From Mobula hypostoma (taxonomy: Eukaryota): a DNA stretch of 64,000 nt. A program made the translations under genes and the position numbers. The stretch covers positions 118,546,001-118,610,000 of the forward strand of contig NC_086097.1 in the NCBI RefSeq assembly GCF_963921235.1. The letters are read 5' to 3'. The notes beneath the pieces were generated by a model that worked only from the letters and a program-made list of their open reading frames with translations, did not search any database and was not told where the DNA came from. The stretch's first letter is position 1; the number at the start of each line of letters is the position of its first letter. This document shows positions 1 to 64,000 of the stretch, piece by piece.

Positions 1-235
1 GTATAACACTGTTACAGTGCCAGCAAACTGGATTCAATTCCTGCTGCTGTCTGTAAAGTGTTTGTATGTTCTCCTTGTGAATGTATGAGTTTCCTTTGGG
101 TGCTCTGTTCCCCCCCCCCCCCCCACCACTCATGTTCCAAAGACATTTAGATCAGTGGTTAATTGGGCAGTGTGGGCTCATTGGACTGGAAGAGTCTATT
201 AAAGTGCTGCATCACTAAATAAAAAAATAAATAAA
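1..235 (+). mobile_element. V-domain SINE (HE1-like), 5' end cut by the window edge
   Basis: B-box-like GGATTCAATTCC, V-domain-like TTTGTATGTTCTCC...TTTCC...GGGTGCTC...CCAAAGAC, and an A-rich (AAAT) tail; similar to the copy at 23575-23823. Confidence 0.6.
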
Positions 236-1959
236 TACTGTAAATATGTCAAAGGTGCTATATAAATGAAGAGTAATATCTTTGATGTTCGATTTTGAAA
301 TTAATGTACTTAACTTTTATTTCAACAATGAATTACATTCCGTATTTCTGCATTTAACTTTTTTTAAATGAAAAATACTCCTAAGTTTTGATTTTTAAAA
401 AGTTCCACATTATAGTTTTATTGTGAGGTCCTGAGGTAAAATTGGAGAAAGGCTCAGATGATTGAGAATAACATCTGTCCTTTGATTCTCAAGGAAAGTA
501 TGAGAAATAAGATAACTTTTTCTACCTTTATTAGTCATACAGCTGCAGACTTATAGATAAGCACCCAATGAAACATTTCATGTGACATATCCATTGATAT
601 GTAACCTGTCAACAGCAGGTTTTTGAAGCACAAACTACTCCAAATAGCTCTAAAGTCAATGGTGCATTTTTATTCATAACATCAGAGCAGCGCATCAACA
701 GTTCCCTGGAAAAAAAACATTTCTGATATCTTTTGGAAATGTTTCAATTTGAGTCACTGCTGATCCTGGGCCTCTGAATATCATCAAGGGTTCTAGATAC
801 ATCACTCTAAGATTCAGTGTATTTTACTGCAAGTAAGTCTGGTTATTTCTAAGGGATAAGATACATATTTCTTGCTTGATGTATAAATGAGCAGGTCATC
901 TCAGTGACTGCACTTAGAATGAAGGAAAGCTTAGTTATCTAATTGCTTGAATAAACTTTAAGCATTACAAGTTATGAAACCACTTTCAGGAGCATTTAGG
1001 ATCAATTTACCAATATCACAAAATACTATCTGCTGCAAATTCCAATACTCTGGGTTAAAGTTCTCATAGACATATCTTCATTTTTTTTCAATGGGAAATA
1101 AAGGGTCAAGCAAGATGAAAAATATGATTGAGTGAAGGTACCCAAGATCCATACAAATCACATTTTGGGCCTCACCTTCAGTAGTTATTATCAGATCCAC
1201 TAATTCCAAAGATATAAAATTCTATGTAAATATCCTGGCCACAAATAAATCTGATTAATGCGATGTAGTGAAGAAATTTTTGAAGAATTAACTGCCTCAA
1301 GGAATTCCCCAAAGCTATATCAACAGAAAAAAAATTGAGGTGTGCAGGTTCAAAAATGATTGCAGTTGTCAGTTCAAAACAGTCCAAAGCAATATCTGCA
1401 GTATTTTAATTTTCAATGTGTTTACATCGAAAGAGTTTACCTATACAATCCAGAAGTTTTTGGAGTAATGTAAGTGAGATATAAGGTTACGGCACTCAGT
1501 TTTACTGAAAATAATTTGTGCTTTTGTAATTTTTTCTTATAAACTAAAAGAAGAACTGTAGTCATACTGTGTGTGTGTAAACGTGACTTTAACAACAAAA
1601 ACTCAGATTTGAAACTGAATGCCATTTTGTTCAAGAAGTTGTGCAGACTAATTGAAATGGCTGTATATCATTTGGCAAATTATGTTTAATTTAGCAATCT
1701 AACCTCGCAGTATCCAGCAGTACAGGAGCTAATGAGTTCCGGTGAAGAACTCCAGGCTGAACTTAAAACATGCTCCTGTTTCCACTGTTTACTTCCTGCT
1801 GCTAAGTTCAAGTGTATTCTCTGTGGGGACCAATTCGTCGTGGATCTCTGCAGGCACCGACATTGAGGAAAGAACACAAGCGAGACACTTGGTGATCAAG
1901 TGGCGCTGGTAAGAGCTTAACCTGCTGAAATAGAAGTCTGCAGAAAGACTTAAGGAATA

Positions 1960-2137
1960 AAGACACAGACTATCTTCTTGAAGTGGAGAAAATTCAGAAA
2001 TCAGAGGTGGAAAGGGATTTCAGAATCCTTGAGCTGGATTCCCTAAAGGTTATCTTGCAGTTTGGGCCAGTAGTAAGGAAGGCAAATGCAATGTTAGCAT
2101 TCATTTTGAGAGGACTAGAATATAAAAGCAAAGGTGT
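1960..2137 (+). mobile_element. CR1 LINE internal fragment
   Basis: Translation VVRKANAMLAFILRGLEYKSK matches the post-RT region of the other CR1 copies in this window. Confidence 0.7.
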
Positions 2138-2139
2138 AA

Positions 2140-5010
2140 TTTGCACTTTTGGACTGAGCAGGCAACTTCTCAATCACTCAAGTCAGAGAGGTGATTGGTG
2201 GGTGTCTCCTTGTGGCAGATATAATGTACTGAAACACTCCGCTCTGGCTAACTAATGTGAACACCTTGCCTGTGCAGAGCTCCCACCACTGTTAGAGACA
2301 TCCTGGCCATTCGTCCTGATTGGTGACCTTAACTCCATCATCAATGCAAGTGGGTAATCTGGTTGTGAGGACTGCAGACTGAGCAGCACCTCCAGATTCC
2401 TGATGGAATTATACCAGTGCCTAAGGAAAATAATGTAGGCTGCCTTAATGACTAACACCCGGTAGCACTCACATCGACAGTGATGAAATGCTTTGAGAGG
2501 TTGGTATGACTAGCCTGAACTCCTGCCTCAGCAAGGACCTTGACCCATTGCAATTTGCCTATCACCACAATAAGCTAATAGTAGACGCAATGCCAATGGC
2601 TGTCCACATGGCTTTAAACCACCAAGACAACACAAATGCCTACATCAAGAAACTGTTCATCAGGTATAGCTCAGCATTTAATACCATCATTCCCACAATC
2701 CTGATTGAGAAGTTGCAGAACCTGGGCCTCTGTACCTCACTCTGCAATTGGATCCTCAACTTCCTAGCCACAAGACCACAATGTGTGCGGATCAGTGATA
2801 ACATATCTTCCTCGCTGACGATCAACACTGGTGCACCTCAGGGGTGTGTGCTTAGCCCACTGCTCTACACTCTATATACACATGACTGTGCAGCTAGGCA
2901 TAGCTCAAATACCATCTATAAATTTGCTGATGATACAACCATTGTTGGTAGCATCTCAGGTGGTGATGAGAGGGTGTACAGGAGTGAGATATGCCAACTA
3001 GTGGAGTGGTGCCACAGCAACAACCTGGCACTCAATGTCAGTAAGACGAAAGAGCTGATTGTGGACTTCAGGAATGGTAAAACGAAGGACACATACCAAT
3101 TCTCATAGAGGGATCAGAAGTGGAAAGAGTGAGCAGCTTCAAGTTCCTGGTGTCAAGATCGCTGAGGATCTAACCTGGTCCCAACATATCGATGTAGTTA
3201 TAAAGAAGGCAAGACAGCGGCTATACTTTATTAGGAGTTTGAAGAGGCTTATCATGTCAACAAATACACTCAAAAACTTCTATAGTTGTACCGTGGAGAG
3301 CATTCTGACAGGCTGCATCACTGTCTGGTATGGAGGGGCTACTGCACAGGACCGGAAGAAGCTGCAGAAGGTTGTAAATTTAGTCAGCTCCATCTTGGGC
3401 ACTAGCCTACAAAGTACCCGGGACATCTTTAGGGAGTTGTGTCTCAGAAAGGCAGTGTCCATTATTAAGGACCTCCAGCACCCAGGGCATGCCATTTTCT
3501 CACTGTTACCATCAGGTAGGAGGTACAGAAGCCTGAAGGCACATGCTCAGTGATTCAGGAACAACTTTTTCCCCTCTGCCATTCGATTCCTAAATGGATA
3601 TTGAAGCTTTGGACACTACCTCACATTTTTTTTTTATATACAGTATTTCTGTTTTTGCGTGTTTTTTAATCTATTCAATATATGTAATTGATTTACTTGT
3701 TTATTTATTATTATTGTTTTATTTTATCTATTATTTTTTTCTCTTTGCTAGATTATGTATTGCATTGAACTGCTGCTACTAAGTTAACAAATTTCATGTC
3801 ACATGCCGGTGATAATATACCTGATTAGGATTCTGAAATGGCTAATTTGGCCAAGATATCCAGTGCCTTCAGTACCCCTGCAGCTGGAGCACAGCCGCAA
3901 ACCACCTGATCATCTTCAGACAGCTCAGCCCGCTTCTTGTTCATATCAAAGCCCATCATGGTCAGATCCACTGATGTAACACCGGTGTTCTTCTCTGACC
4001 AGAACCTCCTGTAACCTACAGCTGGACCAGAAGGCAGTCAGGGGAACATGGAAGTTGAATGGCGAACTGCTGATTTTGGCCACTGAGGAAATAAAATGGG
4101 AGTACACTGGATGGAGAACCTTGAAACCACTCTGGTTCCCCTGTCTATTCATTAGAAACAACTAAGAAGATTAAGAGGTTCCTCAACCACAAAGGATTTC
4201 AGAAAGCAAGGCAGTGCCAGACAGAGCTGCACCAGCTTCTTATTTCAGCAATCTCTCCTTCCGCACTTGAGGACAATGAATAGGAGGGAGGAGCTACAAA
4301 AGGTGAAAGTCTGGCAACCCCAGCTCTTTACCTCCAAATCCTCCAAGATCATCTTCTGATCCAGGGTCTGAATCGTGGAACAGGATGACACAGATTCATG
4401 TTTCATCTTCCAAAAGGTGCATAGGGGGAGCTCTGTGATCCACAGCCTTAAGGATGAGGATGGCTCAGAAACATCCTCACAGATAAACATATTAAGGATC
4501 TGCAGATCCTTCTATGCCAGTCTGTATGATAGGGGAGTCTGGATCAACCACTGAGTCCTGGAAGAACTAAATGGCTGCATCTTTTTCTTTGATTCAAATA
4601 AAATTCCCGGAACTCTCAGCTTACTGGCTGATTTGTACTCAGCTCTGTGGGCCCAGACCTGCTGGAAATATATAATGCTATGCTTCAAGATAGTAGCAAA
4701 TCAGACTCCATGAGGAAGGATATCATTACCCTCATCTACAAGCAGAAGGGGGAGAGGGTTGACAAAAGGAATTGGAGACACATCTCACTGCTGAATGTAG
4801 ACTACAAGATCTTGTCTGAAGGCCATCACCAACAGGATCAGTTTTGCTCTGGAACGGGTAATCCACCCAGCCCAAACCTATGTTGTTCCTGGCAGGAAGA
4901 CCTTTGACAGCCTTAGGTTGCTCAGGGACATAATCACCTACATACAGGATTGAGAGTGGATACCTGCTTGTTAGCTTAGACCAAGAGAAAACCTTCTAGA
5001 GGATATCAGC
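2140..5010 (+). mobile_element. Decayed Tx1/L1-clade LINE ORF2 remnant, split by the Rex1 insertion at 2411-3835
   Basis: Endonuclease-like LIGDLNSII at about 2320; RT-like MRKDIITLIYKQKGERVDKRNWRHISLLNVDYKILS at 4647-4830; many stops and deletions. Confidence 0.6.
2411..3835 (+). mobile_element. Rex1/Babar non-LTR retrotransposon, 5'-truncated
   Basis: ORFs 2506-3108 and 3059-3553: LDPLQFAY, SSAFNTI, GAPQGCVLSPLLY, KFADD, KKARQRLYF, LPSGRRYR; 3' UTR ends in a GATTCT-type tail. Confidence 0.85.
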
Positions 5011-5924
5011 ATGGTGTATTAGAGAAAGAGGAGGAGATGTTAGCAAGCAGAGCAAATCTGGTTGAGGGGAGAGGCCAGAGGGTGAGAATGGTTCCCTGTA
5101 CTCCTATGCTGGTATGACCTCAGCCACTGGAGCACAAGTTGGAGTATTGTGAGTTTGTGAGAGGTAGTGTCATTGGAATTACAGACTCCCAAAGGAGTAA
5201 CATGTCAGGTAGAGAAAATAATATCATTTAGATCTTCCCAGCATCTGCTGTCTGTTCAAACTAAGCTGACTGCTTAGTGATATGAAATGTTACAGTATGT
5301 GTCATGAAACAAATCCTTTACCAGTCTTTTAAGGGCTTTTTAACAGACTCAATTACCTTTTGCTATTTGCGTTTCTCAAGATTCCTGTACAGAATTCCAA
5401 GCATTCGCTATTTTGGTGATTCTCAGCCTTCTTCTGCTGCTGGCCCACTTGTGTCTTTCATTTACCACCGTGTCTCCTATCATCCATTGTCTCCATTAGT
5501 TGCTGAAGTTTTTTTTTGGGTCATCTGTATGAATTATTCTAATATGCAGACAAGGTTTATGTTTTAACAGGTTACAGGTATTATATGTAAAATATATTGT
5601 TACAGATATATATGAAAATAAAACTACAGCACTGTGCAGAAGTTTTGGGCACATAAATACAGCTAGGGTGTCTAAGACTTTTGCAAAGTACTGCATGTTT
5701 ATTTATTTTTTAATGATAATTTTTAGTAATATTGTATTAAAACAGTAAACATGGGCTACTCAGAAAGTCCTGTGCCCCCCCCCCCACCCCAGTTTCTTGT
5801 TTTTCACTTGTGGCCCCTACACAATCTGACATGGCCCGTGTTGAGAACCACAACTCTATTTTACAACGGCATTGTGAATATTGTCTCTCTCTGATATATT
5901 ATTGATCCTAAATGTACCATATGC

Positions 5925-6038
5925 ATCTCTCTCTTTCTCTCACTCTCTCTCGCTCTTGCTTCCTCTCTCTATTTATTGCTTTCTTTGTATCTCGGTTTAT
6001 CTGTTTATCTGTTTCTCTCTCTCTCTCTCTCTCTCTCT
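5925..6038. repeat. (TC)n-rich microsatellite
   Basis: Interrupted TC dinucleotide runs seen directly. Confidence 0.85.
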
Positions 6039-6146
6039 TCTGTCCATCTAATCTCACAGCTTGTACTTTCACATGGCCTTGATTTTCTCAGGACATGCTG
6101 GGATATTGAATATTTGGTCAGTTTTTAGAAATGTAAGCCATAAACT

Positions 6147-6382
6147 TGGCGACAGCTGTGTGGGGACGGGTTTTGCATTCTGGAGATGGAAAGAACAACC
6201 AGAAGACAGCAGAAGAAAGCCAGAAGAAATGCAGACATGGTTACCACCACTACTACATATACATGTCCCACCTGCAATAGAGCTTGTGGGTCCAGGATAG
6301 GGCTGTATAGTCATCAAAGGTCTCATCGTTAAAGGAGTGGACATCGTCAGCAGATTTCGATGGACAACCAAAGAAAGAAGAG
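6147..6382 (+). mobile_element. RTE-clade LINE 3' fragment with TSD
   Basis: Open frame 6147-6332 WRQLC...YTCPTCNRACGSRIGLYSHQRSHR* is an RTE-type C-terminal Cys/His motif; (GAA)-rich tail; TSD AAGCCATAAACT (6135-6146) / AAGCCATAAGCT (6383-6394). Confidence 0.8.
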
Positions 6383-6395
6383 AAGCCATAAGCTA

Positions 6396-6880
6396 CACTC
6401 TGTGGCTTTTTCAATAGGTACAGGAGGTAACTGATAAAATGACAAGTGACTATTTCTGAATGTCCATGGTCTTCCACTGCTGGAGTCCATCCAGTTCAGA
6501 GATCGATGTTTTGTACATTCTGAGATGCTCTTCTGCAAACCACTGCAGTAACACGTAGTTATTTGAGTTACTGTAACTTTCCTATTACCTTGAACCTGTT
6601 TTCCCGTGATCGCTGTCATTAACAAGGCATTTTGGCCCACAAAAGTTCTCAGCACTAGCTTTTGTTTTCCTCGCCATCCTCTGTGAACACTGGAGAATAT
6701 TGTGAACAAAAATCCCAGCAAATCACCTGTTGAGTCCAATTTTTCCACAGTCAATGGCAAGGCAATGTCAATTAGATCAAATTTCCTCCCCATTCTGATA
6801 CTTGGTCTGAACAACAGCTCAATCTTTTGACCAAGTCTGCGCTGAGTTGCTGTCACATGGTTGGTTGATTAGATATCAGC
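6396..6880 (-). mobile_element. Non-autonomous Tc1-like DNA transposon
   Basis: Minus-strand translation MGRKFDL...DLLGF...KVTVTQITTCYCSGLQKSISECT is the Tc1 transposase N-terminal HTH region; decayed CACTCAGTGGCCACTTTATTAGGTAC terminus next to a TA. Confidence 0.75.
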
Positions 6881-6882
6881 AT

Positions 6883-7110
6883 TATTTATTTATTTATTTA
6901 TGTGTTTCGAGACACAGTGCAGCACAGGCCCCACCAGCCCAACGAGTCACACCACCAATTTAACTCTAGCCTAGTCACAGGACTATTTACAGTGACCAGT
7001 TAATCTACTAACCAGTATATCTTTTGACTGTAAGAGGAAACTGGAGGAAACGAAGTGGTCGAAGGGAGAACATACAAACTCCTTGCAGATGGCACTGAGA
7101 CTGAATTCTG
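6883..7110 (-). mobile_element. V-domain SINE
   Basis: Reverse complement of GGAGTTTGTATGTTCTCCC...TTTCCTC...GTTTCCTC with a (TTTA)n tail at the left. Confidence 0.6.
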
Positions 7111-7647
7111 AATTTACACACATATTCTAAGTAGACCATAAGACTACAGGAGCAACATTAGGCCATTCAGCCTAATGATTTCTGTTGTACAGAGCAAAGA
7201 GTTAAGTTGTACCACAGAGGAAAAATCCATAGGGGTGAAGAATGCAGGACTGAAGGTGCTGTATTTAAATGCACGTAGTATTCGGAATAAGGTGGATGAA
7301 CTCATGGCACAATTAGAGATTGTTCGGTGTGACGTTGTGGGCATTACTGAGTCATGGCTGAAAGAAGGTCATGGTTGGGATTTCGACATCAAAGGATATA
7401 CTTTGTACTGAAAGGACAGACAGGAAGGCATAACTGATGGTGTGGCTCTACTGGTAAGAGACGGAATTACATCTTTAGAAAGAGGAGACATAGGGTCAGA
7501 GAATGTCTAATTTTTGTGGGTGGAGTTAAGAAACTGCAAGGGTAAAAAAAAACAACAGGAATTCTGCAGATGCTGGAAATTCAAGCAACATACATCAAAG
7601 TTGCTGGTGAACGCAGCAGGCCAGGCAGCATCTATAGGAAGAGGTGC

Positions 7648-7683
7648 AGTCGACGTTTCAGGCCGAGACCCTTCGTCAGGACT
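7648..7683 (-). ncRNA. Minimal type I hammerhead ribozyme
   Basis: Minus strand AGUC CUGACGA AGGgucucggCCU GAAA CGUC GACU: stem I AGUC/GACU, intact core boxes, stem II, palindromic ACGU in place of stem III, GUC site. Confidence 0.85.
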
Positions 7684-7981
7684 AACTGAAGGAAGAGTGA
7701 GTAAGGGATTTGAAAGCTGGAGGGGGAGGAGGAGATGCAAAATGATAGGAGAAGACAGGAGGGGGAGGGATGGAGCCGAGAGCTGGACAGGTGATAGGCA
7801 GAAGGGGATACGAGAGGATCATGGGACAGGAGGTCCGGGAAGAAAGACGGGGGGGGGGGGGTTTGACCCAGAGGATGGGCAAGAGGTATATTCAGAGGGA
7901 CAGAGGGAGAAAAAGGAGAGTGAGAGAAAGAATGTGTGCATTAAAAAGAGTAACAGATGGGGTACGAGGGGGAGGTGGGGC

Positions 7982-9268
7982 CTAGCGGAAGTTAGAGAAG
8001 TCAATGTTCATGCCATCAGGTTGGAGGCTACCCAGACGGAATATAAGGTGTTGTTCCTCCAACCTGAGTGTGGCTTCATCTTTACAGTAGAGGAGGCCGT
8101 GGATAGACATGTCAGAATGGGAATGGGATGTGGAATTAAAATGTGTGGCCACTGGGAGATCCTGCTTTCTCTGGCGGACAGAGCGTAGATGTTCAGCAAA
8201 GCGGTCTCCCAGTCTGCGTCGGGTCTCACCAATATATAAAAGGCCACATCGGGAGCACCGGACGCAGTATATCACCCCAGTCGACTCACAGGTGAAGTGA
8301 TGCCTCACCTGGAAGGACTGTTTGGGGCCCTGAATGGTGGTAAGGGAGGAAGTGTAAGGGCATGTGTAGCACTTGTTCCGCTTACACGGATAAGTGCCAG
8401 CAGGGAGATCAGTGGGGAGGGATGGGGGGGACGAATGGACAAGGGAGTTGTGTAGGGAGCGATCCCTGCGGAATGCAGAGAGAGACGGGGAGGGAAAGAT
8501 ATGCTTAGTGGTGGGATCCCGTTGGAGGTGGCGGAAGTTACGGAGAATAATATGTTGGACCCGGAGGCTGGTGGGGTTGTAGGTGAGGACCAGGGGAACC
8601 CTATTCCTAGTGGGGTGGTGGGAGGATGGAGTGAGAGCAGATGTACGTGAAATGGGGGAGATGCGTTTAAGAGCAGAGTTGATAGTGGAGGAAGGGAAGC
8701 CCCTTTCTTTAAAAAATGAAGACATCTCCCTCGTCCTAGAATGAAAAGCCTCATCCTGAGAGCAGATGCGGCGGAGACGGAGGAATTGCGAGAAGGGGAT
8801 GGCGTTTTTGCAAGAGACAGGGTGAGAAGAGGAATAGTCCAGATAGTTGTGAGAGTCAGTAGGCTTATAGTAGACATCAGTGGATAAGCTGTCTCCAGAG
8901 ACAGAGACAGAAAGATCTAGAAAGGGGAGGGAGGTGTCAGAAATGGACCAGGTAAACTTGAGGGCAGGGTGAAAGTTGGAGGCAAAGTTAATAAAGTCAA
9001 CGAGTTCTGCATGCGTGCAGGAAGCAGCGCCAATGCAGTCGTCGATGTAGCGAAGGAAAAGTGGGGGACAGATACCAGAATAGGCACGGAACATAGATTG
9101 TTCCACAAACCCAACAAAAAGGCAGGCATAGCTAGGACCCATACGGGTGCCCATAGCTACACCTTTAGTTTGGAGGAAATGGGAGGAGCAAAAGGAGAAA
9201 TTATTAAGAGTAAGGACTAATTCTGCTAGACGGAGCAGAGTGGTGGTAGAGGGGAACTGATTAGGTCT
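7982..9268 (-). pseudogene. Penelope RT (C-terminal half) + Cys linker + GIY-YIG endonuclease; open frame but 5'-truncated
   Basis: MGTRMGPSYA, LRYIDD, LPFLD, VYYKPT, CKRNKCYTC, VIYCVRCSRCGLLYIGETRRRLGDRFAEH; frame stays open upstream of the Met at 9154 up to the truncation. Confidence 0.9.
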
Positions 9269-12200
9269 GGAAAAAAAACGTTATCGGAATCATTAATAGG
9301 CCTTCAAATAGTAGCCAAGGTATTGAGATTGTAAAGGGACCTGAAAGGTCATGTAATAAAGGTAATGTCACAATGTAATGGGGTATTTCATTATGGAAGG
9401 AAATTCGGAAAATCAGGTTAGTGTCAGATCACAAGAGAGGGAAATTGTTGCGTTCCTACGAGATGGCTTTTTAGAGCAACTTGTGCTTCAGCTTACTAGA
9501 GAAAAGGCTATCTTAGAAATGGTGTTGTGTAATAACCCGGATCTTATTAGGGAGCTTAAAATAAAGGAATCCTTAGAAGGCAGTGATTGTAATATGATTG
9601 AATTCATACTGCAATTTGAGAGGAAGAAGTCTAAATCACATGAACCACTATTGCAATGGAGTAAAGAGAATTAGAGAGGCATGAGAGAGGAGCTTGTCTG
9701 GGTGGATTGGAGGGGGATACTGGTGGGGATGACAGAACAAAGGTGCCTGAAGTTTCTGGGAATAGTTCTCAAGGTGCAGGATAGCTATATCCCACAGAAG
9801 AAAAGGTTCTCAATTGGCAAGGCTCGGCAACTGTGGCAGACAAGGGAAGGTAAGGATTGAATTAAAGCCAAGGAAAAGGCATATAAGGTAGCAAAAGTGA
9901 GTGGGAAGTTGGATAATTGGGAAGCTTTTAAAATCAACAAAAGGCAACTAAAAAAGCTGTAAGCGGAAAGATGAAATATGAGGACAAACTAGCTGAATAA
10001 AGCTGGATACTAGCATTCTTTTCAGTTATATAAAGAGTAAAAGGGAGATGAGAGTTGATATTAGACAACTGAAAAATGATGCTGGTGAGCAGTAATGAGG
10101 GACAAAGAAATGGCAGATGAACTTAATGGGTATTTTGCATCGGTCTACATTGTGTAAGACTCTAGCATGTGCCAGAGGTCCGTGAGTGTCAGGGAGCAGG
10201 AGTGAGTACCATTGCTATTATAAACAAAAAGTACTAGGCAAACTGAAAGGGCCTAAGGTGGATAAGTCACCTGGGCCAGCTGGACTGCATCCCAGAGTCC
10301 TGAAAGAGGTTGTTGAAGAGAGAAAGGATGTATTGGTCATAATCTTTCAAGAATCATTTGATTCTGGAATGGTCCCAGAGGACCAGAAAACTGCAAATAT
10401 CACTCCACTCTTTAAGAAGGGAAGAAGTCAAAAGAGAGGAAATTATAGGCCAGTTAGCTAATTATAGGTCAGTGGTTGGGGAAGTGTTGGAGTCTATTAT
10501 TAAGGATGAGATTTCGAGGTACTTGGAGACTAATGATAAAAGAAGTCAAAGTCAGCATGGTTTCTGTTAAGGGAAATCCTGCCTGACAAATCTGTTAGGG
10601 TTCTTCAAGGAAGTAACAAGCAAGGTGGACAAAGGAGAAGGAGTGGATGTCATTTACTTAGATTTTCAGAAGGCATTTGATAAGGTGCCTCAGATAAGGC
10701 TGCTTAACAAGATAAAATCCTATGTTGTTACAGGAAATATACTGGCATGGATAGTGGAATGACTGCCAGGCAGGAGGCAGAGAGTGGGAATAAGGAGTGA
10801 TCAGTGGTGTTTTTCAGGGGTCAGTACTGGGACCACTGCTTTTCACATTGTTAGTCAATAATTTAGGTAGTGGAAATGATGGCTTTGTGGCAATGTTTAT
10901 GGATGATATGAAAATACATGGAGGGGTAGGTAGTGCTGAGGAATCAATGCGATTGCAGCAGGGTTTAGACAAATTGGAAAAATGGGCAAAAAATGTGGCA
11001 GATGGAATACAGTTTTGGGAAATGTACGATAACACATTTTGGTAAAAGGAACAATAGTGCAGACTTTTATCCAAATGGGGAGAAAATTCAAATATCAGAG
11101 GTGCAAGGGGACTTAGGGTTCCTTATGCAAGACTTCCCAGAAAGTTAATTCACAGTTTACATCTGTGGTAAAGAAGGCAAGTGCAATGTTGGCATATATT
11201 TCAAGGGCCATAGAATATCAAAACAATGAGATAATGCTGAAACTTAGTAAGACTCTAGTCAGGCCGCACTAGGAGTATCGTCAACAGTTTTTGGGCTGCA
11301 TATCTCAGAAAGGATGTATTATTATTGGATAGAGTCCAGAGGAGGTTCACAAGGATGATTCTAGGAATGAAGGGGTTAACATAAGAGGACCATTTGGCAG
11401 CTTTGGGCCTGTACTCACTGGAATTTGGAAGAATGTGTGAGGATTTCATTGAAAGCTACAGAATGTTGAAAGGAATAAATAAGGTGGATGTGGAGAGGAT
11501 GTTCCCTCTGGTGGGGGTATCCAGAACTAGAGGGCACAGCACAGCCTCTAAATTGAGGGGTGACCTTTTATAATAGAAGTAAGGAGGAGTATTTTAGCCA
11601 AAGAGTGGTGAATCTATGGAATGCTCTGCCATGGACTGTGATGGAGGCCAAATCTGTGGACATACTTAAAGCGGAAGTTGATAGATTGGTCAAGCATCAA
11701 GAGATATGATGAGAGGACAGGTGTATAGGATAGGATCTGGGATCAGCCATGATGAAATGACCGAGTGAACTCGATGGGCTGAATAGCCTAATTCTGCTCT
11801 GACCTTATGGTCTTATTTCATCATGGCTGATTTATTATCCCTCTCAATTCCATTCTACTACCTTCTCCCCGTAACGCTTTATGCCCATACTGATCAAGAA
11901 CCTATCAACCTCCGCTTTAAACATGCCCATTAATTTGGCCTCCACAGCTATCTGTGGCAAAGATCTCCACAGTTTCAATATCCTCCGACTAAAGAACTTT
12001 CTCCTTATATCCATTCTGCATGAACTTCTTCGTATTCTGAAGCTGTGTCCTCTGATCCTAGGCTGCACCACTATAGGAAACATCCTCTCCACATCCACTC
12101 TATCTAGGCCTTTCGATATTCCAAAAATTCTATGAGAATTCCACCACTTCACCCTTATAAGCTCCAGTAAGCACAAGCCGGAGCCATCAAATGGTTCCTC

Positions 12201-12719
12201 ATACATTATCCTGGGATCATTCTTGTGAACTGCCTCTAGACCCTCTCCACTACCAACATATCCTTTCTACGTTAAGGAGCCAAAAACTACTCATACTTGA
12301 AAAGGGGGCTGACAAATGCATAATAAAGCCTAGACGAAGAGGATACAAAGAACATATCTTCCGTAAATTATAAAGCATAGGAGCTTCTGAGGGAGCCAAA
12401 AAAATTTAACATGACCCAACCACGTTCAAGACGGTAGTTCAAGACATATTTTAGTAGTGTCTAAGCCTGCAAGTCTCAGCGTGTGGATATAGATAGGGTA
12501 TATTAATGAGAAAAATCTGTACAAGAAGAGGAGACAGCATACTTTGAGAGGAGTTTCTGAGTGAGGATTAGAGCAATTTGCAGAGAGATGAGTGCAGTTA
12601 CAGAGAAACACTGTGTCCAATGCAGTGACTGTGAGTCTGTGTGTGTATACATGTGTGTTTATTGTAATAAGAGGGCTCATGATATTTCAAAAGGACAGGG
12701 TTTGCATTGAGAAAGATCT

Positions 12720-12970
12720 TCACCTGTTTGTTGCCAGACTGTGTCAGTGAATTTTCCTGAGCCTTTCCAGCATTCGTATCTGTACTCTATCCATCTGAAT
12801 ATCACAACTACCTGTTTCCCAATTCTGGTTTTTGGATTTCTCTGGATGTTTTAATCTCTGCCTGAACTTTGATGCCGACTTTGTTGCCCCTGTGGATTTG
12901 CTACTCAGTAAATATCACTGTGTGCAGAGTATTTGGTCGGCAATTAGGTCCCTGCTTTAGCATCCTGACA
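12720..12970 (+). mobile_element. Possible decayed LTR 3' portion
   Basis: Pyrimidine-rich, AGTAAA signal-like motif, ends ...GGTCC...CCTGACA like Gypsy LTR ends; no left end or TSD found. Confidence 0.3.
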
Positions 12971-13237
12971 GAAATGTTCCGAAACTCAGGAAACCTGTGG
13001 AGTTAAATTTGTAAATCATGTGACTTTATCTCAGAAATATGCATGACATGTGAATGACTATGCCTACAGTTGCTGTGTAGCTGGAATAAAGGAGGTATGT
13101 GTTCAAACAGTTCACTCTGTTTCTTATTATTTACATGCAATCAGACTAAGAAACCACACATATATTCTACAGACATACAGTCTCTGATCTGGTGCTTACT
13201 ATGAACACAAGAGTTTCTGTAGATTCTAGAAAAAAGG

Positions 13238-13830
13238 TTACAGGTCAAAGGTCAAAGGTTTCAAATGTGCATTTAATGTCAGACGAATGTGTACAATATA
13301 CAGTACATCCTGAAATGTTTTTTCTTCACAACCATCCACGAGAAACAGAGGAGCTCCCCCAAAGAATGAATGAAAGTTAAATGTTAGAACCCCAAAGTCT
13401 CCCCCCAGCTCCCCTCTCTCCTGCACGTAAGCAGCAAAAAGCAATGATCCCCCCTCCCCCCACCAGCAAAGAAAAGCATCAGCACTCACCACCGAGTAAT
13501 CAAGCATGTAGCAAGGCAATAGCAAAGACTCAGACTTGCAGTACTCTGAAGTACTACTCGTTCATTCGGTATTCGACATACCACAGGCTCTATTTCCCTA
13601 ATAAGGGAGAAAAAGCCGTTTCACAGCGAGAGAGCGACATAACAAACAGCTCACTGGTATACAATATTAAAAGTCCATTCTGTCACTTTTTCTGAGCTCC
13701 GTGCCCAAAGATCTCAGGTCTCCAGGCACATAGCCTTAGATCCTCCGACTCCCACAGCACACCGATTTCCTGCCAGGACACCGACCTTCGATCTCCTTGT
13801 CTCCAGAACCACGAAATCTCTGACCTCTGA
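13238..13830 (-). mobile_element. Unclassified non-autonomous retroposon
   Basis: Repeat tail (GGTCAAA)2 plus CATTTAAT (minus-strand ATTAAA) at the left; CpG-richer body laid out like 54985-55490. Confidence 0.45.
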
Positions 13831-13834
13831 AGAT

Positions 13835-14361
13835 TTCCAAAGAAGCAAAGAGCGTGAAGCACAAAAGTACTGCTAGTTCATTTAAAGTGGAATGGCTCAA
13901 TGAAACAGTAGAAACTGGTACACCGGAAGCTCATGAGGTCAGGAACGTGCAGCTATGAGAAAAATTTATGTACAATACAGAAACTGGTGTTACCTGCTTG
14001 TTTTTCCATGATGCAAAAGTTGCTGGAGAATTTGCAAGTGGGAAATAGTGGAGATATATTTGGAAACTTGATGTTTGACAAGTAAATCACATATGGACAG
14101 TGTACAAAAGCTCTGGTGAGAAAACCCTTCCTTACCTCCTACAGGCCTGCTATGTATGTCTGTGAGAGTGCAGATGAACAAGAGCGAACACGGTCAAACC
14201 CAGAAGAGATAAAAGTTCTTATTAACAGTGTTTGGCTACCTGGTAAATTGAATACCTCTCTATGTAAAATTCAGTGCGCACATGTTGTCGTCACTGGACA
14301 AAATATTGCACAGCACAAGATTTTTGGACACATTGGTCATTACAAGTTAGAGGGAACATTG
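13835..14361 (+). mobile_element. hAT transposon remnant (ZNF862-like N-terminal region)
   Basis: Broken frame SSFKVEWLNE...TGVTCLF..DAKVAGEFASGK; ends in TTAGAGGGAACATTG, a hAT-type terminus; left TIR not found. Confidence 0.55.
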
Positions 14362-15591
14362 CTGGCTACCCATCCTGAAAGAGTAGTGACTGTGACTGTG
14401 ATTGGTGTCTCACATTGTTAAAGAGTTTGAATAAAGGTGCCATTAGAGAGTGACCTGTTTGTTGATGAGTGCAATGGCTTGAGAAAGTGTTGTTTCTGAC
14501 AGTTGTACAGTTACATTACAGTAAATTTGTGATGTTGAAACTTCCCATGCAGTCATGTGAACTTGTAAATGGTTTGCAGAAATAACTTTATATTCAAGTT
14601 CCAGGTCTCATCCCAGACTGATCCTTATGTGTTTTGCTAAATCTGTTTGTCCCTTTCCCTGTGAGTATGACTATTCCCCTTTTTCCATAACCTTACAGTA
14701 AATGGTCTTGAACTCCACAGCAACTCTATAAGTTTAAAGGGACACTACAAGTTTCAACTTTGCAAACTTTACTGCAGAGTTAGACAAAGAAGATCTTGAT
14801 GCAATTCTATGACAGGAAAGTCTCTCTAAAATAGTGAGTCACCAGTAAAATCAAGACTCTCTCCAGTTAGGTGATTTATTCTGGGAAACACTCAACAACT
14901 TCCTATTTCAACCAAATAATAATTCAGGTAATACTTTCTTACTTTTTTTTACTGACAACCTTAACAATCTTCCTGTGCGTGACCACCTATATTTATTTTA
15001 TAAAAAATCACAGAGATTGAAGCAAGGCTCCAGGAAGCTTTGAATCATAATATTTAACCATGATTGTCAGATAATACTAGAGGAGTTGAATTTCCACAGA
15101 GCATCTGTCACCATTCTGTTGTAAATTCGTAAAAATAATGAAAATAGAACCAAGCCATTTGGCCCTTCAAGACCATTCCAGCATTTAATATGATTAATCT
15201 ATTATATATGTGCCAGTTTCATGCACAAATTCTATGCCCCTTGATTCCCTTAACATCCGAAGATCTACCATTTTCTGTATTAAATAAATCGATTATTTTA
15301 GCCACCATTGTCCTCTTAAGTAGAGAATTCTGAAGATTCAATACCTTCCAGATGAAGGAATTTCTTTTCACGAAATTAGAAGGTCCATTGAAACTCTAGA
15401 GAAGTGAATGAGATTCATGCCAACATGTAATTATTTTCAAATATCATTCACAAGGCACACAAAAATAATTATGCATGCTGAAATTCTGTGGGTAGTGTTT
15501 TCTCCCCCAAACCAGAAGTTTAAGGGTCAAGTTTGATTGAATGGATATCCAGAGACGTTTTTCCCAGGGCAGAAAGGCATAATTTTTAAGT

Positions 15592-15721
15592 TAACACAAA
15601 ATTCTCTGCTGATGCTGGGGTCAAAGCAACACACACAAAACGCTGGAAGAACTCAGCAGGTCGGGTAGCATCCGTGGAAATGAACAATCAACGTTTCGGG
15701 CCGAGACCCTTCTTCATGACT
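15592..15721 (-). mobile_element. Short Penelope-derived element with a mutated hammerhead, inserted in a CR1 fragment
   Basis: Homologous to 7554-7683; minus strand AGTC aTGAAGA AGGGTCTCGGCCC GAAACGTT GATT. Confidence 0.75.
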
Positions 15722-15809
15722 TATTTTAAGTTGGTTGGAGGAAAGTATAGGGGGTATGTCAGAAGTAAGTTTTTGACACAGAAGGTGGTAGGTGCGTGGA
15801 ACTCCCTGC

Positions 15810-16680
15810 ATTTAAATAGGTAGTGCAAAAAAAGTAGTGAGGTAGGGTTCATGGGTTCAATGTCCATTCAGAAATCTGATGGTAGAGGAGAAGAAGCTGA
15901 TCATGAATCTCTGAGTGTTTTTCTTCAGGCTCCTGTACCTCCTCCTTGATGGTAGTAATGAGAAGAGGGCATGTCCTGGGTGGTGGATGGCATTAATGAT
16001 GGATGCCACCTTTTTGAGGCATCGCCCCTTGTAAATGTCCTGGATGCTACAGAGGCATGTGCCCATGATTGAGCTGACTAGGTTTACCACTCTCTGCAGC
16101 TTACTTTGATCCTGTGCAGTAGCCCTCCCCCATACCAGATGGTGATGCAGCCAGTTAGAATACTCTCTCTAGTAAAACTGTAGAAATTCTGAGTGTCTTT
16201 GGTGACATATCACATCTCCTAAAACTCTTAAAGAAACATAGCTAGTGTTGTGCCTTCTTTGTAGCTGCATCAATATATTCAGCCCACGATAGATCCTCAG
16301 AGAAGTTGACACCCAGGAACTTGAAATTGCTCTCCCTTTCCACTTATGATCCCTTCTAAAAGGACTCATGCATGTTCCCTTGTCTTACCCTTTTGAGGTC
16401 CACAACCAGTTCTTTGGTGTTACTGACATTGGGTTGTTGCTGTGATACCACTCAACTAGCTGGTATATCTTGCTCCTGTATGCTTTCTCAATACCATCGG
16501 AAATTCTGCCATCAATAGTGGTATCATCAGCAAATTTATAGATGGCATTTGAGCTGCACCTAGCCACACAGTCGTGGGTGCAGAGAGAGTAGAGCAATGG
16601 GCTAAGCACTTGAGCTGTGCCAGTGTTGATTATTCAGGGAGGTGGAGATGTTATTTCTGAATGCATAGACTGTGGTCTGT
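15810..16680 (-). mobile_element. Rex1/Babar fragment
   Basis: LSPLLYSLCTHDCVA...KFADDTT; HPGHALFSLLPSRRRYRSLK. Confidence 0.8.
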
Positions 16681-16914
16681 GGAGATATGATAGGCACATG
16701 GATGATAGAAAAATGGAGGGCTACGTAGTAGGAAGGATTAGATTCATTTTATAATAGGTTAAAGGTCGGAACAACATTGTGGGTCTGAGCTGCACTGAGC
16801 TGTAATTTTCAATGTTTTATGTTCTCAGTCTTACTCCAAGGTTTTGACCACAAAACTCTATGCTGTTAATCCATCCAGTGCTGAGAAAGTGCTGCAGTAT
16901 TAAAGACTCCATCA

Positions 16915-19900
16915 TTTGATTGAGAAATTAAAAAGAATCTTAAGAAAGAAATTAGAAAAGCTAAAAGAAGATATGAGGTTGCTTTGGCAAGTAAGATGAA
17001 AATAAATCCCAAAGGTTTCTACCGTTATATTAATAGCAAAAGGATAGTGAGGGATAAAATTGGTCCCTTAGAGAATCAGAGTGGACCAAAATGTGTGGAG
17101 CCAAAAGAGATGGGGGAGATTCTGAACAATTTCTTTTCTTCGGTATTCACTAAGGAGAAGAATATTGAATTGTGTAAGATAAGGGAAGAGGTAGGGTAGT
17201 TATGGAAACTATGATGATTAAAGAAGAGGAAGTACTGGATCTTTTAAGAGATGTAAAGGTGGACAAGTCTCCAGGTCCTGACAGGATATTCCCTAGGACC
17301 TTGAAGGAAGTTAGTGTGGAAATAACAGGGGCTCTGACAGAAATATTTCAAATGTCATTAGAAACGGTGATGGTGCCAAAGGATTGGCGTATTGCTCATG
17401 TTGTTCCATTGTTTAAAAAGTGTTCTAAGAGTAAACCTAGCAATTAACGGCCTGTGAGTTTGACGTTAGTGGTGGGTAAATTGATGGAAAGTATTCTTAG
17501 AGATGGTATCTATAATTATCTGGATAGACAGGGTCTGATTAGGAACAGTCAACGTGGATTTGTGCGTGGAAGGACATATTTGACAAATCTCATTGAATTT
17601 TTTGAAGAGGTTACTAGGAAAGTTGATGAGTGTAAAGAGGTGGATGTTGTCTATATGGACCAGTAAGGCCTTTGACAAGGTCCCACATGGAATGTTGTTT
17701 AGGAAGGTTCAATTGTTAGGTATTAATATTGAAGCAGTAAAATGGATTCAGCAGTGGCTGGATGGGAGATGCCAGAGAGTAGTGGTGGATAACTGTTTGT
17801 CAGATTGGAGGCCGGTGTCTAGTGGTGTGCCTCAGGGATCTGTACTGAGTCCAATGTTATTTGTCATATACATTAATGATCTGGATGATGGGGTGGTAAA
17901 TTGGATGAGTAAGTATGCAGATGATACTAAGGTAGGCGGAGTTGTGGATAATGAAGTAGGTTTTCAAAACTTGCAGAGAGATTTAGGCCAGTTAGAAGAG
18001 TGGGCTGAAAGATGACAGATGGAGTTTAATGCTGATAAGTGTGAGGTGCTACATTTTGGTAGGACTAATCAAAATAGGACATACATGGTAAATGGTAGGG
18101 CATTAAAGAATGCAGTAGAACAGAGACCATAAGACCATAAGACAAAGGAGCAGAAGTTGGCCATTCAGCCCATTGAGTCTGCTCTGCCATTTTATCATGA
18201 GCTGATCCATTCTCCCATTTCATCCCATTCCCACACCTTTTCACCATAACCTTTGATGCCCTGGCTACTCAGATACCTATCAATCTCTGCCTTAAATACA
18301 CCCAATAACTTGGCCCCCACTGCTGCCCGTGGCAACAAATTCCATAGATTCCACCCTCTGACTAAAGAAATTTTTTCACCTTTCTGTTCTGAAAGGGCAC
18401 CCTTCAATCCTTAAGTCATGCCCTCTCATACTAGACTCCCCCATCATGGGAAACAACTTTGCCACATCCAGTCTATCCATGTCTTTCAACATTCGAAATG
18501 TTTCTATGAGGTCTCCCCTCATTCTTCTAAACTCCAAGGAATACAGTCCAAGAGTGGACAAACGTTCCTCATATGTTAACCCTCTCATTCCCGGAATCAT
18601 TCTAGTGAATCTTCTCTGTACCCTCTCCAACGTCAGCACATCCTTTCTTAAATAAGGAGACCAAAGCTGCCCACAGTACTCCAAGTGAGGTCTTACCAGC
18701 GCCTTATAGAGGCTCAACATCACACCCCTGCTCCTATACTCTATTCCTCTAGAAATGAATGCCAACATTGCATTCACCTTCTTCACCACTGACTCAACCT
18801 GGAGGTTAACCTTAAGGGTATCCTGTATGAGGACTCCCAAGTCCCGTTGCATCTCAGAACTTTGCATTCTTTCCCCATTTAAATAATAGTCTGCCCGTTT
18901 ATTTCTTCTGCCAAAGTGCATAACCATACACCTTCCAACATTGTACTTCATTTGCATCTTCTTTGCCCATTCTTCCAATCTATCCAAGTCTCTCTACAGA
19001 CTCTCCGTTTCCTCAGCACTACCGGCCCCTCCACCTATCTTTGTATCGTTAGCAAACTTAGCCACAAAGCCATCTATTCCATAATCCAAATCGTTGATGT
19101 ACAATGTAAAAAGAAGTGGCCCCAGCATGGACCCCTGTGGAACACCACTGGTAACTGGCAGCCAACCAGAATAGGATCCTTTTATTCCCACTCTCTGTTT
19201 CCTGCCAATCAGCCAACGATCTATCCATGTATGTAACTTTCCCATAATTCCATGGGCTCTTATCTTGTTAAGTAGCCTCATGTGTGGCACCTTGTCAAAG
19301 GCCTTCTGAAAATCCAAATATACAACATCCACTGCATCTCCCTTGTCTAGTCTACTAGTAATTTCCTCAAAAAATTACAATAAGAGAGATCTAGGAATAA
19401 TGGTGCATAGCTCCCTGAAGGTGGAATCTCATGTGGATAGGGTGGTGAAGAAAGCTTTTGGTATGCTGGCCTTTATAAATCAGAGCACTGAGTATAGGAA
19501 TTGGGATGTAATGTTGAAATTGTACAAGGCATTGGTGAGGCCAAATTTGGGTATTGTGTACAGTTTTGGTCACCGAATTACAGGAAAGATGTCAACAAAA
19601 CAGAGTACAGAGAAGATTTACTAGACTGTTACCTGGGTTTCATCACCTAAGTTACAGAGAAAGGTTGAACAAGTTGGGTGTTTATTCTTCGGAATGTAGA
19701 ATGTTGAGGGGGGACTTGATAGAGGTGTTTAAAATTATGAGGGGGATAGATAGAGTTGACGTGGATAGGCTTTTTCCATTGAGAGTGGGGGAGATTCAAA
19801 CAAGAGGACATGAGTTGAGAGTTAAAGGGCAAAAGTTTTGGGGTAACACAAGGGGGAACTTCTTTACTCAGAGAGTGGTAGCTGTGTGGAACGAGCTTCC

Positions 19901-20095
19901 AGCAGAAGTGGTTGAGGCAGGTTTGATGTTGTCATTCAAAGTTAAATTGGACAGCTATATGCACAGGAAAGGAATGGAAGGTTATGGGCTGCGTGCAGGT
20001 CGGTGGGATTTGGTAAGAGTAGGAGTTCGGCACGGATTAGAAGGGCTGAGATGGCCTGTTTCCGTGCTGTAATTGTTATATGGTTATATGGTTTT
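16915..20095 (+). mobile_element. CR1 LINE, 5'-truncated, interrupted at 18125-19376
   Basis: KSPGPDRIFPRTLKE, KAFDKVPH, GVPQGSVL, KYADD; resumes GATCTAGGAATA at about 19388; TTATATGG tail. Confidence 0.9.
18125..19376 (-). mobile_element. CR1 LINE of a different subfamily, nested antisense
   Basis: DVVYLDFQKAFDKVPH, GVPQGSMLGPLLF, RPHLEYC; (TTATGGTC)n tail at 18125-18143. Confidence 0.9.
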
Positions 20096-21147
20096 ATAAG
20101 TCATTGTCTGCTCCTTCTAGTGACTATATAATATAGAACAGTTCAGCAGAACAATAAGCCTTTCAGCTCATGAATGCAATGAGCACAATGCCATATTAAA
20201 CTAAAACCTTTCTGCCTTTATGACCCATATCCCTCCATTCCTTGCATGTTTACAAGTCTGTCTAACAGCCTTTTAAATCTTTATCTATTTACATCACTAC
20301 TCCTGGCAGCCTGTTCTAGGCACCTACCACTCTCTGTGACTGATTAAAAATTCCCTGAGAAGGTATCTAACATGATTGCGTGTGTACTCCACAGCCAGTT
20401 AAAAAGACAACTTTTAGAAGCTACCTCCCTATTCATCGCTCTCTTATAATCATGAATAATAGATTATTGTGCTGTTTTTGCTTTTAAATTAGTGGATGCA
20501 GCTGGATACAAATTGTCTGCCATGTCTCTCACATAATACTGTGAAAGGTTATCTCCAGAAAATCCCACAAGTCCACTTGTAGAGTATGCAAATAAACCTC
20601 ATTTTCACCCGCACTGAAGCTTTAATCTCTGAAGACATCTCTGCTTCAGCAGGGCGAAACACCAGACTTTTAGAAACATTCTCTTCAGAGCTCTGTACTG
20701 AGTGGACATAATAATCGGGTGGACTAAAAGAAAGGATATTCTCAAAGCTTCCTTGAAAAAGTGCATCAACTCCTGGAAAGTTGTGGTCCATTACTGCTCA
20801 GGAGAAAGATTTCCAGAATATACTGAGAACTTTGAGTCATTTTTGACAGGAGCACAAAGAAACCCAGTGTTAAACGCAAATCTTTTGTAGTCCTTTAAAA
20901 TGCTTCAGTAATCAAATAAGTGCTACATCTTACCACTTCACTGACTCACCTTCCACCTGACCCACCAAGCATCCATTAGAGACTCCATTAGTCTTTCACA
21001 GGCCTCATAAGTCACCTCAGTGAAATCAAGCTATCCTTGGTCCTTTGGAAATGCCTAAGTAAAAGATCACAATAGTTACAACATAGTAAAAGGTTTTTCA
21101 ATGGCTGTCAAACACCTTAGGATATACAATATTAAAGGTACAAAATA

Positions 21148-21890
21148 TACACGGAGGCCACATTATTGGTATACCTGTACACCTGCTCATTAAAGCAAAT
21201 ATAATCAGCCAGCTGTTTGGCAGCAACTCAGTGCATAAAAGCATGCAGACGTGGTCAGGAGGTTCAGTTGCTGTTCAGACCAAACATCTGAAAGAAAGAA
21301 GGAATGTCAGCCAAGCGATTTTGACAGTGGAATGCTTTTCGGTGCCAAATGGGGTAATTTGAGTATTTCAGAAATTACTGATCGCCTGGGAATTCGCGCA
21401 CAACATTCTCTAGGGTTTACAGAGAATGGTGCGAGAAAAACAAAACAAAACAAAAACATTACAGTGAACGGCAATTCTCAGGGCGAAAACACGTTGTTAA
21501 TGAGAATGGTGAGAGGAGAATAACCAGACAGGTTCAAACTGACAGGAGGTTGACAGTACCTCAAGGAACCACCCATTAGAAAAGTGGTGTGCTGAAGAAC
21601 TTCTCTCAATGTACAACACAATGAATGTTCATGTGGATGGGCTACAGAAGCAGAAGACCAACATACACTGAGTGGCCACTTTATTAGGTACAGGAAGTAC
21701 CAACAATCATTCCACAGTCAAAGTCACTTCGGTCACATTTCTTCCACATTCTAATGTTTGGTCTGAACAATAACTGGACCTCTTGACCATGTCTGCATGC
21801 TCTAATGGATTGAGTTAATGCCACACGATTGGCTGATTAGATGTTTACGAGCAGGTATTCAAGTGTACCTAATAAAATGGCCACTGAAGG
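21148..21890 (+). mobile_element. Non-autonomous Tc1-like element with long (about 200 bp) inverted ends
   Basis: SDFDSGMLFGAKWGNLSISEITDRLG transposase N-terminus; 21700-21890 is the reverse complement of the left end; extra internal terminus at about 21666. Confidence 0.8.
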
Positions 21891-22489
21891 TAGATTATAA
21901 TGGTTTTACATTGACCTTTTTAGATACTGGCCAAGTTAGCACCATTCAAATTGAAGTAAAATCTATCCTGTTAATGCAGCTACAAGATTTGCAGTGAAGT
22001 AGTTGTGACACAATCACAAAACCGATCATCTAATATAAAAGCATCTGGAAGAGTAAGCAGAGTCAATTTCCATAGGTGCTCCGGTAAATTCGCATTTGTT
22101 TCCATGGAGACTGAAAGATGAATTGGTGGTATGAATATTTTAAGAGCTGGCAAAGTAAGTGTAAATTTAGAGGCAAGTGCCTTGGGTGTAATGGAAAGGA
22201 TCTTATTAAGGCTACAGTACTACAGAAGTGGCTCATGCAGAGCCTGTTTCTGCACCTTAACCGAAGGGTCTAAAGCAGTGTATGCCATAAGCACGACCAT
22301 TCTACGCAAAAATCTCTCTACCACAGTATTGGTTAAACCCTCCAGTAGATGACTCACAGTCAGATTCATTTATCGTATGTACACGATAACATACAGTGAA
22401 ATGTGTTTACACCTCCCAAAGTCCAACCCTACATCTCTGTCGAGAGAGGTGTAAATGGTTAAGAATACCAACAGGGCTCTGGTGTGTCG

Positions 22490-22643
22490 ATATAGGCTAA
22501 TCCCCTGTACAGTGGATACAATGGATTGTAGAAACATTGATGAACTCCAACCATACCATCAGCTTCAGAGGATGATGGAGGCAGGAGGTCATTGATGGCC
22601 TATACTCCACTGGGAGCTAAGGGCCCAAGAAAAAGAAGAAGAA
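22490..22643 (+). mobile_element. Probable RTE-type LINE 3' end
   Basis: ...TTGATGGCCTATACTCCACTGGGAGCTAAGGGC followed by an (AAG)n tail. Confidence 0.45.
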
Positions 22644-23084
22644 ATTTGTTTGCATTAACAACCAACACACCTAAGGGTGTGCTGGGTGCAGCCTGTAAGT
22701 GTCACCATGCATTCCGCCGCCTGCATAGCATTCCCACAATGTTCAGCAGAACAACACAGAACACAAATGACAAAGCAACAGCAGCAAAACAAGCCTCTTT
22801 CCTATCACCCATCCACCCACTCAACCCCAGGATTGGCTGTATTCTGCCCCCAGGATCCAAAGGATTCAGAATCGCAGACACTGGGCCTTCGATTTCCCCA
22901 GAAGACTCGCAGAGACTGGCAGCTCGGGGCTCTAGCCATCAGGCCTCAAGTCGTGTATAATTTATGTTTTGTGTGTTGTTTCAATCTACCTGCTTGTAAT
23001 ACTGCAGTAAGCAGGTTTTTTATTGCCCCCACTTTATCATACTTACGCACATGGCAATAAACTCAAGTTGTCTTGACTTGGCTT

Positions 23085-23340
23085 ATTTTCTTTTCTTGCT
23101 GGCGGTTTGATGTTTATTTTTAGAAGTTTTTTGTATGACGCATGACTCCGGGGTTGTACATCTAATGGTTTTTTTTCTCACTTTTCTGCTTAGTAGGTTT
23201 ATTTTTGTTATCACAAAATTTTTTTTCAATCTTTAAGATAATGTCTTTTTTGAGACATTCTAAGTGTTGTTACTTCAATGTACTCATGTTATTTTTCCTG
23301 TATAATATAACAATAAAAAGATCTGAAAAGAAAAGAAAAA
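23085..23340 (+). mobile_element. L1 3' UTR fragment
   Basis: T-rich body ending CAATAAAAAGATCTGAAAAGAAAAG, matching the end of the full-length L1 (CAATAAAAAGATTTAAAAAG). Confidence 0.6.
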
Positions 23341-23574
23341 GCTTGTGGTTGTCTTTAGGAGCCAAAATACAATGATCATAAAAATGAACATTTTCAGTTG
23401 AATAATTCATGACAGGAATATGCTGCCCCACGATAAATTTGAGGGCAGTTCTTGACCACCACTGACAGACTCCACAACAGTCACACTATTCCTCACATAC
23501 TTGTGTGGACTGTGTCAGACATTTTTGTGACTGAGGAACTGTCACATGAAAGGTAATGAGTTTGAACTGGGGTG

Positions 23575-23823
23575 GCTCAATAGTGGAGGTTTATGTAATG
23601 CTATTACAGCAATAGTGACCCAGGATAAATTCCACTGCAGTCTGTGAGGAGTTTGTCCATTTTTCCTGTGACTGCATGGGTTTTCACCGGGTGCTCTGGT
23701 TTCCTCATACAAAGACATTCAGCATAGGCTAATTGTTCACATTGGGTGTAATTGGTTGGCGTGGGCTTATTGGGCCGGAATGGCCGTTACTGTTTGGTAG
23801 CTCTAGATAAAAAATAAAATAAA
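23575..23823 (+). mobile_element. V-domain SINE (HE1-like)
   Basis: tRNA-like head, GGAGTTTG...TGCATGGGTTTTCACCGGGTGCTCTGGTTTCCTC V domain, A-rich tail. Confidence 0.65.
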
Positions 23824-24829
23824 TTGTCCTTGGTTCCTTGTTTTGGACTGTACCCTAACCATGCTCTAACCATGCCCTGATCCAGTAGGATCTGTGTCTC
23901 TGAAAAAAAAACTTAAATATTTTCCTCCACTGTCTTTCAAGGAAGGGAGTTCCAAAGTCTCACAAAACTCTGAAAGAAAAGAAAAGAAAAAACTTCGTCT
24001 CTGTCTTAAATGGATGGCCTGTTGTTTTTAAACAGTGACTCCTCATTTTAAATACTCCAACAAAAGGCATAATTTCTCTCTGTTCACTTGGCTGAGAAAG
24101 TGGTTGAGGCAGGTATAATAACAATATTTAAAGGACACTTGGTCAGGTCCAGGGAATGTTCAGAGGGCATGGACAGGGAAATGGGACTAGCTTAAAAAGC
24201 GTCTTGGTTGGCATGGGCAAACAAAATGTCCAAGCTGTATTATTTTATGATCCAAGAATCTATATTAAGACCCACCAGGATATTATATTCTTTTAATTCT
24301 TTTATGGTGTAAAGCCCACTAACATGAGCCCTTCTCCTCCTCCTCAGTCAGGATACCAGGACATGTTGGTCTTTCCTCCAATGCGTCTTCTGCTACTCCA
24401 GCTAGGGAACCAAGATTCCTGATTCAAGTGTATTTATTATGAGTTAATCAAAATGTGCAGTGAAATGCATCAGTGAAAACTGAGGGTGTGCTGGAGGGGG
24501 GCAGCACTCAAATGTTGCCATACATTCCGGCACCAAGAGAGCATGCCCACATTGCTCAGCAGAGGGCAATACCCTGGAAGCGAGGTAATGTGATCAATGA
24601 CTGACCATTAAAGCCAATGCACTCACTTGGATCAAATCCCAGTTGCAAGCTTCTCGGAGGCTCATGAAATGATTCACCAAGTTCACCTTTGTAGGGGATT
24701 GGCAATCGGGAAGGGTGGAGGGGCACAGGATGTGGCACTGGGATGAGATAAGACAATGACTACTTTCAAAAAAAGGACGATCGAGGAAGCTGGTTCATTG
24801 TAATGGGGGTGTGAGTGGGAATTTGGGAG

Positions 24830-25950
24830 TCCATGAGACATAGAAGCAGAATGAGGACATTCAGCTCCGCCATTCCCTCATGACTGGTTTATTATCCCTC
24901 TCAATCCCCCTGCCTACTCCCTGCAATCTTTGACACCCTGACTAATCAGGAACCTATCAACCTCTTCTTTAAATATACCCAATGACTTGGCCTCCACAGC
25001 TACCTGTGGCAATGGATTGCAAAAATTCACCACCCTTTGGCAAAAGAAATTCCTCCTCATCTCTGTACCAGAGAGATGCCCTTCTATTCTGAGGCAGTGC
25101 CCTTTGGTTCCAGATTCACCCACTGTATATTCACTCTATCTAGGCCTTTGAATATATGATGTATTTCCATGAGATCCCCTCCTCATTCTTCTAAACTCCA
25201 GCAAATACAGCCCAGAAATTTTCATACAACACATTAACCCTTTCATTCCCTGAATCATTCTCATGAACCTCCTGTGGACCCTCTCCAATACCAGCACATC
25301 TTTTCTGAAATGAGGGGTCCGAATCTGCTCACAATGCTCCATTATAAGTCAGACCAATGACTTATAAAGCCTCAACACTATATTCTTGCTCTTATACTTT
25401 AATCACCTCAAAATCAATGCTAACATTGTACAAATGTATTTGTCTTCCTTACCACTGGCTCATCCTGAAAACTAACCTTTTGGGAATTCTACACAAGGAA
25501 TCCCAAGTCCCTTTGCACCTCTGCTTTTTTTTGAATTTTCTCACCATTGAAAAAATAGCCTCCCCCTTTATTCCCTCTACCAAAGTGCATGACTACACTT
25601 ACTATATTCTATCTGCCACTTCTTTGCAACTTCTCCTGAACTGTTCAAGTCCTACTGCAGACTCACTGCTTCCTCAGCACTCTTTGCCCTCCACCTATTT
25701 TCATATCATCTGCAAACATGGCCACAAACTATCAATTCTGTCATCAAAAGCATTGACAGAGAATGTGAGAAGAAGTGTTACCAATTCTGACCCCTGTGGA
25801 AAACCACTGGTCACCGGCACCCAACCAGAATCGGCCTCCTTTATTTCCACTCTGCTTCCTGTCAGGCAGCCAACCCTTTATCCATGCGAGTATATCTCCT
25901 GTAATACCATGAGCTGTGGCACTTTGTCAGAGGCTTACTGAAAATGATTT
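24830..25950 (-). mobile_element. Decayed CR1 3' part
   Basis: RKDVLVLERVHRRFMRMI; EMRRNFFCQRVVN. Confidence 0.8.
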
Positions 25951-26245
25951 GAATAAAGATTTAGTTGGTGGTGGATGGTTAGAGGTGGGAGTCAGGATGC
26001 AGATGTAGGAAAGCCACAGATTGCAAAGGAGTATCTGTGGATAGGCATTGGTGTTGTGGAGGAATTTAATGCACAGGAGGGCAGAGGATTGAGGACTTCC
26101 GGTAGCGCTCACGGAGTGAAGTCGCGTTCTTGACTCGCTCCATTACCTCTGAGTTTTTCTTCTTATGATCAGCTATATTTTAATTAACCATTAAGGCATC
26201 AACTTTTACAATACTTTGAAATAAATTGGGCTCTCCGATAATTGG

Positions 26246-27109
26246 ATGCGTTTAAGGTCTGCTATGTCTAAGAATGGAAAAAATGGGAAGGATGGCAAAC
26301 CTCCGGTTAGACCGAAAGGTACTGATTTCCCTCCGACTGAACCACTGGTGACTTTGAAAGCTATATCGGAGCTAATTCAAAGGGAAATTTCAACCTCTGT
26401 TACGGAGCTGATTCGTGCGGAAATTTCAACTAGTTTCCAGAAAGTTGCCGATTCAATCGAGAAGATACAGATATCTATTACGGAACATCGGTCGGCTATA
26501 TCTGATCTTCAAAAATCCACGCAACAAAGTGAGCTCAAGATGGAGAAAATCGAAGAAACAATTAATGTAATGAAGAAGAAACTCGACTTTCTGACCTTTA
26601 AAAACTCTGACTTAGAATCTAGAATGCGACGGCAGAATCTTCGAATGATTGGGGTGCGTGAAGCTGTTGAATCCGATAACCCTATGAAGTATTTTTCTCA
26701 ACTTTTAAAAGATGCATTTCCTACTGTATTTCCTGACCAACCACCGTTATTGGATCATGTTCACAGAGTTCCATCATACTCGCCTAGGTCAGATAAACCT
26801 AGACCTGTCATTTTACGTTTTCATTACTTTCAAGACAAGGAGACATTGTTTCGATTCGTTCGATCTAAAGGTTTCATTGATTTTTTGGATCTTAAGTTCC
26901 GATTCGTGGAGGATTTCAGTAAACCAATCCGGGATCAACGGGTTCGTTACAGATCTGTGATGTCGGAACTCTACAAGATGGATTTAAAACCAGTGCTGCT
27001 TTACCCTGCACGTTTAAGGATTCATACGCTGGATGGAGCCCTCCATTTTTTTGAATCTCCATCGGATGCCCAGAGTTATCTGGATCAATTTTCACCTTCA
27101 ACATCTTAA
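26246..27109 (+). CDS. L1 ORF1p (coiled coil + RRM + CTD), intact
   Basis: 287 aa; DLESRMRRQNLRMIGVRE, HRV, KPRPVILRFHYFQDKE, EDFS, LYPARLRI. Confidence 0.9.
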   Translation: MRLRSAMSKNGKNGKDGKPPVRPKGTDFPPTEPLVTLKAISELIQREISTSVTELIRAEISTSFQKVADSIEKIQISITEHRSAISDLQKSTQQSELKMEKIEETINVMKKKLDFLTFKNSDLESRMRRQNLRMIGVREAVESDNPMKYFSQLLKDAFPTVFPDQPPLLDHVHRVPSYSPRSDKPRPVILRFHYFQDKETLFRFVRSKGFIDFLDLKFRFVEDFSKPIRDQRVRYRSVMSELYKMDLKPVLLYPARLRIHTLDGALHFFESPSDAQSYLDQFSPSTS

Positions 27110-27815
27110 TCGTAATATTTTAACTATCTCCGTTGATCGGAGGCTGTGAATTTGTCGGTCTTAATTTTTTTTTGCCCTATTTGGGCAGAAAAGTTTATTT
27201 TTGATTACTTAATATGGTTGCTAAACTTTCTTTTTAACTGCGTCATTTCTTTCTTTTTCCCAGGGGATTCTGGGTGGTTACTTCCTCATCGTCATTTTAC
27301 GTATTTTCTTTGTGGCCTTAAATTTTGTAGTTTTTTTAAAATCTATTTTGTAGGTTTTTATAACTAGTTTATGTTAATAATCTCATTTTTTTTTGTTGCT
27401 TTGTTTACTCATGGGTCTGGGGTTTATTGCGTTTTTTTAATATTTTCTGGCTTTTATTTTGTTATGTGTTTATTTTAATTGAGTTATCTTTTTTTATTCT
27501 TTTACTGTTTTATAATCAGCTGATCTTTTTTATATTTACACTTTTTTTTAGGGAGCGTATACCGGAAGTCATGGGGGTAGTTTCAGTGCTTGCTTCTTTC
27601 GGGCTGGTCTGCGTTAGATTTAGCCTTGGGGTCATGGGGTTGGGGGTGGTAGGAGGGGCTTCACGTTTTAGTTTCTTTCTTCTTGGGCTATATACATTAT
27701 TGAAGTATTGGTTGCGTTCTTCTTCCCGGTATCTCTTGTATGTTCTGTTCCCTTTCCGGGTTCGTGGATCGAGCCTATCGTCAATCCTCCTTGTTGCGGG
27801 TTGACTTTAGGGTTT

Positions 27816-30800
27816 ATGGAGTCTATTATTAATTTTGTCTCCTGGAATACTAATGGTCTTAATCATCCTATTAAAAGGAAAAAAGTTTTTGAAGTGTTCC
27901 GGAGACTTAAAGCACAAATTTTATTTTTACAAGAGACCCATGTGCGGAGGGGGGACAGACTACGTTTTTTTAAATTCTGGAAGGGACAACAGTTTCATTC
28001 GAACTCCAATGCTAAGATTCGAGGCTTCTTTATTTTTATAGACTCCTCAGTTACTTTTATACAACATGATATTATTTCTGATCCGAATGGTAGATTTCTA
28101 TTGGTTAGTGGTTTACTATTTAATAAAAAAGTAGTTTTGGTTAATGTTTATGCTCCTAATATGGACTGTCCAGAATTTTATAAATCATTATTTAATCAGT
28201 TTCCGAATTTGAATGAGTTTTCATTGATCTGGGGCGGAGATCTTAATACCTGTTTGTCTCCAGCTTTGGACCGTTCGGCTCCTCTACGGACCTTACCTAA
28301 TAAATCTGCAACTTTGATTAATTCATTCCTCTCTGATTCTGGATCGACGGACATTTGGCGTTTTTTGCATCCTCAGGAAAAAGATTTTTCTTTTTTTTCA
28401 CATGTTCATCATTCCTATTCAAGAATTGATTATTTCTTTATTGATTCTCGTCTTATTTCCTCAGTGATTAAATGTGATTATGACTCTATAACCATTTCAG
28501 ATCATGCTCCACTTAAGCTTTCTATTAAAATTCTGGCCAATATACAAAATAATAGACAATGGCATTTTAATTCGCTGTTGCTTCAGGACTCGGACTTTGT
28601 TAACTTTATGAATGAACAGATTGATCTTTTTTTTTACAATTAACTATACAGAGGATATTTCCGTCAACATTCTTTGGGACACTTTTAAAGCTTATATTCA
28701 TGGTCAGATTATCTCGTATTCTGCTGCTTTGAGGAAGAAGCTGAAGCAGGAGGAGTTGGTAATTGTGGACAAGATTAAGGAAATTGATAAGAAATATGTT
28801 ATAGCTCCTTCTGAGGAGTTATATGAACAAAGAACTGAACTTCAAATGGAACACAGTTTATTACTCTCGTCCTCATTTGTAAACCGATTAAAGAAAACAA
28901 GAAGTGAATTTTATGTACACAGTGACAAAATTGGCAAACTGTTGGCTAATCAACTGAAGTCTAATTATGCTAAATCTCAAATTAATCAGATTTATAATCA
29001 AAATGATCGACTGATACTTGATCATGTGGGAATTAATCAAACCTTCTGTGATTTTTACTCTTCCTTATATCAATCAGAGTCTCCTCGAGATTCTAAATAT
29101 ATGAATGATTTTTTAGATAATTTAGACCTCCCTGAGATCTCACAGGATATGTCTTCTATGTTAGATACTCCCATTACCATGGATGAGATTAAGAATGTTA
29201 TTTTCTCTATGAATTTGGGGAAAGCTCCTGGCCCTGATGGGTTTACCGTAGAATTTTATAAATGTTTTGCTCCTTCATTAATCCCTTGGCTCTGTAGGGT
29301 TTTTGAGGCTTCATTAAAACTTGGTAAACTTCCTGAATCTTTCAATAGAGCGTCAATTTCTCTAATATTAAAGAAGGATAAAGATCCTGCTCAATGTGCA
29401 TCTTATAGACCAATATCTTTATTAAATGTTGATTCTAAAGTTTTTTCTAAGTTATTAGCAAATAGATTAGAAAAAGTACTTCCTTCTATTATTTCGGAAG
29501 ACCAAACAGGTTTTATTAAAGGTCATTACTCTTTTTATAATATTCGCACACTGTTAAATATTGTTTATACTCCCTCACAAAATGTTCCTGAGTGTGTTAT
29601 CTCTTTAGATGCTGAGAAAGCTTTTGATAGAGTAGAATGGCCTTATTTATTTAAGGTGCTTGAAATGTTTAATTTTAGCTTGAAATTTATATCCTGGATT
29701 AAACTGTTACATCATTCTCCTGTGGCCTCGGTCCGTACTAACTCTTTAAGTTCACCTTTTTTTCCTCTTTTTCGAGGTACTCGACAAGGTTGTCCTCTTA
29801 GTCCCTTATTATTTGATATTGCATTAGAACCTCTTGCAATTGCCATTCGAGAATCTCCAAATATTACTGGGATAACTCGGGGCTTAAAGTCCCATAAAAT
29901 ATCACTCTATGCTGATGATTTACTTTTATATATTTCTAATCCTCAAAAATCCATCCCGGCTGTTTTAGAGCTATTAGCACAAATTGGTCTTTTTTCAGAT
30001 TATAAATTAAATCTTAGTAAGAGTGAACTCTTTCCAATTAATAAACAACTTCCCTTATATTATAAATTTCCATTTAAATTGATTAATAATTATTTTTCAT
30101 ATCTTGGGATTAAAATTACTTGTAAATACAAAGATTTATTTAAGACTAACTTTTTACCATGAATAGACCATATTATTCAACTTTCATCTAAATGGTTTCC
30201 TTTATATTTAACTTTGATTGGTCGTATTAATGCAGCTAAGATGTTTTTTTTTGCCAAAATTTTTATATATATTTCAGGCATTACCAATCTTTGTTCCAAA
30301 ATCTTTTTTTGACAAAGTTGACTCTAAAATTTCTTCATTTATTTGGCAGAATAAAAACCCAAGACTAGGTAAAATACATTTACAGAAAGCTAAGAGAGAT
30401 GAAGGCTTAGCATTACCTAACTTTAGATTTTATTATTGGGCAATTAATATTTGACATATGAAATTCTGGTTACTTGACCAGGATATACTATCCATTCCTA
30501 AATGGGTAGCATTGGAATTACAATCTGTTCAGGGTTTTATACTTGGCTCTATTTTAGGTTCCTCTCTTCCTTTTGATTTGAAACGCCTTAAACAGGTGTC
30601 TAACCCGATAGTTAAATATACCTTGCGTATTTGGTTTCAATTCAGAAAATTTTTTGATCTTAATCAATTTGGGTTAGCGATTCCTATTTTAGGTAACATT
30701 TTTTCCTCCCTCTTTTACGGATTGTGCTTTTCAAATTTGGAAGACTAAGGGTATTTCACGGTTTTTGGATTTATTTTTAGATGGTTCCCTTACGTCTTTT

Positions 30801-31592
30801 GAACAATTATCTAATAAATATAACTTATCAAGAATACATTTTTTTAGATATCTACAAGTTAGAAATTTCCTAAGTACTATACTTTCTTCCTTTCCAATGC
30901 TTCCTCCTACATACATTTTAGATACTATAATTAACCTTAATCCATGTCAGAAAGGTGCATCGGCTATGATTTATAATATTATTATGAAACTTAGGAAAGC
31001 TCCATTTGATAAGATTAGGGTAGATTGGGAACGGGAATTTGGGTTTACCATTTTCGTGGATGACTGGGGGCAGATTTTACAATTAGTCAATACTTCCTCT
31101 ATCTGTGCTAAACATTCCCTAATTCAATTTAAAGTTGTTCATAGAGCACATATGTCCAAAGATAAGTTAGCGCACTTTTATTCTCATATTAATCCTGTTT
31201 GTGATAGATGTCCGGGGCAGATAGCCTCTTTAACTCATATGTTTTGGTCTTGTCCTACTTTGGAAACTTTTTGGAGAGACATTTTTAATATTATCTCCAA
31301 GGTATTGAATATAGATATCTCTCCTCACCCTATTACTGCTATCTTTGGACTACCTAAAATTTCCGGTAATCTTTCCCCTTCAGCCCGTAGAATGATTGCA
31401 TTTCTTACTTTAATGGCGAAAAGATGTATCTTACAACATTGGAAAGAGCTTAATGCTCCAACTACCTTTTTTTGGTTTTCTCAGACAATATTATGCTTGA
31501 ATTTGGAGAAAATTAGAAGCAATCTTTATGACTCCTCATTTAAATTTGAACAGACTTGGAGATCTTTTATTCAATATTTTCATTTAATGTAA
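27816..31592 (+). pseudogene. L1 ORF2p (APE endonuclease, RT, CCHC), disrupted
   Basis: SWNTNGLN, FLQETH, GGDLN, SRIDYF, SDHAP; KAPGPDG, YRPISLLN, LDAEKAFD, GTRQGCPLSP, YADD; CDRC...HMFWSC; frameshifts near 28630, 30250 and 30700; stops at 30160 and 30452. Confidence 0.92.
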
Positions 31593-32279
31593 TATATACC
31601 CTTCTTGTTTTTTTTTACTGTTTTTAATGGAGGTCGGGATTGAGGACGTGATTTTAAGTTTAACTCTGTTTGGTTTCAAGTTAGCCCATTGCTTTGCTTT
31701 GCTTTTAGTTAGTTGCACGGTGGGTTTTTTTTGGGGGGGGAGGTTTCCTTTTCTCTATTGATATTTATATAAAAATTAGTATACTATTATGTTACCTTGG
31801 TATGTTATGTTTAAATTACATTGTTTGTAGTTTTTTTTTATATTAATATCTTCTGTAATTTTATTATATTCTAACAGTGTATTAGTGTCTATATGGCTTA
31901 CCTTTTCGTATACTTATTCAATAAAAAGATTTAAAAAGAAAGGAGGGCAGAGGATTCACATTTGTATTTGTGTCTCTCACTGATACATAGAATCCCCCAG
32001 TATGCCATGGCATTAAAACCATGTTTACCACCAAATTTGCCTAAAACGGGCATTGCTAGGACAAAATGCTCCAAATTCCCCTACCATGTAAAGAGAAGAT
32101 TTTATAAGGAATAATTACATCACTAACTTGGAGAAATTGCAATGGAATCTCTTCACAATGATGGCCAGATTTCACACTGGAGTATTTTGGTCATAAATGC
32201 GATTTACTCTGAGTTAATTCAATTTTCATTAGTTTTCACAGCAAAAACCAATGTACTATAAAAAAACAGGCCTTCAGCC

Positions 32280-33755
32280 CTTTATTTCTTCCACCTATCA
32301 TCTCTCAGCTTCTCACTTCATCCTCCCTCCCTTATCTGCCCACCTTCCCCCTCACCTGTTTCGCCTATCACTTGCCAGCTTTTTCTTTCCCCTCCCCCTA
32401 TCCTTCTTATTCTAGATTCTTCCATCCTCCTTTCCAGTCTTAGCCCAGAGCATTAACTGTTCATTCCTTTCCATAGATCAGGGGTCCCCAACCTTTTTCG
32501 CACTGTAGACCGGTTTCATATTGACAATATTCTTGCGGACCGGCTGACCGGGGGGGCGGTGGTGGTAGGGTTGTCAATGGACAATAGTAGCAGTCAGATA
32601 CGCTGGGTTTACCCCGAGAAAGACTACAATGACCATGAAGCCTTGCGCAGGCACCAGTGCGCATGCGTGTACGTTTTTTTCTACAAATCGTTTTTGGCGA
32701 TTCTGTTCGGCGGGGGGGGCGTGGTGTTAATCACGACCGGAATATAGGTGATAATTAGCTAATACACTCAATTTTGTTTCTAAAAGGGTTTATCGAACGA
32801 ATTTAATGTTAAACACACAGCGCATATTTTCCTTGCATGAATATAGTGATAAGTCAATTATCAGGGGAGGACAGGGGAGCTTGAAGTAAGTGTTGAACAA
32901 ACTTCCAGTAGGCAGGTTTGATATTATCATTTAAAGAAAAATTGGATAGGTATATGGACAGGAAAGGAATGGAGGGTTATAGGTTGAGTGTAGGTCGGTG
33001 GGACTAGGTGAGAGTGGAGTTCGGCACGGACTAGAAGGGCCGAGATGGCCTATTTCTGTGCTGTAATTGTTATATGGTTATATAAGTAAGTCAATAGCAT
33101 CATAACATTTTAAGTAACGTTTGGATATTAAACACGCAGTGCATATTTTCCTCGTATGAACATATAAAATCATTGCAACACACCAATATCGCTGAATCGG
33201 TGGGAGCCCAGGGCTTGTTTTCCTGCAACAAGACGGTCCTATCGAAGGGTGACGGGAGACAGCAATACTCGAAGGGGGTTCCTTGTGTCCAGTCTATTCT
33301 GCAATTTAGTTTTCGTCACATTCACTGCAGAGATATGTTGGAAATGGAAGCAACGTTTTCAGTGCTTTCGTGGCTATCTCAGGATTTTTAGCCTTGACTT
33401 TGATCCAGAATGCCGGCAGAGATGTTATGTCAAACATACTTTCCAGCCCGCCGTCATTTGCAAGCTCGAGGAGTTGATCTCCTTCCCGCGCTGAAAAGCA
33501 TGATGCTTGAGAAATGACCTCGCGTGCGTAATGGCTCAAAAGTGGGCGTGACAGGGAACGAGGAATGATGCAGCTGACTCCTATCGCCAAATCATATCGT
33601 TTCCTCGCAGCCTGGTACCGCATGCTTTGCGGCCCGGTACCGGTCCGCGGCCCGGTGGTTGGGGACCGCCGCCATAGATGGTGCCTAATCTGCTGAGTTC
33701 ATCCAGTATTTTGTGTTTGACTTTCTGGATTTCCAGCATCTGCAGGATCTCTTAC
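32280..33755 (+). mobile_element. Penelope 3'-end remnant split by the hAT insertion
   Basis: Pyrimidine-rich tract with a deleted hammerhead (CCAGTC...CCCAGAGCATTAACTG), continuing after the TSD as ATAGATGGTGCC...TTTCCAGCATCTGCAG. Confidence 0.7.
32479..33671 (-). mobile_element. Non-autonomous hAT (Charlie/Buster) transposon
   Basis: TIRs CAGGGGTCCCCAACC / GGTTGGGGACCGCCG; perfect 8-bp TSD CCATAGAT with central TA (32471-32478, 33672-33679); remnant QLLELANDGGL...FWIKVK...PEIATKALKTLLPFPTYLC. Confidence 0.92.
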
Positions 33756-34118
33756 GTCAATGTAATAAAGCTTGTGGGCAGAGTTGCTTCCGAGGTTAAT
33801 AATTTCTATCAGGGCCTATTTATATAACATTGCTTAAAGAAAGGACATAAATTGCAATTTGTAATGTTAATTCAAATGATAATTTTCACAAATTCTATAT
33901 TTTATTTGTGTAAGAAATGAAATTGGATTATTATGTATAAACACACCAATAGCAATTTGTACTTTAACTGTTTTAAATCAAGGCTTTATTTGGACAAAGC
34001 TTCTTTGATCAAGTTTCCATTTCCACAGAGAAATAAAATGGAAAATTACATCTTACATCATGGGAATTTGGCTCACCTGTCACAGTTGGTAATTATCCGT
34101 GGGTCTCAGGATTAGATT

Positions 34119-37100
34119 ATAGAACATAGAACATAGAAAAGTACAGCAAAGTACAGGCCCTTCAGCCCACAATGTTGTGCCGACCTTCAAACCCTGCCTC
34201 CCATATAAATCCCACCTTAAATTCCTCCATATACCTGTCTAGTAGCCTCTTAAACTTCACAAGTGTATCTGCCTCCACCACTGACTCAGGCAGTGCATTC
34301 CACGCACCAAACACTCTCTGAGTAAAAAACCTTCCTCTAATATCCCCTTTGAACTTCCCACCCCTTACCTTAAAGCCATGTCTTCTTGTATTGAGCAGTG
34401 GTGCCCTGAGGAAGAGGCGCCGGCTATCCACTCTATCTATTCCTCTCATTATCTTGTACACCTCTATCATGTCTCTTCTCATCCTCCTTCTCTCCAAAGA
34501 GTAAAGCACTAGCTGCCTTAATCTCTGATCATAATGCATACTCTCTAAACCAGGCAGCATCCTGGTAAATCTCCTCTGTACCCTTTCCAATGCTTCCACA
34601 TCCTTCCTATAGTGAGGCAACCAGAACTGGACACAGTACTCATGTGTGGCCTAACCAGAGTTTTATAGAGCTGTATCATTACATCGTAACCCTTAAACTC
34701 TATCCCTCGACTTATGAAAGCTAACACCTCATAAGCTTTCTTAACTACCCTATCCAGGCAACTTTCAGGGATCTGTGGACATGTACCCCAAGATCCCTCT
34801 GCTCCTCCACACTACTAAGTATCCTACCATTTACTTTGTACTCTGCCTTGGAGTTTGTCCTTCCAAAGTGGACCACCTCACACTTCTCCAGGTTGAACTC
34901 CATCTGCCACTTCTCAGCCCACTTCTGCATCCTATCAATTTCTGTCTGCAATCTTTGACAATCCTCTACACTATCTACAACACCACCAACCTTTGTGTTG
35001 TCTGCAAACTTGCCAACCCACTCTTCTACCCCCACATCCAGGTCGTTAATAAAAATCACGAAAAGTAGAGGTCCCAGAACAGATCCTTGTGGGACACCAC
35101 TAGTCACAATCCTCCAATCTGAATGTACTCCCTCCACCACGACACTCTGCCTTCTGCAGGCAAACCAATTCTGAATCCACCTGGCCAAACTTCCCTGGAT
35201 CCCATGCCTTCTATCTTTCTGCATAAGCCTACCGTGTGGAACCTTGTCAAATGCCTTACTAAAATCCATATAGATCACATCCACTGCACTACTCTCATCT
35301 ATATGCCTGGTCACCTCCTCGAAGAACTGTATCAGGCTTGTTAGCCACGATCTGCCCTTTACAAAGCCATCCTGACTGTCCCTGATCAGACCATGATTCT
35401 CTAAATGCCCAGAGATCCTATCTCTAAGAATCTTTTCCAACAGCTTTCCCACCGCAGACGTAAGGCTCACTGGTCTATAATTACCCGGACTATCTCTACT
35501 ACCTTTTTTGAATAAGGGGACAACATTCACCTCCCTCCAATCCTCAAGTACCATTCCCGTGGACAATGAAGACATAAAGATCCTAGCCAGAGGCTCAGCA
35601 ATCTCTTCCCTCGCCTCGTGGAGTAGCCTGGGGAATATTCCATCAGGCTGCGGGGACTTATCCGTCCTGATGCATTTTAACAACTCCAACACCTCCTCTC
35701 CCTTAATATCAACATGCTCCAGAACACCAACCTCACTCATATTGTCCTCACCATCATCAAGTTCCCTCTCATTGGTGAAGAGAAGTATTCATTGAGGACC
35801 TTGCTCACTTACACACCTTCCAGGCACATCTTCCCACCTTTATCTCTAATCGGTCCTACCTTCACTCCTGTCATCTTTTTTCTCTTCACATAATTGAAGA
35901 ATGCCTTGGGGTTTTCCTTTACCCTACTCACCAGGGCCTTCTCATGCCCCCTTCTTGCTCTTCTCAGCCCCTTCTTAAGCTCCTTTCTTGCTTCCCTATA
36001 TTCCTTAATAGACCCATCTGATCCCTGCTTCCTAAACCTCATGTATGCTGCCTTCTTCCACCTGACTAGATTTTCCACCTCACTTGTCACCCATGGTTCC
36101 TTCACCCTACCATTCTTTATCTTCCTCATCGGGACAAATTTATCCCTAACATCCTGCAAGAGATCTCTAAACATCCACCACATGTCCATAGTATATTTCC
36201 CTGCAAAAACATCATCCAATTCACACCCACAAGTTATGGCCTTACAGTCTCATAACTTGCCCTTCCCCAATTAAAAATTTTCTTGTCCTCTCTGATTCTA
36301 TCCTTTTCCATGATAATGCAAAAGGCCAGGGAGTGGTGGTCACTGTCCCCCATATGGTCACCCACTGATAGATCTGTGACCTGACCTGGTTCATTACCTA
36401 GTACTAGATTTAGTATGGCATTCCCCCTAGTCAAACTGTCCACATATTGTGACAGGAAGCTGTCCTGGACACACTTAACAAACTCTGCCCCATCTAAACC
36501 CTTGGAACTAGTCAGGTGCCAGTCAATATTAGGGAAGTTAAAATCACCCATGATAACAACCCTGTTATTTTTACACCTTTCCAAAATCTGCCTCCCAATC
36601 TGCTCCTCTGTGTCTCTGCTGCTACCAGGGGGCCTATAGAATACTCCCAATAGAGTAACTGCTCCTTTCCTGTTCCTGACTTCCACCCATATTGACTCAA
36701 AAGAGGATCATGCTACATTACCCACCCTTTCTGTAGCTGTAATAGTATCCCTGACCAGTGATGCCACCCCTCCTCCCCTTTATCTGCCCTCTCTATCCCT
36801 TTTAAAGCACTGAAATCCAGGAATATTGAGAATCCATTCTTGCCCTGGTGCCAGCCAAGTCTCTGTAATGGCCACTACGTCATAATTCCGTGTATGTATC
36901 CAAGCTCTCAGTTCATCACCTTTGTTCCTGATGCTTCTTGCATTGAGGTACACACATTTCAGCCCTTCTACCTTCCTGTCTTTACACCGTTTATTCTGCT
37001 TCTCTTTCCTCAAAGCCTCTCTATATGTTAGATCTGGCTCTACTCCATGCACTTCTTTCACTGCTCTATCGCTCTGGGTCCCATCCCCCTTGCAAATTAG

Positions 37101-37308
37101 TTTAAACCCTCCCGAACCATGCCAGCGAACCTACCTGCAAGGATATTGCTCCCCCTCGAGTTCAGGAGCAACCCATCCAATCTGTACAGGTCCCACCTTC
37201 CCCAGAAGAGATCCCAATGATCCAAAAATCTAAAACCCTGCTCCCTGCACCAACTCCTCAGCCACGCATTCAACTGCCATCTCCTCCAATTCTTACCATC
37301 ACTGTCAC
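34119..37308 (-). mobile_element. CR1 LINE with nearly complete, frameshifted ORF2 and the end of ORF1
   Basis: KCVYLNARSIRNK, VAITETW, MGDFN, SDH, NYRPVSLTS, DFSKAFDKVPH, GVPQGSVLGP; (CTATGTT)n tail. Confidence 0.92.
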
Positions 37309-38097
37309 ATGATGATAGTCGGATGATAAGACTGCTTCATACCAGCTCCTACCCACCTCACCTTTGCTGCTGCTCCTCATACCTGCCCCTACCTCAGTAA
37401 GATCATCAACAGATGAGCAATTGCTAAAATACTTGTGCACCCTTCATTACTGACTGCTCTTTCCGAAGTACATAGTTCCATCTAGTTCACATTTACATAG
37501 TTGGGTAGATGCCTGACATATTGAAAAAAGATAGATAACTAACAGATTTTACTTTTTATCACTCATTTCGTAAAATCATTACTGTATTTAAATATTTCAT
37601 GTATATTTAATTCACAGTTCCAAACTTCATAAAACAAATATTCTTACTTTGAAATAAAAAAATAAATCTATGAATTTGAAATATCCCTAACAATGAAATA
37701 TTTGAAGGTCTATGAGAATTCATCTGTATCCCAAAGAGAGTAAAAAGATTTTGACATGATATTTTTTGATTGAGTGTACATCAATATTTAAAAAAAAGAG
37801 TACTGGACCAGAACCTTATCTGACACATCAATGAAAAAAGTGCTTGGGATGGAGGATGAAGCTAGTAATTCTTCAGAGTGAAAACTTCCATGGTAACAAG
37901 GGCTGAGTTCAGACATGGAGGCTTACACTAGATTGAGTCTGTGAGTAAATGAAGCCTTAAGGTTAAGAAAAGAATGCTACAACGTCCGTTGTTCTATAAG
38001 CAAAGTCTCAATTCTTATTTGAGAGGTATAGAGATGTGGTGGGGCACTAGGCAACATTATGTAAGAACTAGCACTTCTCATAAAATATCCCAGTAAT

Positions 38098-38265
38098 AAA
38101 CACAAGAGACTTTGCAGATGCTGGAGCTCTATAGCCACACACATAACAGTCTGGAGAAACTCATCAGGTCAGGCAGCATCTATGGACAGAAATCTTCCTT
38201 TCCAGTCCTGGCGAAGCGGCCCGGTCCAAAACATTGACATTCCAATGGCCACTTCATCAGGATTG
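38098..38265. mobile_element. Short Penelope-derived element with internally inverted hammerhead remnants
   Basis: Minus-oriented GCAGATGCTGG...CAGCATCTATGG, then plus-oriented CAGTCCTGGCGAAG...AAAACATTGAC, then minus CTTCATCAGG. Confidence 0.65.
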
Positions 38266-38321
38266 ATATATCCCAATAAATTTGACTACCAGCAAAATGA
38301 CTCACCAACTTCTTCAGTTAG

Positions 38322-38600
38322 CATAAGACCATAAGGTATATAAACAGATTTAGGCCCTTCAACCTATTGAGTCTGTTGCGCCATTCCATCATGGCTGACT
38401 TATTATCCCTCTCATCTTTATTCTCCTGTTTTCTCCCCCTAACCTCTGACACCCTTGCTAATCAAGAACCTATCACCCTCTGCTTTAAACATACGCAATG
38501 ACCTGGCCTCCACAGCCACAGAGCTTTGGCCTCCACTATGCTTTGGCTAAAGATATTCCTCCTCATCTTTGTTCTAAAGGAACATCCTTTTATTATGAAT
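38322..38600 (-). mobile_element. CR1 3' end
   Basis: CATAAGACCATAAG tail and 3' UTR like 18125-18400. Confidence 0.75.
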
Positions 38601-41600
38601 GCTGTTAAATGTTCCTGGCATTCAGAAAAAAATACAAAATGCTTTTAACCAATGTTTTCTTTAGCTGTGTTTAACCAATTTAACTAACAATAGTATAATT
38701 TACATAAATTAATATAAGCTCTTAGAACAAAGTTAATCAATCAAATTTTTCACCTAATACATACCCATCTTCTCCACTGCCATTCCTCTCCCTTCAAATA
38801 TATTCGCTAAACTTTTTAGGTTTAGCAGGTCGATTTTCCAACACAACTACTGAGGGAGTGTGGCAAGATTTCGTGTAAACCTGGTAGACTCCATGAGGAG
38901 TCCGACCTCCATCCACAATTGGGAATCACCATCAAAGAGCAGCCAGCAAGTCTGGGACTTATACATGAGCTTCCTGACATCTACTAAGCATAAATCAGCA
39001 GAAAAGGCAGCATCTAAAGAGAGGAATGAACTGTCGAGATTTTGGGCTGAGACCCTTCAACAGGTGCTTAAATGCTGGCAGTTTACTTTTAAGCTGCTAA
39101 AATTTGTTGTTTTTTTAGCAAATTCCAGGTCTTAGTCTCCATCACATCCTTCACATAATAATTGAATTATGAGGGCTCTTCTCCAATCTGGTCTGAGGAT
39201 TCTTTTGAAAATTTCCACTGGGATAATAATGACTTTGCAGTCTGCGAGCTGAATGAATGGGAAGGTTATTGCTATGATCTTGCTATTTCTGGATCCAATG
39301 CTTCCTACACACATTTCTCCTCTATGAGCTATCATTCAGGAAGACACTTCTCATTTTTTTGCACACAGAAGCCTGCGAGTAATTATGCATTGTGTTAGCG
39401 TTTGAGCTATCAGTAAGTTGACTCTAATAGACACCACTCAATGTGTTCTTTATGAAATCTGCTCGATTTTGTTTTCCAGAGTGCTACACTTTTATACCCA
39501 CGTACTCATCAATCATACTGGAAGCTGCATGATATTCTAGGCATCTCACGCTAAGTGAATTACCCGGCTCAGAAAACTAACTTCAGGTTCAAAATGTGAT
39601 AAACGTAATACAATTTAGCAACTCATATTCAAATGGATGCTGAATATATAATACTAATTACTACCACTGATTATGCTACAAATGTCGTTCGCTGCATCTT
39701 TATTTATGAAATCACACCACACATTCCTCTGAGGATTTGCAAGCATCTATAATATTGGCATATTTGTGCTTCGCTTACTTTTTTTAAAACAGAATTTGTA
39801 TGTATGATGAGAAGCTTGAAGAGGCTAACTATATTGTCTTCGGTTCTGCACCTCATTACTCTGAGCTTTTACTGCTTACTATTTTTATTTTGGCTCTGCC
39901 TTGGTTAAAATCAGATTTTCGTAAATGAGGTTATTGTCTGTACCTATTAGTCCACAGGCAATATGAATATGACTCATAATGGCTCTGCTTTCCTTTTTAT
40001 CTCTCTATATCTGCCCATCATAGTAATAAATGCTATCTTAATTCATACAGGAGGCCATTCCAGGAAGAATTACAATCTACTTTTGATGTTAATGCTACCA
40101 TGACTAACACATTAACATGAAATCAAATGACCATTTTCCACTATAACATTTTAAAGACTTCTTGCGTGGAGATGCAAAACTTACTTTCACCATCATATAG
40201 AATCCAACTAAATTGATATCATATAGTCTACATGATAAAAGACAGAGTACCATTGTCAGTGTGCCTTTAAAAAGATAGTTGCAGTTTCACATAGGAGTTT
40301 CAGAATTCTTCAATTCATTTCTCTCTTTCTGTGGTAAATATACACTCAGTAGTCACTTTATTAGGTACACCTGTACACTTCTCATTAATGCAAATATCTA
40401 ATCAGTCAAACATGTGGCAGGAACCCAATCCATAAAAGCATGCAGTCATGATCAAGGGGTTCAGTTGTTGTTCTGATCAAACATCAGAATGGGGAAGAAA
40501 TGTGATCCAAGTGATTGACTGTGGAATGCTTGTTGATGCCAATTCGTGTGGTTTGAGTATCTCAGAAACTGCTGATCTCCTGAGATTTTCTTTAGAGTTT
40601 ACAGAGAATGGTTCAAAAAAAAACAAAAAACATCCAGTAGCAGTTTTAAAACCTTATTATAAAAGAAGTCAGAAGAGAATGGCTGGACTGTATCAAGTCA
40701 GCAGAAAGTCAACAGTAACTCAAATATCCACGTGTTAAAACAGTGTTATGGGGGATTTCAACATGCAGGTAGACTGGAGGAATCAGGTTGGTACTGGACC
40801 CCAAGAAAGGGAGTTTGTGGAGTCCCTCCGAGATGGATTCTTAGAACAGCTTGTACTGGAGCCTACCAGAGAGAATGCAATTCTAGATTTAGTGTTGTGC
40901 GATGAACCGGATTTGATCAGGGACCTCGAGGTAAAGGAGCTATTCGGAGGTAGTGACCATAATATGATAAGTTTTAATCAACAATTTGAGAGGGAGGAGG
41001 GAAACTCGGAAGTGTCAGTATTACAGTCGAACAAAGGAAACTATGGTGCTATGAGGGAGGAGCTGGCCAAAGTTCAATGGAACAATACCCTAGCAGGGAT
41101 GACAGTGGAACAACAATGACAAGTGTTTCTGGGAATAATGTGGAAGGTGCAGGATCAGTTCATTCCCAAGAGGAAGAAAGATCCTAAGGGGAGTAAGGGG
41201 AGGCAGTGGCTGACAAGGGAAGTAATGGACAGTATAAAAATAAAAGAGAAGAAGCATAACATAGCAAAGACGAGTGAGAAGCCGGAGGATTGGGAAACTT
41301 TTAAAGAGCAACAGAAGGAAACTAAAAAGGCGAAAAAATGAGGTACGAAGGTAAACTAGCCAAGAATATAAAGGAGGATAGTAAAAGCTTCTTTAGGTAT
41401 GTGTAAAGGAAAAAAATAGTTAAGACCAAAACTGGGCCCTTGAAGACAGAAGCAGGTGAATTTATTATGGGGAACAAGGAAATGGCAGACGAGTTGAACA
41501 GGTATTTTGGATCTGTCTTCACTAGGGAAGACACAAACAATCTCCCAGATGTAATAGTGGCCAAAGGACTTAGGGTAATGGATGAACTGAAGGAAATTTA

Positions 41601-42357
41601 TATTATGCAGGAAATGGTGTTGGATAGACTGTTGGGTCTGAAGGCTGATAAGTCCCCGGGACCTGATGGTCTGCATCCCAGGGTACTTAAGGAGGTGGCT
41701 TTAGAAATCGTGGATGCATTGGTAATCATTTTCCAATGTTCTATAGATTCAGGATCAGTTCCTGTAGATTGGAGGGTGGCTAATGTTGTCCGTCTCTTCA
41801 AGAAGGGAGGAAGAGAGAAAACAGGGAATTATAGACCTGTTAGCCTGACGTCGGTGGTGGGAAGGATGCTGGAGTCAATTATAAAAGATGAAATTATGAC
41901 ATACCTGGATAACAGTAACAGGATCGGTCTGAGGCAGCATGGATTTACGAAGGGGAAAATTGTGCTTGACTAATCTTCTGGAATTCTTTGAGGATGTAAC
42001 TATGAAAATGGACAAGGGAGAGCCAGTGGATGTAGTGTACCTGGACTTTCAGAAAGCCTTTGATGTACTCCCACATAGGAGATTGGTGGGCAAAACTAGG
42101 GCACATGGTATTGGGGGAAAAGTATTGACATGGATTGAAAATTGGCTAGCTGACAGAAAACAAAGAGTAGCGATTAACAGGTCCCTTTTGGAATGGCAGG
42201 TGGTGACCAGTGGGGTACCGCAGGGTTCAGTGCTGGGACCGCAGCTGTTTACAATATATATTAATGATCTAGATGAGGGAATTAAAAGTAACATTAGCAA
42301 ATTTGCTGATGACACAAAGCTGGGTGGCAGTGTGAAATGTGAGGAGGATGTTATGAG

Positions 42358-44271
42358 TGACTCTGATGACTCTGCCATAGTTGGATGCATTAGCAAGGGA
42401 GATGAGGCTGAGTACAGGGCTACGGTAGGAAACTTCGTCACATGGTGTGAGCTGAATTATCTGCAGCTTAATGTGAAAAAGACTAATGAGGTAGTGGTGG
42501 ACCTGAGGAGGGCTAAGGCACCGGTGACCCTTGTTTCTATCCAGGGGGTCAGTCTGGACATGGTGGAGGATTACAATTACCTGGGGATAAGAATTAACAA
42601 TAAACTGGACTGGTCAAAGAACACTGAGGCTATCTACAAGAAGGGTTAGAGCTGTCTCTATTTCCTGAGGAGACTGAGGTCCTGTAACATCTGTTGGATG
42701 ATGTTGCGAATGTTCTACGAGTCTGTGGTGGCCAGTGTGATCATGTTTGCTGTTGTGTGCTGGGGCAGCAGGCTGAGGGTAGCAGACACCAACAGAATCA
42801 ACAAACTCATTCGTAAGGCCAGTGATGTTGTGGGGATGGAACTGGACTCTCTCACGGTGGTGTCTGAAAAGAGGATGCTGTCCAAGTTGCATGCCATCTT
42901 GGACAATGTCTCCCATCCACTACATACTGTACTGGTTGGGCACAGGAGTACATTCAGCCTGAGACTCATTCCACCGAGATGCAACACAGAGCATCATAGG
43001 AAGTCATTCCTGCCTGTGGCCATCAAACTTTACAACTCCTCCCTTGGAGGGTCAGACACCCTGAGCCAATAGGCTGGTCCTGGACTTATTTCCTGGCATA
43101 ATTTACATATTACTATTTAATTATTTATGGTTTTATTACTTTTTATTTATGGTGCAACTGTAACAAAAACCAATTTCCCCCGGGATCAATGAAGTATGAC
43201 TATGACTATGTCTATGACTATGATTCTTTACCACAGTTATCAGCATTTTGCAAGTGCTATGCTAGCTGGTCATTTCCTGCCATAATTTACATATTACAAT
43301 TTAATTATTTAATTATTGATGGTTTTATATTGATATATTTATACTCTATTCTTGGTTGGGGCAACTGTAACGAGAATCAATTTCCCTCGGGATCAATAAA
43401 GTATGACTATTGTTATGTACCCCGTAACTGGGTTGCCAAACCAGCAGAAATGGACCACTTAGTTGGAGTCTGGATTACTGGAACTAAGAAAGTTTTATTA
43501 AAGAAATAAGCAACTCAGTACTCTAATCAAAAGGATATAAATGCAACAGTTTAGCAATGATAAAATACACATGTACACAGAACTAGGATAATAGGATCAA
43601 TCAAGCTCTATCGCAGTCTAGGGGTAAAATGATCAGTTTCAAGTGACGCAAAGTTCAGTTCAATTTAGTTCAGTTCAGTTCGCAGTAATCGCTGTTGTGC
43701 AGTTGGGGCAGGGAGAAGAGCGAGAGCGAAAGCGAATGAATATTCAAAACGGATTCCACACAGACCTTCGATATTCCTCGCAGTTAGCTTTAGAGCGAGC
43801 CCTTTGTAATGTCTTCTGAGGTCACCAACTGTGACCCCTCCGTTCCAGATACGATCGTTCCTCTGCGGTGAATCCGGCACCCAGGCAAGGGCGGACACAC
43901 ACACCGGGTTCCCGCCCGACCGTATCTTTCTACCCTGTGCGTCTATGGCTGGTCCCGCGACCAGACCTCCAAAACTCCCAGCAACTTGTGGGGGCACACT
44001 GCTTCCAGGGTCTCGTTACCTCGTGGTGTCGTGTGTCTATTGCCTTAGCAAACCTGTCCCTTTTTATCCCCCTGCTGGGGTATCATCTGTCCATCAAACT
44101 TCAAACAGTTCAGGGTTCAAAGCCACCGGTCTCTGACAATACTCGAACCGTGTTTCCTTTCGGTAATCTCTCTCATCTCTCTCTTATTAGCACCTTGCAT
44201 GCTCCCCCCTTGTCCTCTTATCGGCATCAATCTTCTGATAATTGGTTCTTTTGTCACACTATGACTATGAC
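42358..44271 (+). mobile_element. Rex1 3' fragment(s) with (CTATGA)n tail; two tandem 3' ends
   Basis: SDDSAIVGCI...LQLNVKKT...YLG...FYESVVAS...SFLPVAIKLYN; TATGAG repeated at 42352-42357 and 44272-44277. Confidence 0.88.
43411..44258 (-). mobile_element. Solo LTR (Gypsy-like), 848 bp
   Basis: TGT...ACA termini, 4-bp TSD CTAT (43407-43410, 44259-44262), minus-strand AATAAA at about 43495, CpG retained. Confidence 0.8.
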
Positions 44272-45494
44272 TATGAGAATGCAGGGTGACTTGGACAGAC
44301 GGTGAGTGGGCAGATGCATGGCATATGCAGTTTAATGTGGATAAATGCGAGGTTATCTACTTTGGTGATAAGAACAGGAATTCAGCTTATTATCTGAATG
44401 GAGTCAAGTTAGGAAAAGGGGAAGGACAATGAGGTCTAGGTGTTCTTGTACATCAGTTACTGAAAGCAAGCATGCAAGTACAGCAGGCAGTGAAGAAAGC
44501 TAATGGTATGTTGGCCTTCATAACAAGAGGAATTGAGTATAAGAGCAAAGAGGTCCTTCTGCAGCTGTACAGGGCCCTGGTGAGACCACACCTGGAGTAC
44601 CGTGTGCAGTTTTGGTCTCCAAATTTGAGGAAGGACATTCTTGCTATTGAAGGAGTGCAGCGTAGGTTCACAAAGTTAATTCTCGGGATGGCGGGATTGT
44701 CATATGTTGAAAGATTGGAGCGACGGGCTTGTATACTCTGGAATTTAGAAGGCTGAGAGGGGATCTTATTGAAACATATAGGATTATTAAGGGATTGGAC
44801 ACGCTGGAGGCAGGAAGCATGTTCCTACTGATGGGTGAGTCCAGAACCAGAGGCTACAGTTTAAGAATAAGGGGTAGGCCATTTAGAACGGAGTTGAGGA
44901 AAAACTTTTTCACCCAGAGAGTGGTGGATATATGGAATGCTCTGCCCCAGAAGGCTGTGGAGGCCAAGTCTCTGGATGCTTTCAAGAAAGAGACGGATAG
45001 AGCTCTTAAAGAATGCAGAATCAAATGTAATGGGGATAAGGCAGGAACTGGAAACTGATTGTGGATGATCAGCCATGATCACAGTGAATGGCGGTGCTGG
45101 CTCAAAGGGCCGAGTGGCCTACTCCTACACCTATTGTCTATAGGTGTGCATGTCTGAATGCACAACATGCTGATCCTTAAAGTGGATGGGCTACAGCAGC
45201 AGAAGACCACAAACATACACTCAGTGGCCACTTTATTAGCTACCTCCTGTACCTAATATGTGGCCATTGAGTGTATATTTTATCAAAGACATCAGCTACT
45301 AACCCAAGTCAAAAATGATCTGGAATTTTAACTAAATTGGTTACGTATGTCTTCCCCACCCTGTGAAAACTGGCCAGGGCAAAGGCAGCATTGCAAATCT
45401 GGACATGATGCAGTACCACAGGTAGATTTGTTAATAAGTGGTGAGTAAACACAATCTATATTATTGAACTTGAACACATTCCACGAAGGGAGCT

Positions 45495-47900
45495 AACTAG
45501 TTAGGCATCTGCTTATCTGTATTGAGGAGATCTGAAGAGATTTGGCATGTCACCAAGGTCTCTAGCAAATTTCTACAGAGGCAGTGTGGAGAGAACTCTA
45601 ATTGGTTGCTTGATTGTTTAGTATGGAGGGCAAATGCACGGAATTAGAAAAAGGCTTCAGCAGGTTGTGAACTCAGCCAGCTCCATTACTGGCACCTTCA
45701 AAAGGTGATGCCTCAAAAAGGCCTCATCAGTCATAAAGATTCAGCCTTCAGTCTGGAGACTGGGAGGCTTATAGCTCAGCCAGGGCCAACCTGAAGAGGG
45801 GAATCTCTCAGGCTAAACACATATACAAACAGAGAATTGAGGAGCATTTCAACTGCTCGGACCCCCGGCACATGTATCATGGTATACAGGTCATTATAGA
45901 TTTCAAACCACCTAGTACTGTGCCCCCTTCTAGCTCTGCTTCCCTCCCTGATGAGCTCAATTACTTCTACGCTCACTTTGACCGAGAGAACATGGAGGTC
46001 ACCCTCAAAGCGAATCTCCCAGCTGATGAACTGCCCCTCTCACTTTCCACCTCCGATGTTTGTGCCACTCTGAGCAGGGTGAATGTACGGAAGGCAGCTG
46101 GTCTGGATGGAATACCTGGCCGTGTACTCAGAGTCTGTGCAGGGCAGTTGACCAGGGTCTTCATGGACATTTTTAATCTGTCCCTGGCCCAGGCAGTTGT
46201 CCCCACAAGCTTCAAGATCACCACCATTGTGCCAGTGCTGAAGCATTCCACTGCCACGGGCCTGAATGACTTCCGCCCAGTTGCACTCACCCCCATCATT
46301 GCAAAGTGCTTTGAGAGACTGGTTCTATCACATCTGAAATCCTGTCTGCCCACTACCCATCAATTTGCCTATCGTACCAACAGGTCAACAGAGGACACCA
46401 TCTCCGTGGCACTTCACTCTGCCTTGACCCACCTGGACAGCCCCAACTCTTACATCAGAATGCTGTTCATTGACTTCAGTTCGGCATTTAATACTGTGAT
46501 CTCCTCCATGCTGATCAGCAAACTTTGCCAACTTGGTATCAGCTCATCCCTCTGCAATTGAATCTTGGACTTTCTGACTAACAGATTCCAATCAGTTAAG
46601 TTAGACAGCCTCTCCTCCTCCACTCTCACCCTGAGCACTGGCATGCCTCAAGGCTGTGCTGAGCCCTCTTCTGTACTCCCTTTTCACCTATGACTGCATT
46701 CCTGTACATGGTCCTAACTCCATAATCAAGTTCGCAGATGACACCACGGTGGTTGGCCTGATCAGTGGGGATGACAAGACGGCCTACAGGGATGAGGTCC
46801 AGCACCTGGCTGCGTGGTGTGCCGACAACAACCTGGCCCTTAAAACCCAGAAGACCAAGAAGATTATTGTGGACCCAGGCATGCTAGAAGCCACACTTAT
46901 GTCCCCATCTACATCAACGGAGCTGTAGTGGAGCATGTATCAAGCTTCAAATTCCTTGTTTGGTGTCCACATTTCCAAGGATCTCACCTGGTCCCTGATC
47001 TCTTCCATCCTGATCAAAAAGGTGCTAAAGCACCTTTATTTCCTGTGGAGCATCAAGAAAGTTCACCTCTGTCCCAGGATACTGAGGACTTTTACTGCTG
47101 TACCATTGAGAGCATACTCACCAACTGCATCTCAGTGTGGTATGGCAATTGTCCCGTATCAGACCACAAAGCACTCCAGTGTATGGTGAAAACCGCCCAG
47201 TGGATTATAGGTACCCAATTGCCCACCATTGAAAACGTCTACCATAAACACTGCCTGGGCAGGGCGAAAAGAATTATCAAGGATTCATCTCACCCTAACC
47301 ATGGACTTTTTACTGTCCTTCTATCCAGTAGGCACTACAGAAGCCTCTGCTCCCACACCAGCAGGCACAAGAAGAGCTTCTTCCCTGAGGCTGTGACCCT
47401 GCTGAACCTCACATCACAGCACTAAGCAATATTGCACCCATATTGTATTATCTCAGTACTTCTATATTTGTGTGCTGTAGCACTTTTTTTATTCTCAGTT
47501 ATTTTGTAAATAACACTATTCTTTGCATTTCTGGTTAGATGCTAACTGCATTTCATTGGCTTTGTATCTGTACTTGGCACAATGACAATAATCTAATCTT
47601 AAGGACCTCTATCACCCAAGATGTGCCTCTTCTCATCACTGCCATCAGAAAGGATGTACAGGAGCCTGAAGCCACACACTCTGTTTTTTAGGAACAGTTT
47701 CTTCCCTTCCTCCATCAGATTTCTGAATGGACAATGAATGCTACCACACTATTTTAGCTTTCTTTTGCACTATTTATTTATTTATTATAGTTAACTTTCT
47801 TAGTATAGTTTATAGAATATTTTATATATTGTGCTGTATTGCTGTGGCAAAATAGCATATTTCACAACATATGCCAGTGATAATGTACCTGTTTCTGATT
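45495..47900 (+). mobile_element. Old Rex1-type 3' fragment (about 45495-45734 plus 47600-47900) split by a younger Rex1
   Basis: ...CCTCAAAAAGGCCTCATCAGTCA resumes TAAGGACCTCTATCACCCA...; same 3' UTR as other copies. Confidence 0.65.
45735..47599 (+). mobile_element. Rex1/Babar LINE, 5'-truncated
   Basis: RKAAGLDGIPGRVL, LNDFRPVALT, HQFAYR, LFIDFSSAFNT, KFADD; (AATCT)n tail. Confidence 0.88.
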
Positions 47901-48279
47901 CATTAAGACATTTTGAGCTGGATATGCAATGTCATTGAGTCCTTGGGCCATTGTTTATGCTCAGACACAGTGAACGGGGGGCCTGGTGAGTTCCATTGAT
48001 CAAATCAGCGCTTTTTATCATCTCTCTGTCAGATGGTTAAATCATTCACTTAAAACACCTGATTTGGTTATGCAGATTATGTGCGTAATCAATAGTTAAG
48101 ATTATTGGTTTGCAATAAACAGGAAACAGCTGGAAAACAATGCCATATTCCTGAATTTCTCCCCTTGTTTTCTCGAGTTGGCTGTCCGAGATTTCCCCCC
48201 TTAAATACACACTAAATCAGATGATTGAATATAGCAAAGAAGATCCAGAATTTTTTGATACGATGATTAAAAAAGAGGT

Positions 48280-48465
48280 AACACATGCAAAATGCTGGAG
48301 AAACTCAGCAGGTCAGGCAGCATCTCTGGTGAGGAATAAAGAGCCAAAGTTTCAGGCTGAGACCTTTCATCAGGACACCCTTCACCTCAACGCTCATTAT
48401 CGAGTTCCTTCTGCATTTGTGCATATTACTCTGGATTTCCAGCATCTACAGAATATTTTGTGTTG
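48280..48465. mobile_element. Short Penelope-derived inverted pair with hammerhead
   Basis: Minus-strand GTC CTGATGA AAGGTCTCAGCCT GAAAC at 48342-48376, then a plus-oriented 3' end ...TTTCCAGCATCTACAGA. Confidence 0.7.
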
Positions 48466-49347
48466 GTGATCATATAAAGAACCTTTGGTACTTGAAAGAG
48501 ATCTGGATCTTCGGCGATTCTGCAGAGCAAAGAAGAATCAGAGTTCTTTGATAAGATGATTTAGCTGGGATGGAGGTGGCAAAAGAAGGGAAAAGGAGCC
48601 CATGATGAATGAACAAAATTTGTGATCATCATGGAGGAAGTACAGGAGTCTGAGGACTCACTCTCAGTGTTTCAGGAACAGCTTCTTCCCCTCAGACATC
48701 AGATTTCTGAATGGAAAGTGAACACATGTACTCTACCTCACTACTTTCTTTCAAAGTTCAAAGTACATTTGTTATCAAAGTATGTATACTGAATACAATC
48801 TTGAGATTTACCTCCTTACAGGCAACCACCAATCAAAGAAACCCAATACAGCCCATTAAAAAAAGACCATCAAACACCCAATGTGCAGAAAAAAACTCAC
48901 ATTGTGCCTACAGCAAAAGTATGCAAATAACATTCAGAACTGCAGTTCACAAAAGTGAGTTCACAACCACAAAGCTGTTTTACTATCTTTTTGCACCACC
49001 TACTTAATTTTTAAAAAATATATTTCTTATTGCCAGTTATTGTTTTTTTTTAATATGTATTACAATGTATTGCTGCTGCAAAACAACAAATTTCACGACA
49101 TATGCCAGTGACATTAACCATGATTCTATAAAGTTTGGACAAAGAGTTTCGTCAGCCCTGGATGATGAAAAGCCCTTTTGGTGATAGAGGAAGGGGTGCT
49201 GAAGACATTTGTGCCTTGGCGGAACTCTAACAGACCAGTGCAAGATCATATTTCACTCTTGCACTAAAACAGGCTTTCCTGAAAGAGCTGGATGCTGTGA
49301 AACCAAAATGAGAATACCTAATTCTGGCAGAAAGAAACAAAACAATA

Positions 49348-49862
49348 GTCCTGGGTGATAGGGGCTCTTAATGATGGATACCAACTTTTTGAGGATGTTC
49401 TGGATACTACAGAGGCTAATGCCCATAATGGAGCTGACTGTGTTTACAATTCTCTCATGGGTACTAGCCTCCATAGTATCCAGGACATCTTCATGGAGTG
49501 ATGCATCAAAAAGTTGGCATCCATGATTAAGGACCCCCATCACCCAGGACATGCTCTTTTTTCATTGCTACTATAGGGAAGGAGGTACAGGAGCCCAAAG
49601 GCACACACTTAACAATTCAGGAACAGCTTCTTCCCCTCTGCCATATGATTACTGAATTAACCAATGAAAAATATCTCACTACTTCTTTATTTCTGTTTTT
49701 GCACTTGCACTACTTATTTAATTTAACCATATATATATATACACACACACATTTATTGTAATTCACTGTTTTATTTTACTATTATAATGTATTACATTGT
49801 ACCACTGCACCAAAAACAAATTTCATGCTGGTGATATTAAACTTGATTCTGATTCTGATTCT
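49348..49862. mobile_element. Rex1 3' fragments in inverted arrangement
   Basis: 49348-49456 (minus) and 49457-49862 (plus) cover the same element segment; (GATTCT)n tail. Confidence 0.7.
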
Positions 49863-50147
49863 ATTTAGGGCTGGCCAGTAGTATATGTTTGAGTCAAACA
49901 AAAAAAGTGGAATCATAAGTCGTAAACATCAGTGTTTGTCAAAGTGTGCTTGAATGTCTACCTGACTAAAATGTTTGTGTGGGAGCTCATCTCTGAACAG
50001 TATCCATAGTCTGTCTTAAACGCCAGTTAGTTACACTGAGAGCTGGGAGATGATAACATTTTGTAGTCTTGACTGAAGTCTTGGGGATTTCTCTGGGTGT
50101 GTGAATTAGGAAGGAATTTTCAAGTAAAAACTAAAACTAGAGATGTA

Positions 50148-50395
50148 TACTCGGTTACCACTTTATTAGGTACATCTATAAGCTTGCTCATTAATGCAAG
50201 TATCTAATCAGCCAATCATGTGGCAGCAACTCGATACACAAAAGCATCTGATACTGTCAAGAGGCTCATTTGTTGCTTCTGAGGAAGTAATGTGATCTAA
50301 GTGACTATGACCATGGAATGATTGTTGGTGCCAGACAAGGTGGTTTGAGTATTTCAGAAACTGCTGATCTCCTGGGATTTTCACACAGAACAGTC
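50148..50395 (+). mobile_element. Tc1-like left-end fragment
   Basis: CCACTTTATTAGGTAC terminus and GMIVGARQGGLSISETADLLGFS coding remnant. Confidence 0.75.
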
Positions 50396-50429
50396 GCTCA
50401 TTGTGATGTGTTGATTGATGTGCCAGCGA

Positions 50430-51670
50430 TTTAAGCCCCCCTTCCCCTTCCAAGGAGCAGGCATTTTGTGTGGCCTTAGCCAATATGAGGAAGACCTCTG
50501 TCTAGGGTCAACCCATGTAAAGCTGAGGGGCCTAATAACTTACCTGGTCGGGTCCTGATGGACTGTGCAGCCCAGTTAACAGAGGTTCTAATAGACATAT
50601 TCAATTTTTTTCTGGAACAATCCACTGTTCCTGCAGGGTCCAAGGTGGCCACTATCATGCCAGTGTCAAAGAGGTCATCAGTAACATGTATCAATGACTA
50701 CCGTCCAGTTGCACTGAGATCAACAATAGTGAATTTCTTTCAGCAGTTGTTTATGAATCACAATAAACCCCACCTTCCTGCTACATTGGACCCTTTCCAG
50801 TTTGCTTATCTCTCAAATCGGTACAGTGATGATGCCATAGCCTCTGAACTTTATTCCATCCCTGTCCCAGTTGGAAAACGGTTCCCCAGTTGCCAGGATG
50901 TTGTTTTTCAACTTCAGCTAGGCATTTAATACGATCATCCCTCAGAAGCTTGTGGGTAAACTACACTTGGTGGGTCTCAACACCTCACTCTAAACTGGAT
51001 CTTGGACTTCTTGACAGAAAAACCACTGTCAGTCTGTGTTGGCAGAAACATCTCTAGCTCTATCACACTGGGCACCAGTGCCCCCACCCTCCAGGACTGT
51101 ATGCTCAGCCCACTGGTGCTCACACTGCTGACGCATGGCTGCACCACTAGACTGAGTTCAAACTGAATCATGAATTTGCTGATGACAGAACAGTGAAATG
51201 ATGATGATGCATCATCAACAGTGAAGATGAGACGGTGCACAGAAGGTAGAGTGACTAGTAGAATGGTGCAAGTGCAACAACTTGAGTTTCAATGTGGACA
51301 GGATCACAGAGGTGATTGTGGACTTCAGGAGACTGCAAGCTGACTACTTCTCACTGCACGTAAATGGCTCCACCATGGAGAGAGTTAGGAGCATCAAGTT
51401 TCTGGGAGTGCGCCTAATAAGCAATTTTACTTGGTCCCTCAACACCACCTCTTTAGTCAAGAAAGCACAGCAGCATCTCCACTTCCTGAGGAGATAAAGG
51501 TGAGCAAGGCTCCCCCCGCCACCTCCATCTCATTCTAACCAATTTTTACAGGAGCACCATCAAGAGTGTCCTGACCAGCTGCATCACCATCTGGTGTGGG
51601 AATTGTAAGGCATCTGATCACAATTCTCTACAAAGGATTGCAAGGGCTGCTGAGAGGATCATCAAGGAAT
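50430..51670 (+). mobile_element. Decayed Rex1/Babar LINE
   Basis: INDYRPVAL, LDPFQFAY, VIVDFRR, KFLGV, KKAQQHLHFLRR. Confidence 0.8.
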
Positions 51671-52576
51671 TTCTTTGAGGAATTTGAAGCTGCTGGGCTT
51701 TTTGTTGAGGTGTGACTTTTAGCTTAAGTGTATGTCTTTGCATGATCAATGCCTTCCAACATTGCTTTGTGTACAAACCTTACAGGTCTGATGGGTTTCT
51801 TTGAGGTGTGTGAATGATTTTGTTTGATGTTGTCTTGTGTTTGCCTTGAGAATAGATCACATTGTGCTCAAAGTGGATGAATGCTCTGTGAGTTGTGACA
51901 TGTTTAGCAAATTTTAGCAACTATTTAGATGTTAGGACTTTAAAGATTTATGGATGGAAGCAGGCGAGGACTGAACAGAGGAAACAAATGAACATCTGCT
52001 AGTTTGACAAAGGATAATTTCAAGGAGGCAAAGACAAAGGAATCCCGAGAAATGGGATTGGGAAATATAAGTAGAACAAAATTATGCAGGTTAGTGAAGG
52101 CATCATAAAAAAGGAAGGCAATTTAGAACCACAGGGTAGCAGAGGTGATGAAAAGTGTTGATGATAAGCAACGTGTGCATGTGTGGATGTGAAAGAAAGT
52201 GGGGGGGGGAGAGGTTATATGTCCTCACTATGATCAACTAAGCAGTATATGGCTCAGCTTGATGAAGAACTGAAGGAGCAGTATCAGACTCGGCAGAGAA
52301 AATGAGATTGTGATCTCGCTGGGGACATCCAAATCGAAAAACAGCTTTCCAGGTGTTGGTAGACAGGATAATAGGACATTACTATAGGTAGCATCACATG
52401 CACTTACATTGCTATGGAAATGATAATATTAATATCAGTAAGTTTCTGAATTATTAGTAGGTGGGTGACTAGCTCAGTGTAGGTAGTAGAAGTGCAACCA
52501 TTTTAGATGAGTATAATGTTCTCCTAAAGGCTTGTCTATTTGTCAGTCTTTTGGGGGCTGTAGAGGCTAATCTGTG

Positions 52577-52997
52577 TGTCACCAGGTTCGGATGTGGTCC
52601 ATGTGCGGAGTGAGAGACACTGAAGCAGGTCGATAGTTCATAGACTTTAATGCGAACAGTGTTAAGGGGGAAAGAAAACAATAAACGCCAGGCCAAACAG
52701 GGCCGTTAACTAAAACTCTCAAATGGAAAATGAAGGCTACACTGAGGCTGAAAAGAACAACTAAGAATAAAATGAATACCGCTATTCTCCAGAGTCAGTT
52801 GACTCGACAATCCAACTTCTCAGGCAAGGCGGAATGCAAGCAGGCAGGGAGGCGTTGCTGTGTCCAAGTCTCAACAAATACTACAACGGAATGAATGGAG
52901 TTAAAAACTATCACAATGAAATAATAGTTACCTGACATGTACATATTTATGAGTGCAATTGCCGATCTGCTGTGCTGCCGAATCCATGGTTGTGACA
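52577..52997 (-). mobile_element. Probable solo LTR, 421 bp
   Basis: Terminal inverted TGTCAC...GTGACA; 5-bp flanks CTGTG / CTGGG (one mismatch); minus-strand ATTAAA at about 52648; CpG-richer than flanks. Confidence 0.6.
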
Positions 52998-53214
52998 CTG
53001 GGATCCTCATATTCTAATGCAGTGTAGCAAAGAGTAACCACCCTTCTCCTTCAGTTGCCTTTCATAAACCCAACCCAACCATGGATCCTGGGCTCATCCA
53101 GACCTCACTGACCTATCTCTTTCGCTGATCACCATGCCACATTATCTAGGATGTTAGGATGGATTCTCTTAATGGAGAATGCTGGTGCATGACTTTGTTT
53201 AACATGGGTCTCTA

Positions 53215-53945
53215 CAGTTGGAGTATTATGAATGTTTCTGGTTGTCACACAATAGGAAGGATGTCATTACACTGGAGAAAATGCAGAGAAAATTCACAAG
53301 GATGCTGCCTGCTTCAAAATGTTTCAGTAGTAAGAGAGTTGATAGGCTGGGTTTGTTTTCCTCAAGGCAAAAGATGTTGAGGGCAATAGGATAGAGGTAT
53401 ACAAATTTATTTCTTTATTGTGAAACAGCTTTGAACAGGCCATTCCATCCCCTTGAGCTGCACGAACCAACAATCCCCCAATTTAATCCCAGCCTAATCA
53501 TAGGGCATTTTTCAATGACCATTTGACCTACCGACCTTTACATCTTTGAACTGTGGGAGGAAACCGGAGCACTCGGAGGAAACCCGCACGGTCTCGGGAA
53601 GAATGTACAAACTCCTTACATACAACAGTGGGAAATTATGATATGGATAGGGCAGACAGATGTAAACCTTTCCTTTGATTCTAAAAGTAGAGGGCACAAA
53701 CTTTAAGTTGAGAAGTAGGAGGGTTAAGAGGATCTGAGGAAGAATATTTTCATACAGAAGGTGGTTCTAAGCTGGAATGGACTGAGAAGGCAATAGAGAA
53801 AGTCCTTGCATAGTATATAAGAAGCAATGTGGAACGAGCTGCCACCAGAAGTGGTGGGTGCAGATCAATGGGATGAGACAGAATAATAGTTCTTCACAGA
53901 CTAGATGGGCTGAAGGGTCTGCATCTGTGCTGTAGTATTCTATGA
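53215..53945 (+). mobile_element. Old CR1 3' fragments with a minus-strand V-SINE nested at about 53405-53635
   Basis: CR1 C-terminal sequence either side of TGTGGGAGGAAACCGGAGCACTCGGAGGAAACCCGCACGG (V domain, reverse). Confidence 0.65.
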
Positions 53946-54984
53946 TTTCTATGACTCTTTTCCATATTCCCTACCTATTCAAAAAAAATCAAGAAAAATC
54001 AATAATCGCAATTGTTTTAAACAATTTGCCTTTTGAAGTATGATAACAATCCTTCTCCCTGCCATCTTTGAGTCTGAAATAAGCTTTCCACAGATTCGGT
54101 GTCCTTTAACACTGACCTGAACTCCTAAGCCTGCTGTTCTTCTGCTATTAAAACTGCTAGATTTTCCCTCCACAGTGCTTGGCCTCTGTCTCTGAACGTC
54201 TGCTACAGACATCATCCATCATTATGATCTCACCTCACTTGAAGCACGTCATTACTGAAAGTGATAGGAAACATTTCTCAAGTTAATTCTCAGACTTCAT
54301 CTTCATTCAACCTGAATGGCAACTTTTTTTCTAATGACCTAAAATGCATTCTCAGCATCAATCCAGACATTTTTACTTTGATTTTTTTTCCCGCTGAGAA
54401 GAAATGACGGATAGAAGGTGATTAATATAGATTATGGGTACATTTAGAAAGAAAGGGCCACTTAAAGGTAATGGTCACATAACATTAACTATAAAGCCAT
54501 GCTTGTGCATCCCAGACTGAGCTCTTCAGTACATGCAGAAAAATTGAGATTTGTCTGTTGATTCTGCCTTGGCCACACATAGTAATCCCGACACAGCAGT
54601 GTGACTGCTCATATATTTGCATCTTGCTTTTCTAAGATCAGAACATTTGAGCGCCAAAGGTTCCTGACAAAACACAAAGGCTGACACAACAAAAAGGAAA
54701 CAGGGTCCATGGGAAAGCAAGAATGCAGTACAGGTTCGTGTAATGCTATCAGAGCACCAGCTGTAAGATCGGAGTTCAATTCTTGTCACTGCCGGTACGC
54801 TCTCCCCGTGACTGCATGGGTATCCTCCAGAATCCCCAGTTTCCTATCCAGATTCAAGATTGTTTAATGTAATTTCCAGCACACAAGTGTAAAGGAGAGC
54901 AAAATAATTGCTATAGCGGATCAGATGCAGATAAAAAACTGCCAATAAAACAAAGAACACAGTAACAGAAAAGCACAATAAATA

Positions 54985-55490
54985 TAGATTAGATTAGATT
55001 ATGAGGACACGCAGTCCTCTTTTTTTGTCATTTAGTAATGCATGCATTAAAAAATGATGCAATGTTCCTCCAGAATAATATCACAGAAACACAAGACAAA
55101 CCAAGACTGAAAAACTGACAAAAAACACATAATTATAACCTATAGTTACAACAGTACAAAGCAATACCGTAATTTGATAAAGAACAGACCATTGACACGG
55201 TAAAAAAAAGTCTCAAAGTCTCTCGAAAGTCCCATCATCTCACGCAGATGGTGGAAGGAAGAGAAACTCTCTTCCTGCCGTGAACCTCCAGCACTGCAGA
55301 CTTGCCGATGCAGCAGCCTGGAAACACCCGACCACAGCCGACTCTTGAGTCCGTCCGAAAACTTCAAGCCTCTTACCAGCCCTCCAACACCGAGCACCGA
55401 GCACCAACTCTGCCAAGCGCTTCGACCCTGGCCCCGGCAACAGACAATAGGCAAAACTGAGGATTTGGGGCCTTCCCCTCTGGAGATCGA
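54985..55490 (-). mobile_element. Young-looking non-autonomous retroposon with (AATCT)n tail
   Basis: (AGATT)3 at the left, CpG-rich body, no coding motif; nested in another minus-strand Rex-like 3' end (about 54852-55630). Confidence 0.5.
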
Positions 55491-56035
55491 TTATGTACAT
55501 ATTAATAATGTAATACTAGGCACAGGAGTGTCTGTACATAAGATAACTGACAGGAAATGATAAAGTAGTGGTGGTGGTGGGTGGATGGTTGGGTTCATGG
55601 GTGGAGGTGTTGATCAGTTTTACTGCTTGGGAAAAGTAACTGTTTTGAGTCACATTCCAAAGACGTATGGAGTAGGGTTAGTGAGCTGTGGACGTGCAAT
55701 GTTGCTGAATGTGCGGGTGACACTTGTAGGTCGCCCAACACAATGGATCCGCATTTGACGCAAAACAATGCATTTTGCTCTATGGGACGGCACACATATG
55801 ACAAGTAAAGGTAAACTTTTGCCTCGGACTCTGCTTGATGGCTGTTGCATGAGAAACATTCACATCAAGTAATGATGCTGTTGATATAAAGTGTGAATCA
55901 TCAATCACAAAAATAACGGCAGACAGTGATTGCGCTAGGTTTCTTCTCACACAGCACCCTATCCATTTCTTTTTGGAGGTGACTGCCAATTTTACAATAA
56001 CTTGTTTTAAAGTCAAGCTTCATTTAGAAATCTAC

Positions 56036-56134
56036 GCAACACACATCAAAGTTGCTGGTGAACGCAGCAGGCCAAACAGCATCTATAGGAAGAGGTGCAG
56101 TCGACGTTTCAGGCCGAGACCCTTCGTCAGGACT
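56036..56134 (-). mobile_element. 99-bp Penelope-derived insertion containing an intact hammerhead
   Basis: Near-identical to 7585-7683; perfect 7-bp TSD AATCTAC (56029-56035, 56135-56141). Confidence 0.88.
56099..56134 (-). ncRNA. Minimal type I hammerhead ribozyme
   Basis: Same sequence as 7648-7683. Confidence 0.85.
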
Positions 56135-56584
56135 AATCTACACTAGTTTCTATCATATGTTTTCCACCATTCTCTTCCAAGTAGAATAGAAATGGTTTAC
56201 AATAGTATTACATGGTCATCCAAGAGCAATGCAGTAATCGTATAAGTGCTGACAAGCTTTTGGTAATTGTGATTCATCAACATGTGCGGTTAATGCATGG
56301 ATGTATATTAGGGGTAAGAATGCAACCAAAGAAAATGGGGAACTCTTATACTGATTTTTCTGTAGGTGTGTGTTTAGCAAGCATGGCAATAATAAGCTCC
56401 AATATGCAGACCAATTATAGCAGTTCAAACTTGCGCCCCGAGGGCTGCAGCTTTAATGGGACATGCATTGTGTTTGTTGGTGCTGAGTAATGTTGGTGAC
56501 ACTAGCTATCTTTACCTTTTCCAGCCTGCTTCAACTTTGAAGTCTGTCACTCGCTGGTACCTAACTCTATCATTAAAATGCATG

Positions 56585-58790
56585 AATGCACAAGATTCTG
56601 CAGATGCTGGAAGTCCAGAGCAACACGTACACAAAGCTGGAGGAACTCAGCAGTCAGGCAGCATCTAATGAAGGGAATAAACTGTCATCATTTTGGCCTG
56701 AGTCCCTTCATCAAGACTGGAAAGGAAAGGGGAAGAACCCAGAGTAAGAAGCATTGCACACAAAATGCCGGAGAACTCAACAGGTCAGGCAGCATCAATG
56801 GAATGGAGTAAACAGTCAGCGTTTTAGGGACCGAGGCCCTTCTTTAGGACTGAGAAGGTGGGTGGGGGGGGGGGAAGATGCCATAATAAAAAGGTGGGGG
56901 GAGGGAAAGGAGGATAATTGGAATGTGATAGGTGAAGCCAGGCAGATGGGAAAGATCAATGGCTAAACTTTTAGGAAACTTTGTCACATGGTGTGAGCAG
57001 AATTATCTGTGGCTTAATGTGAAAAAGACTAAGGAGCTAGTGGTAGACCTGAGGAGAGCTAAGGTATCGGCGACCCCTGTTTCCATCCAGGGGGTCAGTG
57101 TGGACATGGTGGATGATTACAAATACCTGGGGATAAGAATTGACAATAAACTGGACTGGTCAAAGAACACTGAGGCTGTCTACAAGAAGAGTCAGAGCCA
57201 TCTCTATTTCCTGAGGAGACTGAGGTCCTTTAACATCTGTCGGACGATGCTGAGGATGTTCTACGAGTCGAGTCTGTGGTGGCCAGTGCGATCATGTTTG
57301 CTGTTGTGTGCTGGGGCAGCAGGCTGAGGGTAGCAGACATCAACAGAATCAACAAACTCATTCGTAAGGCCAGTGATGTTGAGGAGATGGAACTGGACTC
57401 TCTGACGGTGGTGTCTGAAAAGAGGATGCTGTCCAAGTTGTATGCTATCTTGGACAATGTCTCCCATCCACTACATACTGTACTGGTTGGGCACAGGAGT
57501 ACATTCAGCCAGAGACTCATTCCACCGAGATGCAACACAGAGCGTCATAGGAAGTCATTCCTGTCTATGGCCATCAAACTTTTCAACTCCTCCCTTGGAG
57601 GGTCAGACACCCTGAGCCAATAGGCTGGTCCTGGACTTATTGCCTGGCATAATTTACATATTACTATTTAACTATTTATGGTTTTATTACTATTTGATTA
57701 TTTATGATGCAACTGTAACGAAAACCAATCTCCCCTGGGATCAATAAAGTATGACTATGACTATGACTAAAGAAGAAAGAATGAAAGAATCTGATAGGAG
57801 AGGAGAGTGGACCATAGGAGAAAGGGAAGTGGGAGGAGGACCCGGGGGAAGTAATAGGCAAGTGAGATGAGGTAAAAGCTCAGAGTGGGGGGGGGGCAAT
57901 TTTTTTTACTGGAAAGAGAAATCGATATACTTTGTACATGCCATCAATTTGGAGACTACCGAGACAGAATATGAGGTTTTGCTCCTCCACCCTGAGGGTG
58001 CGCTCATCTTGGCACAAGAGGAGGCCATGGACTGATACATTGAAATGGGAATGGGTCTCTGAATCCAAATGTTCGGACACCAGGAAGTCCCACTTGTGGT
58101 GGATGGTGCTCAAAAATGTGCCTCCCTCACCCAGTTTATGACGGGTCTCACCCATGTAGAGGAGGCTGCACTAGGAGCACCAGACACAATAGGCGACCCC
58201 AGCAGGGTAAGAAGTTGAGGAGGGGTAAAGGAGTACAAGCCGGCAGGTGCTGGGCAAAACCAGATGAGGGAGAAAGTGGCTGGGTGGGGGACGAGGGATG
58301 AAGTGAGAACCTGGGAGGTGTGGAGAGAAGAGGTAAAGGGCTGACAAAGAAGGAATCTGATAGGAGAAGACAATGTACCATGGGAGAAAGGGAAGGAGGA
58401 GGGGCACCAGAGGAAGGTGATAGGCAGGTGTGAGAAGAGAAGAGGTAAGAAGGGAGCCAGAATGGAGATTGGAGAAGGAGAGAAGAGCGAGGTTGAAGAA
58501 ATTAGAGGAAGTTAGAGAAATCAATGTTCATGTTATCAGGCTGGAGGCTACCCAGATAGAATACGAGGTATTGCTCTTCCAATCAGAGAGTGGCACCATC
58601 ATGGCAGCAGAGGATTCCATGGACTGGTGAGTCAAAATACAAATGGGAAATAGAAGTTAAGTGGGTGGGCACTGGAAAATTCCACCTTAGGTGGCAGGCT
58701 GAGAAAAAGTACCTGATGAAGTTGTCCTCCAATCTACATTGGGTCTCATGAATGTAGAGGAGGCCACACCAGGAGCACTGAATACCATCT
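56585..58790 (-). mobile_element. Cluster of older Penelope 3' remnants, interrupted by Rex1
   Basis: Two decayed hammerheads (about 56682-56720 and 56813-56851); two GIY-YIG remnants (THSHFNVSVHGLL...LRVEEQNLIFCLGSLQ; IQCSWCGLLYIHET). Confidence 0.8.
56968..57766 (+). mobile_element. Rex1 3' fragment with (CTATGA)n tail
   Basis: Near-identical to 42425-43225; CTAAA repeated at 56963-56967 and 57767-57771. Confidence 0.88.
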
Positions 58791-59350
58791 GGATTGGTGC
58801 AGCTGGCATTAGTGTAGCTTGGCAAAGAAGCTGGCTGGGGCAAAAGGCCCATTTCTCTGTTCTATGACTCTACGCTAAAATGTCTGTAGTGAGCTGATGA
58901 TATGTGTGGGGTGCATCATCAAACTTTATCATGCTTAACCACACTATCACAGTGACTGATTTGCATGCAGATTATATCTCTCCACTCTATAGCCTTAGGC
59001 AGCACTCTTCCGAGCAGCACCATTGGACAGCACACTGTTGCAATGCAGGCTGTGAAAAGCCAATTAGCAGATTTTATTCAGGCAAGATATTTTCAGTGTC
59101 ACTTCATTTTGGGATATTGAAAAAAAAAGTAAGCTGGAAAAATATATTTCATACTTTAATTTCAACAATTCTAATCGGTTTAGTTTGGAATTCGAGCAAC
59201 CAATCAGTATCGAGAGCTCAGACTTTATTGACATGGGCATCGGCCATGTGGCAAAAGACAGGGTGATATTTCAGTTGCTTCAGTGTGTGACTCCAAGTAA
59301 TTCTCAAAAACCTCAAATTAAAAGAACTGCATAGAAATGCTTACATTATT

Positions 59351-59485
59351 GTCCTGTTGAAGGGTTTCAGCTCTAACCAACGACTGTTTATTCCTTTCCA
59401 TAGATGCTGTCTGACTTGCTAAGTTCCTCCAGCACATTTTGTGTGTGTTACTTTGGATTTCCAGCATCTGCAGATTCTCTTGTGT
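59351..59485 (+). mobile_element. Short Penelope-derived element with decayed hammerhead
   Basis: GTCCTGTTGAAGGGTTTCAG...GACTG...ATAGATGCTG...TTTCCAGCATCTGCAGATTCTCTTGTGTT. Confidence 0.7.
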
Positions 59486-59727
59486 TTATGCATTGTTGAA
59501 TTACTAGATTTACTCAGTAAAGGGCCCAAATAATAATAAATTGTTTTGATCATTAATGTGCCATATTTAATCTTTTTTATATAAGACTTCCATTTGACAT
59601 CCTTTGTGAATGTACTTGTTTGAAAAATATGTAATGGAGAGTTGTTTTTCACATCATTTCTCCAGTAGGATATCTGGTCCATCTTTTGTGTGTTCTAAAT
59701 TATGGTAGTATAATGAAAAATGGATCA

Positions 59728-60400
59728 AGAAAGCAAGAAAGCAAGCAAGTTTATTTGTAGAGCTCTTTTCAAACACAAGGCAATTCAAAGTGCTTTACAG
59801 AGAATAAAATATAAAAATCAAACATCAAAGTACAGACAATATACAAGAGAATAAAATCACACAAAAAATGGACATGATAAATAGAATTACAGTGCAGGAG
59901 ATTCTAATTAAAAGCTACAGCAAAATGAAAGGTTTTAAGCCTCGATTTGAATGTGCCAAAGTTGGGGCAGACTTTTGATCCTCTGGAAGGTTATTCCAGA
60001 AATATGGATCATAGTAACTAAAAGCATTGACCATGTTTAGTTTTGACCCTGGGAATGGTAAGCAGCCCTATCCTAGACGACCCGAGAGCTCGGGAAGATT
60101 CATAATGCAGCAGGAGAACGGCGATGCATTTTGGCCTGAGACTATTCATTACTTTATAAACCAGTAGTAATATTTTAAAGTCAGTCCTCTGATGGACAGG
60201 AAGTCAGTGTAGTGATCTGAGAGCTGGAGTGATGTGTTCTACTTTCTTGGTCATAGTGAGGACTCTGGCAGCAGCGTTCTGAATGAGCTGCAGCTGTCAG
60301 GGATTTTTTAGAGACCTGTGAAAACGCCATTACAGTAGTCAAGCCTACTAAAAATAATTGCATGGATGAGGTTTTCTCAATCTTGCTGAGACATAAGCCC
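59728..60400 (-). mobile_element. L2 LINE 3' fragment
   Basis: Minus frames give IHAIIFSRLDYCNG...QLQLIQNAAARVLT...EHITPALRSLH.LPV; L2-type 3' end with AATAAA-like signal and (TTGC)n tail. Confidence 0.8.
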
Positions 60401-62119
60401 TTTAGCTTAGTTCTTTTATTTATTTCACTTTTACAAGCTATTCTTTGTGTTTGCATTCCATCTCTTTAGCTTGTACAATTATAATAGCAACACTTATGTC
60501 ATCCAATTTAAATAAAATGTAGCTTATGAATTTTTGGAGAAGATAGCCTCACTTCTCAGTCCACTGAATAGAAATACTTACATTGTACCAGGACACCAAT
60601 ATCTAATCTATTCAGAGGAAGCTTATTTATCATCCACATTGTTAAATCCTGTGTTGTGCAGACAATTATTCCAGCCTCTGTTGATGTTCTATTGTTAACA
60701 AAGAAAGAATCTAATTTTGAGCCGAAATTCTCTGTCTTGGTCATGAACCATCTTTCATTTTTAACATGGAAAAGATCGTCAGTTCAGCACTGGACACCAT
60801 GGGAGGGACATTGCAGCTCCACAAAGTCTCAATGAATGAAGCAAGTTACCCTTTATCATAATATATGCTAATTCACTTACACAGCCTACATTGTCAATGA
60901 TCATCTTTATAGATACTTTCAAATACCATCATTGCCAATCAACATAATAGCATGATCGCAAATATCACTAGCACAACTAATAAATTTTGTGACATATGTC
61001 AGTGATATTAAACCTGATTCTGATTCTGATTCTGGCTCTCTGCATCAACATCAGTACCAAAGGCAGCGTGGCATTAGAACAGGTTTGATGTACACTGGGT
61101 TGTTTTTGGTGTCCATTGCTATTGCTTGTTGGCCAGATGAACAGTGACAAAGACACAGAACTAAATTAAGACAAGATAATTTGTGAATATCTAAAGGCAA
61201 TATTGGCTTTACACAAGTAGCTGGCAATATAAGCCAAAAGCCTTATGAACAAATTATCGAAAAGAATTTAAGCCTAATTTTATGTTGCCTTACTGAAACT
61301 GGAGTAGTCTGTTACTTCTACTTCATCTTAGGAATAGTTAGCCTACCACTCCAACATCCCCACCGCTCTTCACTGAGCAACATTTCATTCCTCTATTCAT
61401 TCCTCATTGAACACTACCTTTGTTTTCAAACTACAAAGGGCTGAGTAGGAGAGAAGCGTTAGATTAATCGTAGAGTAGGTTAAAGAGTCAGAACAATATT
61501 GTGGGCCAAAGGACCAGTACTGTGCAGTAATGTTCTGTGTTCTATGTGTATTCTCCTAGCTAACAAAATTTTAAATTTTAGCACCAATTTTTATTCTTTT
61601 ATGTAGAAATTAGAATAGTGAAAATTCACATGACTGAAGTGTATGAAATCCCAAAAGGTCTTGACAAAGTGATTATGGAGAAAAAGTTTCCATTTGTAGG
61701 ATAATAATAATAAATGAAAAAGGGGGCTATTCACAAAATAAAAATCAGGTGATTTTTTTTTTCCTTTGAGGTGTATGAGTCTTTGCAACTCTACCCCAAA
61801 GAATAATGGAAATAAGTCTTTAAATTTCTGAAAGGGAGAAGTGGAGAGATTGCTCATTAGCAAGGAAGTGAATGCTTACTCCTAGTAGAGGGAGCATGGA
61901 CTGGTGACAAGCCATTGTCATATTAAATAGCAAGACTGACTTAAAGAGCTTGGTGGCCTAGTTCAGTTTTTAATTTGTATGTTTGGTTGAGCTTCATGAC
62001 CTGCTGTCATCCTTCTGTTGAAAGGTGTCCAGAAATTGTTATCCTGAAGTGATTCCCAAGGTATTCTCATGATATCTTGAGAACTCAGATCCTCTGCAAG
62101 GTGGAGCCCATATTACTTT

Positions 62120-62572
62120 GGCAAATAGCCTATTGAAGAGTAAATCAGAAGGTGGAGAGGAAGAAGCTGTTCCTAAATTACTGAGTACATGTCTTCAGGC
62201 TCATGTACCTCTTCTCTGATGATAGTTACAATAGAGCAGGATCTGGGTGATGGAGGTCCTTCATGATTAATTCCACATTTTCTAAAGCATTGCCTTTTGG
62301 AGATGTCCCTAACGGTGGGAAGATTAGTGCCCATGATGGAGCTGGCTGAGTTTACAACCCTCTGCTGCTTTTTCTGATCCTGTGCAATGGCCCTCCATAC
62401 TGCCAATGATGCAACCAATTTGAATGCTCTCCACCATGCACCTGCAGTCTTTGATGACATAACAAATCTCCTCAAACTCCGAATGAAATATAGCCATTGG
62501 TGCACCCTCTTCATAATTACGTCAATATGTTGGGCCCAGGATAGATCTTCAGAGACGTTGATACTCAGAAAC
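62120..62572 (-). mobile_element. Rex1/Babar fragment
   Basis: SEDLSWAQHID...LYFIRSLRRF...QRVVNSASSIMGT. Confidence 0.75.
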
Positions 62573-63229
62573 ATTATAGAACACAAGACAACTGTTTCCA
62601 TCTCTTTGCTGATAACTAAGAGTATACTGATTGGGAGGAGAATAGATGAATTGGGTTTGTCTGTTTTGTGTACTAGGACATATTTCTACTTTTAAGAAAG
62701 CAACATTTTAGAAGCATTCAGACAAGCACATGACTAGATAGGAAGTAGAGAGATACAGGCTATGTACAGGCAAGAGGGATTAGTTAGATTGCTATCATGT
62801 TTGGTGCAGACAGGGTGCGGTGAAGGCTTTGTACCTGTGCTGTATCATTTGTTGTTCTGTCTTCTATGCTGTCCAGTAGATGCCAATATTGTAACTGTAT
62901 GGGAGCAACTTGTCTAGAGCTTCCCCTAATTCTGGAGCCCAAACTTTAAACAGTACAGCCAAGAAACCGTTCTGTCTCATAAACTTAAATTGCATGCCAA
63001 CGTTCTCAGGCATTTCTTCATAGTATATTCCTCAATGTTAATCTTCTGTAAAATATTTTATTATTTGCTAATTTATTAGTGGTAATATTACCTTATGCAT
63101 TGAGTGTGAGTTATGTATACTGTGCTGTGCACCTTGCTTTGCAGGAACATTGTTTCATTTAGTGATTTTACCTGGATATGTTTGAATGACAATAAACTTG
63201 AGCTTGATAGTATGTGGAGTGAATTAAAA

Positions 63230-63870
63230 TAATAGAAGGCAAGCTTCTGTGACACTGGGATTTCAGGAAGAAGCTCAGCTTTCGTCTAGTCAGAGGAGCA
63301 CAAGTTCAAGGTTGTCTCTTTGTTGATGTTGGGAATGTTCTTGAACCTTAAATCCTATTAACTCTTTAACTATCCATCACTAATCATGATCAATTGCAGT
63401 GTATTGATCTCATTGGTTGATTGTGAGATGGCTTCACTAGCGATTGAATGATGTTTAGTCAGTCAGTATTGCAGCTTAGTCAGGTTGGAGTATCATTTGT
63501 AGATAGGCTCATATACCACACCACCACCTCTACCAGACTGTCTGTATGCTGCTCTGCATTTCTTACTGAGCCAAAGTTAGGCCACTGACTTGACAGCAAT
63601 CCAAGAGTGAAGAACATCCCAGCAGATGAGTTTGTATATTCTGTATTGAAGACACTTCTGCTTCAGCGGATGCCCATGAATGACCATTTGTAAGCGGCCA
63701 GTAGTGCCATACACCATACCAATTAGCCACTCAACATGATGAAGAGGGTCCTCAAAGGTAAGATGCAAAACATCTTCCGATAGGGCTAAGCTGTGGTTAC
63801 ATTTTCCAATGTTGTCATTGATAAATGCGTCTGCAGCTGGTAGGTTTTTGAGGACGATAGGTAATCCCCC
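63230..63870 (-). mobile_element. Old CR1/L2-group LINE ORF2 remnant (end of endonuclease and linker)
   Basis: VLKNLPAADAFINDNIGKCNH...EDPLHHVEW resembles an APE C-terminal (G.SDH) segment and linker. Confidence 0.45.
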
Positions 63871-64000
63871 ATTTTGTGAATGGTTGTCCATCAAGTCTGA
63901 TGATGGTAGTGAAACCTGTGTAGAAGAGTTTTTGAACTGAAAATGATGTTGCATTGGGGCAGTTCCACTCTCTTGACCTGAGAGGTCTGAGTCCAATGAT

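Follow-up and report, generated by a model that had tools for sequence, protein, structure and literature searches.

Structure of the Insertion and Its Empty Site

The 64,000-nt stretch of Mobula hypostoma DNA analyzed here (the window) carries a 99-bp insert between two perfect copies of AATCTAC (Table 1). Judged by sequence comparison with its family, this insert is a solo tailless pseudo-LTR (pLTR) of a very abundant autonomous Penelope-like element (PLE). Positions within the element are counted from the 3′ end of the insert (window coordinate minus 56035), position 99 being the first base of hammerhead stem I and position 67 the predicted cut.

Table 1. Features of the insertion and of the parent-family copy in the window.
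Feature	Window coordinates	Strand	Basis
Target-site duplication, left copy, at the 3′ end of the element	56029–56035	+	One copy at the empty site in organisms B and C
Target-site duplication, right copy, at the 5′ end of the element; first 2 bases also match the element	56135–56141	+	Sequence and empty sites
99-bp solo tailless pLTR of a PLE, positions 1–99	56036–56134	−	Sequence comparison, family copies
Minimal type I hammerhead	56099–56134	−	Read from sequence against the features in PMC4209133 (excerpts); stems I and II in fold
Hammerhead stem I	5′ arm 56134–56131; 3′ arm 56102–56099	−	Sequence, fold
Hammerhead core	CUGACGA 56130–56124; extra A 56123; GAAA 56110–56107	−	Sequence
Hammerhead stem II with tetraloop	56122–56111	−	Sequence, fold
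Palindromic ACGU replacing helix III	predicted cut between 56103 and 56102	−	Sequence
Remainder of pLTR as far as its tailless 3′ end (putative internal RT start site)	56036–56098	−	3′ ends of 100 unselected copies
5′-truncated parent-family copy	7551–9280	−	Sequence comparison, translation, Pfam
Tail; pLTR part matching the insert	7551–7584; 7585–7683	−	Within parent-family copy
Open frame, 432 aa: RT end, CX4CxxC linker, GIY-YIG	7982–9280	−	Translation, Pfam

Base 56028 is joined directly to base 56135 in contigs from two runs on one sample of organism B (X5 and X7) and from run X9 of organism C. These contigs skip 106 bases (99 + 7, the seven letters being ambiguous between the two sides) and retain a single AATCTAC; the flanks of the two organisms diverge from the window by ~3% and ~6%. 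Run X1 of organism A, possibly the sample of the assembly itself, contains both filled junctions with 0 differences and no empty joint. An empty site with one AATCTAC in two relatives indicates that the target-site duplication (TSD) is real and that the insertion is younger than the split from them. Thus the perfect duplication and the recent mobility, which an earlier note had read from the window alone, are both confirmed, and the empty-site allele that it proposed to seek in relatives exists.

The minus strand of the insert opens with AGUC at 56134, so the note was right that it starts where stem I starts. In the element AA lies next, however, and these are also the first two bases of the TSD; the true 5′ end therefore lies at position 99–101. 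The same note stressed the similarity to the copy at 7585–7683. The similarity stands, with 96/99 bases identical (3 differences) and the final 34 bp of that copy absent from the insert, but the copy is not special: another locus, L001, is 100% identical to the insert over 99 bp. A high-copy repeat lies at window 55500–55690, ~340 bp left of the insertion, and the intervening flank is single-copy.

The Parent Element

In the genome of 3.48 Gb, a 31-bp core of the element is found as an exact match at least 63,448 times. In the full-length copy L181 the 99-mer plus tail forms the 5′ pLTR directly before an RT frame of 705 codons (PF00078, E = 4e-8). The GIY-YIG match in the open frame of the window copy (E = 2.9e-4, 21.5 bits) falls slightly below the Pfam cut-off of 22.6, and three short frames beside this copy gave nothing in Pfam. 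The excerpts of PMC8557442 describe a CX2-5CxxC linker before GIY-YIG as characteristic of Neptune/Nematis and absent in Penelope/Poseidon. By this linker, present as CX4CxxC in the translated frame, the parent is assigned to the Neptune or Nematis type and not to the Penelope/Poseidon type.

An exact 27-bp motif adjoining the tail on the ORF side occurs in only 726 places of the genome; set against the family copy number, this means that nearly all copies are truncated. Among 70 ORF-linked pLTRs (L461–L530), 27 extend only ~100–180 bp past the motif next to the tail, which may point to another, third zone of initiation or to derivatives by deletion. Of 30 search matches (L151–L180), about half end where the window parent copy does, at window 9273, probably an artefact of candidate picking.

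The Hammerhead Motif

Every core feature listed for the minimal type I hammerheads of metazoan PLEs (PMC4209133, excerpts) is found in the insert, and the motif itself is not different: CUGANGA, GAAA, the extra base after A9, stems I and II and the palindromic 15.2–16.2 are present, and helix III is absent. The G-U at 10.1–11.1 is a family variant. Rfam at gathering score gave no match in the window; minimal hammerheads may score below its models. The 63 nt that follow the hammerhead (56036–56098) are no stabler than shuffles (z = +1.05; whole insert, z = +0.72), and so the "structured tail" of the earlier note has to be dropped.

According to the excerpts of PMC4209133, single minimal hammerheads showed no cleavage in vitro. 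In an unselected sample (the initial 100 matches to the core on contig C1, picked regardless of their ends), 3/90 copies (L092, L128, and L133) end exactly at position 67, the predicted cut (window 7651, 56102; p ~0.003–0.03). Two of these three ends are without microhomology, and L092 is a blunt solo with TSD. Such ends give a weak hint that some templates were cleaved in vivo.

Two 3′ Ends

The 100 unselected copies divide almost evenly at the 3′ end: 51 are tailed and 49 tailless (ending at −7 to +8). Among 67 solos, all with TSDs of 7–16 bp, 37 are tailless like the insert and 30 tailed. The family thus has two 3′ ends that differ by the 34-bp tail, and the lack of ~30 bp in the insert is to be expected. 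An optional tail of 30–40 bp is known in EN+ PLEs (PMC3846280, PMC8557442), and for the Poseidon element of Anolis internal RT initiation in vitro has been described at two sites bounding the tail (PMC11167929). By analogy with these two published start sites, the 3′ end of the insert is identified as one of two family-wide ends of the same kind.

A Genome-Wide 5′ End at Stem I

Genome counts were taken at the first departure from the element sequence after an exact 20-bp anchor (Table 2); 45,350 copies, by exact count, continue through position 106. We inspected 312 distinct loci from the departure lists (318 minus 6 duplicates), and true junctions were then estimated with point mutants and older families removed.

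Table 2. Copy ends near the first base of stem I (position 99).
Position	Departures, genome-wide	True junctions on inspection	Estimated true junctions	Solo with TSD on inspection	Estimated solo TSD-flanked copies
96	2,372		1,581		395
97	2,688		2,330		179
98	5,094	42/48	4,457	14/48	1,486
99	5,113	73/87	4,290	23/87	1,352
100	1,529		1,376		408
101	1,366		848		283
105	589	21/29	427	3/29	61

The estimates form a tenfold peak with a sharp edge upstream. Solo TSD-flanked stubs at 96–101 would number ~4,100, about half of them tailless, a figure that rests on samples of 29–87 from the start of C1, requires the exact anchor and includes a few marginal TSD calls; the chance rate of the TSD rule is 15/600. 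The unselected sample has the same peak: 16 of the 68 copies reaching position 96 end within 96–102 (p = 8e-7), and ends per base are 3.4% at 96–102 vs 0.8% at 103–130, 1.9% at 88–95 and 0.3% at 71–87. Copy ends are therefore not spread evenly, which was the check that the earlier note had proposed, and together with the two 3′ ends the peak upholds its view of defined ends instead of random truncation. In the literature search, which reached few subscription papers, we found no earlier report of a 5′-end peak at helix I.

The ORF-linked pLTRs behave differently, with 3/41 ending at 96–102 (p = 0.011 vs 22%); another routine, by which 20/70 ORF-linked copies could not be placed, gave 3/36 (Fisher p = 0.066). 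At the junctions themselves no clear cap signature was seen: exactly one extra C occurs in 2/23 solos at position 99, and 5/9 fillers start with C. A search for exon capture and 5′ transduction covered 110 copies classed as solo or left unclassified; none of them has a 5′ flank in common with another. Same-strand jumps are rare (5/312 inspected loci). Two of the older pLTRs in the window, at 48376 and 59351, also seem to end at the stem I edge.

Head-to-Head Inverted Pairs

Head-to-head inverted pairs account for about 40% of the loci inspected. A tail on just one of two inverted pLTRs is known qualitatively (PMC3846280, PMC8557442; excerpts); here, 94/95 pairs (for example L001, L084, L087, and L133) consist of one tailed and one tailless arm, as do 17/17 pairs in the unselected loci. 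The outer duplication around the pairs peaks at 13–15 bp. Both arms share a five-site haplotype in 58/83 pairs, vs 13 in shuffles (maximum 23).

The lengths of the two arms are related as well. Where one arm ends near stem I, its partner extends past position 102 in 19/126 cases and past 200 in 4/126, compared with 52/100 and 33/100 among unselected copies. Away from stem I the arm lengths correlate (rho 0.92, 17 pairs). In 66 clean junctions (93 pairs, in which a few duplicates remain, minus 27 with overrun or long gaps) the longer arm is the tailless one in 40 and the tailed one in 24. The tailed arm is thus no simple fold-back copy of the tailless arm, and a simple fold-back origin was rejected for those pairs whose tailless arm is the longer one.

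Do the Solo Copies Form Their Own Lineage?

If the short copies propagate by themselves, how far do they differ from the long ones? We found no variant private to the solos, which carry the variants of long-copy subfamilies. In matched sets, a 38-bp segment was compared between 50 solo or unclassified copies and 28 long copies, and 23/50 have an exact counterpart among the long ones. Position 62, one of four sites examined, is skewed (44/50 solo or unclassified vs 17/28 long copies, p = 0.009). On a tree of low resolution, built from 69–88 bp of sequence, labels change 12 times vs 14.9 when shuffled (p = 0.06). The matched sequence comparison favours, with little power, repeated by-products, and the mild subfamily skew leaves room for short source loci. 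Our first haplotype tests of solo against long copies (p = 3e-4; permutation p < 0.001) were set aside, since the long set included loci chosen for resembling the window copy or for bearing a mutation. The suggestion of the earlier note that this is a small retroposon or retrozyme in its own right was thus not supported: the insert is a pLTR of an autonomous PLE, the solos show no private marker, and its 5′ end is not the cut site.

Proposed Origin of the Insert and Alternatives

We consider it probable (at roughly 0.6) that the solo tailless stub is a dead-end by-product of the parent element, whose RT/endonuclease primed at one of the two internal sites and ran off an RNA with an inferred 5′ end at stem I. 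In each event two cDNAs would be primed on one RNA, each from its own start site and on its own target strand; in vitro, the Anolis Poseidon element has been described as nicking and extending both strands of the target (PMC11167929, excerpts). Both cDNAs would finish where the RNA ends, and a preferred RNA 5′ end at stem I would give the peak. The two cDNAs may then be joined head to head, or one alone retained, the insert being a tailless arm retained alone. Transcription might start at stem I, or the RNA might be trimmed back to it by a nuclease and protected there by protein. Ribozyme cleavage makes neither end of the insert.

An RNA end common to both arms would lead one to expect the correlation of arm lengths away from stem I, although such a short-range correlation could also arise from the joining step. 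If every transcript began at one simple start site, more ORF-linked stops at stem I would be expected than the two routines found. Since ORF-linked pLTRs rarely stop there, the templates of long copies would usually extend upstream, and the short-ended RNA would be a second pool.

The stub would likewise be a by-product if the peak were a hot spot of RT drop-off or of joining on a long RNA, at the 5′ edge of stem I, at the entry of the pyrimidine tract or at microhomology. Most ORF-linked pLTRs continue past stem I, showing that long templates do span it; the shoulder of ends at 88–97 consists mostly of inverted joints, and microhomology is frequent at the 5′ junctions of solos (9/23 at position 99). 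Independent drop-off, however, predicts a long partner arm about half the time, and this is seen in 15%. Blunt junctions without microhomology lie exactly at 98 (5/14) and 99 (5/23). Moreover, polymerases usually stall on entering a stem and not after leaving it. We hold this alternative to be somewhat unlikely but a fair competitor.

Another possibility is a SINE-like retroposon that propagates itself, its short pLTR copies being transcribed from an internal promoter at stem I and copied in trans by the PLE protein. The number of solos, the definition of both their ends, the weaker peak in ORF-linked pLTRs and the mild subfamily skew would suit it. TTAGTCC at the peak also matches the initiator consensus, with A at position 99. 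Penelope has an internal promoter (PMC2377424), and pLTRs are described as able to act in trans (PMC3846280; excerpts of both). No private marker was found, however, and close to half of the matched solo or unclassified copies are identical over 38 bp to one of only 28 long copies; nor do the copies have 5′ flanks in common. A tailless copy cannot template the 45% of solos that are tailed, and the Anolis protein requires RNA beyond the start sites (PMC11167929, excerpts). Self-propagation of this kind therefore appears quite unlikely. A related proposal combines a start site located at the first hammerhead base with short transcripts of non-coding pLTR copies, mobilised in trans: these would give ~4,000 solos (~99 or 132 bp), ribozyme-headed, SINE-like and PLE-dependent, and one protein dimer would prime both strands, using the two start sites on one and the same RNA. 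As a whole this proposal is, in our estimate, unlikely.

Splicing could also set an end at this place, with the copies made from spliced or splice-intermediate RNA. On the minus strand of window 7684–7710, the bases immediately preceding stem I form a pyrimidine tract that contains CAG and TAG; it resembles a 3′ splice site and overlaps two initiator-like motifs. Exons ending in G or AG would imitate ends at 98–99. In Penelope of D. virilis the 3′ end of an intron maps to the 5′ end of helix I (PMC4209133), and transcription starts further upstream than helix I (excerpts). But the solos here adjoin the TSD directly with no captured exon, same-strand jumps are rare and no 5′ flank is common to the copies, and no spliced joint was found among the 15 listed of 131 joints in contigs of four presumed RNA runs, which cover the family. 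No RNA run was listed for the insertion locus itself, which does not bear on its expression. An origin by splicing is accordingly very improbable. Still less credible is a retrozyme monomer, excised by its own hammerhead, circularised and reinserted. The minimal core is intact and the three unselected copies ending at position 67 would fit. Against this, 32 nt separate the start of the insert from the cut downstream, and the insert is a single unit without helix III. Single minimal hammerheads are reported as inactive in vitro (PMC4209133), and non-LTR retrozymes as tandem repeats of 150–450 bp (PMC7229834; excerpts of both).

Comparison with Known Elements

By-product stubs of a parent PLE, as we prefer to read the solos, have close relatives among the solo and 5′-truncated pLTRs of EN+ PLEs (PMC3846280, PMC8557442; excerpts), with which they share the minimal hammerhead, short TSDs, the one-ended tail of inverted pairs and partial tandems ahead of full-length copies. 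The characters of EN+ PLEs are indeed present in this family: L181 links the 99-mer pLTR to an RT frame, the window copy has GIY-YIG (slightly below the Pfam cut-off), and there are inverted 5′-truncated partners, partial tandems and short TSDs (7–16 bp in solos). The solo pLTRs of Adineta, as the excerpts describe them, differ in having no TSDs and were ascribed to recombination or deletion, whereas ours are TSD-flanked primary insertions with an empty site. The 5′-end peak at helix I and the 94/95 pairing with a common haplotype, both seen here, were not found in the excerpts of PMC3846280 and PMC8557442.

The Poseidon element PAc of Anolis carolinensis (PMC11167929, excerpts) is alike in its two 3′ ends bounding the tail and in that hammerhead cleavage is unneeded for insertion. 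It also prefers AT-rich targets; the TSDs here are 66% AT vs 59% for the window. PAc is a Poseidon element, whereas the parent here, with its CX2-5CxxC linker, is of Neptune/Nematis type. Furthermore, the choice of start site by PAc in vitro did not differ between the strands, whereas in the genomic pairs here each strand uses its own site.

With non-LTR retrozymes (PMC7229834; bioRxiv 10.64898/2026.07.22.740005; excerpts) the insert has in common that it is non-coding, carries a type I hammerhead, is related to pLTRs and belongs to dispersed monomers. It differs in that it is not tandem, is not bounded by the cleavage site and has a minimal, not a canonical, hammerhead. The insert is single between its TSDs, as the inspected solos are single units by the classification rule, and its 5′ end at 99, within the peak at 98–99, lies apart from the cut at 67. 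Most minimal hammerhead motifs are reported to occur singly and to be probably truncated PLEs (PMC4209133, excerpts). For annotators, TSD-flanked hammerhead monomers in such genomes are mostly pLTR stubs and not retrozymes.

A single insertion of this kind is ordinary. The population is informative for the mechanism of PLE insertion, on which its counts place two constraints testable in vitro: each target strand would use its own start site on a shared RNA, and the template would have a 5′ end preferred at helix I and not at the cut site.

Older pLTRs of related subfamilies, 70–80% identical, lie in the window at 15605–15724, 33672–33753, 38096–38260, 38992–39064, 48281–48376, 56577–56858, and 59351–59494. 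Another young repeat is present as two 790-bp copies, 93% identical, at 42426–43214 and 56972–57769.
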